This document shows positions 1 through 64,000 of a stretch of 64,000 bases of DNA, in pieces. Within the stretch, counting starts at the first letter, position 1. Each line of letters starts with the position of its first letter. The notes beneath the pieces are model-generated. The model was not told the origin of the DNA, searched no databases, and was given only the letters and a program-made list of their open reading frames with translations. The DNA lies in assembly GCF_053078305.1 (NCBI RefSeq), contig NZ_CP166879.1. One strand, given 5' to 3'. Both the position numbers and the translations under genes were made by a program.

Positions 1-2
1 CC

Positions 3-2879
3 AATCCTGACACTTATTTCCAGTCTCGCGAAGCCACCAACCCATGGTACAACGCGGTCTATGACCATGTTGAACAGGCGATGAATGATTTCGCTGCCGC
101 GACAGGTCGTCAGTATCAGCCGTTTGAATATTACGGGCATCCGCAAGCGGAACGGGTGATTATCCTGATGGGCTCTGCCATTGGTACCTGTGAAGAAGTG
201 GTTGATGAATTGCTAACCCGTGGCGAAAAAGTTGGCGTGCTGAAAGTTCGTCTGTACCGTCCCTTCTCCGCCAAACACTTGCTGCAAGCTCTGCCGGGAT
301 CCGTACGCAGCGTGGCGGTACTGGACAGAACCAAAGAACCCGGTGCCCAGGCAGAACCGCTCTATCTGGATGTAATGACCGCACTGGCAGAAGCCTTTAA
401 TAATGGCGAGCGCGAAACTCTGCCCCGTGTCATTGGTGGGCGCTATGGTCTTTCATCCAAAGAATTTGGCCCGGACTGTGTACTGGCGGTATTTGCCGAG
501 CTCAACGCGGCTAAACCGAAAGCGCGCTTTACGGTTGGTATTTACGATGATGTGACCAATCTGTCACTGCCGTTGCCGGAAAACACCCTGCCAAACTCGG
601 CGAAACTGGAAGCCTTGTTTTATGGGCTTGGTAGTGATGGCAGCGTTTCCGCGACCAAAAACAATATCAAGATTATCGGTAATTCCACGCCGTGGTACGC
701 ACAGGGCTATTTTGTTTACGACTCCAAAAAGGCGGGCGGCCTGACGGTTTCTCACCTTCGAGTGAGCGAACAGCCGATTCGTTCCGCTTATCTCATTTCC
801 CAGGCTGATTTTGTTGGCTGCCACCAGTTGCAGTTTATCGATAAATATCAGATGGCTGAGCGTTTAAAACCTGGCGGCATTTTCCTGCTCAACACGCCGT
901 ACAGCGCAGATGAAGTGTGGTCGCGCTTGCCGCAGGAAGTTCAGGCCGTGCTAAATCAGAAAAAAGCGCGCTTCTATGTGATTAACGCGGCGAAAATCGC
1001 CCGCGAATGTGGCCTGGCGGCCCGTATTAATACCGTCATGCAGATGGCTTTTTTCCATCTGACGCAAATTCTGCCTGGCGATAGCGCCCTCGCAGAATTG
1101 CAGGGTGCGATTGCCAAAAGTTACAGTAGCAAAGGTCAGGATCTGGTGGAACGCAACTGGCAGGCTCTGGCGCTGGCGCGTGAATCCGTAGAAGAAGTTC
1201 CGTTGCAGCCGGTTAATCCGCACAGCGCCAATCGACCGCCAGTGGTTTCCGATGCCGCCCCTGATTTCGTGAAAACCGTAACCGCGGCGATGCTCGCCGG
1301 GCTTGGTGATGCCCTCCCCGTTTCGGCGCTGCCGCCAGACGGCACCTGGCCGATGGGCACTACACGCTGGGAAAAACGCAATATCGCCGAAGAGATCCCC
1401 ATCTGGAAAGAGGAACTCTGTACCCAATGTAACCACTGTGTTGCCGCTTGCCCACACTCAGCTATTCGCGCAAAAGTGGTACCGCCTGAAGCGATGGAAA
1501 ACGCCCCTGCCAGCCTGCATTCGCTGGATGTGAAATCGCGTGATATGCGCGGGCAGAAATATGTCTTGCAGGTGGCTCCGGAAGATTGCACCGGTTGTAA
1601 CCTGTGCGTCGAAGTTTGCCCGGCGAAAGACCGTCAGAATCCAGAGATTAAAGCCATCAATATGATGTCGCGCCTGGAACATGTCGAAGAAGAGAAAATC
1701 AATTACGATTTCTTCCTCAACCTGCCAGAAATCGACCGTAGCAAACTGGAACGTATTGATATTCGTACATCGCAGCTGATTACACCGCTGTTTGAATATT
1801 CCGGTGCTTGCTCCGGTTGTGGCGAGACGCCGTATATTAAATTGCTGACTCAGCTCTATGGCGACCGGATGTTGATCGCTAACGCCACCGGCTGTTCTTC
1901 AATTTATGGCGGTAACCTGCCCTCTACACCGTATACCACCGATGCCAACGGTCGTGGGCCGGCATGGGCGAACTCTCTATTTGAAGATAATGCCGAATTT
2001 GGCCTTGGTTTCCGCCTGACGGTCGATCAACACCGTGTCCGCGTGCTGCGTCTGCTGGATCAATTTGCCGATAAAATCCCGGCGGAATTACTGACGGCGT
2101 TGAAATCAGACGCTACGCCAGAGGTTCGTCGAGAACAGGTCGCAGCTTTACGCCAGCAACTCAACGATGTTGCCGAAGCACATGAACTGCTGCGTGACGC
2201 AGATGCACTGGTAGAAAAATCAATCTGGCTGATTGGTGGCGACGGCTGGGCTTACGATATCGGCTTTGGCGGTCTGGATCATGTATTGAGTTTGACGGAA
2301 AACGTCAACATTCTGGTGCTGGATACGCAATGCTATTCCAACACCGGTGGTCAGGCGTCGAAAGCGACACCGCTGGGTGCAGTAACTAAATTTGGCGAGC
2401 ACGGCAAACGTAAAGCGCGTAAAGATCTTGGCGTCAGTATGATGATGTACGGTCATGTTTATGTGGCGCAGATTTCTCTCGGCGCGCAACTGAACCAGAC
2501 GGTGAAAGCGATTCAGGAAGCGGAAGCGTATCCGGGACCATCGCTGATCATCGCTTATAGCCCATGTGAAGAGCATGGTTACGATCTGGCACTCAGCCAT
2601 GACCAGATGCGCCAACTCACAGCTACCGGCTTCTGGCCGCTATATCGCTTCGATCCGCGTCGTGCCGATGAAGGCAAACTGCCGCTGGCGCTGGATTCAC
2701 GCCCGCCGTCAGAAGCACTGGAAGAAACGTTACTTCACGAGCAACGTTTCCGTCGTCTGAATTCGCAGCAGCCAGAAGTGGCAGAACAGTTATGGAAAGA
2801 TGCTGCAGCTGATTTGCAAAAACGCTATGACTTCCTGGCACAAATGGCCGGAAAAGCGGAAAAAAGCAACACCGATTAA
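3..2879 (+). CDS. ydbK: Pyruvate:flavodoxin/ferredoxin oxidoreductase, C-terminal ~959 codons; 5-prime end lies upstream of the window
   Basis: Reading frame is open from position 3 with no stop before the first ATG at 81. Two 4Fe-4S ferredoxin motifs (CTQCNHCVAACP, CTGCNLCVEVCP) and a TPP-binding GDGW region are present. Stop at 2879. Confidence 0.9.
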   Translation, partial: NPDTYFQSREATNPWYNAVYDHVEQAMNDFAAATGRQYQPFEYYGHPQAERVIILMGSAIGTCEEVVDELLTRGEKVGVLKVRLYRPFSAKHLLQALPGSVRSVAVLDRTKEPGAQAEPLYLDVMTALAEAFNNGERETLPRVIGGRYGLSSKEFGPDCVLAVFAELNAAKPKARFTVGIYDDVTNLSLPLPENTLPNSAKLEALFYGLGSDGSVSATKNNIKIIGNSTPWYAQGYFVYDSKKAGGLTVSHLRVSEQPIRSAYLISQADFVGCHQLQFIDKYQMAERLKPGGIFLLNTPYSADEVWSRLPQEVQAVLNQKKARFYVINAAKIARECGLAARINTVMQMAFFHLTQILPGDSALAELQGAIAKSYSSKGQDLVERNWQALALARESVEEVPLQPVNPHSANRPPVVSDAAPDFVKTVTAAMLAGLGDALPVSALPPDGTWPMGTTRWEKRNIAEEIPIWKEELCTQCNHCVAACPHSAIRAKVVPPEAMENAPASLHSLDVKSRDMRGQKYVLQVAPEDCTGCNLCVEVCPAKDRQNPEIKAINMMSRLEHVEEEKINYDFFLNLPEIDRSKLERIDIRTSQLITPLFEYSGACSGCGETPYIKLLTQLYGDRMLIANATGCSSIYGGNLPSTPYTTDANGRGPAWANSLFEDNAEFGLGFRLTVDQHRVRVLRLLDQFADKIPAELLTALKSDATPEVRREQVAALRQQLNDVAEAHELLRDADALVEKSIWLIGGDGWAYDIGFGGLDHVLSLTENVNILVLDTQCYSNTGGQASKATPLGAVTKFGEHGKRKARKDLGVSMMMYGHVYVAQISLGAQLNQTVKAIQEAEAYPGPSLIIAYSPCEEHGYDLALSHDQMRQLTATGFWPLYRFDPRRADEGKLPLALDSRPPSEALEETLLHEQRFRRLNSQQPEVAEQLWKDAAADLQKRYDFLAQMAGKAEKSNTD

Positions 2880-2908
2880 ATGCTCTGGATAAGGATTATC
2901 CAATTCTA

Positions 2909-3017
2909 AAAAAAAGCCCGGACGACTGTTCGGGCTTGTCTTTTTATATGTTGGAAAATCAGTGGCAATGCAATGGCCCAACAGAAAATAAAATCTGTGA
3001 CAATAAAGGCATATAAC
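2909..3017 (-). ncRNA. micC: MicC small regulatory RNA, divergent from ompN
   Basis: Minus-strand sequence GTTATATGCCTTTATTGTCACAGATTTTATTTTCTGTTGGGCC... matches the MicC sequence as I recall it. It ends in the hairpin GCCCGAACAGTCGTCCGGGC plus a U-run. Confidence 0.8.
2916..2935. terminator. Bidirectional intrinsic terminator shared by ydbK (plus) and micC (minus)
   Basis: GC-rich inverted repeat gcccg-N10-cgggc flanked by an A-run (2908-2915) and a T-rich run (2938-2944). Confidence 0.7.
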
Positions 3018-3244
3018 CCGCGCAGAATAACGTATAGAAAATTAAAAGTATAATTTTTATTTTGTATGTATTATCTTCGATACATTCACCAGACTTATTA
3101 TCATTTCAGAGGAATTATTTGATTAAGGTTTTACTTAAGGCGTAACAAATGATATTTATCGGCTAACTGAACTTCTCCTTTAGGATGTTTTCACTCCCCG
3201 AAATGGGGATAAAAGGCAAATAAAATAACTAAAGGATTTATTCA

Positions 3245-4378
3245 ATGAAAAGCAAAGTACTGGCACTTTTAATTCCTGCCCTGCTCGCCGCAGGTGCTGC
3301 ACATGCAGCCGAAGTTTATAATAAAGACGGCAACAAATTAGATCTGTATGGCAAAGTTGATGGCCTGCATTATTTTTCTGATAATTCAGCGAAAGATGGC
3401 GACCAGAGCTATGCGCGTCTGGGTTTTAAAGGCGAAACCCAAATTAACGATCAACTTACTGGCTACGGTCAATGGGAATACAATATTCAGGCAAACAACA
3501 CTGAATCTTCAAAAAACCAGTCATGGACCCGTCTGGCATTTGCCGGACTGAAATTTGCAGATTACGGTTCTTTCGATTACGGACGTAATTATGGCGTAAT
3601 GTACGACATCGAAGGCTGGACCGATATGCTGCCTGAATTTGGCGGTGACTCTTATACCAATGCAGACAACTTTATGACTGGTCGAGCCAATGGCGTCGCG
3701 ACTTATCGTAATACTGATTTCTTCGGTCTGGTAAATGGTCTGAACTTCGCGGTGCAGTATCAAGGTAACAACGAAGGAGCCAGTAATGGTCAGGAAGGCA
3801 CCAACAACGGACGTGATGTTCGCCATGAAAACGGTGACGGCTGGGGTCTTTCCACAACATATGATTTAGGCATGGGCTTTAGCGCTGGTGCGGCATACAC
3901 ATCTTCTGACCGCACCAATGACCAGGTTAACCATACTGCGGCGGGTGGTGATAAAGCAGACGCGTGGACTGCTGGGCTAAAATACGATGCTAACAATATT
4001 TACCTGGCAACCATGTATTCAGAAACGCGTAATATGACCCCGTTTGGCGACAGCGATTATGCTGTTGCAAACAAAACCCAGAACTTTGAAGTCACTGCAC
4101 AGTACCAGTTTGATTTTGGTCTGCGTCCGGCAGTCTCTTTCCTGATGTCTAAAGGCCGTGACCTGCACGCTGCCGGTGGTGCAGACAACCCGGCAGGTGT
4201 TGATGATAAAGATCTGGTTAAATACGCCGATGTTGGCGCGACTTACTATTTCAATAAAAACATGTCCACCTATGTTGACTATAAAATCAACCTGTTGGAT
4301 GAAGATGACAGTTTCTACGCTGCCAACGGCATCTCTACCGATGATATTGTCGCTTTAGGTCTGGTTTATCAGTTCTAA
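3245..4378 (+). CDS. ompN: Outer membrane porin N (OmpC/OmpF family), 377 aa
   Basis: Signal peptide [21 protein letters not shown] followed by [16 protein letters not shown], a typical general-porin N-terminus, and a C-terminal aromatic residue. Length matches the K-12 protein. Confidence 0.9.
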
Positions 4379-4386
4379 ATCCTCCT

Positions 4387-4411
4387 GCCCGCTGTTATGG
4401 CGGGCTTTTTC
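4387..4411 (+). terminator. Intrinsic terminator after ompN
   Basis: Hairpin gcccgc-tgttatg-gcgggc followed by ttttt. Confidence 0.7.
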
Positions 4412-4437
4412 TGCTTATTCTTCCTCCTTTGATCTAA

Positions 4438-4953
<516 letters not shown>

Positions 4954-4960
4954 CACTAAC

Positions 4961-4985
4961 GCCCGCACATTGCTGCGGGCTTTTT
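4961..4985 (+). terminator. Intrinsic terminator after uspF
   Basis: Hairpin gcccgca...tgcgggc followed by ttttt. Confidence 0.6.
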
Positions 4986-5128
4986 GATTCATTTCGCAAA
5001 TGTGCTGACATTTTCCCCTCTAATCCGTACCATACACGCCACAGTTTTTATATCAGATTTCTTATGCTGGGCGTTCCGGCATGACGCATACTCTTCTGAT
5101 GCCATATAACGAATTGAGTCGCTTTTAA

Positions 5129-6064
5129 ATGTCGCAAAATCAAGAAATTAGCAAGAAAGAACAATACAACCTGAACAAATTACAAAAACGTCTGCGTCGT
5201 AACGTGGGCGAAGCCATTGCTGACTTCAATATGATTGAAGAAGGCGATCGCATCATGGTTTGCCTCTCCGGGGGTAAAGACAGCTATACCATGCTGGAGA
5301 TTCTGCGCAATTTGCAGCAAAGCGCGCCAATCAATTTTTCGCTGGTGGCTGTTAACCTCGATCAAAAGCAACCGGGCTTCCCGGAACACGTTCTGCCCGA
5401 GTATCTTGAAAAGCTGGGCGTTGAGTACAAGATTGTTGAAGAGAACACTTACGGTATCGTGAAAGAGAAGATTCCAGAGGGCAAAACCACTTGCTCACTG
5501 TGTTCTCGGCTACGTCGCGGTATCCTTTATCGCACCGCAACGGAACTGGGGGCGACGAAGATCGCGTTGGGCCACCATCGTGACGATATCCTGCAAACGT
5601 TGTTCTTAAATATGTTCTACGGCGGCAAGATGAAAGGTATGCCTCCGAAACTGATGAGCGATGATGGCAAACATATCGTTATTCGTCCGCTGGCCTACTG
5701 CCGCGAGAAAGATATTCAGCGATTTGCCGATGCAAAAGCGTTCCCGATTATTCCGTGCAACCTGTGCGGTTCACAGCCTAACCTGCAACGTCAGGTGATT
5801 GCTGACATGTTGCGTGACTGGGATAAACGTTATCCAGGGCGTATCGAGACGATGTTCAGCGCGATGCAGAATGTGGTGCCGTCGCATCTGTGCGATACCA
5901 ACCTGTTCGATTTCAAAGGCATCACCCACGGTTCTGAAGTGGTTAACGGGGGTGATCTGGCGTTTGATCGCGAAGAGATCCCACTACAACCGGCGGGCTG
6001 GCAGCCAGAAGAAGATGAAAATCAGTTGGATGAGTTACGGCTGAATGTGGTTGAAGTGAAATAA
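5129..6064 (+). CDS. ttcA: tRNA 2-thiocytidine biosynthesis protein TtcA, 311 aa, uninterrupted
   Basis: PP-loop motif CLSGGKDS and conserved Cys pairs. Full length equals the K-12 protein. Confidence 0.9.
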
Positions 6065-6071
6065 CCAGGAT

Positions 6072-6146
6072 AGCGCCCGATGCGCAAGCGTATCGGGCTA
6101 CTCTTATGGAGGCCGGATAAGACGCGGCCAGCGTCGCATCCGGCAA
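6072..6146. repeat. REP (repetitive extragenic palindromic) elements, two units
   Basis: gcgcccgatgcg...gtatcgggc and gccggataagacgcggccagcgtcgcatccggc, a typical GCCGGATG-type REP palindrome, lying between the convergent ttcA and dbpA 3-prime ends. Confidence 0.6.
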
Positions 6147-6192
6147 TCCCGAATAAGATGTTTACTCTTGCACCCGGCAATTCAACATTTCA

Positions 6193-7566
6193 TTATTTTA
6201 ATAACCGCACCCGGCACGTTTTTCCTTTAATCTTCCCGCCCTGTAACTGTTTCCATGCTTTATGAGCAACAGCCTGACGGACCGCGACATAGACATGCGC
6301 CGGATGCACGGCGATTTTGCCAATATCTGCGCCATCAAGCCCGATATCTCCTGTCAGTGCACCTAATACATCACCCGGGCGCATTTTGGCTTTTTTCCCG
6401 CCATCGATACACAACGTTGCCATTTCTGCTTCCAGCGTCACAATGGAACTATTAGCTGGCGGCGTTTGCCAGTTAAGTTTTATCTGCAACATGTCAGAAA
6501 TGATATTGGCCCGCTGTGCTTCTTCCGGAGCACAGAAACTGATCGCCAGACCGCTATTTCCTGCACGAGCTGTACGACCGATGCGATGTACATGAACTTC
6601 AGGGTCCCACGCCAGCTCAAAGTTCACCACCAGCTCAAGCGATTTAATATCCAGACCACGCGCAGCAACATCAGTCGCGACCAGTACACGGGCGCTACCG
6701 TTAGCAAAACGTACCAGGGTCTGATCGCGATCGCGTTGCTCCAAATCGCCGTGTAATGACAATGCACTTTGCCCTACTTCATTCAGCGCGTCGCAGACAG
6801 CCTGGCAATCTTTTTTGGTATTGCAAAACACCACGCAAGAGGATGGCTGATGCAAGCTTAATAACCGTTGCAACAGAGGAATTTTGCCTTTACTGGATGT
6901 CTCATAAAATTGTTGATCAATGGGTGGCAAAGCATCTGTTGAGTCAATTTCAATCGCCAAAGGATCGCGTTGCACTCGTCCGCTGATTGCGGCGATGGCT
7001 TCCGGCCAGGTTGCCGAAAACAGAAGCGTCTGTCGAGATGCTGGCGCAAAACGGATGACATCATCAATGGCATCGCTAAATCCCATATCCAGCATGCGGT
7101 CGGCCTCATCCATCACCAGCGTATTCAACGCATCCAGTGATACCGTGCCTTTTTGCAGGTGATCCAGCAAACGCCCCGGCGTTGCCACGATAATATGCGG
7201 CGCATGTTGCAACGAATCACGCTGCATACCGAACGGTTGACCACCGCACAACGTCAAAATTTTGGTATTTGGCAGAAAACGCGCCAGCCGACGCAATTCA
7301 CCTGCCACCTGATCCGCCAGTTCACGCGTAGGACACAGCACTAAAGCCTGGGTTTGAAATAGCGACGCATCAATTTGCTGTAACAAGCCGAGGCCAAAAG
7401 CCGCCGTTTTGCCGCTGCCGGTTTTCGCCTGCACGCGAACATCTTTTCCGGCAAGGATCGCCGGAAGCGCGGCGGCCTGCACCGGCGTCATGGTTAAATA
7501 ACCCAACTCATTAAGGTTCGTGAGTTGGGCGGGAGGCAAAACATTCAGGGTAGAAAAAGCGGTCAC
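6193..7566 (-). CDS. dbpA: ATP-dependent 23S rRNA-specific DEAD-box RNA helicase DbpA, 457 aa, GTG start
   Basis: DEAD box (VMDEADRM), Walker A (AKTGSGKT) and SAT motif. The start codon is GTG (plus-strand cac at 7564-7566). Confidence 0.9.
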   Translation of the reverse strand: MTAFSTLNVLPPAQLTNLNELGYLTMTPVQAAALPAILAGKDVRVQAKTGSGKTAAFGLGLLQQIDASLFQTQALVLCPTRELADQVAGELRRLARFLPNTKILTLCGGQPFGMQRDSLQHAPHIIVATPGRLLDHLQKGTVSLDALNTLVMDEADRMLDMGFSDAIDDVIRFAPASRQTLLFSATWPEAIAAISGRVQRDPLAIEIDSTDALPPIDQQFYETSSKGKIPLLQRLLSLHQPSSCVVFCNTKKDCQAVCDALNEVGQSALSLHGDLEQRDRDQTLVRFANGSARVLVATDVAARGLDIKSLELVVNFELAWDPEVHVHRIGRTARAGNSGLAISFCAPEEAQRANIISDMLQIKLNWQTPPANSSIVTLEAEMATLCIDGGKKAKMRPGDVLGALTGDIGLDGADIGKIAVHPAHVYVAVRQAVAHKAWKQLQGGKIKGKTCRVRLLK

Positions 7567-7595
7567 AATCTATTCTCGTGGTCATCGACGCAAAG

Positions 7596-7769
7596 TTAGC
7601 AGGCGCGTATCCTCGCAGATCTACGTTCACGATGCGACAATTTAATCGGTTCTTCATCGGGTGGTGGGTCAGGCATGGGTTGCGGGCGAGGGATCGGATC
7701 GGGCACTGGAACAGGATCGCCAGGAATCGGTTCAGGGACAGGAATTTGCAAATAAATAAGTGTCGTCAT
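7596..7769 (-). CDS. Candidate 57-aa proline-rich small protein or leader peptide immediately upstream of dbpA
   Basis: ATG preceded by GGAGGG about 6 nt upstream. Translation MTTLIYLQIPVPEPIPGDPVPVPDPIPRPQPMPDPPPDEEPIKLSHRERRSARIRAC. Stop lies 29 nt before the dbpA start. Too short for the supplied ORF track. Confidence 0.3.
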   Translation of the reverse strand: MTTLIYLQIPVPEPIPGDPVPVPDPIPRPQPMPDPPPDEEPIKLSHRERRSARIRAC

Positions 7770-7826
7770 ATTTCCCTCCGGTCATTGGGTGGACTCTTAA
7801 AGGGTAGACGCTGATAAATAACAGGC

Positions 7827-7948
7827 AAAAAAAAGCCGACTCATCAAAGTCGGCGTCGTACGAATCAATTGTGCTATGCAGTAATTCAAAAAAGGAAGTA
7901 AGACAATATGGAGCGCAACGCCCATCGCTTGACGTTGCATTCACCTGC
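7827..7948 (-). ncRNA. fnrS: FnrS small RNA (FNR-activated)
   Basis: Minus-strand GCAGGTGAATGCAACGTCAAGCGATGGGCGTTGCGCTCCATATTGTCTTACTTCC... ending in hairpin GCCGACTTTGATGAGTCGGC plus U8, matching FnrS as I recall it. Confidence 0.8.
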
Positions 7949-7983
7949 AAGAGAGATATTGCCCTGAATGGGTAGAGAGTTTA

Positions 7984-7997
7984 TTGACTTCGCTCAA
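7984..7997. promoter_or_regulatory. FNR binding site in the fnrS promoter
   Basis: TTGAG-CGAA-GTCAA (minus-strand reading) fits the FNR consensus TTGAT-N4-ATCAA. It is centred about 42 bp upstream of the fnrS 5-prime end, the expected position for a class II activator site. Confidence 0.65.
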
Positions 7998-8043
7998 ACT
8001 TTGCGGCGTTTTTGTATACAGACAGCCGGAAAAATTGCTTTTG

Positions 8044-9048
<1,005 letters not shown>

Positions 9049-9281
9049 TTATTTTGTAGTCTAGCCTTCTGGCCCTGTTACGCAACATCTCATCACCCCA
9101 TTACCCTGAAATGATTAATAAAATTCTGTCTAAATTGAATACAAAAAGCAAAATGCTTTTCCGTATACAAACCGTGTGAAGTGTTAAATAGCGTCTATCA
9201 TTATCAGAATTATCTGATCATATGACGTGGCTTTTTTGCGATCGGATAGCAACAAAAATTGATAAAAATAATGGGATCTCA

Positions 9282-10514
9282 ATGATTACGCACAACTTCA
9301 ATACCCTGGACTTACTCACCAGTCCTGTCTGGATCGTTTCGCCCTTTGAGGAACAGTTAATTTATGCCAATAGCGCGGCGCGACTGTTGATGCAAGACCT
9401 CACGTTTAGTCAGCTACGAACCGGTCCCTATTCCGTCTCCTCACAAAAAGAACTGCCGAAATACCTCTCCGATCTGCAAAACCAACACGATATTATCGAA
9501 ATCCTCACTGTTCAGCGTAAAGAAGAGGAAACAGCATTAAGCTGTCGGCTTGTTTTGCGAGAGCTGACAGAAACAGAACCGGTGATTATTTTCGAAGGTA
9601 TCGAAGCGCCGGCAACGCTGGGTTTAAAAGCCAGTCGCTCAGCAAATTATCAGCGCAAAAAACAAGGTTTTTATGCGCGCTTTTTTCTGACTAACTCTGC
9701 ACCAATGTTGTTGATTGACCCGTCACGAGATGGCCAAATCGTCGATGCTAACCTCGCCGCGCTCAATTTCTATGGTTATAACCATGAAACGATGTGCCAG
9801 AAACATACCTGGGAAATAAATATGCTCGGGCGTCGCGTCATGCCTATCATGCATGAAATTTCGCATTTACCCGGCGGTCATAAACCTTTGAATTTTGTTC
9901 ATAAACTGGCGGATGGATCTACTCGTCATGTGCAGACCTATGCCGGACCGATTGAAATTTATGGCGACAAGCTCATGTTATGTATTGTGCATGATATTAC
10001 TGAGCAAAAACGGCTGGAGGAGCAGCTGGAACATGCTGCTCACCATGACGCGATGACCGGATTACTGAATCGGCGACAGTTTTATCACATTACGGAACCA
10101 GGCCAAATGCAGCATCTCGCCATCGCTCAGGATTACAGCTTGTTGCTCATCGACACCGATCGTTTTAAACACATTAACGATCTCTATGGGCATTCTAAAG
10201 GTGATGAGGTGTTATGCGCCCTCGCCCGCACCCTCGAAAGTTGCGCTCGCAAAGGCGATTTGGTGTTTCGTTGGGGAGGCGAAGAGTTTGTCTTATTGCT
10301 ACCAAGAACCCCACTGGATACCGCGCTTTCGCTGGCTGAAACTATCCGCGTAAGCGTGGCAAAAGTGAGTATTTCGGGCTTACCACGCTTTACCGTCAGC
10401 ATTGGTGTGGCGCATCACGAAGGAAATGAAAGCATCGATGAACTGTTTAAACGCGTTGATGATGCTTTGTATCGGGCGAAAAATGATGGACGCAACCGCG
10501 TGCTGGCGGCATAA
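9282..10514 (+). CDS. dgcM: Diguanylate cyclase DgcM (YdaM), PAS-GGDEF, 410 aa
   Basis: GGEEF active-site motif (RWGGEEFVLLL). Start taken at MITHNFNTL to give the K-12 length; the track ORF from 9222 is an upstream extension. Confidence 0.85.
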   Translation: MITHNFNTLDLLTSPVWIVSPFEEQLIYANSAARLLMQDLTFSQLRTGPYSVSSQKELPKYLSDLQNQHDIIEILTVQRKEEETALSCRLVLRELTETEPVIIFEGIEAPATLGLKASRSANYQRKKQGFYARFFLTNSAPMLLIDPSRDGQIVDANLAALNFYGYNHETMCQKHTWEINMLGRRVMPIMHEISHLPGGHKPLNFVHKLADGSTRHVQTYAGPIEIYGDKLMLCIVHDITEQKRLEEQLEHAAHHDAMTGLLNRRQFYHITEPGQMQHLAIAQDYSLLLIDTDRFKHINDLYGHSKGDEVLCALARTLESCARKGDLVFRWGGEEFVLLLPRTPLDTALSLAETIRVSVAKVSISGLPRFTVSIGVAHHEGNESIDELFKRVDDALYRAKNDGRNRVLAA

Positions 10515-10534
10515 GCCGCGGATGCGTCTCGAGA

Positions 10535-11098
10535 TCAACGACTGCGCTTAGCGTGGCGCTCCCAGTTTTCTTGCTTCGCCTGCGCCGTTTTACGTAGTGC
10601 GACGTAACACGCCCCGCTGCCGCCATGATGCGGTAGCGCGGTGCAATATGCCTGAACATCATCAAATTCGGTCAGCCAGCGCGCCACATAGCTGCGGACA
10701 ATATTGGCATGCGATTTATCATCCCGCCCTTTACCATGAATAATCAGCACGTTACGCAAACCATCCGCCAGGGCTTGTTGAATAAAACTGAACACCATTT
10801 TGCGGCACTCTTCCACCGGCTGGCGCAAAAGATTCAGGCTCGCCTGTTGCGGATATTTACCACTGCGCAGCTTATCCAGCACCCCATGTTGCAACCCTTC
10901 TCGCCGAAACTCCAGCGGCTGACTTAGTGGGATAATGTCGAGAAATCCGGTAGTGAGGAAATTATCAAGCTGCAGCGTGTCGATACGCTGCGGCGCACGT
11001 TGGTTACGCGTTGGATGCCAGTGGACATCGGTAGCACGTTTCAGCGGCTGGACATCTTCCATGGCGTCAAGAAACAGCGATTTGTCGTCAAGGTTCAT
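10535..11098 (-). CDS. smrA: Smr-domain DNA endonuclease SmrA (YdaL), 187 aa
   Basis: Smr domain near the N-terminus (GKGRDDKSHANIVRSYVARWL). Length matches K-12. Confidence 0.85.
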   Translation of the reverse strand: MNLDDKSLFLDAMEDVQPLKRATDVHWHPTRNQRAPQRIDTLQLDNFLTTGFLDIIPLSQPLEFRREGLQHGVLDKLRSGKYPQQASLNLLRQPVEECRKMVFSFIQQALADGLRNVLIIHGKGRDDKSHANIVRSYVARWLTEFDDVQAYCTALPHHGGSGACYVALRKTAQAKQENWERHAKRSR

Positions 11099-11265
11099 GT
11101 TACATCCTCCCGCAATTAAGAGCGCGATATGATAACCAGACCGGGTCGGTCCAACAACGTATTACCCAAAATTCCAGTAATAAGTTCCAAATATTGCCGA
11201 TATTTTAAGCAAAATGCTTATGCATGATTATTCATTCACGATATTAATAATGTAACTTATATTTT

Positions 11266-11280
11266 CGTGAAATCTGTCAC
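11266..11280. promoter_or_regulatory. CRP-like site upstream of mcaS
   Basis: cGTGA-aatctg-TCACt resembles the CRP consensus TGTGA-N6-TCACA and sits about 50 bp upstream of the mcaS 5-prime end. Confidence 0.3.
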
Positions 11281-11325
11281 TGAAGAAAATTGGCAACTAA
11301 AGGTTAAAACCGTTATAACACAGTC

Positions 11326-11419
11326 ACCGGCGCAGAGGAGACAATGCCGGATTTAAGACGCGGATGCACTGCTGTGTGTACTGTAGAGTCTGGCGGATGT
11401 CGACAGACTCTATTTTTTT
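11326..11419 (+). ncRNA. mcaS: McaS (IsrA) small RNA
   Basis: ACCGGCGCAGAGGAGACAATGCCGGATTTAAGACGCGGATGCACTGCTGTGTGTACTGTAGAGTCTGGCGGATGTCGACAGACTCTATTTTTTT matches McaS as I recall it. The terminator hairpin and T7 run end 8 nt from the convergent abgR stop. Confidence 0.8.
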
Positions 11420-11427
11420 ATGCAGTT

Positions 11428-12336
11428 TTAACTTTGCAGATAGCCGCATTCTCGCCGGAATTGCGTGATTAATGACGCGGTCAGTGGTGTCTGGCGACTA
11501 TCACGCCGCTGAATCAAATAATAGGCCGCTTTCGGTAAAATTTCGCTAACCGGCAACATCACCAGCCCCTGTCCGTGCAAGGGATCGCAGCCCATTTCTT
11601 CAGGCAGTATGCTGAGAAAATCGCTTTTTGCCACCAGACTGATACAGGCTGAGAACGTCTCGCAGACTACACCGACCTGTGGCGTTTGCGCCTGATCGTC
11701 AAGCAATTCACTCAACTGTTTGTAGTAGCTGCCGTGTGGCGTCGGCATTGTCCAGCTGTAATCCAGTAACTGTTTGATCGAACGGGCACCAATGGCGGGG
11801 TGTCCCGGGCGGCAAAAGATCGCGAATTGCTTTTCCAGTAATTTCTCAAAAGTAAATTCGTGGTCGTACGGTCCCTGATAATAGGTATTGATGGTGAAAT
11901 CCAATTCTCCCTGACGCAATTCATTAATCATCGACACCAGTTGCCCTTCCATAATGCGTACTTTTACCTGCGGATGCTGCTGATGAAAACGAGATATGAC
12001 AGCTGGCATCAGACTGCGGGAAATACTGGCCCCCATGCCGATATTAATCTGCCCTGCCAGTTGCCCTTGTCGTTGGCGAATATCCTCTTGGGCTGCGCGC
12101 AGCTCTTCAAGAATAAGACTGGCGTGCTGATAAAAACTTTCACCGGCATCAGTTAACGTCACGCCTTTACTACGGCGAAAAAAGAGTTGCGCCGCTAACC
12201 CTTCTTCCAGCTCCTGAATAGATTTACTCAGTGCCGGTTGCGACATATTCAACATTCGGCTCGCTCCGCGAATGCTGCCCTGACGAGCCACTTCAACAAA
12301 AGCCCGAATTTGATGAATTTTTACCTGAAAAGCCAT
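11428..12336 (-). CDS. abgR: LysR-family transcriptional regulator AbgR, 302 aa
   Basis: N-terminal LysR HTH (IRGASRMLNMSQPALSKSIQELE). Divergent from abgA. Confidence 0.9.
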   Translation of the reverse strand: MAFQVKIHQIRAFVEVARQGSIRGASRMLNMSQPALSKSIQELEEGLAAQLFFRRSKGVTLTDAGESFYQHASLILEELRAAQEDIRQRQGQLAGQINIGMGASISRSLMPAVISRFHQQHPQVKVRIMEGQLVSMINELRQGELDFTINTYYQGPYDHEFTFEKLLEKQFAIFCRPGHPAIGARSIKQLLDYSWTMPTPHGSYYKQLSELLDDQAQTPQVGVVCETFSACISLVAKSDFLSILPEEMGCDPLHGQGLVMLPVSEILPKAAYYLIQRRDSRQTPLTASLITQFRRECGYLQS

Positions 12337-12511
12337 GACGCCACCGATAACCGTTATTTATCAGACCAAAGAAACTGGCATCTACTTTAATGCAGATGAT
12401 TGTGTCAGGGTAATTTATGAACGGTTAAAACTGTGAAAAATCAGTTAGTGATAAGTAAAAACTATCGCTACGTGAACCGGGTCACACTTTTTACTGATGA
12501 CGGGAAAGGTT

Positions 12512-13822
12512 ATGGAGTCTTTGAATCAATTTGTTAATTCGCTTGCCCCAAAATTATCGCACTGGCGACGTGATTTTCATCACTATGCAGAGTCTGGCTG
12601 GGTGGAATTCCGCACTGCCACCCTTGTTGCGGAAGAATTGCAGCAGCTCGGCTATTCACTGGCGCTGGGCCGCGAAGTAGTTAATGAAAGTAGCCGGATG
12701 GGACTACCTGATGAACTCACTCTACAACGCGAATTCGAGCGCGCTCGTCAACAGGGTGCGCTAGCACAATGGATTGCGGCTTTTGAAGGTGGTTTCACTG
12801 GTATCGTCGCCACCCTGGATACCGGTCGCCCCGGTCCGGTGATGGCTTTCCGTGTCGATATGGACGCGCTGGATCTCAGTGAAGAGCAGGATGTCAGCCA
12901 TCGCCCCTACCGCGACGGTTTTGCGTCATGTAACGCCGGAATGATGCATGCCTGTGGTCATGATGGGCATACCGCCATTGGGCTTGGGCTGGCGCATACC
13001 CTTAAACAGTTCGAGTCCGGACTACATGGCATCATCAAACTGATTTTTCAACCTGCAGAAGAAGGTACGCGTGGCGCGCGGGCGATGGTCGATGCAGGTG
13101 TAGTGGATGATGTTGATTATTTTACTGCCGTGCACATTGGCACTGGCGTACCTGCGGGCACCGTGGTGTGCGGCAGTGATAATTTTATGGCAACCACCAA
13201 ATTTGACGCGCACTTCACCGGGACCGCCGCTCACGCAGGCGCAAAACCAGAAGACGGTCACAATGCCTTGTTGGCGGCAGCACAAGCAACTCTTGCACTG
13301 CATGCAATCGCCCCGCACAGCGAAGGCGCTTCCAGAGTAAACGTGGGCGTTATGCAGGCAGGAAGCGGTCGTAATGTTGTTCCTGCCTCGGCGTTGCTGA
13401 AAGTGGAAACACGCGGGGCCAGCGACGTCATTAATCAATATGTTTTTGACCGTGCTCAGCAAGCGATTCAGGGCGCAGCAACCATGTATGGTGTCGGCGT
13501 TGAAACTCGTCTGATGGGTGCAGCTACCGCCAGTTCTCCTTCGCCGCAATGGGTCGCATGGTTGCAAAGTCAGGCGGCTCAGGTAGCGGGGGTCAATCAG
13601 GCCATTGAACGTGTTGAAGCGCCTGCGGGTTCCGAAGATGCCACATTAATGATGGCCCGCGTGCAGCAACATCAAGGGCAAGCCTCCTACATGGTGTTTG
13701 GCACACAGCTGGCGGCAGGTCATCACAACGAAAAATTCGATTTTGACGAGCAGGTTCTCGCTATTGCCGTCGAAACGCTGGCGCGCACCGCGCTCAATTT
13801 TCCCTGGACGCGAGGTATCTGA
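12512..13822 (+). CDS. abgA: p-Aminobenzoyl-glutamate hydrolase subunit A (M20 peptidase family), 436 aa
   Basis: M20 metallopeptidase motifs. Start at MESLNQ with GGGAAAGG upstream. The stop overlaps the abgB start (TGATG). Confidence 0.85.
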   Translation: MESLNQFVNSLAPKLSHWRRDFHHYAESGWVEFRTATLVAEELQQLGYSLALGREVVNESSRMGLPDELTLQREFERARQQGALAQWIAAFEGGFTGIVATLDTGRPGPVMAFRVDMDALDLSEEQDVSHRPYRDGFASCNAGMMHACGHDGHTAIGLGLAHTLKQFESGLHGIIKLIFQPAEEGTRGARAMVDAGVVDDVDYFTAVHIGTGVPAGTVVCGSDNFMATTKFDAHFTGTAAHAGAKPEDGHNALLAAAQATLALHAIAPHSEGASRVNVGVMQAGSGRNVVPASALLKVETRGASDVINQYVFDRAQQAIQGAATMYGVGVETRLMGAATASSPSPQWVAWLQSQAAQVAGVNQAIERVEAPAGSEDATLMMARVQQHQGQASYMVFGTQLAAGHHNEKFDFDEQVLAIAVETLARTALNFPWTRGI

Positions 13823-15267
13823 TGCAGGAAATCTATCGTTTTATCGACGATGCGATTGAAGCCGATCGCCAACGTTATACCGATATTGCCGATCAAATCT
13901 GGGATCATCCAGAAACACGTTTTGAAGAGTTCTGGTCAGCGGAGCATCTGGCTTCGGCGCTGGAATCAGCAGGCTTCACCGTTACCCGCAACGTAGGCAA
14001 TATCCCAAATGCCTTTATTGCTTCGTTTGGTCAAGGCAAACCGGTTATCGCCCTGCTGGGAGAATATGACGCCCTGGCAGGTTTAAGTCAGCAAGCTGGT
14101 TGCGCGCAACCTACATCCGTGACGCCCGGTGAGAATGGTCACGGTTGCGGACACAATTTGCTGGGAACCGCCGCCTTTGCCGCTGCAATAGCCGTCAAGA
14201 AATGGCTGGAACAATATGGGCAAGGCGGCACGGTGCGCTTTTATGGTTGTCCTGGCGAAGAAGGCGGCTCGGGTAAAACGTTCATGGTCCGCGAGGGGGT
14301 ATTTGATGATGTGGATGCGGCACTCACCTGGCACCCGGAAGCCTTTGCCGGTATGTTCAATACCCGTACGCTGGCAAACATTCAGGCATCATGGCGCTTT
14401 AAAGGGATCGCAGCACATGCCGCGAATTCCCCTCATTTGGGACGCAGCGCCCTTGATGCCGTAACGTTGATGACCACTGGCACCAACTTCCTCAACGAAC
14501 ATATTATTGAAAAAGCGCGCGTACACTATGCCATCACAAATAGTGGCGGGATCTCGCCCAACGTGGTCCAGGCGCAGGCAGAAGTGCTTTATCTTATCCG
14601 CGCCCCCGAAATGACCGACGTGCAGCATATTTATGATCGAGTCGCCAAAATCGCCGAAGGTGCGGCATTGATGACCGAAACCACGGTTGAATGCCGCTTC
14701 GACAAAGCCTGTTCCAGTTATCTCCCGAATCGCACCTTAGAAAATGCCATGTACCAGGCCCTATCCCATTTTGGTACCCCGGAATGGAACTCCGAAGAAC
14801 TGGCTTTTGCGAAACAAATTCAGGCTACGCTCACCCCCAACGATCGGCAAAACAGTCTGAATAATATCGCCGCAACCGGTGGCGAAAACGGCAAGGCTTT
14901 TGCACTACGTCATCGTGAAACGGTACTGGCCAATGAAGTCGCTCCATATGCCGCCACCGATAACGTGCTTGCGGCATCGACTGATGTCGGCGACGTCAGT
15001 TGGAAACTGCCTGTTGCTCAGTGTTTCAGCCCCTGTTTTGCCGTCGGTACACCGCTACATACGTGGCAACTGGTTAGCCAGGGGCGAACATCTATTGCTC
15101 ATAAAGGAATGCTGCTGGCGGCGAAAACTATGGCAGCAACCACACTCAATCTCTTCATTGATTCAGGGCTATTGCAAGAATGCCAACAAGAGCATCAGCA
15201 AGTTACGGACACGCAACCGTATCACTGCCCTATCTCGAAAAACGTGACACCGTCACCTTTAAAATAA
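13822..15267 (+). CDS. abgB: p-Aminobenzoyl-glutamate hydrolase subunit B (M20 family), 481 aa
   Basis: M20 family sequence. Translationally coupled to abgA. Confidence 0.9.
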   Translation: MQEIYRFIDDAIEADRQRYTDIADQIWDHPETRFEEFWSAEHLASALESAGFTVTRNVGNIPNAFIASFGQGKPVIALLGEYDALAGLSQQAGCAQPTSVTPGENGHGCGHNLLGTAAFAAAIAVKKWLEQYGQGGTVRFYGCPGEEGGSGKTFMVREGVFDDVDAALTWHPEAFAGMFNTRTLANIQASWRFKGIAAHAANSPHLGRSALDAVTLMTTGTNFLNEHIIEKARVHYAITNSGGISPNVVQAQAEVLYLIRAPEMTDVQHIYDRVAKIAEGAALMTETTVECRFDKACSSYLPNRTLENAMYQALSHFGTPEWNSEELAFAKQIQATLTPNDRQNSLNNIAATGGENGKAFALRHRETVLANEVAPYAATDNVLAASTDVGDVSWKLPVAQCFSPCFAVGTPLHTWQLVSQGRTSIAHKGMLLAAKTMAATTLNLFIDSGLLQECQQEHQQVTDTQPYHCPISKNVTPSPLK

Positions 15268-15303
15268 CAACAACAACGCAAACACAACAACCGAGGAATG
15301 CCC

Positions 15304-16830
15304 ATGAGTATGTCATCCATACCGTCGTCCTCCCAATCCGGGAAGCTCTATGGCTGGGTCGAAAGAATTGGTAACAAGGTTCCCCATCCTTTTTTGCTCT
15401 TTATCTATTTGATTATCGTACTCATGGTGACGACGGCAATTTTGTCGGCCTTTGGCGTCAGTGCGAAAAACCCGACCGATGGTACGCCGGTGGTGGTGAA
15501 AAACCTGCTCAGTGTGGAAGGATTACACTGGTTTTTACCCAATGTTATTAAAAACTTTAGCGGTTTTGCTCCACTTGGTGCGATCCTGGCGCTGGTTTTA
15601 GGTGCCGGTCTGGCGGAGCGCGTCGGCTTACTGCCAGCACTAATGGTTAAAATGGCATCGCATGTTAATGCCCGCTACGCCAGTTATATGGTGCTGTTTA
15701 TTGCTTTTTTCAGCCACATTTCTTCCGATGCGGCGTTAGTGATCATGCCACCGATGGGTGCGCTGATTTTTCTGGCGGTGGGCAGGCATCCAGTTGCAGG
15801 TTTACTGGCTGCCATTGCAGGCGTAGGTTGCGGCTTTACGGCTAATTTACTGATTGTCACAACCGACGTGTTGCTGTCGGGGATCAGCACGGAAGCGGCG
15901 GCTGCGTTCAATCCGCAAATGCACGTCAGTGTAATTGATAACTGGTATTTTATGGCCAGCTCCGTAGTCGTACTGACGATTGTTGGCGGCCTGATAACCG
16001 ACAAAATCATCGAGCCACGGTTAGGTCAATGGCAGGGAAACAGCGATGAGAAACTGCAGACATTGACCGAAAGTCAGCGTTTTGGTTTACGCATAGCAGG
16101 TGTCGTATCGCTACTTTTTATTGCTGCGATTGCGCTGATGGTGATCCCGGAAAACGGGATATTGCGCGATCCGATTAATCACACCGTGATGCCATCACCC
16201 TTTATTAAAGGTATCGTGCCACTGATCATTCTTTTTTTCTTTGTTGTCTCGCTGGCTTATGGCATCGCTACCCGCACAATTCGACGTCAGGCGGATTTAC
16301 CGCATTTAATGATTGAACCGATGAAAGAGATGGCGGGATTTATCGTGATGGTTTTTCCCCTCGCCCAGTTTGTCGCCATGTTTAACTGGAGCAACATGGG
16401 GAAATTCATCGCCGTGGGGCTGACCGATATACTGGAAAGTTCAGGGCTTAGCGGCATCCCGGCGTTTGTCGGTCTGGCGTTGCTTTCCTCTTTCTTATGC
16501 ATGTTTATCGCCAGCGGTTCCGCAATCTGGTCGATTCTGGCCCCCATTTTCGTACCAATGTTTATGCTACTTGGCTTTCACCCGGCATTTGCGCAAATCC
16601 TCTTTCGTATTGCCGACTCATCCGTATTGCCTTTAGCGCCAGTATCTCCTTTTGTTCCACTGTTTCTTGGATTCCTGCAACGCTACAAACCAGACGCGAA
16701 ACTGGGTACTTACTATTCGTTAGTCTTGCCCTATCCGCTTATCTTTTTGGTGGTATGGCTGCTGATGTTGCTGGCGTGGTATCTTGTTGGTCTGCCGATA
16801 GGTCCGGGGATTTACCCACGTTTGTCTTAA
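15304..16830 (+). CDS. abgT: p-Aminobenzoyl-glutamate transporter AbgT, 508 aa
   Basis: Polytopic membrane protein of the AbgT family. GAGGA Shine-Dalgarno precedes the ATG at 15304. Confidence 0.85.
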
Positions 16831-16840
16831 GAGAGAACGG

Positions 16841-17356
16841 ATGCTGAGATTACTTGAAGAAAAAATTGCCACGCCACTGGGTCCACTGTGGGTGATTTGC
16901 GATGAGCAATTTCGTCTGCGGGCGGTTGAATGGGAAGAGTACAGCGAACGCATGGTGCAGCTGCTGGACATCCATTATCGCAAAGAAGGCTATGAGCGCA
17001 TTTCTGCCACCAACCCAGGCGGTTTAAGCGACAAGCTTCGTGATTATTTTGCCGGTAATCTTAGCATTATTGATACGCTTCCCACTGCCACAGGGGGGAC
17101 GCCATTTCAGCGCGAAGTCTGGAAAACACTACGCACTATCCCCTGCGGGCAGGTAATGCATTACGGCCAACTGGCTGAACAATTGGGCCGCCCTGGCGCG
17201 GCGCGTGCCGTTGGTGCGGCAAACGGATCGAATCCCATCAGCATCGTCGTACCTTGCCATCGGGTTATTGGCCGAAACGGCACCATGACCGGATATGCAG
17301 GCGGAGTTCAGCGAAAAGAGTGGTTATTGCGCCATGAAGGTTATCTTTTGCTGTAA
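16841..17356 (+). CDS. ogt: O6-methylguanine-DNA-protein-cysteine methyltransferase, 171 aa
   Basis: Active-site motif PCHRVIG. Confidence 0.9.
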
Positions 17357-17403
17357 ACATTAAACAATTTGTGCCAGCTTGTTCACACTTTCATGTAAAG
17401 TTA

Positions 17404-17425
17404 CCCTTAACAACTTAAGGGTTTT
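17404..17425 (+). terminator. Candidate intrinsic terminator after ogt
   Basis: Hairpin cccttaa-caac-ttaaggg followed by tttt. Confidence 0.5.
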
Positions 17426-17517
17426 CAAATAGATAGACATATATTTACATCTAATATCGGAATTCTCTGCTGTTAAGGTTTGCTTAGACTTACTTGCTCC
17501 CTAAAAAGATGTTAAAA

Positions 17518-17531
17518 TTGACAAATATCAA
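17518..17531. promoter_or_regulatory. FNR autoregulatory binding site at the fnr promoter
   Basis: TTGAC-AAAT-ATCAA, a near-perfect match to the FNR consensus TTGAT-N4-ATCAA, just upstream of fnr. Confidence 0.7.
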
Positions 17532-17550
17532 TTACGGCTTGAGCAGACCT

Positions 17551-18303
17551 ATGATCCCGGAAAAGCGAATTATACGGCGCATTCAGTCTGGCGGTTGTGC
17601 TATCCATTGCCAGGATTGCAGCATCAGCCAGCTTTGCATCCCGTTCACACTCAACGAACATGAGCTTGATCAGCTTGATAATATCATTGAGCGGAAGAAG
17701 CCTATTCAGAAAGGCCAGACGCTGTTTAAGGCTGGTGATGAACTTAAATCGCTTTATGCCATCCGCTCCGGTACGATTAAAAGTTATACCATCACTGAGC
17801 AAGGCGACGAGCAAATCACTGGTTTCCATTTAGCAGGCGACCTGGTGGGATTTGACGCCATCGGCAGCGGCCATCACCCGAGCTTCGCGCAGGCGCTGGA
17901 AACCTCGATGGTATGTGAAATCCCGTTCGAAACGCTGGACGATTTGTCCGGTAAAATGCCGAATCTGCGTCAGCAGATGATGCGTCTGATGAGCGGTGAA
18001 ATCAAAGGCGATCAGGACATGATCCTGCTGTTGTCGAAGAAAAATGCCGAGGAACGTCTGGCTGCATTCATCTACAACCTGTCCCGTCGTTTTGCCCAAC
18101 GCGGCTTCTCCCCTCGTGAATTCCGCCTGACGATGACTCGTGGCGATATCGGTAACTATCTGGGCCTGACGGTAGAAACCATCAGCCGTCTGCTGGGTCG
18201 CTTCCAGAAAAGCGGTATGCTGGCAGTCAAAGGTAAATACATCACCATCGAAAATAACGATGCGCTGGCCCAGCTTGCTGGTCATACGCGTAACGTTGCC
18301 TGA
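17551..18303 (+). CDS. fnr: Global anaerobic regulator FNR, 250 aa
   Basis: N-terminal Cys cluster ([16 protein letters not shown]), cNMP-binding fold and C-terminal HTH ([19 protein letters not shown]). Start at [10 protein letters not shown]. Confidence 0.95.
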
Positions 18304-18454
18304 TTTTTCCGCATAACTCACTATCCTTCTGTCATATCATTAAATTTTTCTGATTTATTGATCTGGCAGAAGGTTCATCACTGTTTCATTCACCAGATAT
18401 GGGTTAATCTTTTAATTACAAACTGCGTTGACAGTTGTTGTAAGGAGACCCTGT

Positions 18455-19405
18455 ATGGCTATGTATCAGAACATGCTCGTTGTTATCGATCCTAACCAGG
18501 ACGACCAACCAGCATTGCGGCGAGCTGTTTATTTACATCAACGGATTGGTGGCAAAATTAAAGCCTTTTTGCCGATCTATGACTTCTCATACGAAATGAC
18601 CACCCTGCTCTCCCCGGACGAACGTACCGCTATGCGTCAGGGCGTCATCAGCCAGCGTACAGCCTGGATCCACGAGCAGGCAAAATATTATCTCAATGCT
18701 GGCGTTCCCATTGAAATTAAAGTGGTCTGGCATAACCGTCCTTTCGAAGCCATCATTCAGGAAGTGATCAGCGGCGGGCACGATTTGGTGCTAAAAATGG
18801 CGCACCAACATGACCGTCTGGAAGCGGTGATTTTTACGCCAACGGACTGGCATCTGTTACGCAAATGCCCAAGCCCGGTGTGGATGGTGAAAGACCAGCC
18901 GTGGCCGGAAGGAGGTAAGGCGCTGGTGGCGGTGAATCTCGCCAGTGAAGAGCCGTATCATAATGCGCTCAATGAAAAACTGGTCAAAGAGACGATCGAA
19001 CTGGCAGAACAAGTCAACCATACCGAAGTTCATCTGGTTGGCGCTTACCCAGTAACGCCAATTAATATCGCGATTGAACTGCCGGAATTTGATCCGAGCG
19101 TTTATAACGATGCCATTCGTGGGCAACATTTGCTGGCAATGAAAGCTCTGCGGCAGAAATTCGGCATTAATGAAAACATGACGCACGTAGAAAAAGGTCT
19201 GCCAGAAGAGGTGATTCCTGATTTGGCGGAGCACTTACAGGCGGGGATTGTGGTTCTGGGCACGGTAGGACGCACCGGTATTTCAGCAGCATTCCTCGGC
19301 AACACGGCGGAACAGGTGATTGATCATCTTCGCTGCGATCTGTTGGTCATTAAACCTGACCAGTATCAGACACCCGTTGAACTGGATGACGAAGAAGACG
19401 ATTAA
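18455..19405 (+). CDS. uspE: Universal stress protein E (tandem Usp domains), 316 aa
   Basis: Two Usp domains. AGGAGA Shine-Dalgarno precedes the ATG at 18455 ([10 protein letters not shown]). Confidence 0.85.
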
Positions 19406-19454
19406 CGACTCTTCAATAACTGACAAGGCCCGAGTTATCGGGCCTATTTTTTAC

Positions 19455-19712
19455 TTACTGCTCTTCGCCGCCAAGGAAATAAATTCCCAACGGGATTGCC
19501 AGCAACACAGTAAAGACCAGGCTATAAACAAAAATCATCGATGACTGAATCACATACATTGATGTCGTCCACTCAGACAGCGGAATATTGTACTGTTCTA
19601 TAACGCCGCCGATAGTCGCGCGAGTCACAACCGACGCCGCAATAATGAAAACCGCCAACAAACCAAAGAGAAATTTCTTCCCTTTCGCTGACTTCAGTTT
19701 CGCCATAATCAT
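19455..19712 (-). CDS. ynaJ: Small inner-membrane protein YnaJ, 85 aa
   Basis: Two predicted transmembrane helices. Length matches K-12. Confidence 0.8.
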   Translation of the reverse strand: MIMAKLKSAKGKKFLFGLLAVFIIAASVVTRATIGGVIEQYNIPLSEWTTSMYVIQSSMIFVYSLVFTVLLAIPLGIYFLGGEEQ

Positions 19713-19955
19713 GATGTAATCCTTGTGCAGACAAATTTCTTGTTACCTAAACGTAACAATACCATGACATTTCACCGTTGTCTGCTCTGAAAACCTCACC
19801 TCTTAGCTGGATTTACAATCAACGCATTGATTAGTTAGCTAATGTTGCTACTTCCTTCCCTGACTATTGATGATCTGAATGAATTGTCGCGGTAAAATAG
19901 CCCCGCCAGGGGTTTCCGGCATGACGACAATTATCTGGAGGAGCCTGATAAAACA

Positions 19956-20987
19956 ATGATCGCTGAACTGTTTACAAATAATGCGCTTAATCTGGTCATT
20001 ATTTTCGGTAGCTGCGCAGCATTGATTCTGATGAGCTTTTGGTTTCGCCGCGGAAATCGTAAAAGAAAAGGCTTTTTATTCCATGCGGTGCAATTTTTAA
20101 TCTACACCATAATTATCAGTGCTGTTGGTAGCATTATTAATTATGTTATAGAAAACTATAAACTCAAATTTATCACCCCAGGCGTTATCGATTTTATCTG
20201 TACGTCCCTGATTGCGGTTATTCTGACGATTAAGCTATTTTTGCTGATTAATCAGTTTGAAAAACAGCAGATTAAAAAAGGTCGCGATATCACCAGTGCG
20301 CGGATTATGTCGCGCATTATCAAAATCACCATTATTGTGGTGCTTGTTCTGCTTTATGGCGAACATTTCGGCATGAGCCTTTCTGGCTTGCTGACCTTTG
20401 GTGGTATTGGTGGTCTGGCTGTCGGTATGGCCGGTAAAGATATTCTGAGTAATTTCTTTTCCGGGATCATGCTCTATTTCGACCGTCCTTTCAGTATTGG
20501 CGACTGGATCCGTTCACCGGACAGAAATATCGAAGGTACAGTAGCGGAAATTGGCTGGCGAATTACCAAAATTACGACCTTTGATAATCGTCCATTGTAC
20601 GTACCGAACTCGCTGTTTTCGTCGATCAGCGTAGAAAACCCAGGACGAATGACCAACCGCCGCATTACCACGACCATTGGTTTACGTTATGAGGATGCGG
20701 CAAAAGTGGGCGTTATTGTCGAAGCCGTACGTGAGATGCTGAAAAATCACCCGGCCATCGACCAGCGACAAACCTTACTGGTTTATTTCAACCAGTTTGC
20801 TGACTCGTCATTGAATATTATGGTTTATTGCTTTACCAAAACCACGGTATGGGCTGAGTGGCTTGCTGCACAGCAAGACGTTTATTTGAAGATTATCGAT
20901 ATTGTACAGTCACACGGCGCGGACTTTGCCTTCCCCAGCCAGACGCTGTATATGGATAACATTACACCGTCGGAACAGGGTCGCTAA
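19956..20987 (+). CDS. ynaI: MscS-family mechanosensitive channel YnaI, 343 aa
   Basis: N-terminal transmembrane helices followed by an MscS beta domain. GGAGG Shine-Dalgarno upstream. Confidence 0.85.
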
Positions 20988-21037
20988 ATCAGACATCACT
21001 GGCGTTATCCGCAAGGGTAACGCCAGTTCCCATCACA

Positions 21038-22651
21038 TCAATGCTTCACAATATACATAGTCCGACTGTACGCCACATCTTCAGGGTTATTAATGGGATA
21101 ACCTTTCAGCCACGGTTTGATTAATCGTCCATTGGTATATTGATAAATTGGTGCAATCGGTGCTTGCTCCATGAGGATTTTTTCTGCCGCGTTGTAATCG
21201 GCATTACGCGCTTTAACGGTATTTTCCGTCGATGCCTGGACCAGAACTTTGTCGTATGCCGGATTGTAAAAGCGTGAAATATTTCCTGAATGCGTTGACG
21301 TTAATAATGTCAGGAAAGTGGAGGGTTCATTATAATCCCCCACCCATGAGGCGCGGATAACATCAAAATTGCCGGTGTTACGGCTATCGATATAGGTTTT
21401 CCATTCCTGATTTTGCAATTTAACATCTACGCCAAGGTTCTTTTTCCACATCGATGCTACAGCAATCGCAATTTTTTGATGGTTTTCTGAAGTGTTATAC
21501 AAAAGCGTCAGCTTCAGCGGTTTTTGCGGACCATAACCAGCTGCGCTCAACAAAGTTTTTGCCTGCGCATTCAGTTCTTCCTGACTCATTTGTTCAAACG
21601 GCGAAGGTTCCGGCGTAAATCCGGCGGTAACATCTGGTGTAAAATGCCACGCTGGCTTTTCGCCCGTCCCTAATACTTTTTCGGTCATCAGGCGGCGATC
21701 TATCGTCATACTTAATGCCAGACGAACGCGCTGATCTGCCGTCGGCCCTTTTTGCGTGTTAAACGCATAATAATAGGTCCCGAGCTGCGGCGGCGTATAA
21801 ACCTGCCCCGGAATATCCTTCAACAGCTTCTGATACATATTTTTCGGGAAGGATTCGGTGATATCAATATCCCCCGCGAGGTAACGCTTAGTGGCTGCGG
21901 ATTCCTGATTAATTGGCAGGAAGGTCACTTTTTGCAGTACCGTTTTGGCGTTATCCCAATAATGGGTATTCGGTACCACGACCAGTTTTTCATTGACTAC
22001 GCGCTCTTTAAGAACATAAGCGCCATTGCCGATCAGATTTCCGGGTTTCGTCCACTCTTTACCGCTTTCTACGTTGGCTTTTTGCACCGGGAAGAAGGCA
22101 AAGTTAGCGGTTAAATTCACAAACCACGGCAACGGTTTATCAAGCTGAATTTTCAAAGTATGGGCATCAACTGCGGTGACGCCAAGCTGGTCAGGCGTAG
22201 CTTTACCATCAATAATCGCCTGTGCGTTGTTGATTCCCGCCAGCGCGGCAAACCATGCAAATGGCGATAGCGTTTTCGGGTCCACCAGACGCTGCCAGCT
22301 GTAGACAAAATCTTGCGCCGTTACCGGTGTGCCATCCGCCCATTTTGCGTTATCGCGCAGGGTAAAAGTCCAGATACGGTTGTCATTACTTTTCCACTGA
22401 GTCGCAACGCCGGGGACAATCTCCCCTTTCTCGTTCTGATTCACCAGTCCTTCAAACAGATCGCGAATGACCTGAATCTCTGGCAGGCCCACGGCTTTAG
22501 CGGGATCCAGCGACGCAGGCTCATCTTTAATGTGGCGCACCAGCTCCTGCTTCTCTGCCAGTACTGTGCCGCTCGGAACTTCTGCAGCATACGAAAGAGA
22601 AATGCTGCTGACCAACAGCGCACAACACGTGACTGAAACAGAGTGCTTCAT
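21038..22651 (-). CDS. mppA: Periplasmic murein tripeptide-binding protein MppA (SBP family 5), 537 aa
   Basis: Signal peptide MKHSVSVTCCALLVSSISLSYA and an OppA-like fold. Start at MKHSV preceded by GAGGGAAA. Confidence 0.85.
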   Translation of the reverse strand: MKHSVSVTCCALLVSSISLSYAAEVPSGTVLAEKQELVRHIKDEPASLDPAKAVGLPEIQVIRDLFEGLVNQNEKGEIVPGVATQWKSNDNRIWTFTLRDNAKWADGTPVTAQDFVYSWQRLVDPKTLSPFAWFAALAGINNAQAIIDGKATPDQLGVTAVDAHTLKIQLDKPLPWFVNLTANFAFFPVQKANVESGKEWTKPGNLIGNGAYVLKERVVNEKLVVVPNTHYWDNAKTVLQKVTFLPINQESAATKRYLAGDIDITESFPKNMYQKLLKDIPGQVYTPPQLGTYYYAFNTQKGPTADQRVRLALSMTIDRRLMTEKVLGTGEKPAWHFTPDVTAGFTPEPSPFEQMSQEELNAQAKTLLSAAGYGPQKPLKLTLLYNTSENHQKIAIAVASMWKKNLGVDVKLQNQEWKTYIDSRNTGNFDVIRASWVGDYNEPSTFLTLLTSTHSGNISRFYNPAYDKVLVQASTENTVKARNADYNAAEKILMEQAPIAPIYQYTNGRLIKPWLKGYPINNPEDVAYSRTMYIVKH

Positions 22652-22987
22652 AAGTTTCCCTCTAACCGACATTAAAATTGATGCGTAATTATTTGTTTCG
22701 CCTTAAAGAAATGCAAACAACTTCCATCAAAAAAGTGACACAGGAAGCATAAAATGTTTTATGTATCAATATATTAAATCAGATTTAGTGTAAATAATAG
22801 ACGCCAAAATGCGGCAAAGCACATAGAACACCGAACACTACGTTCGGGCTTCGCACGTTCAAACCAGTTTTCGGTATCATAATCAGCATCTGTCGCCATT
22901 GTACGAAGAATAAAAAATAACCAAAACGTTGAAAGGAACTGAGAATACGTTAAGAGAAGAATTAAATTAATGTATCAGCAAGTAGTG

Positions 22988-23887
22988 CTAAACAGCACCT
23001 TTATACTTCAGCCTATCTATAAATAATGAGAATGCCGAGCCAGCATGTCGACGGTGTGGATAGTACAGGTGATAACCGGGTAAATCTGGTGTGAATTTAT
23101 CCAAAACACGTATCAGTTTTTTTTCTTTAATAGCCCGCTCAACCTGATCATAAGGTAGATACGCCAATCCATGCCCATCAATTGCAGCATCAATGATCAG
23201 GTCTATCGTATTCAGTAAAAGCTGACCTTCCATGCGAACACGAACTTCACGTCCACCGCGTATTAATCTCCAGCGATTTGCTGTACCCGATGTGGGAAGA
23301 TACAAATTAACTGCCTGATGATCTATTAATTGTGACACTGACGTTGGAACACTTCGGCGGGAAAAATAATCCGGTGAGCCAACAATAGCCATTGGTATAT
23401 CTGGCCCGATTCGAATGGCGATCATATCTTTATCCATCTCCCCACCCAGACGGACGCCTGCATCAAAACGCTCAGAAACGACATCAGTCAAACCATAATC
23501 AATGATAAGCTGAATATCAATTTCAGGGTGTGATTTCAGGAATGTGCGCATGGCTGGTAACAATATCGTTTTTGCTGCATGTTCTACAGTAGTAATACGT
23601 ATTGTCCCGGATGGGCGGTTCTGCAGATCGCTCAGGGATGCCAGGGCAGAATCTATGTCATGCAGCATAGGGCCAAGAACAGACAAAAGATGCTCGCCCG
23701 CTTCAGTAGGTACAACACTGCGCGTGGTTCGCGTCAGAAGCCGCAATCCCAATCGTTCTTCTATACGGCGCACTATCTGGCTTAATGCTGACTGCGCCAT
23801 GCTCAGGCGGGCTGCTGCGCGAGTGAAGCTACGCTCCTCTGCAACGACGACAAACGCCATCAGATCAGCGATCTCTTCACGCTTCAT
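22988..23887 (-). CDS. pgrR: LysR-family regulator PgrR (YcjZ), 299 aa
   Basis: LysR HTH (FTRAAARLSMAQSALSQIVRRIE). Divergent from ycjY. Confidence 0.85.
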   Translation of the reverse strand: MKREEIADLMAFVVVAEERSFTRAAARLSMAQSALSQIVRRIEERLGLRLLTRTTRSVVPTEAGEHLLSVLGPMLHDIDSALASLSDLQNRPSGTIRITTVEHAAKTILLPAMRTFLKSHPEIDIQLIIDYGLTDVVSERFDAGVRLGGEMDKDMIAIRIGPDIPMAIVGSPDYFSRRSVPTSVSQLIDHQAVNLYLPTSGTANRWRLIRGGREVRVRMEGQLLLNTIDLIIDAAIDGHGLAYLPYDQVERAIKEKKLIRVLDKFTPDLPGYHLYYPHRRHAGSAFSLFIDRLKYKGAV

Positions 23888-23912
23888 TTAGTATCTCCAT
23901 ACAATCTATTAA

Positions 23913-23926
23913 TCATTTAAATGATA
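23913..23926. promoter_or_regulatory. Perfect 14-bp palindrome ATCATTTAAATGAT in the pgrR/ycjY divergent promoter region; candidate operator
   Basis: The sequence is its own reverse complement. It is followed by two direct repeats of GGTCTAATCA at 23928-23937 and 23946-23955. Confidence 0.3.
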
Positions 23927-24024
23927 GGTCTAATCATGATTTTGGGTCTAATCAACTTAATGATCAATATCTATAGTGATATAACCAACCGTTAAAACGA
24001 ACCAACAACTCCATGAGGAACGGA

Positions 24025-24945
24025 ATGATGAATAATAAAGTCAGCTTCACTAACAGCAATAATCCAACCATCTCTTTGTCTGCAGTGATCTATTTTCCTC
24101 CAAAATTTGATGAAACCCGTCAATATCCGGCAATTGTGGTATCTCACCCAGGTGGGGGCGTTAAAGAACAAACGGCCGGAACTTATGCCGAAAAACTGGC
24201 GGAAAAGGGATTTGTCACTATTGCTTATGACGCATCTTATCAAGGTGAAAGTGGCGGCGAGCCGCGTCAGTTAGAAAACCCATACATTCGTACTGAAGAC
24301 ATCAGTGCCGTGATTGATTACCTGACAACGCTTTCTTATGTCGACAATACCCGAATTGGTGCGATGGGAATTTGTGCCGGTGCAGGATATACAGCCAATG
24401 CTGCAATTCAGGATCGCCGCATCAAGGCCATCGGTACCGTTAGTGCGGTCAATATTGGTTCGATGTTCCGTAATGGTTGGGAAAACAATGTGAAATCTAT
24501 TGATGCCCTGCCATACGTTGAAGCGGGTTCAAACGCCAGAACCAGCGATATTAGCAGCGGAGAATACGCCATTATGCCACTGGCACCAATGAAGGAGTCC
24601 GATGCGCCGAACGAAGAACTGCGTCAGGCCTGGGAGTATTACCACACCCCTCGCGCGCAGTATCCAACAGCACCGGGTTACGCTACTTTGCGCAGCCTTA
24701 ACCAGATTATTACCTATGATGCTTACCATATGGCGGAAGTGTACCTGACTCAGCCGACGCAGATTGTGGCGGGCAGCCAGGCAGGGAGCAAATGGATGAG
24801 TGACGACCTGTACGATCGGGCATCAAGCCAGGATAAACGCTATCACATTGTTGAAGGCGCAAACCATATGGATCTTTATGACGGCAAAGCCTATGTGGCT
24901 GAAGCAATTTCAGTATTAGCTCCGTTCTTTGAGGAAACTCTGTAA
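24025..24945 (+). CDS. ycjY: Alpha/beta hydrolase, dienelactone-hydrolase-like with a Cys nucleophile elbow, 306 aa
   Basis: G-x-C-x-G nucleophile motif (GICAGAG). Start at MMNNK with GAGGA upstream. The stop overlaps the next gene start. Confidence 0.8.
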   Translation: MMNNKVSFTNSNNPTISLSAVIYFPPKFDETRQYPAIVVSHPGGGVKEQTAGTYAEKLAEKGFVTIAYDASYQGESGGEPRQLENPYIRTEDISAVIDYLTTLSYVDNTRIGAMGICAGAGYTANAAIQDRRIKAIGTVSAVNIGSMFRNGWENNVKSIDALPYVEAGSNARTSDISSGEYAIMPLAPMKESDAPNEELRQAWEYYHTPRAQYPTAPGYATLRSLNQIITYDAYHMAEVYLTQPTQIVAGSQAGSKWMSDDLYDRASSQDKRYHIVEGANHMDLYDGKAYVAEAISVLAPFFEETL

Positions 24946-25874
24946 TGAAACATATTCAAATCCGCAATAGTGATATGGCCTGGCATATTGCTGCCAATAT
25001 TCAGTTTCCACCAAATTTTGATGAGTCAAAACAGTATCCGGCGATTATCAGCGTCCATCCTTTTGGCAGTTGTAAGGAGCAGACGTCTGGCAATATCTAT
25101 GGCAAGGCATTGGCTGAAAAAGGCTATGTCGTTCTCGCTTATGACGCCAGTTTCCAGGGAGAATCTGGTGGGGAGCCTCGTTGGATAGAAGATCCGACAC
25201 AGCGCGTAGAGGATATTAGCCGTGTTATCGATTATGCAGTAACTCTGCCATATGTTGATGCTGAACGCATTGGCGTGCTGGGTGTGTGTGGGGGGGGTGG
25301 CTATGCCATTAATGCCGCGCTGACAGAAAAACGAATTAAAGCTGTAGTGAGTATTACGGGTGTTAATATCGGGCGTCTTTTTCGGGAAGGTTTCAGCAAT
25401 TACGATCCGATTGGCGCATTGAATGCAATGGCGTCGCAACGAACCAAAGAGGCTCGTGGTGGAGAATTACAGATCAACGAATTACTTCCCGCCAGCCTGG
25501 ATGCAGCAAAAGCCCATGGACTGACCGAACGCGATGTTTATGAAGCAACTGACTACTATAAAACACCACGCGGGCAACAACCGGGAGGTGCGACAAAAAT
25601 GTTGTTCTCACATGCACAGAAAACGCTGGCCTGGGATGCCTTCGCATTTACTGAAGTGTTACTGACTCAGCCGGTGATGGTAGTAGTTGGTGAAAAAGTC
25701 GGTGCCTTCGGTGCTTATCGTGATGGACTGGAAGTCTATGGCCGGGCGATGGTTTCGCAGGATCGTCAGTTAGTTTCATTACCCGATTTCTCACATTATG
25801 AACTGTATGACAAACCGGAAGCAGTTCAGGAGGCGCTGGAAAAAGTTATTCCTTTTTTCAACACCCATCTGTGA
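24945..25874 (+). CDS. Second, tandem alpha/beta hydrolase paralogous to ycjY, 309 aa, intact
   Basis: Alignable with YcjY over its whole length (shared blocks AYDASxQGESGGEPR, EDISxVIDY, RIKA). Nucleophile motif GVCGGGG. Translationally coupled via TAATG. May correspond to the locus annotated as a remnant (ymjD) in K-12, from memory. Confidence 0.75.
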   Translation: MKHIQIRNSDMAWHIAANIQFPPNFDESKQYPAIISVHPFGSCKEQTSGNIYGKALAEKGYVVLAYDASFQGESGGEPRWIEDPTQRVEDISRVIDYAVTLPYVDAERIGVLGVCGGGGYAINAALTEKRIKAVVSITGVNIGRLFREGFSNYDPIGALNAMASQRTKEARGGELQINELLPASLDAAKAHGLTERDVYEATDYYKTPRGQQPGGATKMLFSHAQKTLAWDAFAFTEVLLTQPVMVVVGEKVGAFGAYRDGLEVYGRAMVSQDRQLVSLPDFSHYELYDKPEAVQEALEKVIPFFNTHL

Positions 25875-25894
25875 TAAGTTTCATGAGAAATATT

Positions 25895-26532
25895 ATGAAA
25901 AATGTACTCATTCTTGGTGCTGGCGGTCAGATAGCCCGCCATGTGATTAATCAACTGGCAGATAAACAAACCATTAAACAAACTTTATTTGCTCGTCAGC
26001 CAGCAAAAATACACAAACCCTATCCAACTAATAGCCAGATTATTATGGGGGATGTACTGAATCATGCAGCACTGAAGCAGGCCATGCAGGGACAGGATAT
26101 TGTGTATGCCAACCTTACGGGGGAAGATTTAGATATTCAGGCAAATTCAGTGATCGCTGCGATGAAAGCCTGTGATGTTAAACGTCTGATCTTTGTTCTT
26201 TCCCTCGGCATTTATGATGAAGTTCCAGGAAAATTTGGCGAATGGAATAATGCAGTTATTGGTGAGCCCCTAAACCATTCCGCAGGGCTGCGGATGCAAT
26301 TGAGGCTTCTGGACTGGAATATACAATTCTTCGCCCTGCCTGGCTGACGGATGAAGATATTATTGATTATGAGCTTACCTCACGCAATGAACCATTCAAA
26401 GGTACGATCGTATCACGTAAGAGTGTCGCAGCATTAATTACAGATATCATCGATAAACCTGAGAAACACATTGGTGAGAATATAGGCATCAATCAACCCG
26501 GGACTGATGGCGACAAGCCATTCTTCATGTAA
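25895..26532 (+). pseudogene. ymjC: NAD(P)-binding NmrA/SDR-like protein interrupted by a frameshift (ymjC-like)
   Basis: Rossmann motif ILGAGGQIARH. The frame runs to a stop at 26347, but a different frame continues as ...KPFRRAADAIEASGLEYTILRPAWLTDEDIIDYELT... to 26532. The shift maps to about 26265-26276 (gagcccctaaacc). Start codon uncertain (25883 or 25895). Confidence 0.55.
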
Positions 26533-26822
26533 ATCAATTATATAGCCACCATCGTACTGTACTATGTGCAGTACGATTTATTAAACTTATTAAGGTGAAC
26601 TGATCAATCAGATGCGATTAACATGTGTAGAACCAGTAAGAATAAAATACGCCATGTATATAACATTACGACAATTCTAATATCTGCACATCAATAAAAA
26701 TACAAACAACTTCCGGCAAAAAAGTGATACAAGATCGATGACATAGCGTTGAAGAAAAGGATTTGATAATCCGCAAAATTTGCACAACACTGCCTGTAAT
26801 ACTTCCTGAACCAGAGACGATC

Positions 26823-27525
26823 ATGACCGTAACCCGCCCACGCGCCGAACGCGGCGCATTTCCGCCCGGAACAGAACATTACGGACGTTCATTATTGGGC
26901 GCGCCGTTAATCTGGTTTCCGGCCCCTGCAGCCAGTCGCGAAAGTGGTTTGATTCTGGCTGGCACTCACGGTGATGAAAACTCTTCGGTCGTCACGCTCT
27001 CCTGTGCTCTGCGGACTTTGACACCTTCTTTGCGCCGCCATCATGTGGTGCTGTGTGTGAATCCTGACGGCTGCCAGCTGGGGTTACGGGCCAATGCTAA
27101 TGGTGTGGATTTAAACAGAAACTTTCCGGCGGCAAACTGGAAGGAAGGTGAAACGGTTTATCGCTGGAACAGCGCCGCTGAAGAACGTGATGTCGTATTA
27201 CTGACTGGTGACAAACCTGGCTCCGAACCTGAAACCCAGGCGCTGTGCCAGCTTATACACCGCATTCAACCTGCCTGGGTGGTCTCATTCCACGATCCAC
27301 TGGCCTGTATTGAAGATCCCAGACACAGCGAATTAGGCGAATGGCTGGCTCAGGCGTTTGAATTGCCTCTGGTAACCAGCGTCGGTTATGAAACGCCTGG
27401 CTCTTTCGGCAGTTGGTGTGCAGATCTGAACTTGCATTGCATCACCGCAGAGTTTCCGCCCATCTCCTCCGACGAAGCCAGCGAAAAATATCTCTTTGCG
27501 ATGGCAAACTTGCTGCGCTGGCATC

Positions 27526-27551
<26 letters not shown>
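26823..27551 (+). CDS. mpaA: Murein peptide amidase A (gamma-D-Glu-DAP amidase, M14-like), 242 aa
   Basis: Zinc-binding HxxE motif (GTHGDENSS). Start at MTVTRPRAERG. Confidence 0.85.
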
Positions 27552-28501
<950 letters not shown>

Positions 28502-28609
28502 TGTTGTCGCGGTGGTCTGCGGATTAAGCGCAAATAGCGTTTGCTGTGTTATTGACAGTTAGCATAAACTAGGTGTGACGTTAACTATATGTAAACAGGA
28601 AAGATAATC

Positions 28610-29116
28610 ATGTCACAAACCGTTCATTTCCAGGGCAACCCGGTTACAGTCGCCAACTCCATCCCGCAGGCGGGTAGCAAAGCGCAGACTTTTACTCTCG
28701 TGGCAAAAGATCTGTCTGACGTCACCCTCGGTCAGTTTGCGGGTAAACGCAAAGTGCTGAACATTTTCCCGAGTATTGATACCGGTGTTTGCGCCGCATC
28801 AGTACGTAAGTTTAACCAACTGGCAACTGAGATCGACAACACCGTTGTGCTGTGTATCTCTGCCGATCTGCCGTTCGCCCAGTCTCGTTTCTGCGGCGCA
28901 GAAGGTCTGAACAACGTTATCACCCTCTCCACTTTCCGTAACGCTGAATTTCTGCAAGCCTACGGTGTGGCAATTGCTGATGGCCCACTGAAAGGTCTGG
29001 CAGCGCGTGCCGTTGTGGTTATTGATGAAAATGACAATGTGATTTTCAGCCAGCTGGTGGATGAAATCACCACCGAGCCGGATTACGAAGCAGCTCTGGC
29101 TGTACTGAAAGCATAA
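28610..29116 (+). CDS. tpx: Thiol peroxidase (atypical 2-Cys peroxiredoxin), 168 aa
   Basis: Peroxidatic Cys in [10 protein letters not shown] and resolving Cys in [10 protein letters not shown]. Confidence 0.9.
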
Positions 29117-29120
29117 GTTA

Positions 29121-29153
29121 ATATGCCTGATGGTGTTGCACCATCAGGCATAT
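29121..29153. terminator. Bidirectional terminator between convergent tpx and tyrR
   Basis: Perfect 15-bp inverted repeat atatgcctgatggtg-ttg-caccatcaggcatat, AT-rich on both flanks. Confidence 0.7.
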
Positions 29154-29159
29154 TCGCGC

Positions 29160-30701
29160 TTACTCTTCGTTCTTCTTCTGACTCAGACCATATTCCCGCA
29201 ACTTATTGGCAATCGCGGTATGTGAAACGCCGAGACGTTTTGCCAGTTTGCGCGTGCTGGGATAATTGCGATAAAGCTGAGTTAATACCGAGCGTTCAAA
29301 ACGGCTGGTAATTTCGTCCAGCGAACCTTCCATCGCATCTTCGCCCACGGCTACCGTTGCGGCGTCATAATCCGGCAACAAAATATCCTGTGGACGCAGC
29401 TCATAACCGTCCAGTTGTGTCAGTGCGCGATAGATAGCGTTCTTTAACTGCCGCACATTTCCCGGCCACGCATAACGCGTAAGTACAGTATTCAGGTCAG
29501 CGGCCAGTTTCGGACGCGGCACGCCCTGCTCGTCGGCAAAGCGGGCGACGAACAGCTCAGTTAACGGCATGATGTCCTGCGGACAGTCACGTAGCGGTGG
29601 CAGATTGAGCGTCAACACGTTCAGACGATAATAGAGATCTTCACGGAACATGCCTTTTTGCACCAGTTCGACCAGATTCTTCTGCGTAGCGCAAATCACC
29701 CGCACATCGACATGCACCTCATGGTCTTCGCCAACCCGACGGAAAGTGCCATCATTAAGAAAACGCAGTAATTTCGCCTGCATCCGTGGTGACATCTCAC
29801 CTATTTCATCCAACAGCACCGAACCACCGTTCGCCTGCTCAAAGAATCCTTTCTTCCCTTCCGGAGCATGACCAAACAGCTCACTCTCGACCGCATCTTC
29901 CGGTATAGACGCACAGTTCAGCGCCAGGTAAGGTTTGCTCGCTCTTGGGCTTGCCTGATGGCAGGCGTAGGCAAAGAGATCTTTACCTGTACCTGTGTCA
30001 CCCGTAATCAGCAGCGGCGCGCTTAGCATCGCCAGTTTCTGCGCCTGTTCGACAACATGCTTCATTTTCGGGCTGACAGCGACAATTTGACTGAAGGCGC
30101 TGACGTCCTGGGCGGCGACATTTTGCAACTGGCGGCCCATACGAATCGTTGATCGCAACATCACCACCGCACCTGTCAGGACGTGTTGATCATTTTCATC
30201 CTGAAGATAAACAGGCGTAATCTCCATCAGGAAGTTCTGTCCATTAATAACAACATGCTCGTTATGCGAATCTTGCGGTTCGCTTTCCAGCCAACGTAAA
30301 AAATTAAAGCCGTTAATCAATTGTGCGGCGGTATGGTTGCGCAGGCGATCCAATTTTTGCCCAAAAAGCTGACAGCTCGCTGGGTTCGCCATATCCACTT
30401 TGCTTTTCATATCGACAGAGAGCACAGGTTCGGGCAACGCCTCCAGTAACGCGCTCAACGCCAGATGCTCACGTTCGGAAGGCATCCACGGGACAGTACG
30501 CACATCGGTAACACCTGCAATACGGCGTATTTCGGCCATCAGACTGCTGAAACTCTCAAACTCCAGTTCAGCAAAATTGAGGTAGATTCGCCCAATGGGG
30601 TCAATTTCAATACCGCGTAAATCAATGCCTCTTAGCACGAGTAGATCGAGTAATTCGCGGGTCAGACCGAGTCGGTCTTCACAAAAGACTTCCAGACGCA
30701 T
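29160..30701 (-). CDS. tyrR: Transcriptional regulator TyrR (AAA+ domain with C-terminal HTH), 513 aa
   Basis: Walker A GDTGTGKD with no GAFTGA motif, and a C-terminal HTH. Start at MRLEVFCEDRLGL. Confidence 0.9.
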   Translation of the reverse strand: MRLEVFCEDRLGLTRELLDLLVLRGIDLRGIEIDPIGRIYLNFAELEFESFSSLMAEIRRIAGVTDVRTVPWMPSEREHLALSALLEALPEPVLSVDMKSKVDMANPASCQLFGQKLDRLRNHTAAQLINGFNFLRWLESEPQDSHNEHVVINGQNFLMEITPVYLQDENDQHVLTGAVVMLRSTIRMGRQLQNVAAQDVSAFSQIVAVSPKMKHVVEQAQKLAMLSAPLLITGDTGTGKDLFAYACHQASPRASKPYLALNCASIPEDAVESELFGHAPEGKKGFFEQANGGSVLLDEIGEMSPRMQAKLLRFLNDGTFRRVGEDHEVHVDVRVICATQKNLVELVQKGMFREDLYYRLNVLTLNLPPLRDCPQDIMPLTELFVARFADEQGVPRPKLAADLNTVLTRYAWPGNVRQLKNAIYRALTQLDGYELRPQDILLPDYDAATVAVGEDAMEGSLDEITSRFERSVLTQLYRNYPSTRKLAKRLGVSHTAIANKLREYGLSQKKNEE

Positions 30702-30771
30702 GGGAACCTTCACCTGAAAAAAGAACAATTAATATGATGATATGACACTATTTGGATAGCAGGAAGGTTTC

Positions 30772-30789
30772 TGTCAACAATCATTGACA
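30772..30789. promoter_or_regulatory. TyrR-box-like palindrome upstream of tyrR
   Basis: TGTCAA-N6-TTGACA resembles the TyrR box consensus TGTAAA-N6-TTTACA and lies about 70-90 bp upstream of the tyrR start. Confidence 0.3.
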
Positions 30790-30848
30790 CAAAGACGGAA
30801 AAACGGGCACTTCGGCGTAAAGATATCCGGTCAGCACCCGATATTGCA

Positions 30849-31910
30849 TTATTTTTCGCTGGGCGTTTTGCCTTTTTGCAGCGTTTCTTTCACCTGACCG
30901 ATAAGCTGACGACGGAAATCCCCGAGGCGAGGTTTGTCATCGTCAATCCACGGCAGCGGGCGGCAAAGCTCCATAGCTTTAATCCCGAGTCGTGCCGTCA
31001 GAAGCCCAGCACCAATCCCCTGAGCTGCGCGGGTAGACAAACGAGCAGCGAGATCTTGCGACATCCAGTCCATCCCCACTTCGCGCACCAATTCGCTGGC
31101 TCCGGCGAAAGCGATATTCAGCAATACCAGCTTGAACAGGCGCAAACGGCTGTAATATCCCAGTTCAATGCCATACAGCGTGGCGATGCGATTAATCAAA
31201 CGCAGATTGCGCCAGGCGATAAATGCCATATCCACCAGCGCCAGCGGGCTGACCGCAATCATCAACGTTGATTCCGCTGCCGAACGGCTGATTTCGCGCC
31301 GCGCCTGGGCATCTAAAACTGGCTGGACCAAATGCGCATACAAACTGACCACTTCACGGTCGTTTTGCGTTTCATGGATTGAGGCATACCAGCGTTGCAG
31401 CGCCGGATGTGACTGATCGATGCCCGCCTGCTGCGCCAGTTTTTCGCAAAATGCGCGGCCTTTGCCGGTTCCGTGGCTATGCAATAAATCACGCGCTTCG
31501 TCGCGTTCATGGGCGCGCTGTCGCAAGCGCCATAAGCGCCGCCACTCTGTTACCACAGAACCTACGCCAGCGCCGATAATCAATGCCCCAGCGGCACATC
31601 CACCCAGCGCCACCCAGTCCTGAGTTTGCCAGGCATTCATTGTCCACTGTATACCCTGCCCGACAACGCTTGCGCCAAACAGAGCCAGCCCGCCCATCAC
31701 CATTTTGCGCCACAGGCTGCGTTTCGGACGTAACGCTGCGTCCATTACCGCTTCGACTTGCCCCTCTTCTTCCTGCGCTTCGTCGAGCGTGGCCGGGGCA
31801 AAATTTTGCGCCTGATTTTCGTCAAAGGTCTGCTGCGCCCTGAATTTAGGATTCTGATCGACCTCCAGAGGACCGTCGAAATCAATACGTGGTTTTAACG
31901 GTTCGGTCAT
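30849..31910 (-). CDS. ycjF: Inner-membrane protein YcjF (DUF697/UPF0283), 353 aa
   Basis: Central transmembrane segments. Start overlaps the ycjX stop (ATGA). Confidence 0.85.
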
Positions 31911-33304
31911 CGCAATTTATCTCCTATTAAAAATTCCAGCGCAGCATCAAGACGAATATGCGGCAGCGGTTTGTCGACATCCATCACCTGCGGGCGAAAC
32001 GCTTCAAACTGGAACCCTTGCTTGTCCCAGAACGCCTGACCGGGCAAACGCGCAGGAACTTCACCGGGGTAAACGGTGAGAGGCGCACCATCGCTAAGTC
32101 GATTACCGCGCAGCGCCGGGATTTTCTCACCGTTAACATCAATAATGCCACTGGTGGTCGCCTGAACTGACGCCAACCCCAGGCAATCCATGCTGATCCC
32201 TTCGAACGCCGCATTTTGCCAGGCATCCTGAATTAGTTGTTGCAGCAATGAAACCATATTGGCGTGCTGATCAATGGTCACATGGTCCGCTTTAGTGGCA
32301 GCAAACAATAGCTTATCGATAACCGGCGAAAACAAACGCCTGAACAGGGTACGCTGCCCATAGTGGAAACTTTGCATCAGCTGCGTCAGCGCCAGACGCA
32401 TATCATTAAATGCCTGTGGCCCACTGTTGAGAGGTTGCAGGCAATCCACCAGCACAATCTGGCGGTCAAAGCGCAGAAAATGATTCTTATAGAACCCCTT
32501 CACCACCTTCTCGCAATAATAATTAAAGCGCTCGCGCAGCATTCCGGCATTGGTATGCTTATCGGCCTGCGCGAGTTTGGACTCGCCCCAGACATCGACA
32601 TCCGGCCACGGGAAGAATTGCAGCGCGGGCGCACCTGCCATATCCCCCGGCAAGACAAAGCGCCCAGGCTGAATAAAGTGCAGCCCCTGCTGTTTACAGT
32701 GGTGGAGATAATCGGTCCACGCGGCGGCAATGTCTGCCAGCCGGTTTTCGTCGGCAGGCGCTAGCGGGTCCAGCCCTTCGCACATCATTCGCCATTTCGC
32801 CGACCATTCGCCACGCTGACCATTGAGTAAGCCCGTCATCTGGCGCGACCAGCTTAAATAGTCCTGCGCCAGCATCGGCAGGTCGAGCAACCATTCGCCA
32901 GGGTAATCCACAATCTCCAGATACAGCGTGGAGGTATCCTTAAAGTGGCGTAGCAGCGAATCGTTCGATTTAAAACGTAGCGCCAGGCGAATTTCGCTGA
33001 CGCCGCGCGTTGGCGTTGGCCAGGCAGGTGGATCGCCATATAACTGCGCCAGCCCTTCATCATAGGTGAAGCGCGGAATGCCAAAGTCACGCTGGGGAAT
33101 GCGTTTTACGCCCAGCAGCCGTTCTTCACGCACCGCGCTTAACAGCGGCAAGCGTGCTCCGGCGTGAATATTGAGCAACTGATTGACCATCGCAGTGATA
33201 AACGCCGTTTTGCCGCTGCGGCTAAGTCCGGTTACGGCGAGGCGCAGATGTCTGTCGACACCCCGATTCACCAGCGCATTGAGTTCATTTTTAAGTCGCT
33301 TCAT
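31907..33304 (-). CDS. ycjX: P-loop NTPase YcjX (DUF463), 465 aa
   Basis: Walker A GLSRSGKT. Confidence 0.85.
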
Positions 33305-33358
33305 TGCTGTCCTGTGCTGCTCTGAAGACCAGAAAAAAAATCATTCGTAAGGATATGA

Positions 33359-33386
33359 ATGTGGGGGCCAGGCCATTGATTATCAA
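33359..33386 (-). promoter_or_regulatory. Candidate sigma32 (heat-shock) promoter for ycjX-ycjF
   Basis: Minus strand reads TTGATAA, a 12-nt spacer, then CCCCCACAT, resembling the sigma32 consensus CTTGAAA-N13-15-CCCCATNT. It lies about 55 bp upstream of the ycjX ATG. Confidence 0.4.
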
Positions 33387-33459
33387 CTGCCCGTGTTGTC
33401 ATCGACGGGCGAACTCCATAAGATGTGCAGCATTCACGTTCGGACGGAGTTCCTGACCT

Positions 33460-34458
33460 ATGTCCCCTACTATTTATGATATTGCCAGGGTTGCAGGCGT
33501 ATCAAAATCCACCGTATCACGCGTGCTGAATAAGCAAACCAATATCTCCCCGGAAGCGCGCGAAAAAGTGTTACGGGCCATTGAAGAATTACAGTATCAA
33601 CCAAACAAGCTGGCCCGCGCGCTGACCTCTTCGGGTTTTGATGCCATTATGGTGATTTCTACCCGTTCGACCAAAACTACGGCGGGTAATCCGTTTTTCT
33701 CTGAAGTTTTGCATGCCATCACCGCCAAAGCTGAAGAAGAAGGTTTCGACGTGATATTGCAGACGTCGCACAACCTGGCAGAAGACTTACAAAAATGTGA
33801 AAGCAAAATTAAGCAGAAAATGATTAAAGGCATAATTATGCTAAGCTCACCTGCTGATGAATCGTTTTTTGCGCAACTCGATAAATACGATATTCCGGTG
33901 GTGGTGATTGGCAAAGTTGAAGGTCAATATGCCCATGTTTATTCTGTCGATACCGATAATTTTGGCGACAGCATTGCGTTGACCGATGCGTTAATTGAAA
34001 GTGGACATCAAAATATTGCCTGTCTGCATGCACCGCTTGATGTCCATGTTTCAGTGGATCGGGTAAATGGTTATAAGCAGAGTCTGGAAGATCATAATAT
34101 TGCAGTGCGTGATGAATGGATTGTTGATGGCGGTTATACCCATGAAACAGCACTGCAAGCAGCACGGCAATTATTAAGTCAGTCACCGTTGCCTGAGGCA
34201 GTGTTTGCCACTGACAGCCTGAAATTAATGAGCATTTATCGTGCAGCGGCAGAGAAAAACATTGCTATTCCGCATCAGTTAGCGGTGGTGGGTTATAGTA
34301 ATGAAACGCTGTCGTTTATATTAACGCCTGCACCGGGCGGCATCGATGTTCCGACGCAGGAGTTAGGTCAACAAAGCTGCGAGTTATTATTCCGCTTAAT
34401 TTCTGGAAAACCGTCACCACAGAATATTACCGTTGCCACGCATATGTCGTTGAAATAA
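33460..34458 (+). CDS. ycjW: LacI-family transcriptional regulator YcjW, 332 aa
   Basis: N-terminal LacI HTH ([20 protein letters not shown]) and a periplasmic-binding-protein-like effector domain. Confidence 0.85.
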
Positions 34459-34464
34459 ATGTAT

Positions 34465-34494
34465 GCCGGATTTGGCGCTCGCGCCGCATCCGGC
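34465..34494. repeat. REP element between ycjW and ompG
   Basis: gccggatttggcgctcgcgccgcatccggc, a REP-type palindrome. Confidence 0.5.
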
Positions 34495-34508
34495 AATTTA
34501 GCCCATTA

Positions 34509-35414
34509 TCAGAACGAGTAATTTACGCCGACACCTGCATAATGGAATTTATCACTGTCTCCTTCGTCGTGATCCTGCCACTCAAACGCGTATTCCAGCG
34601 AAACGGAAAGACCATTCTGGAAATCATAACCGTAAAATAAACCCACACGGTTAAAATCATGGCCTTCACGTTCAATATCATCCTGCCAGTCCCAGTTACT
34701 CCAGCGATCCAGCCCAATGCGCGTATACGGCGTCACCGAGTGGTTGCCGAGCGTCAGCGGCAAATAGGCGCGAATTTCTTGCGTGGAAAACTCACCGTTA
34801 TTGCGGCTGTCGTCCATATTGAAGCCGCGCTCGAGATAATAGTTCACTCGCAAAGCAACCGTTTCGTTGAAGGTATATTGCAGACCTGTTTCCGTTTCGA
34901 CACGGGTATCAGCGTAACCGGTCGTGTTCAAATCGTTGGCAAATTTATACATCGACAACCAACCGTTGAAACGTAAATCGTCAGTCAGTTTCACATCCCA
35001 GTCTGGCGCGATTTTCCAGCGCTGCATATTCGCCGTGTCTTTGCCCGGTTCATCAACGTAGTGATAACCATAATTACGGAAACCGCCGGTCAGGCCGAAA
35101 CTGAAATCATCGCTTTCGAGGAACTGATAATGCACCTCCAGCTCCGGGCGATCAAACCACGTTCCACGTTTACCCGCGCTATAATCAACCGGCCCTTCCT
35201 GATAATAGGCCAGAGAAATTCTCCACGGCCCGTTGGCGGCATTAAAATAGACAGAAGGCTCCGCCAGTCCATCCATATCTTCGCCATAACCCTCGACGTT
35301 TTCTATTTCGTACATCGCGCCGATATTAAAGTGCCAGTCGTTCTTTTCCTCGGCCTGTGCGCAGGCCATTCCCGCACACATCACCAGTGCGGTACAGGGT
35401 AATAACTTTTTCAT
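34509..35414 (-). CDS. ompG: Outer membrane porin OmpG, 301 aa
   Basis: Signal peptide, beta-barrel alternating pattern, C-terminal ...NYSF. Confidence 0.9.
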   Translation of the reverse strand: MKKLLPCTALVMCAGMACAQAEEKNDWHFNIGAMYEIENVEGYGEDMDGLAEPSVYFNAANGPWRISLAYYQEGPVDYSAGKRGTWFDRPELEVHYQFLESDDFSFGLTGGFRNYGYHYVDEPGKDTANMQRWKIAPDWDVKLTDDLRFNGWLSMYKFANDLNTTGYADTRVETETGLQYTFNETVALRVNYYLERGFNMDDSRNNGEFSTQEIRAYLPLTLGNHSVTPYTRIGLDRWSNWDWQDDIEREGHDFNRVGLFYGYDFQNGLSVSLEYAFEWQDHDEGDSDKFHYAGVGVNYSF

Positions 35415-35458
35415 TATTGTTCCTTGTATTATCCTGGGGGAATGCCTTCCCCCTGTAT

Positions 35459-36541
35459 TTAGCGAATTGCTATTTCCGTTTCTGCATCAAAGAAATGACA
35501 TTTAGTCATATCAAAATGAATAGTGATATTTTCTCCTGCATGATAATCATTTAACGCACCAGCACGGACCACTAACTCGTGCCCCCCAACCGTGGTGTAG
35601 AGCATAAATTCCGCACCGGTTAATTCTGCCACGCTAATTTTGGCGGAAATGTTATTTTCCTCTTGCGCGTCCGGATGAATATCTTCCGGGCGTATTCCCA
35701 TCACGATGGGCTTATGCAAACTTTCCTGTGTTTTCAGAACCGCTAATTTCTCTTCGGGAATGGTTAATTTAAGCGTTTCCGTAACGAATTTATTGCCATC
35801 GATCGTGCCGCGAATAAAATTCATCGCCGGTGATCCAATAAATCCGGCAACAAACATATTCGCGGGTTGGTTATAAACGGTTTTCGGCGCACCTACTTGC
35901 TGAACAATCCCGTCTTTCATAATCACAATCCGCGTCGCCATGGTCATCGCTTCGGTCTGATCGTGGGTCACGTAGATCATGGTGGTGTTCAGTTTCTGAT
36001 GCAGCTTGCTGATCTCTGCGCGCATTTGCACGCGCAGCTTGGCATCAAGGTTAGAGAGCGGTTCATCCATTAAAAACACGCCCGCTTCGCGTACAATCGC
36101 CCGCCCGAGCGCCACACGCTGACGTTGCCCGCCGGAAAGCGCGCCCGGCTTGCGTTTCAGGTACTCACGCAGGCCGAGAATTTGCGCCGCCCAGTTCACC
36201 CGCTCATCAATCACCTCTTTGGCGATTTTTTGCATCTTCAGGCCAAACGCCATGTTGTCGTAAACCGTCATATGCGGATACAACGCGTAGTTCTGGAACA
36301 CCATCGCGATATTGCGTGCTTTAGCTGGAACGTCATTCATTCGTTTGCCGTCGATCAACAGATCGCCGCCGCTGATCTCCTCAAGCCCGGCAATCATGCG
36401 CAGGGTGGTCGATTTACCGCAGCCCGACGGGCCGACAAATACAATGAACTCTTTATCGGCAATTTCCAGGTTGAAGTCCTTCACCACATGCACCTGGTTA
36501 TCGTAGATTTTTTGAATATGTTGTAACGAAAGCTGAGCCAT
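35459..36541 (-). CDS. ycjV: ABC transporter ATP-binding protein (MalK-like), intact 360 aa
   Basis: Walker A GPSGCGKST, ABC signature LSGGQ, Walker B VFLMDEPLSNLD. The reading frame is uninterrupted. Confidence 0.85.
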   Translation of the reverse strand: MAQLSLQHIQKIYDNQVHVVKDFNLEIADKEFIVFVGPSGCGKSTTLRMIAGLEEISGGDLLIDGKRMNDVPAKARNIAMVFQNYALYPHMTVYDNMAFGLKMQKIAKEVIDERVNWAAQILGLREYLKRKPGALSGGQRQRVALGRAIVREAGVFLMDEPLSNLDAKLRVQMRAEISKLHQKLNTTMIYVTHDQTEAMTMATRIVIMKDGIVQQVGAPKTVYNQPANMFVAGFIGSPAMNFIRGTIDGNKFVTETLKLTIPEEKLAVLKTQESLHKPIVMGIRPEDIHPDAQEENNISAKISVAELTGAEFMLYTTVGGHELVVRAGALNDYHAGENITIHFDMTKCHFFDAETEIAIR

Positions 36542-36554
36542 GTTAATTCCTTTG

Positions 36555-37214
36555 CTATACGTTTTGCCAGAAGGCCGATAACCGCGACCAGGTCAGGGAG
36601 TCCGTTGAAGGCAATAGTAATTGCGCCCCGGTTAAGCCCGCGCCGATCCCCACCGAGCGCATACCGCTGGCGTTAATGGCGTCAATGCCCGCCTGCGCAT
36701 CTTCAATGCCGATACATGCCTGCGGCGGCACGCCCAGCCCGGCACAAGCAGCGAGAAAGATTTCCGGATCCGGTTTCGAGTTTTTAAGTTGGGAAGCATC
36801 CGCGCAGAAGGTGAAAAACTCGCGCAGCTCCAGCGCCGCTAAAATCGTCGGCGCATTGAGGGAGACAGAAGCCAGCCCTACCGCGATCTGCTGTGCGCGG
36901 AGATCTGCCAGCAAAGGCCGGATCCCCGGCAGAACGGCATTAACCGTCAGTTCGCGCAGTGAGTGGACGTAGAGCAGATTTTTGCGATACGCCAGTTGCG
37001 CCCGCTCCTGCGAGTTAAAGTCGCCCTCTTTGCCCCCGTATTGCAGAATGCGCCGCAGAGACTCATCGCGGCTAATCCCTTTTAGGGATTCGTTAAACTG
37101 CGCATCAATGCTGATGCCAATTTCAGCGGCAATCTGCTGCCACGCCTGGAAATGCAGATGCGCGGTATCGGTGATTACACCATCCAGATCGAAAATTACC
37201 CCTTGCAGTTTCAT
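36555..37214 (-). CDS. ycjU: Beta-phosphoglucomutase (HAD superfamily), 219 aa
   Basis: HAD motif [10 protein letters not shown]. Confidence 0.85.
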
Positions 37215-39478
37215 TCATCCTCCTGATGCGTGGTAGCGGTCCCATTGAAGGGCAAAATAAAATCACCCAAACAGAAAACAGATTCTTCAGCCACGGATAT
37301 AAGCTGACCGTTCAAACGCAGTGAAACGGGCGCAGAAGTTCGAATCGCAATACGCTGCGCGTCGAGAGTGACCTGTAATTCGCAGCCCTGCCAGAACAGA
37401 GGGAAAGACAACTGTTGCCACTGCTCCGGTAACGCCGGATTGAGATGCAATTCACCGTCACGCACGCTCACCCCGGCAAAACCCTGAATCGCCCCCAGCC
37501 AGATAGCGCCAGTTGCGGCAGCATGGATACCATCATCACAACTATGCGGATCAGCACCAAGATCGATTTCAGTCCCCTCGCGCCAGAACTGATAACTTTG
37601 GGTCAGCAGGCCACAGCGTGCGGCAACAATGCCGTGGATTGCTTTACTTAATGACGAGTCGTGAATAGTGCGCGGTTCATAAAATTGCAGATTGGCAAGA
37701 CACGATGCCGCTGAGAACTGCTCCGGCAGCATGTAATTGAGCATCACCACATCAGCTTGTTTGAGGATCTGCATCTCGTTCACTTCTGCGCGTGAATAAT
37801 CCAGCAGTATGGTTTGCTTCCCCGCCGCCGCTTTGTATTTCGCCAGATTAATCGCCGGCTTAGCCATAAACGAATCATCCTGCGGCAAAACGCCGTCGGG
37901 CTGAATTTCTGGCATCCATAGCTCTTTGAGGAACATTTCGGCGCGATGGATAAACGCATCGTCGCTACAGCCGAACTGGCGGGCAATATTCAGCGCCTGT
38001 TGAACGTTGTAGCGGGCCATATAGCTGGTGTATGCATTATTATTGACATGTTCGGTATATTCGTCTGGCCCAATAACATCATGAATTTCCAGACGATCGT
38101 TAACTCTCACCGCGCGGCTAATCCAGAACTTTGCCGTCTCCAGAAGTAGCGCCATGCCTTCATGAGCAATGAAACTTTCATCCCCCGTTGTCTGCCAGTA
38201 TTGAATAACCGCCCAGGCGATATCGGCCACCAGATGATGTTCCGCCTGCGCCGAAGCCACTTTTTGCCGCAGCCCGGTGCGAATGTTAATGGCGGCAAAT
38301 TCCGGCGTCTCTTCTTCGCCGCTGCGCGCGCTTTCCCACGGAAATAGCGCGCCCTGCCAGCCGTTGCGTCGCGCTTTCTCCTGCGCGCCTGGCAAGTTGT
38401 GCCAGCGATAACGCAGTAAACTTCGGGCAACCGTCGGATCGCTAAGCAGATGAAACGGTAGCAAAAATACTTCTGTATCCCAGAAAACGTGGCCTTTGTA
38501 GCCTTCGCCGGTTAAGCCTTTCGCCGCAATGCTGCTGCGCTCGTCGTGAGCAGGCGTCATGATGCGCAGATGATAAAGCGCATAATCTAACGCTTGCTGA
38601 TCGTGCTCATCGCCGCCATTTACCGTGATACGACGTTTCTGCCACCATTGACGCCAGTTTTCTGTTGATGCAGCAAGAAGTTGGTCGTAACTCTGCTGCG
38701 CGCACATTTCAAGCTGGCGAAGCGACGCGCTGCCCCACTCGTCTAAAACGGCTTGCCTGTCATCCCGCCAGTCGATCCACACCAGTTTTTGCAACGTCAC
38801 TGTCTCGCCTGCATGAAGCTGCGCACTGGTATGTTGCAGCAAACGGCGCTCTTTGGCGGTATAGCATTGCTGCACATCACCGCTCACCTTACAGCAACAG
38901 TTGATGGCCACATCACTGCGTCCATCCTGGGTGGTGTAGATCCCCTGCATCAGATGCTGACCAAACACCCGCACCTGGGTTTCGTCGAGATGTTGGCGAC
39001 CGTGGTTGGTTTGCGTGGCGTCGATACCTGTTGAAATCAGCACTGACGCGTCGGCGTCCAGTGGCGTAATAGTGATTTCCAGCGCAATGAGCGGCAGTTG
39101 GTCTGCCGAAACAAAGCGACGGCTGGCGATGGTGTAACCTGCGCCGTTGCTGGTACGCCAGACAACGTTGCGGCGTAATTCGCCACTGGCAAAGTCAAGC
39201 TCACGCTGCCAGGCTTCGTGGGATAACGAGAAAACCTCACCATTTATGGCAATCTCCATCCCCAAGATATCAGGCAGGTTCACCAGTTCGTTGATTTCAC
39301 CTTTTCCCGCCCGATGATACAGCCCCGCCAGATACATCCCTCGCGTCTGGCGCGTGTAATCTTCTTCATGGCTGGCGCGAAGCCCAAGATAGCCGTTCCC
39401 CTGCGCCATCAGCGAAGCATACTTGTTCAGGGTATGCTGGCTGAAATGGGGTTCTGATAACGTTACTGGCCTGGTCAT
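37211..39478 (-). CDS. ycjT: GH65 glycoside phosphorylase (kojibiose phosphorylase), 755 aa
   Basis: Size and family-typical sequence. Overlaps ycjU and ycjS by 4 nt each. Confidence 0.85.
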
Positions 39479-40530
39479 AATTCCACACGCGTCCCTGTTT
39501 CTGCGGATTGATACAACGCCGCCACCAGTTGCTGGATGATGTACCCCTGCTCGGCGTCGGCTATCATCACGGGCTTACCCTGTACGTGATTGATAAAGGC
39601 TTCCATGCTGCGCAAATGGCGGTTGTCGTCTGCCATTTCCCGTTGCATCAGCGTCATTAACTCACCGTTGTTATCGGTATAGATATGTGCCGGAAACAGC
39701 GTCGCCCCTGCTTTATCGCCACAAAAGCTGACGTTCATAATCGACTGTTCGCGGATGTTGAGTGCAAATGACGTTTCCAGCCACAGAATGCCGCCGTTAT
39801 GAAATTCAATGGTGCCAAACAACGAATCTTCGACACTGTAAGTTGCCGGGTCCCACTCGCCAAACTGACCGCAGCTCTTTTGCGTGCCGATCTTTTGAAA
39901 ACTATGCGCATTCACGCTTTTCACCGCCGGAAAGCCCAGCACATACATCGCCGCATCCAGCATATGAATACCGATGTCGATCAGTGGGCCACCACCTTGC
40001 AGTTCTTTATTGGTAAAGACACCCCAGCCGGGAACGCCGCAGCGACGCAGGGCGCGGGCGGTGGTAACGTAAATCTCTCCCAAAACGCCGTTGGTCACCT
40101 GTTCACGCAGCTGTTGCGTATCGAGCGCAAAACGATGGTGAAAGTCGTAGGCCAGCACCTTGCCCTGTTTGCGCGCGGTATCGCACATTTCCCGCGCCTG
40201 TTCTGGCGTCATGGCGGGCGGTTTTTCGCACATCACATGGCAGCCCGCTTCAAGCGCCATCAGGGTATGTTCGTAATGAAAACGGTTAGGTGAGCAGACG
40301 CTAACCACATCAGGTTTCACCGCCAGCAGCATGGCCTGCGGATCGTCCCACACGGATGCATTCCCGTATTTTTCTGCCAGCGCCTGCGCCTGGGAAAGGC
40401 GGCTGTCACAGACAGCCACCAGTTCCAGATCGTTGCGGGTGCAGTAGTACGAAGCATGAACCTTATCCGCCACCTGGCCTGCGCCTATTATCGCGACACG
40501 CAGCGGAGAGCTTGTCATTGCACTTTTCAC
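39475..40530 (-). CDS. ycjS: Gfo/Idh/MocA-family NAD(P)-dependent sugar oxidoreductase, 351 aa
   Basis: N-terminal Rossmann motif VAIIGAGQV. Confidence 0.85.
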   Translation of the reverse strand: MKSAMTSSPLRVAIIGAGQVADKVHASYYCTRNDLELVAVCDSRLSQAQALAEKYGNASVWDDPQAMLLAVKPDVVSVCSPNRFHYEHTLMALEAGCHVMCEKPPAMTPEQAREMCDTARKQGKVLAYDFHHRFALDTQQLREQVTNGVLGEIYVTTARALRRCGVPGWGVFTNKELQGGGPLIDIGIHMLDAAMYVLGFPAVKSVNAHSFQKIGTQKSCGQFGEWDPATYSVEDSLFGTIEFHNGGILWLETSFALNIREQSIMNVSFCGDKAGATLFPAHIYTDNNGELMTLMQREMADDNRHLRSMEAFINHVQGKPVMIADAEQGYIIQQLVAALYQSAETGTRVEL

Positions 40531-40539
40531 AAAGACCTC

Positions 40540-41328
40540 TTAGCAGGTACGCAACCAGGCCAACGAATCACGGTACGCCTGGGCAGGATCTTCTGCCCGG
40601 ATACGCCCTTCATACACCACATAACCCTGATAGTTATCGGCGCGCAGCTGTTCAAACAGCGCGTGGAAATCGAGGGTGCCGCTGCCCGGCTGGTAACGAT
40701 GGTTATCGGCAATATGCACATGACCGAGCAAGTCACGGTTGTCGTGCAGCGCCTGCGCGAGGTTATCTTCTTCGATGTTCATGTGATAGAAATCGCCGAT
40801 AATCTGCACATGTTTAAGATTGTTTTCGACGATGTAACGACGAGCATCGGCGAGGGTGTTGATCATATGATCCTGATAGCGGTTTAACGGTTCGAGATAC
40901 ACCACGGTTCCGGTACGCGCGGCGACCTGTTCCAGTACGCGCAGGGAATCACTCACCATTTTGCGGTCGCCGTCCAGGCTACGCGGCGAGGTCATCGGCG
41001 GTAAGCGGAAGGTAAACATGCCCCACGCTGCCGGAACGACGATACCTTTACCCCCCACTTCTGCCAGCGCTTCGAGAATGCGTTCGATCTGCTTTAAGCC
41101 ATTAAGACGACGCTCTTCGATAAAGTCACCAATCCAGCCGTCATAGCCGCCGCAGGCGGTGGTCACTGGTAAACCGGTTTCTTTGATCGCCGCTTTGACT
41201 TCTTCGATGTTGTTGACCAGCAGTTTGCCGTCAATCTCAAAACCATCGAAGCCCATCTCTTTGATATAACGAAATTTCTCGCGGATATTTTCCGGAAAGA
41301 ATGCCTGATTCTGTGTGCCTATTTTCAT
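40540..41328 (-). CDS. ycjR: Xylose-isomerase-like TIM-barrel sugar epimerase, 262 aa
   Basis: Start at MKIGTQNQAFF gives the K-12 length. The track ORF extends 43 codons further upstream. Confidence 0.8.
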   Translation of the reverse strand: MKIGTQNQAFFPENIREKFRYIKEMGFDGFEIDGKLLVNNIEEVKAAIKETGLPVTTACGGYDGWIGDFIEERRLNGLKQIERILEALAEVGGKGIVVPAAWGMFTFRLPPMTSPRSLDGDRKMVSDSLRVLEQVAARTGTVVYLEPLNRYQDHMINTLADARRYIVENNLKHVQIIGDFYHMNIEEDNLAQALHDNRDLLGHVHIADNHRYQPGSGTLDFHALFEQLRADNYQGYVVYEGRIRAEDPAQAYRDSLAWLRTC

Positions 41329-41345
41329 TTTTTCATTCCTTTGAA

Positions 41346-42398
41346 TTAAAACGTAACGCCCATTTTGATGCTCTGTTCCGGATGCTGATCGACATACTGC
41401 ATGTAGCTTTCCGGGCTGTTGGCAAAGGTCACTACCGGGTCGATTAAATCTTCGCAATTGAGATAACCGTTCATCAGCAGTTCCCAGCAGGTTTCTTCAA
41501 TACGCTTACGGCTCCAGCGCGGATAATCCGGGTTCGGTTCGCTGCACGCGCGGGAGAAAACAATTTTGGCGTTATTGAAATGCGCTTCGCGTCCGAGGTT
41601 AAAACCTTCAGCAAATGGTTTGGCAAACGCGACATAAGAGATGGTGCCGCCGTAGGCCAGACCGCGCAGCGCCGATTGCAGCGCGTCGGCGTAACCGCTG
41701 GTTTCGATAATCACATCGGCACCCTGCTTGCCGGTCAGCGTTTTGATCTCTTTGCCTACGTCAGTGCCAATGGGGTTAAGGCAGAAATCAGCACCGTGGC
41801 GACGGGCAATATCACAGCGATGGGCGATAGGATCGACGCCAATTACCACCGATGCGCCAGCGCGTTTCGCCAGTTGGATGGCAATTTGACCGATCGCGCC
41901 AAGCCCTACCACCACGACAAAATCCCCTACGCGTACGTTGGCATCGCGCACGCCGCTCATGGCAAACTGCGCCGGGTCGTAACAGACGGCGTTTTTCCAG
42001 GAGCTGCCTTGCGGCATTTTGCGCAGCTTGTAGTTATTCACTGCGTTAATGATGACCGTCTCGGAGAGCGGGCCGTAGCCGCATACGCTGTCGCCCACCG
42101 CGTAGTCGGTAACGTCGCTGCCGCACTCGATAATGTCGCCAACCACCATGTTGCCAAGCTGGAATTTGCCAAACTCAATGCCGCGCGGCGCATCTGCCGG
42201 ACGCGGGGTGAACATCTGCCACTCGCCGTTAAAGTCTTCATCGATAAACGGGCTGGCGGCGCGGAAGTCGACCACTTCCGTTCCGTGTTTCGGTGCGCCG
42301 AAACGCACGCGGATCTTCACTTCATTGGCTAAAATCGCCCGATCTTCATACTCAACCAGCGCAGCAACGCGCGGTGCTGTGGCTACTAACTTTTTCAT
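41346..42398 (-). CDS. ycjQ: Zinc-dependent medium-chain dehydrogenase, 350 aa
   Basis: MDR-family Rossmann motif GLGAIGQIA. Confidence 0.85.
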   Translation of the reverse strand: MKKLVATAPRVAALVEYEDRAILANEVKIRVRFGAPKHGTEVVDFRAASPFIDEDFNGEWQMFTPRPADAPRGIEFGKFQLGNMVVGDIIECGSDVTDYAVGDSVCGYGPLSETVIINAVNNYKLRKMPQGSSWKNAVCYDPAQFAMSGVRDANVRVGDFVVVVGLGAIGQIAIQLAKRAGASVVIGVDPIAHRCDIARRHGADFCLNPIGTDVGKEIKTLTGKQGADVIIETSGYADALQSALRGLAYGGTISYVAFAKPFAEGFNLGREAHFNNAKIVFSRACSEPNPDYPRWSRKRIEETCWELLMNGYLNCEDLIDPVVTFANSPESYMQYVDQHPEQSIKMGVTF

Positions 42399-42428
42399 GT
42401 AAAACTCCTTGTAAAGAAACTGGCCGCT

Positions 42429-43271
42429 TTAGCCCTTCACGCCACCGGCGGTCAAACCACTCTTAATAAAACGTTCCGAAAGCGCATACATAATCACCAC
42501 CGGCAATGCGGTCACCAGCGAGGCCGCCATCATGCGTCCCCAGATGTAATCAGGCGTACTGAACAGCGCGTTCAGGCCCACTGGTAAGGTGAAATTGCTG
42601 GCGCTGGAGAGGAAAATCGACGCAAACAGATAGTCGTTCCACGCCACCATAAAGCAGTAGACGAACACCGATATCAGCCCGGACATCGCCAGGGGCACGG
42701 TGATACGGAAGATAATTTGCAGACGGTTGAGGCCATCCATCATCGCCGCTTCTTCGATCTCATCAGGGATGGTGTCGAAGTAACTTTTCAGCATAAACAC
42801 GGCGGTGGGCAGAGTTTGCGTCACCATGGTAATGATCAGCGCCATCTCGGTGTCGTAAATTCCAAGTGCGGTGATAATTTTGAACAGCGGCACCACCAGC
42901 AAAATGCCGGAGAACATGTACACCGTGTAAAAGCTAGCGTTGATGGTCATCCGACCTTTAAAGCGCAGGCGAGAAAGCGCGTAAGCCCCGAGAATGCCGA
43001 GAAATACCGCCACCACGGATGAAACCACCGACACCACCATGCTGTTACGGAAGTAGTCGACAAACGGGAAAATCACCGGGTTAAAAATGTCGACGTAATG
43101 CTCCAGCGTCCACTGCTGTGGCAGCAGCGTAGGATGCAGCGAGATCGCCTCTTTTGCGCTCTTGAACGAGGTCATCAGCATCACAAAAAACGGAAATAGC
43201 GTGATGATGAGAAACAGCGCCAGCCCGCAGTAAAAACCGATGCGACTGAGTGTGCGTTTATTTGTTGCCAT
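42429..43271 (-). CDS. ycjP: ABC transporter permease (MalG-like), 280 aa
   Basis: Polytopic membrane protein. Overlaps ycjO. Confidence 0.85.
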   Translation of the reverse strand: MATNKRTLSRIGFYCGLALFLIITLFPFFVMLMTSFKSAKEAISLHPTLLPQQWTLEHYVDIFNPVIFPFVDYFRNSMVVSVVSSVVAVFLGILGAYALSRLRFKGRMTINASFYTVYMFSGILLVVPLFKIITALGIYDTEMALIITMVTQTLPTAVFMLKSYFDTIPDEIEEAAMMDGLNRLQIIFRITVPLAMSGLISVFVYCFMVAWNDYLFASIFLSSASNFTLPVGLNALFSTPDYIWGRMMAASLVTALPVVIMYALSERFIKSGLTAGGVKG

Positions 43272-44139
43272 TGAGGTTCACCCGTTTCCTGGTCAGCAGA
43301 ATGACAGCGAAAATAATGATGAAGAGCACCACCGAGATCGCCGCCGCTTTCCCTAAGTCATTAAAGGCAAAGGCAGTTTTGTAGAGATAAACGCCGAGAA
43401 TATCGACCTTGGTCGTCAGCAGATAAACGTCAGCGAACATGTAGAACATCCAGATGGTGCGCAGGGTCACCACCGTCGCCAGGACCGGCATAATCGCGGG
43501 CAGCGTGACGATGCGAAACCGTTGCCAGGCATTAGCGCCATCCATCTCTGCCGCTTCGTACAACGATTTATCAATGGTCTGCAAAATCGCCAGAAACGAG
43601 ATAAAGGCATATGGGAAATAGCGCCAGATGGCGAACAGCACCACCAGCACAAAGCTACTGCCCGGGTTATCGAACCACAGCGGTGCCTGCTCGTAGAGAT
43701 GCAGAAGATCGACGCCGAGGTAGTTCACAATGCCGTAGCCGTTGTTGAACATGTATTTCCAGGCGAACACCAGCGAAATGGACGGCGTTACGTAGGAGAG
43801 GATCACCAGCGAACGCGCGGTTTTGCGCAGGCGGAACTCGCGGTTGAAAAACATCGCCACCGCCAGCCCGAGCACGGTGCTGCCCGCCACCACCAGCGCG
43901 GTATACCAGACCGTCATCCACAGCGAATGCCAGAAGCCGGGATCGGAGAGGATACGCACATAGTTGCTCACCCCAACAAACGTTGACTCGATGTTGGGAT
44001 TGAGCGGCAGACGTAAAAAACTGATTTCGATATTCGACACCATCGGCCACGCCACCAGACCGCCCAGCAGTAATAAGCTGGGCGCGAGAAGCAGCAGCGC
44101 AAACGGCATATCGGAACGACCTGAAAAAAGCCTGTTCAT
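43258..44139 (-). CDS. ycjO: ABC transporter permease (MalF-like), 293 aa
   Basis: Polytopic membrane protein with an EAA-like loop. Confidence 0.85.
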   Translation of the reverse strand: MNRLFSGRSDMPFALLLLAPSLLLLGGLVAWPMVSNIEISFLRLPLNPNIESTFVGVSNYVRILSDPGFWHSLWMTVWYTALVVAGSTVLGLAVAMFFNREFRLRKTARSLVILSYVTPSISLVFAWKYMFNNGYGIVNYLGVDLLHLYEQAPLWFDNPGSSFVLVVLFAIWRYFPYAFISFLAILQTIDKSLYEAAEMDGANAWQRFRIVTLPAIMPVLATVVTLRTIWMFYMFADVYLLTTKVDILGVYLYKTAFAFNDLGKAAAISVVLFIIIFAVILLTRKRVNLNGNK

Positions 44140-44159
44140 TGCGGATTCCTGTCCTGGGT

Positions 44160-45452
44160 TTAGTGCTGTTCGATCAGTTCATCCAGCTTTTTCTGGCTCG
44201 CTTGCAGCGTGCCAGGGAGATCGGCTTTACCCACGGTGACGTTATGCACCATTGAACTCACCACGCCAGAACCCGTCACATCACCCATGCGGGTAAAGTT
44301 TTTATCCCCTACTGCGCCAAAAACCTGAATATTTGGCAGTTCACCGATTAGCTGATTCGGTAGTTCACCCAGCGCCTTGATCACGTCGTTGTCTTTCCAG
44401 GTGGCGGTAGTGACAACCGCTTTGTTCACCGGCAGTGCCGCGCCTGGCGACATCATCACCCAGTCGGCAATGTTGTCCGCCTGCTCCATAAAGGTGACAA
44501 ATTTTTCAGCCGCTTCCGTTTCTTCAGTCTTTTGCCCGGCGGTAATGGTCAGCGAGGTCAACATGCCGTAGACCGCAGAGTTTTTCTCGGTTGGCACCAC
44601 GAAACCGACGTTTTTCGGGTCACCTTCTTTAATCACAGCCGGAAGGATATAGGTGGAGTAAATCGCCATCGGCGCGGTGCCGTTCATAAAGGCGTCTTTC
44701 ACTTCCATGATGTCGTTAGAACCCGGCATGGTGTTGGCAGCAAGGTCGCGGTAATAGGTCAGCGCCTGCATCATCTCTGGTGTATCAAGGGTGATTTTGC
44801 CTTCGGCGTTAAAGACGTTGGCCTGGTTGGATAACGCAAACTGGGAGAAGGATTGTTCCGTCAGCACGCTTTCTGCCGTAGGCAGCGCAATACCGTATTT
44901 TTTATTCGCCGGGTCATTCAGTTTCTGTGCAACGTCCAGCAGCTGTTGCCAGTTTTTCGGCTCCTCCAGCCCGGCTTTTGCCAGCACATCTTTGCGATAC
45001 CAGATGCCGCCAATCCAGGCGCTGACAGGAACACCGGTCCATGCGCTACCATCTTCGGTACGCACAATACGCAGTACGCCATCGTAAAACGCGCCTTCAC
45101 CAACGTTGCTGATGACCGTGGCAACCGCTTTTCGATCGATAAGCTGCTCTTTATCCATAACTTTGGCGTAGTCATGGCTGGTTTCGATCACTTCCGGCAG
45201 CGAACCGCTACGTGAAAGGGTAATGACTTTAGTGTTATAGGCATCTTCTTCCACGGGCACTTGCTTAATGGTGATGCCCGGGTTTTCTTTTTCAAAACGG
45301 GCAATCAATTTACTGATAACGGCCTGGCGCTCCTGCTCCACCGAAGAATGCATAAATTCGATGGATACATGGGTTTTATTTTCTTCTTTACAGCCTGAAA
45401 TCAGGGCGCAGGAAACTAGTGCTGATAACAGCACGATTTTTGATTTAATCAT
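44160..45452 (-). CDS. ycjN: Periplasmic sugar-binding protein of an ABC transporter, 430 aa
   Basis: Lipoprotein-type signal peptide (LSALVSCALISGC) and an SBP family 1 fold. Confidence 0.85.
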   Translation of the reverse strand: MIKSKIVLLSALVSCALISGCKEENKTHVSIEFMHSSVEQERQAVISKLIARFEKENPGITIKQVPVEEDAYNTKVITLSRSGSLPEVIETSHDYAKVMDKEQLIDRKAVATVISNVGEGAFYDGVLRIVRTEDGSAWTGVPVSAWIGGIWYRKDVLAKAGLEEPKNWQQLLDVAQKLNDPANKKYGIALPTAESVLTEQSFSQFALSNQANVFNAEGKITLDTPEMMQALTYYRDLAANTMPGSNDIMEVKDAFMNGTAPMAIYSTYILPAVIKEGDPKNVGFVVPTEKNSAVYGMLTSLTITAGQKTEETEAAEKFVTFMEQADNIADWVMMSPGAALPVNKAVVTTATWKDNDVIKALGELPNQLIGELPNIQVFGAVGDKNFTRMGDVTGSGVVSSMVHNVTVGKADLPGTLQASQKKLDELIEQH

Positions 45453-45466
45453 GAAATGTTCCTTTT

Positions 45467-47146
45467 TTATTTAATCCACATAACCTGCCAGGGGCGCAGC
45501 GTTATTTCATTACCCAATATATCAACTTCACTAATCAGATCCCGACCGTGCAGGCCAGTAATATTTACATGCTGAATATTTTTACTGACATTAAACAATC
45601 CAGTCAGACAATTACCCTCTGCGTTACTTCTTTGAATACGCATTACGGATGAATTAACCGTATCGATGGTAAAATTATTATCCGGATGAAACTCGTTATG
45701 GCTGCGACGAAGTGTAATTAAACGCGATAACTCATGATATACCGCATGCCTTAATGTAGCTTCATCGTTCAGTTCTCGGGTTATCTCTTCACTGTGATAT
45801 TTTTTACGGTTAATCGCACGGTTATATCCGAGTTTTTCGACACCTGCGTAATCATTACGCGAGCCCAGAATACTTTGAATATATATCGCTGGCACACCGG
45901 GGAAACTTAACAAAATCGCATGGGCAAGGATAAACCTGGCGCGACGTTCTTCATCGCTACTCTCGCGGCGGCTTAACGCATCCATATAGGTGACATTTAT
46001 TTCATAGGGACTGCGCGTACCGTCGGGATTATTTTTCCAGTTTACTAATGCACCTTCCTGCTGTAATGCCTCGACCAGCGCTAATATTTCGCTTTCTGGT
46101 AACAAGCCCCGCAGTGGGTTCAGCCCGATGCCATCGTGAGAGGCGAGGAAGTTAAACCAGGTCGTTTTACCGGAGGGCAAGCTCAGACTTTGCGCCCACT
46201 GGCACAGCGCCTCGACGTTCTGTTTTTGCACCGCATGTAACACCAGCGGCGGCAGCGAGAACTGGTACACCATATGCGCTTCGTCATCGCCGTTGCCAAA
46301 GTAAGCAATGTTGTCTTTATGCGGAACATTGGTCTCGGTAATGATCACTGTGCCTGGCGCGACGTTATCAATAATCGACCGTAACAGTTTGATAATCAGA
46401 TGTGTTTTTTCCAGATGGATGCAGCTTGTTCCCGGCTCTTTCCACATAAAGCCAACGGCATCCAGGCGGACATACTCTGCGCCCTTTTCCAGGTAGCACA
46501 GCAAAACATCCACCATCGCCAGCAACACGTCAGGGCTACGGTAATTCAGGTCAATTTGATCGTCGCTAAAGGTGGTCCATAAATGGCGCGTGGAATTATC
46601 ATCCATTTGAAACGGCGTTAATAGCGGTAATGCACGCGGACGGGTGACAGCGCTGAGATCGGTTTGCGGATCAACCGCAATAAAAAAATCTTCAAAACCT
46701 GGCTGCTGTTGTAAATAGTTTTTAAACCATTCACTTTTTGCCGACATATGGTTGCAGACAAAATCAAACATTAAATGACTGCATTCACCGAGCTGCTGAA
46801 TATCCTGCCACTCCCCCGCTTCACTGGCAACCTGATGATAATCAATTACCGAAAATCCATCATCAGATGACCATGGATAAAAAGGTAATAAATGAACATG
46901 TGAAAAAATGCTTTGCAGCCATTGATGGTAGAACTGATTAAATATGGGTAGTGGTTTTAAATCATTACTGTGAAATTGATCGGCATAGGTAATTAACACG
47001 ACGTCACTTTCATCCCAGTGTTTTTTACGTCGCTGTGTAATTAATCGTTTCGCACTCTCAAGACGCGTTACAAGTTTCTGTAAATGAGTTGCGGTAAATG
47101 TTCCACCGTAGATTTCGTCCAGGTAATCCGTAATTTTCTGTTTCAT
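45467..47146 (-). CDS. ycjM: GH13 sucrose-phosphorylase-like enzyme (glucosylglycerate phosphorylase), 559 aa
   Basis: Start at MKQKITDYLD gives the K-12 length. First gene of the ycjM-V cluster. Confidence 0.8.
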   Translation of the reverse strand: MKQKITDYLDEIYGGTFTATHLQKLVTRLESAKRLITQRRKKHWDESDVVLITYADQFHSNDLKPLPIFNQFYHQWLQSIFSHVHLLPFYPWSSDDGFSVIDYHQVASEAGEWQDIQQLGECSHLMFDFVCNHMSAKSEWFKNYLQQQPGFEDFFIAVDPQTDLSAVTRPRALPLLTPFQMDDNSTRHLWTTFSDDQIDLNYRSPDVLLAMVDVLLCYLEKGAEYVRLDAVGFMWKEPGTSCIHLEKTHLIIKLLRSIIDNVAPGTVIITETNVPHKDNIAYFGNGDDEAHMVYQFSLPPLVLHAVQKQNVEALCQWAQSLSLPSGKTTWFNFLASHDGIGLNPLRGLLPESEILALVEALQQEGALVNWKNNPDGTRSPYEINVTYMDALSRRESSDEERRARFILAHAILLSFPGVPAIYIQSILGSRNDYAGVEKLGYNRAINRKKYHSEEITRELNDEATLRHAVYHELSRLITLRRSHNEFHPDNNFTIDTVNSSVMRIQRSNAEGNCLTGLFNVSKNIQHVNITGLHGRDLISEVDILGNEITLRPWQVMWIK

Positions 47147-47317
47147 GTTGCCTTTCCGTGGTAGCGGTCCCATGAAACGAGAGACTACTCCGCAGAAAAT
47201 AAACTGTCAATTGAGCACAAGGGTTTTAGTCACGCTGGAAATCATTTTTTACCAGGGAAAAAGCGTATTTGTGAGCTGACGCAAATAATCTATAGGGATG
47301 TAAATAAGGTGTGACAG

Positions 47318-47340
47318 AAAAAAACGGCGCATAAGCGCCG
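47318..47340 (-). terminator. Intrinsic terminator after pspE
   Basis: Minus strand reads hairpin cggcgc-ttat-gcgccg followed by U7. Confidence 0.5.
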
Positions 47341-47356
47341 CTCATGGTGAATTCTT

Positions 47357-47671
47357 TTAACCTTTGACCTTCGGCATTGCGATGTCTTTCAGGCCACCGG
47401 CGTTCTCAACGTGGGTATATCCCATCTCGCTAAGGATCTCTTTTGCCTGCCCGGACTGGCGTCCGGCATTGCAATACACTTTCACGGTGTCGTTTTTATC
47501 GGGAACGGCGGTGGCAATGCGCTCTTTCACTTCCTTCAGGGGAATATTGATGGCCCCCTGAACGTGCTCTTGCTGATACTGCTCTGGAACACGAACATCG
47601 ATCCAGTGTTCAGCGGCAAAAACGGGCAGTGAAAACACCAGTGCCAGAGCAAGTAAGCCTTTTTTAAACAT
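47357..47671 (-). CDS. pspE: Periplasmic rhodanese (thiosulfate sulfurtransferase) PspE, 104 aa
   Basis: Signal peptide and rhodanese active-site Cys (VKVYCNAGRQS). Confidence 0.9.
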   Translation of the reverse strand: MFKKGLLALALVFSLPVFAAEHWIDVRVPEQYQQEHVQGAINIPLKEVKERIATAVPDKNDTVKVYCNAGRQSGQAKEILSEMGYTHVENAGGLKDIAMPKVKG

Positions 47672-47745
47672 GTAAGCGTCCTTCTATGGATGAAAATTGC
47701 CATCCATTATAGGCCTGAGATTTAACAATTTTTGCGAAACTCCCC

Positions 47746-47967
47746 TCACCTTTTATAACGCTGTGCCAGTTTATTAGCAGCCCGACTTAACAGCGGTTCC
47801 AGCGCCACAGCCAGCAACATTTTCAGCGGTCGGCGAGCAACTGATTTTATCGCCCAGCCCGCCACACCCGCCGGGCCATAGCGCAGTGCGGTAAGAAGTA
47901 CCAGCTTGCCTGCTAATTTGAAACCAGGCTTTACCTTTTGCCCGGCCTGTTGCCAGCGAGTATTCAT
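47746..47967 (-). CDS. pspD: Phage shock protein D, 73 aa
   Basis: Position in the psp operon. Start at MNTRWQQ. Confidence 0.8.
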
Positions 47968-47975
47968 AACTTTCC

Positions 47976-48335
47976 TCACAGTTGACGGAAACGGCTACGT
48001 AACGTGAATGTATCGGAAGTGACATAACGTTCCATCTCGCGTAAACGCGTTTCACTTGCCGCCAGTTCACGGTCGACTTCATCCAGCAATTCACTGCTGG
48101 AAGGTAGCTGCTCACCAAAGGCCATGTTGTCCGGCATTGGATCAAGCGCAAATGACAAAATGATGTAAGCAACCAGGGTAAACAGCGCCAGACCGAAGAA
48201 AATCGACAACACCACCAGGATACGCACCAGTTTTACCGGTACATCAAAATAGTTGGCAATCCCGGCGCAGACGCCACGGACCATGCCCTGCTGTGGAATA
48301 CGCCATAATTTTTTATTGAGATTAATGCCCGCCAT
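47976..48335 (-). CDS. pspC: Phage shock protein C, 119 aa
   Basis: Single transmembrane helix and leucine-zipper-like C-terminus. ATGA overlap with pspB. Confidence 0.9.
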
Positions 48336-48559
48336 TAGCGATCCCTCCAGTTCGGATGTTCTGCATCAAGAATAGATTCCAGCGCCTGAATACGTTCGCG
48401 CATCCGTTTTGCTTCATCAGCCAGTTGCGCTAATCGCTGCTGCTCACTTTGCGACAATTCACTGCGACCAGAACGATTGCTGTAATGCAGCCATAACCAG
48501 ATCGGTAAAACAAACAGCACAAAAATGGTTAATGGAATAGCCAGAAATAGCGCGCTCAT
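48335..48559 (-). CDS. pspB: Phage shock protein B, 74 aa
   Basis: N-terminal transmembrane helix. Confidence 0.9.
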   Translation of the reverse strand: MSALFLAIPLTIFVLFVLPIWLWLHYSNRSGRSELSQSEQQRLAQLADEAKRMRERIQALESILDAEHPNWRDR

Positions 48560-48612
48560 AAGTACTCCTTAGACGATGAGCGGCGGCGCGTTCGGACGCC
48601 GCCTGGATGTTA

Positions 48613-49353
<741 letters not shown>

Positions 49354-49447
49354 TTATCTTTTTGATTTATAAAGATCTGATTGAAGATTCAACAGCAACA
49401 TGCCAGGATGAATTAGCGAATTACACTAACAAGTGGCGAATTTCATC

Positions 49448-50425
49448 ATGACAGAATACAAAGATAATTTACTCGGTGAGGCAAACAGCTTTCTCGAAGT
49501 GCTGGAACAGGTTTCGCATCTCGCACCGCTGGACAAACCGGTGCTCATCATCGGCGAGCGCGGCACAGGTAAAGAACTGATCGCCAGCCGTCTGCATTAT
49601 CTCTCCTCCCGTTGGCAAGGGCCGTTTATTTCCCTTAACTGCGCGGCGTTAAATGAAAATCTGCTGGATTCCGAACTGTTTGGTCACGAAGCTGGCGCGT
49701 TTACCGGTGCGCAAAAACGTCATCCAGGGAGATTTGAACGTGCCGACGGCGGTACGCTATTTCTTGATGAACTCGCTACGGCACCGATGATGGTGCAGGA
49801 AAAATTATTGCGCGTGATTGAGTACGGTGAACTGGAGCGCGTAGGCGGTAGTCAGCCATTGCAGGTGAATGTGCGGTTGGTATGCGCGACGAATGCCGAT
49901 CTCCCGGCGATGGTCAATGAAGGCACTTTTCGCGCAGACCTGCTCGACCGACTGGCTTTTGATGTTGTACAACTGCCACCACTGCGCGAGCGCGAAAGCG
50001 ACATTATGTTGATGGCAGAACACTTTGCCATCCAGATGTGTCGGGAAATCAAGCTGCCTCTGTTCCCGGGTTTTACCGAGCACGCCAGAGAAACATTGCT
50101 GAATTATCGCTGGCCGGGAAATATTCGTGAATTGAAAAACGTGGTGGAACGTTCAGTGTATCGCCACGGCACCAGCGATTATCCGCTTGATGACATCATT
50201 CTTGATCCCTTTAAACGGCGTCCACCAGAAGAAGCCAACGCCGTTTCAGAAAACACTTCGCTTCCGATGCTGCCGCTGGATTTACGTGAGTTTCAGATGC
50301 AGCAGGAAAAAGAGTTGCTGCAACACAGTTTGCAACAAGGGAAATATAACCAGAAGCGCGCAGCTGAATTGCTGGGGTTAACCTATCATCAGTTCCGCGC
50401 GTTGTTGAAAAAGCACCAGATTTAG
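49448..50425 (+). CDS. pspF: sigma54-dependent activator PspF, 325 aa
   Basis: Walker A GERGTGKE, GAFTGA motif and C-terminal HTH. Start at MTEYKDN; the track ORF begins 5 codons upstream. Confidence 0.85.
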   Translation: MTEYKDNLLGEANSFLEVLEQVSHLAPLDKPVLIIGERGTGKELIASRLHYLSSRWQGPFISLNCAALNENLLDSELFGHEAGAFTGAQKRHPGRFERADGGTLFLDELATAPMMVQEKLLRVIEYGELERVGGSQPLQVNVRLVCATNADLPAMVNEGTFRADLLDRLAFDVVQLPPLRERESDIMLMAEHFAIQMCREIKLPLFPGFTEHARETLLNYRWPGNIRELKNVVERSVYRHGTSDYPLDDIILDPFKRRPPEEANAVSENTSLPMLPLDLREFQMQQEKELLQHSLQQGKYNQKRAAELLGLTYHQFRALLKKHQI

Positions 50426-50446
50426 CGAAGTTGGGCAATACAACTT

Positions 50447-50527
50447 GCCGGATGCGGCGTGAATGCTTTATCCGGCATACATAATCAATACGCCGTTTGC
50501 AGGCCTGATAAGCGCAGCGCATCAGAC
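50447..50527. repeat. REP elements between convergent pspF and puuE
   Basis: tgccggatgcggcgtgaatgctttatccggca and gcctgataagcgcagcgcatcag, REP-type palindromes. Confidence 0.5.
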
Positions 50528-50544
50528 ATTATTGCGTTGGGCTA

Positions 50545-51810
50545 TTAATCGCTCAGCGCATCCTGCAAAATTTTCATTGCCGCATCGAATTGCGCATCCG
50601 GGATGGTCAGCGGATACAGGAAACGAATCACGTTGCCGTATGCGCCACAGGTCAGCAGAAGCAGCCCCTGCGCCAGCGCGCGTTGCTGGATTTTCTGCGC
50701 AATGGCAGCTGACGGTTCCCCCGTTTGCGGGTCGTTAAACTCTGCGGCAATCATCGACCCCAGACCACGTACCGCCTCGATGGCCGGAACGTTTTCTTTA
50801 GCCTCAATCAACGTTTGCGTCAGGCGCTGACCCAGTTGATTCGCGCGTTCGCAGAGTGATTCTTTGTCGATAATGTTGAGCACCGCGTGCGCGGCAGCCA
50901 CCGCCAGCGGGTTACCGGCGTAGGTGCCGCCAAGCCCGCCCGGCGCGGGTGCGTCCATAATATTCGCGTTACCGACCACGCCCGAAAGCGGCATCCCGCC
51001 CGCGAGGCTTTTCGCCATCGTCATTAAATCCGGCTTATCGGCGTAATGATCCATGGCAAACAGCTTACCGGTACGCGCAAAGCCGCTTTGCACTTCATCA
51101 GCAATCATCACAATACCGTGCTCGTCGCACAGGCGGCGAATGGCGGCAACCAGCTCTTTGGGTGCAACGTTGAAACCGCCCTCGCCCTGCACCGGTTCGA
51201 AAATAATGGCCGCGACCTGCTTCGCTTCGATGTCTGATTTAAACAAGCGTTCGATGGCGTCGAGGGAGTCATGTGTTGAAATGCCGTGTAAATCTGACGG
51301 ATAAGGTACGTGATACACCGAACCAGGGAACGGGCCGAAGCCGATTTTGTACGGCGCAACTTTTCCGGTCAGCGCCATGGTCATATACGTACGACCGTGG
51401 AAGCCGCCACTAAATGCAATCACGCCAGGGCGTCCGGTATGGGCGCGAGCAATTTTCACCGCGTTCTCAACCGCTTCCGCGCCGGTAGTGAAGAACGCGG
51501 TTTTGGCCTGCCCGCTCACCGGGGCAAGGGCGTTGATTTTCTCCGCCAGGGTGACGTAGCTTTCATACGGCACAATCTGATACGCGGTGTGGGTAAACTG
51601 TTGCAGCTGCTGCTCCACCGCCGCGACCAGATCAGGGTGGCGATGTCCGGTATTCAGCACCGCAATGCCTGCGGCGAAATCGATGTACTCGTTGCCCTCA
51701 ACATCCTTCAGCGTGGCGTTTTCAGCCGACTGGGCGAAGAAGTTACACATCACGCCAACCCCGCGCGGGGTGGCAGAAAGACGACGCTGATGGAATTCAT
51801 TGTTGCTCAT
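50545..51810 (-). CDS. puuE: 4-Aminobutyrate aminotransferase (class III PLP), 421 aa
   Basis: Class III aminotransferase family sequence. Confidence 0.9.
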   Translation of the reverse strand: MSNNEFHQRRLSATPRGVGVMCNFFAQSAENATLKDVEGNEYIDFAAGIAVLNTGHRHPDLVAAVEQQLQQFTHTAYQIVPYESYVTLAEKINALAPVSGQAKTAFFTTGAEAVENAVKIARAHTGRPGVIAFSGGFHGRTYMTMALTGKVAPYKIGFGPFPGSVYHVPYPSDLHGISTHDSLDAIERLFKSDIEAKQVAAIIFEPVQGEGGFNVAPKELVAAIRRLCDEHGIVMIADEVQSGFARTGKLFAMDHYADKPDLMTMAKSLAGGMPLSGVVGNANIMDAPAPGGLGGTYAGNPLAVAAAHAVLNIIDKESLCERANQLGQRLTQTLIEAKENVPAIEAVRGLGSMIAAEFNDPQTGEPSAAIAQKIQQRALAQGLLLLTCGAYGNVIRFLYPLTIPDAQFDAAMKILQDALSD

Positions 51811-51847
51811 GTTTCACACCTTTTGACTCTTCACTGTTAATCGGAAA

Positions 51848-53128
51848 TTAAACGCCCAGACGATCGCGCAGGCTGTAATACGCCGCGCCCATCGCGGTAA
51901 ACGGTACGCGCAGCGTGCGCCCGCCGGGGAACGGGTAATGCGGCAGATTGGCGAAGGCATCGAAACGTTCGGCGTCGCCGCGCAGCAGTTCGGCAATCAG
52001 ACGCCCGGCGAGGTGGGTACAAGTGACGCCGTGGCCGCTGTAGCCCTGCATGTAATAGATGTTGGTATCGAGGCGACCGAACTGCGGCATACGCGACAGG
52101 GTCAGCAGGAAGTTGCCCGTCCAGCGATAGTCGATTTTGACGCCCTTCAGTTGCGGGAAGGTTTTCAGCAGTTTCGGCACCACAAGGCGCTCAACGTCAT
52201 CCGGGTCGCGTGCGCCATACACTACCCCGCCGCCGTACAGCAGGCGGTTGTCGGCAGTCAGACGGTAGTAATCAAGCAGATAGTTACAGTCTTCAACGCA
52301 GTAGTTTTTCGGGATCAGCGAACGGGCTAAATCGTCTGATAGCCGCTCGGTGGTGATCACCTGCGTGCCGCACGGCATGCTGCGTTTCGCCAGTTCCGGC
52401 TCCACTTTATCGCCCAGATACGCATTCCCGGCGACAATTACATACTTCGCCGTCACCTGGCCTTTGGTAGTACGCACCACGGCGGGCGTGGTGTGCTGGA
52501 TCTGCGTCACCGCAGAAAGCTCATACACACGTCCGCCGTTGAGACGAATGGCATCGGCTTCACCAATGGCGAGGTTCAGCGGGTGAATATGCCCGCCGCT
52601 GTGATCCAGCAGCGCACCAGTGTAGCGATCGCTGGCGACCTCGCGGCGAATGGCGTTGGCGTCCAGCAATTCCAGCTGTTTATTGCCGTAGCGTTCCCAG
52701 TTCTCTTTCTGCTCTTCGAGTGTGGCGAGCTGTTTATCATTCATCGCCACAAACAGGCCGCCGGGGCGGTAGTCGCAGTCAATCTGATAACGTTTGATAC
52801 GTTCGCGGATGATCTCTCCGCCTTCAAACATCATGCTGCCGAGCATACGGGCGGTGTCCATGCCGTAGCTTTTTTCGATAACGTCGATGTCGCGGCTGTA
52901 GGAGTTCACAAGCTGCCCGCCGTTGCGCCCGCTGGCGCCAAAGCCGATGCGTGAGGCTTCCAGAACCACCACGTCAAAGCCCGCTTCCGCCAGATGCAGT
53001 GCGGAAGACAGCCCGGTATAGCCGCCGCCAACCACGCAAACGTCGCAGGTGATTGACTCATTCAGCGTGTCGAATGGCGCGTATTTATTCGCACTGGCGG
53101 CGTAGTAACTGCTGGTATGTTCGGTCAT
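51848..53128 (-). CDS. puuB: gamma-Glutamylputrescine oxidase (FAD), 426 aa
   Basis: FAD-binding motif VVGGGYTG. Confidence 0.9.
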   Translation of the reverse strand: MTEHTSSYYAASANKYAPFDTLNESITCDVCVVGGGYTGLSSALHLAEAGFDVVVLEASRIGFGASGRNGGQLVNSYSRDIDVIEKSYGMDTARMLGSMMFEGGEIIRERIKRYQIDCDYRPGGLFVAMNDKQLATLEEQKENWERYGNKQLELLDANAIRREVASDRYTGALLDHSGGHIHPLNLAIGEADAIRLNGGRVYELSAVTQIQHTTPAVVRTTKGQVTAKYVIVAGNAYLGDKVEPELAKRSMPCGTQVITTERLSDDLARSLIPKNYCVEDCNYLLDYYRLTADNRLLYGGGVVYGARDPDDVERLVVPKLLKTFPQLKGVKIDYRWTGNFLLTLSRMPQFGRLDTNIYYMQGYSGHGVTCTHLAGRLIAELLRGDAERFDAFANLPHYPFPGGRTLRVPFTAMGAAYYSLRDRLGV

Positions 53129-53129
53129 T

Positions 53130-54617
53130 TCAGGCCTCCAGGCTTATCCAGATGGTTTTCAGTTCGGTGAATTTTTCAAGGGCATGCAGGGATTTGTCGC
53201 GACCGTTACCACTCTGCTTATAGCCACCAAATGGCACGGTCATATCGCCGTCGTTGTAGTTATTGACGAAGACGGAACCGGCCTTCAGGCGGCGGCTCAT
53301 ACGGTGCGCGCGGGAGAGATCGCGCGTCCATACCGCCGCGCCGAGGCCATACTGGCTGTCGTTGGCAAGCTGTAGCGCCTGGTCTTCTGATTTGAAACGC
53401 GTGACCACCAGCACCGGGCCGAAAATCTCTTCGCGACTTAAGGACGCATTCGGGTCTACATCCACAAAGATGGTCGGGCCGATGGCCGCCGCCAGCTCGG
53501 CGTTACGACCATCCAGCAGCAGTCGCCCTTTGCCTTCGCCTTCACGAATAAATCTATGCACCGAATCAGCGTGGGCGCAGTCGATTAAGGTGCCCATGGT
53601 GGTTGCGGGATCAAGTGGATGGCCCGGCTGCCAGTTTTGCGCCTGCTGTTTTAACAGGGCTAAGAATTCATCGGCGATGCTCTCTTCCAGCAACAGGCGC
53701 GTTCCGGCGATACACACCTGCCCCTGGTTGTAGAAAATGCCCGCAGCGGTCGCACTCGCCGCTTTTTGCAGATCCGGGCAGTCAGCGAAAACGATGTTGG
53801 CGCTTTTGCCACCTGCTTCCAGCCAGACGCGTTTCATGTTGCTGTCGCCCGCATCTTTCAGCAGCTGTTTCCCGGTACGGGTCGAACCGGGAAAGGCGAT
53901 GGCATCGATATCGTTATGACGCGAAAGCGCCTGCCCCGCTTCATGACCAAAACCCGTCACTACGTTCAGTACGCCATCCGGCAGACCTGCTTCTTTCGCC
54001 AGCCCGGCGAGACGAATCGCACTGAGCGGTGATTTTTCAGACGGTTTTAGAATCACGCTGTTTCCCGCCGCCAGCGCCGGTCCGAGTTTCCAGCAAGTCA
54101 GCAGCAGCGGGAAGTTCCACGGCACGATGGCGGCAATTACGCCGACCGGTTCACGCACGATCATCGCCAGCTCATGGCTACTGGTGGTCGCCACTTCGCC
54201 ATACACTTTGTCGATCGCTTCGGCGTACCAGCGAATGGCGCGCGCCGCGCCGGGTATATCATCACGCAGACTGTGACGAATCGGTTTGCCGGTGTCGAGA
54301 GTTTCCAGCAGTGCCAGCTCTTCGGCGTTGGCTTCCATTAAATCGGCGAGTTTATTCAGCACCGCTTTACGTTTTGCCGGAGAAGAGAGTGACCAGTCGC
54401 CGCGTTCAAATACGCCGCGTGCTGCGCTCACCGCACGGTCGATATCGACGCTCTTGCCGCGCGCAATATTCGCCAGCGGTGCCTGGGTAACCGGATCAAC
54501 GATTTCAAAGGTTTCATTTTCCGCCGCAGCAGTATATTCACCGTTAATAAATAAGCGGTTTTCAATGGCGAGACTTAACGCTTTATCCTGCCAGTAAGCC
54601 AGATGATGAAAATTCAT
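53130..54617 (-). CDS. puuC: gamma-Glutamyl-gamma-aminobutyraldehyde dehydrogenase (ALDH family), 495 aa
   Basis: ALDH motifs. Start at MNFHHLAYWQDK; the track ORF extends 32 codons upstream. Confidence 0.85.
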   Translation of the reverse strand: MNFHHLAYWQDKALSLAIENRLFINGEYTAAAENETFEIVDPVTQAPLANIARGKSVDIDRAVSAARGVFERGDWSLSSPAKRKAVLNKLADLMEANAEELALLETLDTGKPIRHSLRDDIPGAARAIRWYAEAIDKVYGEVATTSSHELAMIVREPVGVIAAIVPWNFPLLLTCWKLGPALAAGNSVILKPSEKSPLSAIRLAGLAKEAGLPDGVLNVVTGFGHEAGQALSRHNDIDAIAFPGSTRTGKQLLKDAGDSNMKRVWLEAGGKSANIVFADCPDLQKAASATAAGIFYNQGQVCIAGTRLLLEESIADEFLALLKQQAQNWQPGHPLDPATTMGTLIDCAHADSVHRFIREGEGKGRLLLDGRNAELAAAIGPTIFVDVDPNASLSREEIFGPVLVVTRFKSEDQALQLANDSQYGLGAAVWTRDLSRAHRMSRRLKAGSVFVNNYNDGDMTVPFGGYKQSGNGRDKSLHALEKFTELKTIWISLEA

Positions 54618-54766
54618 TATGACTCCTGTTTCACGTCTATCAGATATATGCAGTTTGTGAACGTCAGGGCGCAGAGATCCCCGGGCCGTATGCCCGTTTA
54701 TTTCTGGCGACATTCTTTATGGATTGCCGGGCGCATTGCGCTTACCCGGCTTACAGAACAAAAAGA

Positions 54767-55324
54767 TTAAAACGTGGTGGGCGTATGGGCGCTGATAATT
54801 CGGCAAATACCTGCCGACGTATTACTGAAACTGTGCGGGATGCCGGTATTAATGGCATAACTTTGCCCCGCGACGAGGTGGTAATCCTGACCATTAATCG
54901 TCAGAACAATTTCACCTTCCAGTACAGTGCCTATTTCCTCACCCTGATGCTTAATTCTTTCCCCAGTGGTTGTGCCCGGCTGGTACGTTTCAAAGATCAT
55001 CGCCAGCGTGCGATTCGGGTTACCGTTATGAACCAGCTTCATTGACACACCCTGACTGCCCATCTCAATTAAATCGTCCTGATTAATGACGACCTGCGGC
55101 TCATCAGGTTTTTCCGGCTCGGAAAAGAATTCCGAGAGTGACAGACCATACACCTTCAGCAGCTTTTGCAGCGTACTGATGGCAGGGCTGACTTTATCTT
55201 GTTCTATCGTACTGATAGCACTGTGAGTCAGCCCGGAGAGTTCGGCGGCACGACGTTGTGAAAGCCCCTGCTGCTGGCGGATTTCCGACAAGCGTTTTCC
55301 TGGCGCCAGTCCCTCATCACTCAT
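54767..55324 (-). CDS. puuR: Putrescine-utilisation repressor PuuR (XRE HTH plus cupin), 185 aa
   Basis: XRE-type HTH (LSQRRAAELSGLTHSAISTIEQ) and a C-terminal cupin. Confidence 0.9.
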   Translation of the reverse strand: MSDEGLAPGKRLSEIRQQQGLSQRRAAELSGLTHSAISTIEQDKVSPAISTLQKLLKVYGLSLSEFFSEPEKPDEPQVVINQDDLIEMGSQGVSMKLVHNGNPNRTLAMIFETYQPGTTTGERIKHQGEEIGTVLEGEIVLTINGQDYHLVAGQSYAINTGIPHSFSNTSAGICRIISAHTPTTF

Positions 55325-55350
55325 ATTTGCATTTCCTTAAACTGTAGTGG

Positions 55351-56115
55351 TCAGAGTCGCTGTTTTTCAGCGATATGGTGCTGACAAGCGGTGATAAAGC
55401 CCTCGAACAATATACGCGAAAGCGCGTACTCGCTACTGTTCCATTCCGGGTGCCACTGTACGCCCAGCGCAAAAGGATGATTGATGACGCTAACCGCCTC
55501 AACTAAGCCATCCGGCGAGCGAGCTTCAACACGCAACCGTGGGCTAACGACCTTCGCCCCTTGTCCATGCAGAGAGTTTACCCAAAAGTTGCTACATTCA
55601 GGTAACAACGCAGACAGTAATCCCCCCTCTTCAACCTGAACTTCATGCGACGGTGCATATTGCTGTTCCACCGGCAGTTCGGGATCTTCCCGATGTTCCA
55701 GCAATTCAGGCTGTTCGCACAGCTTGCGATGCAACGAACCACCGGTTGCCACCACCAGTTCCTGTAAACCCCGGCAGATGGCGAAAATGGGGATGCGCCT
55801 TTCGAGTGCGGCATTAATTAACGCCATGCTCAGAAGATCACGCCCGGGATCGGCGTCAGGCTCATCGCCGTTTTCACCATATAGGTGCGGCTGCACATTG
55901 CTGGGACTACCAGGAAGATAAATGCCATCGAGTTTCGGCAAAAGTTGTTCAAGTAAGGACGGTTCCGCCAGCGCATGTGGCAGCGCAATTGGCAAGCCGC
56001 CTGCATGGATGATGGCATTCAGGTACTTTTCTTGCAGAGTCTGGGTCGCATGACCCTTAAGCCTGTTCCTGCACATTACGACACCGATAACCGGATTGTT
56101 CATTATATTTTCCAT
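55351..56115 (-). CDS. puuD: gamma-Glutamyl-GABA hydrolase (class I glutamine amidotransferase-like), 254 aa
   Basis: Catalytic Cys in FAICRG. Start at MENIMNN. Confidence 0.85.
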   Translation of the reverse strand: MENIMNNPVIGVVMCRNRLKGHATQTLQEKYLNAIIHAGGLPIALPHALAEPSLLEQLLPKLDGIYLPGSPSNVQPHLYGENGDEPDADPGRDLLSMALINAALERRIPIFAICRGLQELVVATGGSLHRKLCEQPELLEHREDPELPVEQQYAPSHEVQVEEGGLLSALLPECSNFWVNSLHGQGAKVVSPRLRVEARSPDGLVEAVSVINHPFALGVQWHPEWNSSEYALSRILFEGFITACQHHIAEKQRL

Positions 56116-56326
56116 GCTCAATCTCACAAAGTGGACTAAATTATCGCCATTACTGCGGTTTAAATGACCTTTATGTTCAATATTTTTTCAATCTAGCAGT
56201 GGGTTTTCATTTTTGCAAACTCAATTTAACATTTGACAAACATTTAGTTTGCATACAGATTCGAATGGTGGTCATTATATTTTACGCTTTGATAACGAGC
56301 GGAAAACAAACCAAAGGCGAAGAATC

Positions 56327-57745
56327 ATGGAAACCAATATCGTTGAAGTAGAGAACTTTGTTCAGCAGTCAGAAGAGAGGCGGGGTAGCGCCTTTACGCA
56401 GGAAGTGAAACGCTACCTGGAGCGCTACCCGAATACGCAATATGTTGATGTTTTACTTACCGATTTGAATGGTTGCTTCCGTGGAAAACGTATTCCTGTT
56501 TCAAGCCTGAAGAAGCTCGAGAAAGGGTGTTATTTCCCGGCCTCGGTATTTGCAATGGATATTCTGGGCAACGTAGTAGAAGAAGCAGGTCTGGGTCAGG
56601 AAATGGGCGAGCCGGATCGTACCTGTGTTCCTGTTCTCGGTTCCTTAACCCCTTCTGCCGCCGATCCAGAGTTTATCGGTCAGATGCTCCTGACCATGGT
56701 CGATGAAGATGGCGCTCCCTTTGACGTTGAGCCGCGGAACGTTCTTAACCGCCTGTGGCAGCAGCTGCGCCAGCGCGGATTGTTCCCGGTCGTAGCGGTA
56801 GAGCTGGAGTTCTATTTACTGGATCGTCAGCGCGACGCTGAAGGGTATCTGCAACCGCCCTGCGCACCCGGCACCGATGACCGCAATACACAAAGCCAGG
56901 TTTACTCGGTTGATAACCTCAACCACTTCGCCGATGTGCTCAATGATATTGATGAACTGGCACAGTTACAGCTGATTCCGGCAGATGGCGCGGTCGCTGA
57001 GGCCTCGCCGGGTCAGTTTGAAATCAATCTTTACCATACCGATAACGTGCTGAAAGCCTGCGATGATGCGCTGGCACTAAAACGCCTGGTGCGTCTGATG
57101 GCAGAAAAGCATAAGATGCACGCCACTTTTATGGCGAAGCCGTATGAAGAGCACGCGGGCAGCGGGATGCATATCCATATCAGTATGCAAAATAATCGTG
57201 GCGAGAACGTGCTTTCTGACGCGGAAGGCGAAGATTCGCCGCTGCTGAAAAAAATGCTCGCCGGAATGATCGATCTGATGCCGTCATCAATGGCGTTGCT
57301 GGCACCAAACGTGAACTCGTATCGCCGCTTCCAGCCGGGGATGTATGTACCGACGCAGGCGTCGTGGGGCCATAATAACCGTACCGTCGCCCTGCGTATT
57401 CCATGCGGCGATCGTCATAATCACCGCGTGGAATATCGCGTGGCGGGCGCCGATGCCAACCCATATCTGGTGATGGCAGCGATTTTTGCCGGTATTTTGC
57501 ATGGCCTTGATAACGAGCTGCCGTTGCAGGAAGAAGTCGAAGGTAACGGGCTAGAACAGGAAGGCTTACCCTTCCCGATTCGCCAGAGCGATGCCCTGGG
57601 TGAGTTTATCGAGAATGATCACCTGCGCCGCTATTTAGGCGAACGGTTTTGCCATGTCTATCACGCCTGTAAAAATGATGAGCTGTTGCAGTTTGAGCGC
57701 CTCATCACAGAAACAGAAATTGAGTGGATGTTGAAAAACGCGTAA
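56327..57745 (+). CDS. puuA: Glutamate-putrescine ligase (glutamine synthetase family), 472 aa
   Basis: Glutamine-synthetase catalytic-domain sequence. Start at METNIVEVEN. Confidence 0.85.
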   Translation: METNIVEVENFVQQSEERRGSAFTQEVKRYLERYPNTQYVDVLLTDLNGCFRGKRIPVSSLKKLEKGCYFPASVFAMDILGNVVEEAGLGQEMGEPDRTCVPVLGSLTPSAADPEFIGQMLLTMVDEDGAPFDVEPRNVLNRLWQQLRQRGLFPVVAVELEFYLLDRQRDAEGYLQPPCAPGTDDRNTQSQVYSVDNLNHFADVLNDIDELAQLQLIPADGAVAEASPGQFEINLYHTDNVLKACDDALALKRLVRLMAEKHKMHATFMAKPYEEHAGSGMHIHISMQNNRGENVLSDAEGEDSPLLKKMLAGMIDLMPSSMALLAPNVNSYRRFQPGMYVPTQASWGHNNRTVALRIPCGDRHNHRVEYRVAGADANPYLVMAAIFAGILHGLDNELPLQEEVEGNGLEQEGLPFPIRQSDALGEFIENDHLRRYLGERFCHVYHACKNDELLQFERLITETEIEWMLKNA

Positions 57746-57746
57746 T

Positions 57747-57767
57747 ACCCCTTGCGGGGTTGTTTCA
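57747..57767 (+). terminator. Candidate intrinsic terminator after puuA
   Basis: Hairpin cccc-ttgc-gggg followed by ttgtttc. Confidence 0.45.
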
Positions 57768-58047
57768 TCGGCCTGAGCGGAGCCAGGCCTGACATTTGCT
57801 GGTAATCCAGACATTTTCCGGATGTCGCGTTATGGAGCGCAGGCGGCAACGGGCTTCCGTTAACGATTAAGACTGTGACGAGGAAATGAGATGATGCCGA
57901 TGATTAAATCCCCGCATGGCGAGGGAGGCTGCGTATGCGCCCCTCCTGCGACTGACTGGACTCCGCCCCCTTTGCTTCCCTTGCTAAACAGGTTTGATTT
58001 CAGGTCGACACGACCGCAAACCTTATTACGCAGGGGAGGCAGCAATT

Positions 58048-59433
58048 ATGGCTATTAATTCACCACTGAATATTGCTGCGCAACCCGGCAAAACCCGTCT
58101 GCGAAAATCACTGAAATTGTGGCAGGTGGTAATGATGGGTCTGGCCTATCTCACGCCGATGACTGTGTTCGATACTTTTGGCATTGTGTCAGGCATTAGC
58201 GACGGTCACGTTCCGGCGTCCTATTTGCTGGCGCTGGCGGGCGTGCTGTTTACCGCTATCAGCTACGGCAAACTGGTTCGCCAGTTTCCGGAGGCCGGTT
58301 CGGCCTATACCTACGCGCAAAAGTCGATTAACCCGCACGTCGGATTTATGGTCGGCTGGTCATCACTGCTGGATTATCTCTTTTTGCCGATGATCAACGT
58401 TTTGTTGGCGAAAATCTATCTCTCCGCCCTCTTCCCGGAAGTGCCGCCGTGGGTGTGGGTGGTAACCTTCGTCGCCATTTTAACCGCCGCGAATCTGAAG
58501 AGCGTCAACCTGGTCGCTAACTTCAATACCCTGTTTGTACTGGTGCAAATCTCCATCATGGTGGTGTTTATCTTCCTGGTGGTTCAGGGACTGCATAAAG
58601 GAGAAGGCGTTGGCACCGTCTGGTCACTTCAGCCGTTTATCAGCGAGAACGCGCACCTGATCCCGATTATTACCGGGGCGACGATTGTCTGTTTCTCGTT
58701 CCTCGGTTTCGATGCGGTGACCACGCTTTCGGAAGAGACGCCGGACGCCGCACGCGTGATCCCGAAAGCCATCTTCCTGACGGCGGTATACGGCGGCGTT
58801 ATCTTTATCGCTGCGTCGTTCTTTATGCAGCTGTTCTTTCCTGATATCAGCCGCTTTAAAGACCCGGACGCCGCACTGCCTGAAATTGCGCTGTACGTCG
58901 GCGGCAAGCTCTTCCAGTCGATTTTCCTCTGCACCACATTTGTGAACACATTGGCGTCTGGCCTGGCATCACATGCCAGCGTGTCGCGTCTGCTGTATGT
59001 GATGGGGCGTGACAATGTGTTTCCGGAGCGCGTGTTTGGCTATGTGCACCCAAAATGGCGGACTCCGGCACTGAACGTCATTATGGTCGGGATTGTCGCG
59101 ATGTCGGCATTGTTCTTTGATTTAGTCACCGCGACAGCATTGATTAACTTCGGTGCTCTGGTGGCGTTTACCTTCGTGAATCTGTCGGTGTTTAATCATT
59201 TCTGGCGGCGCAAAGGAATGAATAAAAGCTGGAAGGAACACTTCCACTATTTATTAATGCCGCTGGTTGGCGCGCTGACGGTGGGTGTGCTGTGGGTTAA
59301 CCTCGAGTCAACGTCACTGACACTCGGTCTGGTATGGGCTTCGTTAGGCGGCGCATATTTGTGGTATCTGATCCGCCGCTATCGCAAAGTGCCGCTGTAC
59401 GAAGGTGACAGAACGCCGGTGAGCGAAACGTAA
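58048..59433 (+). CDS. puuP: Putrescine importer PuuP (APC superfamily), 461 aa
   Basis: Twelve predicted transmembrane segments. Start at [12 protein letters not shown]. Confidence 0.85.
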
Positions 59434-59566
59434 TAGTCGGATGCGCGGCGCATTATCCTGCCTGAGGGTAATGCACCGCGCCATTAACTATAAAAAGATG
59501 TATGACCCGGATCACGAGTGCTATCATCCGCCCTTATGCTTAGCGCATTAACCCCAGGGGCAAATA

Positions 59567-59812
59567 ATGAACCACGATATCCCGCTAAAATATTTTGATA
59601 TTGCCGATGAGTACGCGACCGAATGCGCAGAGCCTGTCGCAGACGCTGAACGCACACCGCTGGCCCACTACTTCCAATTACTGCTCACCCGTTTGATGAA
59701 CAATGAAGAGATCAGCGAAGAAGCCCAACATGAAATGGCTGCTGAAGCGGGGATTAATCCCGTACGCATTGATGAGATCGCAGAGTTTTTGAATCAATGG
59801 GGTAATGAGTAA
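59567..59812 (+). CDS. ymjA: Small protein YmjA (DUF2543), 81 aa
   Basis: ORF of the expected length and position between puuP and sapA. Confidence 0.8.
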
Positions 59813-59988
59813 TTATTTAATTGCAGACGATCGGTCAGTATCGTTGCCCGGATAAAGCGTTCACTCTGCATCCGGTTAAAATGACACGCATTGCAGCGTG
59901 CTTTAATGGGTTTCTCACGATCGTACCGCTCTGCTCCTCGCTAAGTTGTTCTGTGAGTTATAGTTATAGAGAAATCACGGGTACGAAT

Positions 59989-60019
59989 GTTGAACAGATG
60001 GCGACGCCATCTGTTCAAC
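59989..60019. other. Near-perfect 31-bp palindrome (15-bp arms, 1-nt centre) upstream of sapA
   Basis: gttgaacagatggcg-a-cgccatctgttcaac; only the central base breaks dyad symmetry. It lies about 105 bp upstream of the sapA ATG and has no U-run after it. Confidence 0.5.
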
Positions 60020-60123
60020 GACCAACCACACGGCCCTCATTACGACCCCTGAACACAAACGGTAATGGCAAATGTCATTAAATATTAGTAAGATAGCCTC
60101 TTTACATAAAATCCCTTAATATT

Positions 60124-61767
60124 ATGCGCCAGGTATTATCGTCTCTTTTGGTGATTGCTGGACTTGTGAGTGGTCAGGCAATCGCCGCGCCTGAATCCCC
60201 CCCGCATGCTGATATCCGCGACAGCGGTTTTGTCTATTGCGTCAGCGGGCAAGTCAACACCTTTAACCCATCCAAAGCGAGCAGTGGGTTAATTGTCGAT
60301 ACCCTTGCCGCCCAGTTTTATGATCGACTGCTGGATGTCGATCCCTATACCTATCGCCTGATGCCAGAACTTGCCGAAAGCTGGGAAGTACTCGACAACG
60401 GCGCGACCTATCGCTTCCACCTGCGTCGCGATGTCCCGTTTCAAAAAACCGCCTGGTTTACTCCCACTCGCAAAATGAATGCCGACGATGTGGTGTTTAC
60501 CTTCCAGCGAATTTTTGACCGCAACAACCCGTGGCATAACGTCAACGGCAGCAACTTCCCCTACTTCGACAGCCTGCAATTTGCCGATAACGTGAAAAGC
60601 GTCCGTAAACTGGATAATCATACCGTTGAGTTCCGTCTGGCTCAGCCGGATGCTTCTTTTTTGTGGCACCTCGCAACCCATTATGCTTCGGTCATGTCGG
60701 CAGAATATGCCCGGAAGTTAGAGAAAGAAGATCGCCAGGAGCAACTCGACCGTCAACCGGTCGGCACTGGACCGTATCAGTTGTCGGAATACCGCGCCGG
60801 GCAATTTATTCGCCTACAACGTCATGATGACTTCTGGCGCGGTAAACCGTTAATGCCGCAGGTGGTGGTGGATTTAGGCTCCGGCGGCACCGGACGTCTG
60901 TCGAAACTCCTGACCGGGGAATGCGACGTTCTGGCCTGGCCTGCTGCCAGCCAGCTATCCATTTTGCGTGACGACCCGCGCTTGCGTTTAACGCTGCGTC
61001 CTGGGATGAACGTCGCCTATCTGGCATTTAACACCGCCAAACCGCCACTAAATAATCCCGCTGTCCGCCATGCACTTGCACTGGCGATTAATAACCAGCG
61101 CCTGATGCAATCCATCTATTATGGTACGGCTGAAACGGCGGCCTCTATTTTACCGCGCGCCTCGTGGGCCTATGACAACGAGGCTAAAATTACTGAATAC
61201 AATCCGGCGAAATCGCGCGAACAGTTGAAGTCGTTGGGGCTGGAAAATTTAACGCTGAAACTGTGGGTGCCCACACGTTCGCAGGCGTGGAACCCCAGTC
61301 CACTGAAAACTGCCGAACTGATTCAGGCGGATATGGCGCAGGTTGGCGTAAAAGTGGTGATTGTGCCGGTAGAAGGTCGCTTTCAGGAGGCGCGGTTGAT
61401 GGATATGAGCCATGATCTGACGTTATCCGGTTGGGCGACGGACAGTAACGACCCGGACAGTTTCTTCCGTCCGTTACTGAGCTGCGCGGCAATTCATTCA
61501 CAGACCAACCTCGCCCACTGGTGCGATCCGAAATTCGACAGCGTGTTGCGTAAGGCGCTCTCCTCGCAGCAGCTGGCGGCGCGTATTGAAGCCTATGACG
61601 AAGCGCAGAGTATTCTGGCGCAGGAATTGCCCATTTTGCCGCTGGCGTCGTCATTGCGTTTGCAGGCCTATCGGTACGATATCAAAGGTCTGGTACTTAG
61701 CCCGTTTGGTAACGCCTCCTTTGCTGGGGTGTATCGCGAGAAACAGGATGAGGTGAAAAAACCATGA
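60124..61767 (+). CDS. sapA: Periplasmic peptide-binding protein SapA (SBP family 5), 547 aa
   Basis: Signal peptide followed by a DppA/OppA-like fold. Confidence 0.9.
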
Positions 61768-62729
61768 TTATCTTCACCTTACGCCGCATTTTGTTATTGA
61801 TTGTCACCTTGTTCCTGCTGACCTTCGTTGGCTTCAGCTTGAGCTATTTCACTCCACACGCGCCGTTACAAGGCGCGTCACTGTGGAATGCCTGGGTGTT
61901 CTGGTTTAATGGCCTGATCCACTGGGATTTTGGTGTTTCCAGCATTAACGGTCAACCAATTGCCGAACAGTTAAAAGAGGTCTTCCCGGCGACGATGGAA
62001 CTGTGCATCCTCGCCTTCGGTTTTGCGCTGATTGTTGGCATCCCCGTGGGGATGATTGCCGGGATTACGCGCCATAAGTGGCAGGATAACTTGATCAACG
62101 CCATCGCCTTGCTGGGCTTCTCAATCCCGGTGTTCTGGCTGGCGCTTCTGTTGACGCTGTTTTGTTCACTCACGCTAGGTTGGTTGCCCGTTTCAGGGCG
62201 TTTCGATCTGCTCTACGAAGTGAAACCGATTACCGGTTTTGCGTTGATTGATGCCTGGCTTTCGGACTCACCATGGCGGGATGAAATGATCATGAGCGCA
62301 ATCCGCCATATGATATTGCCCGTGATCACCCTGTCGGTTGCGCCAACAACTGAAGTGATCCGCCTGATGCGTATCAGCACTATCGAAGTGTATGACCAGA
62401 ACTATGTAAAAGCAGCGGCGACCCGCGGTTTGTCGCGCTTTACTATTTTGCGTCGCCACGTTCTGCATAACGCGTTACCGCCGGTTATTCCTCGCCTGGG
62501 CTTACAGTTTTCCACCATGCTGACGCTGGCGATGATCACCGAAATGGTTTTTAGCTGGCCGGGTTTAGGGCGCTGGTTAATTAACGCCATCCGCCAGCAG
62601 GATTACGCAGCCATTTCCGCCGGAGTGATGGTGTGTGGCTCACTGGTCATTATTGTTAACGTGATTTCTGATATTTTGGGTGCCATGGCTAACCCTCTGA
62701 AACATAAGGAATGGTATGCCTTACGATAG
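61764..62729 (+). CDS. sapB: ABC permease SapB, 321 aa
   Basis: DppB-like permease. ATGA overlap with sapA. Confidence 0.9.
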
Positions 62730-63606
62730 CGTATACAGCGAAAAGCGCCCGCCGGGCACGCTGCGTACCGCCTGGCGCAAATTTTATAGTGACGCCTCTG
62801 CGATGGTCGGCCTGTACGGCTGCGCGGGGCTGGCTGTACTGTGTATTTTTGGCGGCTGGTTTGCGCCTTACGGCATCGACCAGCAATTTCTCGGTTATCA
62901 ATTATTGCCGCCATCATGGTCGCGCTATGGCGAAGTTTCTTTCTTCCTGGGGACTGACGACCTCGGACGCGATGTTTTAAGCCGTTTACTGAGCGGAGCT
63001 GCGCCAACCGTGGGTGGCGCATTTGTGGTGACACTTGCCGCGACGATCTGTGGCCTGGTACTGGGCACCTTCGCCGGGGCGACACACGGCCTCCGCTCAG
63101 CGGTGCTTAACCATATTCTGGATACCTTACTGGCGATCCCTTCGCTGCTGCTGGCAATTATCGTTGTAGCGTTTGCCGGACCGAGTTTGTCCCACGCCAT
63201 GTTTGCTGTCTGGCTGGCATTGCTGCCGCGTATGGTACGTTCGATTTACAGCATGGTGCATGACGAACTGGAAAAAGAGTACGTTATCGCCGCCCGTCTG
63301 GATGGCGCATCAACGCTGAATATTCTCTGGTTTGCTGTGATGCCTAACATCACCGCCGGGCTGGTCACCGAGATCACTCGCGCACTGTCGATGGCAATTC
63401 TCGATATCGCCGCGCTGGGCTTTCTCGATCTTGGCGCACAACTCCCCTCGCCTGAATGGGGAGCAATGCTCGGTGATGCGCTGGAACTGATTTATGTCGC
63501 CCCGTGGACTGTCATGCTGCCTGGTGCGGCAATTATGATTAGCGTGCTGTTGGTTAACCTCCTTGGCGACGGTGTCCGTCGTGCAATTATTGCGGGGGTG
63601 GAATAA
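62716..63606 (+). CDS. sapC: ABC permease SapC, 296 aa
   Basis: DppC-like permease. Overlaps sapB. Confidence 0.9.
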
Positions 63607-64000
63607 TGCCATTACTTGATATTCGTAACCTGACCATTGAATTTAAAACCGGGGATGAGTGGGTTAAAGCCGTTGACCGGGTAAGTATGACCTTAACCGA
63701 AGGTGAAATCCGCGGTCTTGTTGGCGAATCCGGTTCCGGCAAAAGTTTGATTGCGAAAGCAATTTGTGGGGTGAATAAAGATAACTGGCGTGTTACTGCT
63801 GACCGTATGCGTTTTGATGATATCGATTTGCTGCGTCTCTCCGCACGCGAACGGCGCAAACTGGTTGGCCACAACGTGTCGATGATTTTCCAGGAACCGC
63901 AGTCGTGTCTTGACCCTTCAGAACGTGTGGGTCGCCAGTTGATGCAAAACATCCCAGCCTGGACCTATAAAGGCCGTTGGTGGCAGCGTTTTGGCTGGCG
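63606..64000 (+). CDS. sapD: ABC ATPase SapD, N-terminal ~131 codons; continues beyond the window
   Basis: ATG overlaps the sapC stop (TAATG). [13 protein letters not shown]... with Walker A GESGSGKS. The frame is still open at the window end. Confidence 0.85.

Follow-up and report, generated by a model that had tools for sequence, protein, structure and literature searches.

The small gene ymjE as a conserved and probably translationally coupled leader of the putrescine importer gene puuP in Enterobacterales

The window analyzed here, a 64,000-nucleotide stretch of the contig NZ_CP166879.1 (assembly GCF_053078305.1) to which all coordinates refer, carries the gene puuA and, on the same strand, the putrescine importer gene puuP; between the two, overlapping the start of puuP, the RefSeq features include the small gene ymjE (Table 1). 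The 55-codon frame ahead of puuP is this known Escherichia coli gene and is real. It consists of 55 sense codons, starting with the ATG at 57891, and a TAA stop codon, and its translation is identical to that given in an earlier, sequence-only reading of this DNA, which had correctly placed the start after a GAGGAA sequence (5 nt ahead of the ATG). The end of the frame given there, 58059, has to be corrected to 58058, and the overlap with puuP is 11 nt (from the puuP start at 58048) rather than 12. The RefSeq protein, WP_120795382.1, is encoded by a CDS that maps to 57894-58058 (based on 100%-identical genomes, as well as strain K-12) and begins at the second ATG, one codon downstream, which yields a product of 54 aa; the same start was used in a 2018 paper (PMC6001520), and from this codon onward the sequence matches the K-12 gene identically. 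The first ATG, taken as the start in the sequence-only reading, is kept across genera, in all 40 aligned sequences, and the second one is replaced by ACG in two of them (L011 and L013). The 3-codon mini-ORF ATG AGA TGA (57886-57894) that overlaps the ymjE start is probably incidental, as the Klebsiella/Raoultella group lacks it and Citrobacter has it reduced to ATG TGA.

Table 1. Features of the puuA-puuP spacer and its flanks, in window coordinates
Feature	Coordinates	Strand	Details
GC-rich stem-loop	57747..57760	+	Terminator-like, weak T tail; directly after puuA stop; from terminator scan
Box A	57762..57768	+	GUUUCAU in E. coli, GCAUCAU in most genera; complementary to ymjE start AUGAUGC (57891-57897)
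P1 hairpin	57770..57789	+	GGCCUG / CAGGCC; near-invariant loop AGCGGAGC
P2 hairpin	57798..57811	+	GCUGG / CCAGA; CCAGC or CCUGC in other genera
Box B	57812..57818	+	CAUUUUC, CAUUUCC in most genera; complementary to ymjE SD region GGAAAUG (57882-57888)
P3 stem	57817..57853	+	57817-57819 x 57851-57853; 57824-57828 GUCGC x 57843-57847 GCGGC
ymjE Shine-Dalgarno (SD)	57880..57885	+	GAGGAA; CGAGG core unchanged in 40 of 40 aligned leaders
ymjE ORF	57891..58058	+	55 codons counted from first ATG; ORF list and translation, RefSeq CDS, Pfam
Conserved N-terminal coding segment	57891..57935	+	MMPMIKSPHGEGGCV; MMQMFKYPHGEG in most genera
GC-rich inverted repeat	57920..57950	+	GGAGG 57924-57928 / CCUCC 57942-57946
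Long hairpin within ymjE	57972..58042	+	C/U-rich arm 57972-57987 (LLPLL codons) x puuP SD arm 58026-58042
puuP Shine-Dalgarno (SD)	58033..58039	+	GGGGAGG; Gly-Gly codons in ymjE frame
puuP	58048..59433	+	Putrescine/proton symporter gene; RefSeq annotation of identical sequence, ORF list
ymjE stop TAA	58056..58058	+	Last base of puuP codon 3 and first two of codon 4 (AUU AAU)

The gene ymjE is not a discovery: its name, its annotation, and its demonstrated translation have been on record since 2018. It is annotated in 4,373 of the 5,426 complete E. coli genomes. The product matches the Pfam family PF23692 (YmjE) over residues 2 to 55 with a score of 147.5 bits (cutoff, 27; E = 1e-43); no NCBIfam model matches YmjE. 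Applied to the peptides of other genera, the Pfam model gives scores at or under the cutoff only, missing those of Citrobacter, Serratia, and Hafnia. Production of YmjE carrying a chromosomal SPA tag was seen by immunoblotting, and the ORF also scored as positive when ribosomes were profiled with tetracycline (PMC6001520); of the small proteins tested, YmjE ranked among the least abundant (bioRxiv 10.1101/511675). The sequence-only reading had proposed ribosome profiling and a conservation analysis as checks on the frame; since ymjE was already named and experimentally detected, both have positive answers, the former in the published immunoblot and profiling data and the latter in the comparisons described below. 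Literature searches found nothing relevant on a puuP leader peptide or upstream open reading frame (uORF), no experiment on the ymjE-puuP pair, and no published function of ymjE.

An ORF of 55 to 87 codons that ends exactly at position +11 of the transporter ATG was found at 60 of 80 PuuP/PlaP-type loci of Enterobacterales, and the frame is open in every related lineage examined. In 49 sequences, it contains no stop codons, versus totals of 158 and 128 for the two alternative frames (∼3 each per sequence), and the spacing between the conserved start box and the puuP ATG, for which 9 different values occur, always falls in a single class modulo 3. The T-A-A of the ymjE stop is unchanged in 40 of 40 sequences, even though the residue encoded by puuP codon 3 is Ile, Ala, Thr, or Phe; the third base of this codon is an invariant T despite the amino acid variation. 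The same TAA arrangement is present in Serratia, Edwardsiella, and Photorhabdus and in the E. coli plaP gene. The arrangement is dispensable, since several species of Erwinia, Pantoea, and Serratia have a short puuA-puuP spacer that lacks the ORF. This pattern of conservation suggests that ymjE is an ancient leader frame. The view that the frame could equally be due to chance is rejected: for a chance ORF in a GC-rich spacer there speaks its small size and nothing further, and for an annotated gene with a detected product and a frame and stop conserved in 60 loci across Enterobacterales, such an origin is next to impossible.

The puuP Shine-Dalgarno sequence lies inside ymjE and, according to RNA folding, is sequestered in a long hairpin that has an equivalent in every lineage examined. 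In E. coli, this hairpin has a predicted free energy of −35.0 kcal/mol (z = −7.11, with 0 of 200 shuffled sequences as stable), and the probability of the puuP SD being unpaired is 0.00. The SD is paired with an upstream C-tract in all 49 folded sequences (mean unpaired probability, 0.13), and 93% of the cells in the hairpin alignment are paired, compared with 36 to 58% in slid controls, with 0 of 500 shuffles as good. Eight pairs show double (compensatory) changes, counted on structures drawn from the same sequences, which are related by descent. The hairpin is ruled out as an intrinsic terminator because no U-tract follows it. The GC-rich inverted repeat (GGAGG/CCTCC) pointed out in the sequence-only reading is indeed present, but its hairpin (−14.9 kcal/mol, z = −0.88, with 35 of 200 shuffles at least as stable) is no better than chance, and the repeat falls within a stretch of the ORF whose conservation is limited to Escherichia. 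The meaningful structure appears to be the much stronger 57972-58042 hairpin and not this repeat. The purine-rich GEGG codons, considered by eye as an anti-anti-SD that could pair with the C-rich arm, fit Escherichia and Klebsiella and fail in the Enterobacter, Cedecea, and Citrobacter types.

In secM-secA and the classical coupled pairs, the downstream Shine-Dalgarno sequence is hidden in a hairpin until the ribosome that translates, or pauses on, the upstream ORF opens it. The gene ymjE has its own conserved SD and start codon, a downstream SD that is buried in the computed folds, and a stop codon that overlaps the puuP start, as expected of a coupled leader. On this sequence and folding evidence, ymjE is probably a cis-acting leader ORF that is translationally coupled to puuP. 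The puuP ribosome-binding site would be locked in a stable hairpin lying wholly inside ymjE; the ribosome moving along ymjE would melt this hairpin and terminate at the TAA, 8 to 10 nt 3' of the puuP AUG, whereupon either the terminating ribosome or a newly recruited 30S subunit would start on puuP. With the SD hairpin being opened by the ymjE ribosome, PuuP synthesis would therefore follow ymjE translation. Regulation would likely enter at the ∼15 conserved N-terminal codons and at the ∼130-nt upstream RNA that is able to pair with the ymjE start. We infer, rather than observe, the dependence of puuP translation on that of ymjE and any regulatory signal acting through it; the earlier suggestion of a regulatory uORF or structured leader is favored by the conserved frame, stop, and hairpin and stays conditional with respect to the regulatory role. 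If this coupling is true, putrescine uptake would come under translational control in addition to that by the PuuR repressor.

A comparable arrangement is found at plaP, the E. coli paralog of puuP, which is preceded by the annotated small gene yoeI of 20 codons that ends at position +11 of plaP. Similarly to ymjE, yoeI is a small ORF ahead of a putrescine importer gene, with an 11-nt overlap and an xxT-AAy stop arrangement, and the N-terminal M-G-Q-x-F of YoeI resembles the M-M-Q-M-F of YmjE. In contrast to ymjE, yoeI is only 20 codons long in E. coli, its relatives in Photorhabdus and Edwardsiella having 70 to 74, and YoeI (NCBIfam NF033439) has a membrane protein annotation. Full complementation was obtained with a yoeI-plaP construct and not with plaP alone, and the authors suggested that yoeI affects PlaP expression (PMC11630599); for ymjE and puuP, this evidence is indirect, as it comes from the paralog. 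The two genes appear to be what is left of a single old leader ORF in front of paralogous putrescine importers, and, should the coupling hold, two E. coli small proteins of unknown function would gain a role.

Judging from substitution patterns, the amino acid constraint in ymjE is confined to the first ∼15 codons. In this segment, the pN/pS ratio is 0.24 in frame and 1.53 and 0.78 in the shifted frames, with the variation mostly at third codon positions; in the remainder of the ORF it is about 0.75, versus 0.9 to 1.0 in the shifted frames. What the ORF encodes at its C terminus (GG..HG) is determined by the SD of puuP and by its start codon. In profile comparisons with hhalign, the YmjE-like set matched that of Serratia, Hafnia, and Franconibacter with E = 1.4e-8 (95.5% probability), and two comparisons involving the set from Edwardsiella, Photorhabdus, and Samsonia were weaker (E = 4.4e-4 and 1.2e-3, with probabilities of 33.5% and 19.7%). 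These data bear on whether YmjE might be a free-standing small protein acting in trans, e.g., on PuuP or PuuA, with the overlap being a matter of compact operon organization. A separate role of the protein is conceivable, since the SPA-tagged YmjE accumulates enough to be detected, and it would be in line with the purifying selection on the N-terminal dozen residues and the treatment of YmjE as a protein family in Pfam. Nevertheless, the near-neutral evolution beyond the N terminus, the variation in length from 55 to 87 codons, the C-terminal residues being set by puuP signals, the retention of only 20 codons in the E. coli paralog YoeI, and the low abundance of YmjE all argue against a function in trans, which would also leave the conserved hairpin and the exact stop position unexplained; we regard it as improbable. 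A classical amino acid attenuator was discarded as well, since no codon type is repeated in runs within the conserved part of ymjE.

SecM has an arrest motif with a terminal G-P. Most lineages other than E. coli have a conserved mid-peptide motif R-x-D/E-Y-G-P, and many YmjE relatives thus resemble SecM in this ending; the E. coli YmjE is devoid of G-P, and this analogy is treated as only a lead. The Y-G-P motif is gone in Escherichia and degenerate in Klebsiella, and peptide-based sensing may be weakened in Escherichia because its YmjE lacks R-x-D/E-Y-G-P. The E. coli ymjE contains a PPP run (codons 25 to 27, 57963-57971) located directly 5' of the hairpin arm, and this run varies even between E. 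coli variants. In nucleotide composition, C exceeds G in the body of the ymjE ORF in 49 of 49 sequences (C/G ratios of 1.16 to 2.0; 1.79 in E. coli), and G exceeds C in the upstream leader in 45 of the 49.

Short translated ORFs are also found 5' of other polyamine genes in gamma-proteobacteria, such as speFL in speFL-speF-potE, where ornithine is sensed and the behavior of the ribosome on the leader regulates expression (bioRxiv 10.1101/604074). In mdtU-mdtJI, translation of the uORF is required for expression of a polyamine transporter, with dependence on spermidine and Rho shown experimentally, and a predicted pairing, as in ymjE, joins part of the uORF RNA to the ribosome-binding site of the downstream gene (PMC7815308). 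By analogy with these systems, a more specific version of coupling would make YmjE a metabolite-sensing arrest peptide: its nascent N terminus, while still in the tunnel of the ribosome, would detect putrescine or some other compound related to polyamines, and the stalled ribosome would prevent the hairpin from closing or would cover a C-rich site for Rho loading, making puuP expression dependent on the signal. The existence of two such uORFs in E. coli, responding to ornithine (speFL) and to spermidine with Rho (mdtU), is consistent with this version, as are the ∼23 conserved residues at the beginning of the peptide (comprising the N-terminal motif and, in most lineages, R-x-D/E-Y-G-P/A), which fit the exit tunnel, the PPP run just ahead of the hairpin arm, and the C-over-G bias of the ORF compared to the G-richer leader. 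However, the C-over-G bias is a weak indicator of a rut site, the PPP run is not kept even within E. coli, and Y-G-P has been lost or has degenerated in Escherichia and Klebsiella. The conserved residues of YmjE are N-terminal, far from the stop codon, unlike those of SpeFL, which stalls at its own stop codon and acts via Rho antitermination, or TnaC; MdtU is conserved at its C terminus, and mdtU ends 106 nt 5' of mdtJ, whereas ymjE overlaps puuP. An arrest peptide thus appears possible and rather unlikely.

The ∼130 nt upstream of ymjE comprise a structured leader that is conserved across genera, with a mean column identity of 77% versus 66% for the ymjE ORF. In its P1 hairpin, 4 of the 6 pairs are changed on both sides among 40 Enterobacteriaceae sequences, and the middle pair of P2 switches between A-U (20 sequences) and U-A (18 sequences). 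The P3 pairs identified by RNAalifold and pair counts are 98 to 99% paired, with little variation and a highly conserved loop. The predicted helices over the ymjE start are not supported by covariation because both strands are invariant: the long-range RNAalifold helix of box A with the start region has 96.7% of cells paired, with both sides almost invariant and no covariation, and the helix of box B with the SD region has 95.4%, with sequences so nearly invariant that covariation cannot decide on the pairing. Several genera show the box B helix in their minimum-free-energy folds, and the E. coli 5' domain alone folds no better than its shuffles (z = −1.16). A scan of window positions 57000-59000 against Rfam 15 (E up to 10) gave best scores of 15 to 16 bits against gathering scores of 44 to 100, and a scan of the leaders of four other genera (E up to 1) gave no match. 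A GC-rich hairpin of differing sequence occupies the same place after puuA in other genera; in the promoter and terminator scan, the number of sites was no higher than expected by chance. REP elements are dispersed, multi-copy imperfect palindromes whose positions are not kept between genera. A REP-like motif, CCGGATG, is present in the P3 region; however, the 401-nt region occurs once per genome (median, 1 place), and at least 10 genera have the segment conserved at the orthologous place. A REP element, REPv111, is listed for puuA/puuP/ymjE (PMC10100675). Two other candidates in the leader were dropped. Small ORFs (e.g., MSRKGAQA...) are found in some genera only and are absent or truncated in others, including E. 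coli, and a sigma-54-type promoter, GG-N10-GC (57786-57799), has, by eye, the right spacing in Escherichia only, being 1 or 2 bases longer in other genera, and therefore cannot explain the conservation across genera.

The covarying hairpins and the conservation of this leader above that of the ORF could be taken to mean that RNA alone matters here, i.e., that the region serves for processing, binding of proteins or small RNAs, or as DNA sites, with the frame being a by-product; an AtoC ChIP-positive motif was reported at 57901-57920, within ymjE codons 4 to 10 (PMC3118216). Such a reading is highly improbable, as it fails to account for a single stop-free frame in all lineages, for the indels that are always frame preserving, for the third-position variation in the N-terminal codons, for the invariant synonymous base of puuP that keeps the ymjE stop, and for the experimentally detected protein. 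Coupling of ymjE to puuP could also be part of a larger device: as a tentative proposal, which we think unlikely to hold in full, the entire spacer of 300 nt between puuA and puuP would form a composite riboregulator of an undescribed kind, common to PuuP/PlaP-type putrescine importers across Enterobacterales. Of its three parts, the structured 5' domain (covarying hairpins and invariant loops that belong to no Rfam family) would gate initiation on the leader ORF; a leader peptide of an ancient superfamily uniting YmjE and YoeI, with an arrest-like motif, would sense putrescine or a polyamine-related signal on the ribosome; and the output would run through the unmasking of the importer ribosome-binding site and/or through Rho. 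If true, this would be the third polyamine-responsive uORF system in E. coli, beside speFL and mdtU.

Putrescine is both a nutrient and a signal in the gut and the urinary tract, and one class of CDI toxins uses PuuP and PlaP as its entry receptors (PMC11630599). On the practical side, puuP or plaP constructs that are cloned from the annotated start codon cut through the leader.

The window holds the putrescine-utilisation cluster of E. coli, and the 55-codon frame that a sequence-only reading had placed across the start of the putrescine importer gene puuP corresponds to ymjE, a small gene that is already known and translated. The frame is borne out: it opens with ATG at 57891, comprises 55 sense codons with the same translation, ends with TAA at 58056-58058, and is preceded by the GAGGAA, found at 57880-57885. 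The frame also overlaps puuP as noted, by 11 nt rather than the 12 first given, and ends at 58058 rather than 58059. In a megablast search with 57700-58100 as the query, this region was present at at least 95% identity in 4,373 of the 5,426 complete E. coli genomes. A small CDS is annotated under every match listed; nearly all of these carry the label ymjE, protein YmjE, or YmjE family protein, and one reads “hypothetical protein.” A genome that is 100% identical and K-12 MG1655 both place the CDS WP_120795382.1 at 57894-58058, its frame being the one described here minus the first Met, and the peptide matches the Pfam model PF23692 “YmjE-like” (147.5 bits versus a cutoff of 27). Two single-genome YmjE variants (P0008 and P0009) carry short internal frame-shifted stretches with the YmjE frame regained downstream; these are probably assembly indel errors, genuinely compensated frameshifts being possible.

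Features of the puu cluster, the ymjE leader, and the paralogous yoeI gene
Feature	Position	Strand	Remark
puuR, puuD		minus	
puuA	56327-57745	+	
puuA-puuP spacer			302 nt
Invariant box	57762-57768		complementary to ymjE start, 57891-57897
P1 hairpin	57770-57789		clear compensatory changes
P2 hairpin	57798-57811		clear compensatory changes
Invariant box	57812-57818		complementary to ymjE SD, 57882-57888
P3 stem	within 57817-57853		
Long hairpin	57972-58042		71 nt; -35.0 kcal/mol, z = -7.11, 0/200 shuffles
puuP	58048-59433	+	
ymjA, sapA			next after puuP
yoeI	L083:1384-1446 (E. coli plaP locus)		RefSeq, 20 codons, MGQFFAYATVITVKENDHVA

VanOrsdel et al. 2018 (PMC6001520) had already listed the gene between puuA and puuP with precisely this 54-aa product; they detected YmjE through chromosomal SPA tagging, noted that a tetracycline ribosome-profiling screen had also picked up ymjE, and considered that it may be in one operon with puuP. 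The proposed checks of translation and frame conservation have thus been answered positively in the literature. YmjE is among the least abundant of the tagged small proteins (Weaver et al., bioRxiv 10.1101/511675). A literature search found no paper giving the function of ymjE or tying puuP to a leader peptide or an upstream ORF.

Conservation of the frame in relatives, also among the proposed checks, is extensive. A scan of species-representative genomes with PuuP yielded 80 loci; in almost all Enterobacterales loci, puuA lies directly 5' of puuP, and in most of them the spacer is unusually long (266-426 nt). An ORF of 55-87 codons ending exactly 11 nt inside the transporter gene is found in 60 of the 80 loci, from Escherichia, Pseudocitrobacter, Klebsiella, Raoultella, Enterobacter, Citrobacter, Trabulsiella, Cedecea, Lelliottia, Buttiauxella, Pluralibacter, Shimwellia, Hafnia, Franconibacter, many Serratia, Edwardsiella, and Photorhabdus; the Samsonia ORF ends at +8. 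It is absent upstream of the Bacillus-group and Pseudomonas PuuP homologs and in a number of Erwinia, Pantoea, and Serratia loci in which the spacer is short (108-171 nt). The alternative frames hold 158 and 128 stops between the ORF start and puuP +8 over 49 sequences, and the ymjE frame holds none. The start box CGAGGAAATGAGATGATGC, which can be aligned independently, lies at nine different distances from the puuP ATG (157, 160, 178, 181, 184, 187, 190, 193, and 202), all of the same class modulo 3. Codons 3-4 of puuP supply the bases of the ymjE-type stop: the residue at codon 3 is I, A, T, F, or H, depending on the lineage, but T is the third base throughout and the next codon is one for Asn.

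Forty Enterobacteriaceae sequences aligned by codon give a pN/pS of 0.24 for the first 15 codons (MMQMFKYPHGEG…; MMPMIKSPHGEGGCV in E. coli), compared to 1.53 and 0.78 for the same columns in the shifted frames, with changes mainly at third positions; the middle and C-terminal parts give ∼0.75 in the ymjE frame and 0.9-1.0 in the shifted frames. The whole frame is therefore kept open, with clear protein constraint at the N terminus only, and the C-terminal GG..HG is a read-through of the puuP SD and ATG. A second motif at approximately residues 17-23, R-x-D/E-Y-G-P in most lineages and C-x-x-D-Y-G-A in Edwardsiella and Photorhabdus, is blurred in Klebsiella and lost in Escherichia along with ∼8 codons. 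Against the Pfam YmjE model, peptides of other genera score no higher than the cutoff, and those of several genera go undetected. Common descent of the YmjE-like peptides and the Serratia/Hafnia/Franconibacter set is supported by profile comparison (E = 1.4e-8, 95.5% probability); comparisons with the Edwardsiella/Photorhabdus/Samsonia set (E = 4.4e-4, 33.5%, and E = 1.2e-3, 19.7% probability) argue more weakly for including those peptides. All 40 sequences have the first ATG (57891), but two have ACG in place of the RefSeq start (57894), so 57891 may be the true start of ymjE; a C-terminal tag cannot separate the two. A three-codon out-of-frame mini-ORF (ATG AGA TGA, 57886-57894) overlaps this start; it is a start-stop (ATG TGA) in Citrobacter and is absent from Klebsiella and Raoultella.

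An AtoC ChIP-positive motif reported for “puuP,” GCCATGCGGGGATTTAATCA (PMC3118216), is the reverse complement of 57901-57920 (minus strand), within the conserved N-terminal ymjE codons 4-10. The motif may impose extra constraint on the DNA there, but it cannot explain the open frame, the stop, or the third-position pattern. A table apparently taken from a regulatory database lists RpoN, RpoS, ArcA, Fnr, PuuR, and the REP variant REPv111 for puuP and ymjE (PMC10100675).

The GC-rich inverted repeat noticed originally does fold (57920-57950, -14.9 kcal/mol), yet it is not conserved, and 35 of 200 shuffles are as stable. The significant structure is the long hairpin farther downstream, which pairs the LLPLL codons (UUGCUUCCCUUGCUAA) with GCAGGGGAGGCAG, which includes the puuP SD (58033-58039). 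In all 49 folded sequences, the transporter SD is paired with an upstream C-tract (mean unpaired probability, 0.13), even in Serratia, Hafnia, and Franconibacter, where the hairpin interior is unalignable. In the 40-sequence alignment, 93% of cells are paired versus 36-58% with slid partners, and 8 of 15 pairs are changed on both sides (e.g., CCCCC:GGGGG versus CCUCCC:GGGAGG); none of 500 shuffles matches the hairpin in percentage of cells paired, cells changed on both sides, or covariation score. An intrinsic terminator is ruled out, as no U-tract follows the hairpin.

Farther upstream, E. coli spacer positions 20-184 (57765-57929) match ∼80%-identical DNA in most Enterobacteriaceae genera, and the mean column identity of the 5' alignment (77%) exceeds that of the ORF body. 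Pairing in this domain, which contains P1, P2, P3, and the two invariant boxes, covers 95% of cells versus 23-50% in slid controls, with seven pairs double-changed. The two long-range helices that the invariant boxes could form with the ymjE SD and start are unproven, since their sequences never vary. The E. coli 5' domain alone folds no better than shuffles (z = -1.16), and neither this leader nor those of four other genera match an Rfam family. Used as a profile HMM, the 5'-leader alignment matched the two Franconibacter loci over just part of its length and gave no match in Serratia or Hafnia. A GC-rich stem-loop directly 3' of the puuA stop (57747-57760), replaced in other genera by a different GC-rich hairpin, mostly without a T-run, may be a 3'-end stabilizer or partial terminator between puuA and the leader. 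A GG-N10-GC sequence at 57786-57799 (aGGCCTGACATTTGCt) resembles a sigma-54 promoter; by eye, its spacing is right in Escherichia only, other genera having 1-2 extra bases. RegulonDB-derived lists include puuP among sigma-54 promoters.

Occlusion of the SD limits translation initiation. From the anatomy of ymjE-puuP we infer translational coupling via an occluded ribosome-binding site: the leader ORF has a well-placed, conserved SD and start, and the -35 kcal/mol hairpin within this ORF should make independent puuP initiation very inefficient. A ribosome on ymjE would have to unwind the hairpin and would then terminate atop the puuP start, the conserved stop lying 8-10 nt past the puuP AUG. 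Regulation could enter through the 5' domain, by an effect on ymjE initiation, through the constrained N-terminal part of the peptide while it is inside the ribosome, or through Rho; in the ORF body, C exceeds G in 49/49 sequences (C/G is 1.79 in E. coli). The original suggestion of a regulatory upstream ORF or structured leader is the best-supported reading on comparative grounds, its structural clue, the GC-rich repeat, having been the wrong one. Established precedents among E. coli polyamine genes are the leader ORFs speFL (bioRxiv 10.1101/604074) and mdtU (PMC7815308).

Of the 5,426 complete E. coli genomes, approximately 1,050 have neither puuP nor ymjE, and in these the closest match to puuP is its paralog plaP (68% identity). 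The small gene yoeI ends 11 nt inside plaP via CAT-AAC, the same overlap as in ymjE-puuP. YoeI matches NCBIfam NF033439, and its N terminus, MGQFF, is similar to those encoded by the longer ORFs found upstream in Edwardsiella and Samsonia; versions of 70-74 codons starting with MGQSF or MEQLF occur in Photorhabdus PlaP-type loci and the related Edwardsiella/Samsonia loci. By these sequence comparisons, one old leader ORF appears to exist in two versions, YmjE and YoeI, and, given the similar arrangements, it seems to be older than the puuP/plaP duplication. Halvorsen et al. 2024 found that a mutant was complemented poorly by plaP alone and fully by yoeI-plaP and suggested an effect of yoeI on PlaP expression (PMC11630599), one indirect experimental hint that the leader ORF matters for transporter expression. 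What may be new is confined to comparative inferences that appear unpublished: how widely the family occurs, the YmjE-YoeI link, the hairpin that sequesters the SD, and the structured leader upstream.

The PuuP proteins of L063-L078 (Bacillus, Neobacillus, and Fictibacillus) and L075 (P. aeruginosa PA7), with no leader ORF upstream, are 69-78% identical to that of E. coli; such identity across phyla suggests that the transporter gene alone moved horizontally. A record titled Chryseobacterium sp. 18061 (L036) has a typical Enterobacteriaceae puuA-leader-puuP arrangement with proteins 88-90% identical to those of E. coli, and this assembly is probably contaminated or mislabeled. In three Enterobacter-like loci (L028, L034, and L046), extra REP/BIME-like palindromes (…GCCGGGC…GCCCGG…) are inserted in the first ∼80 nt after the puuA stop, extending the spacer to 416-426 nt and leaving the conserved leader untouched.
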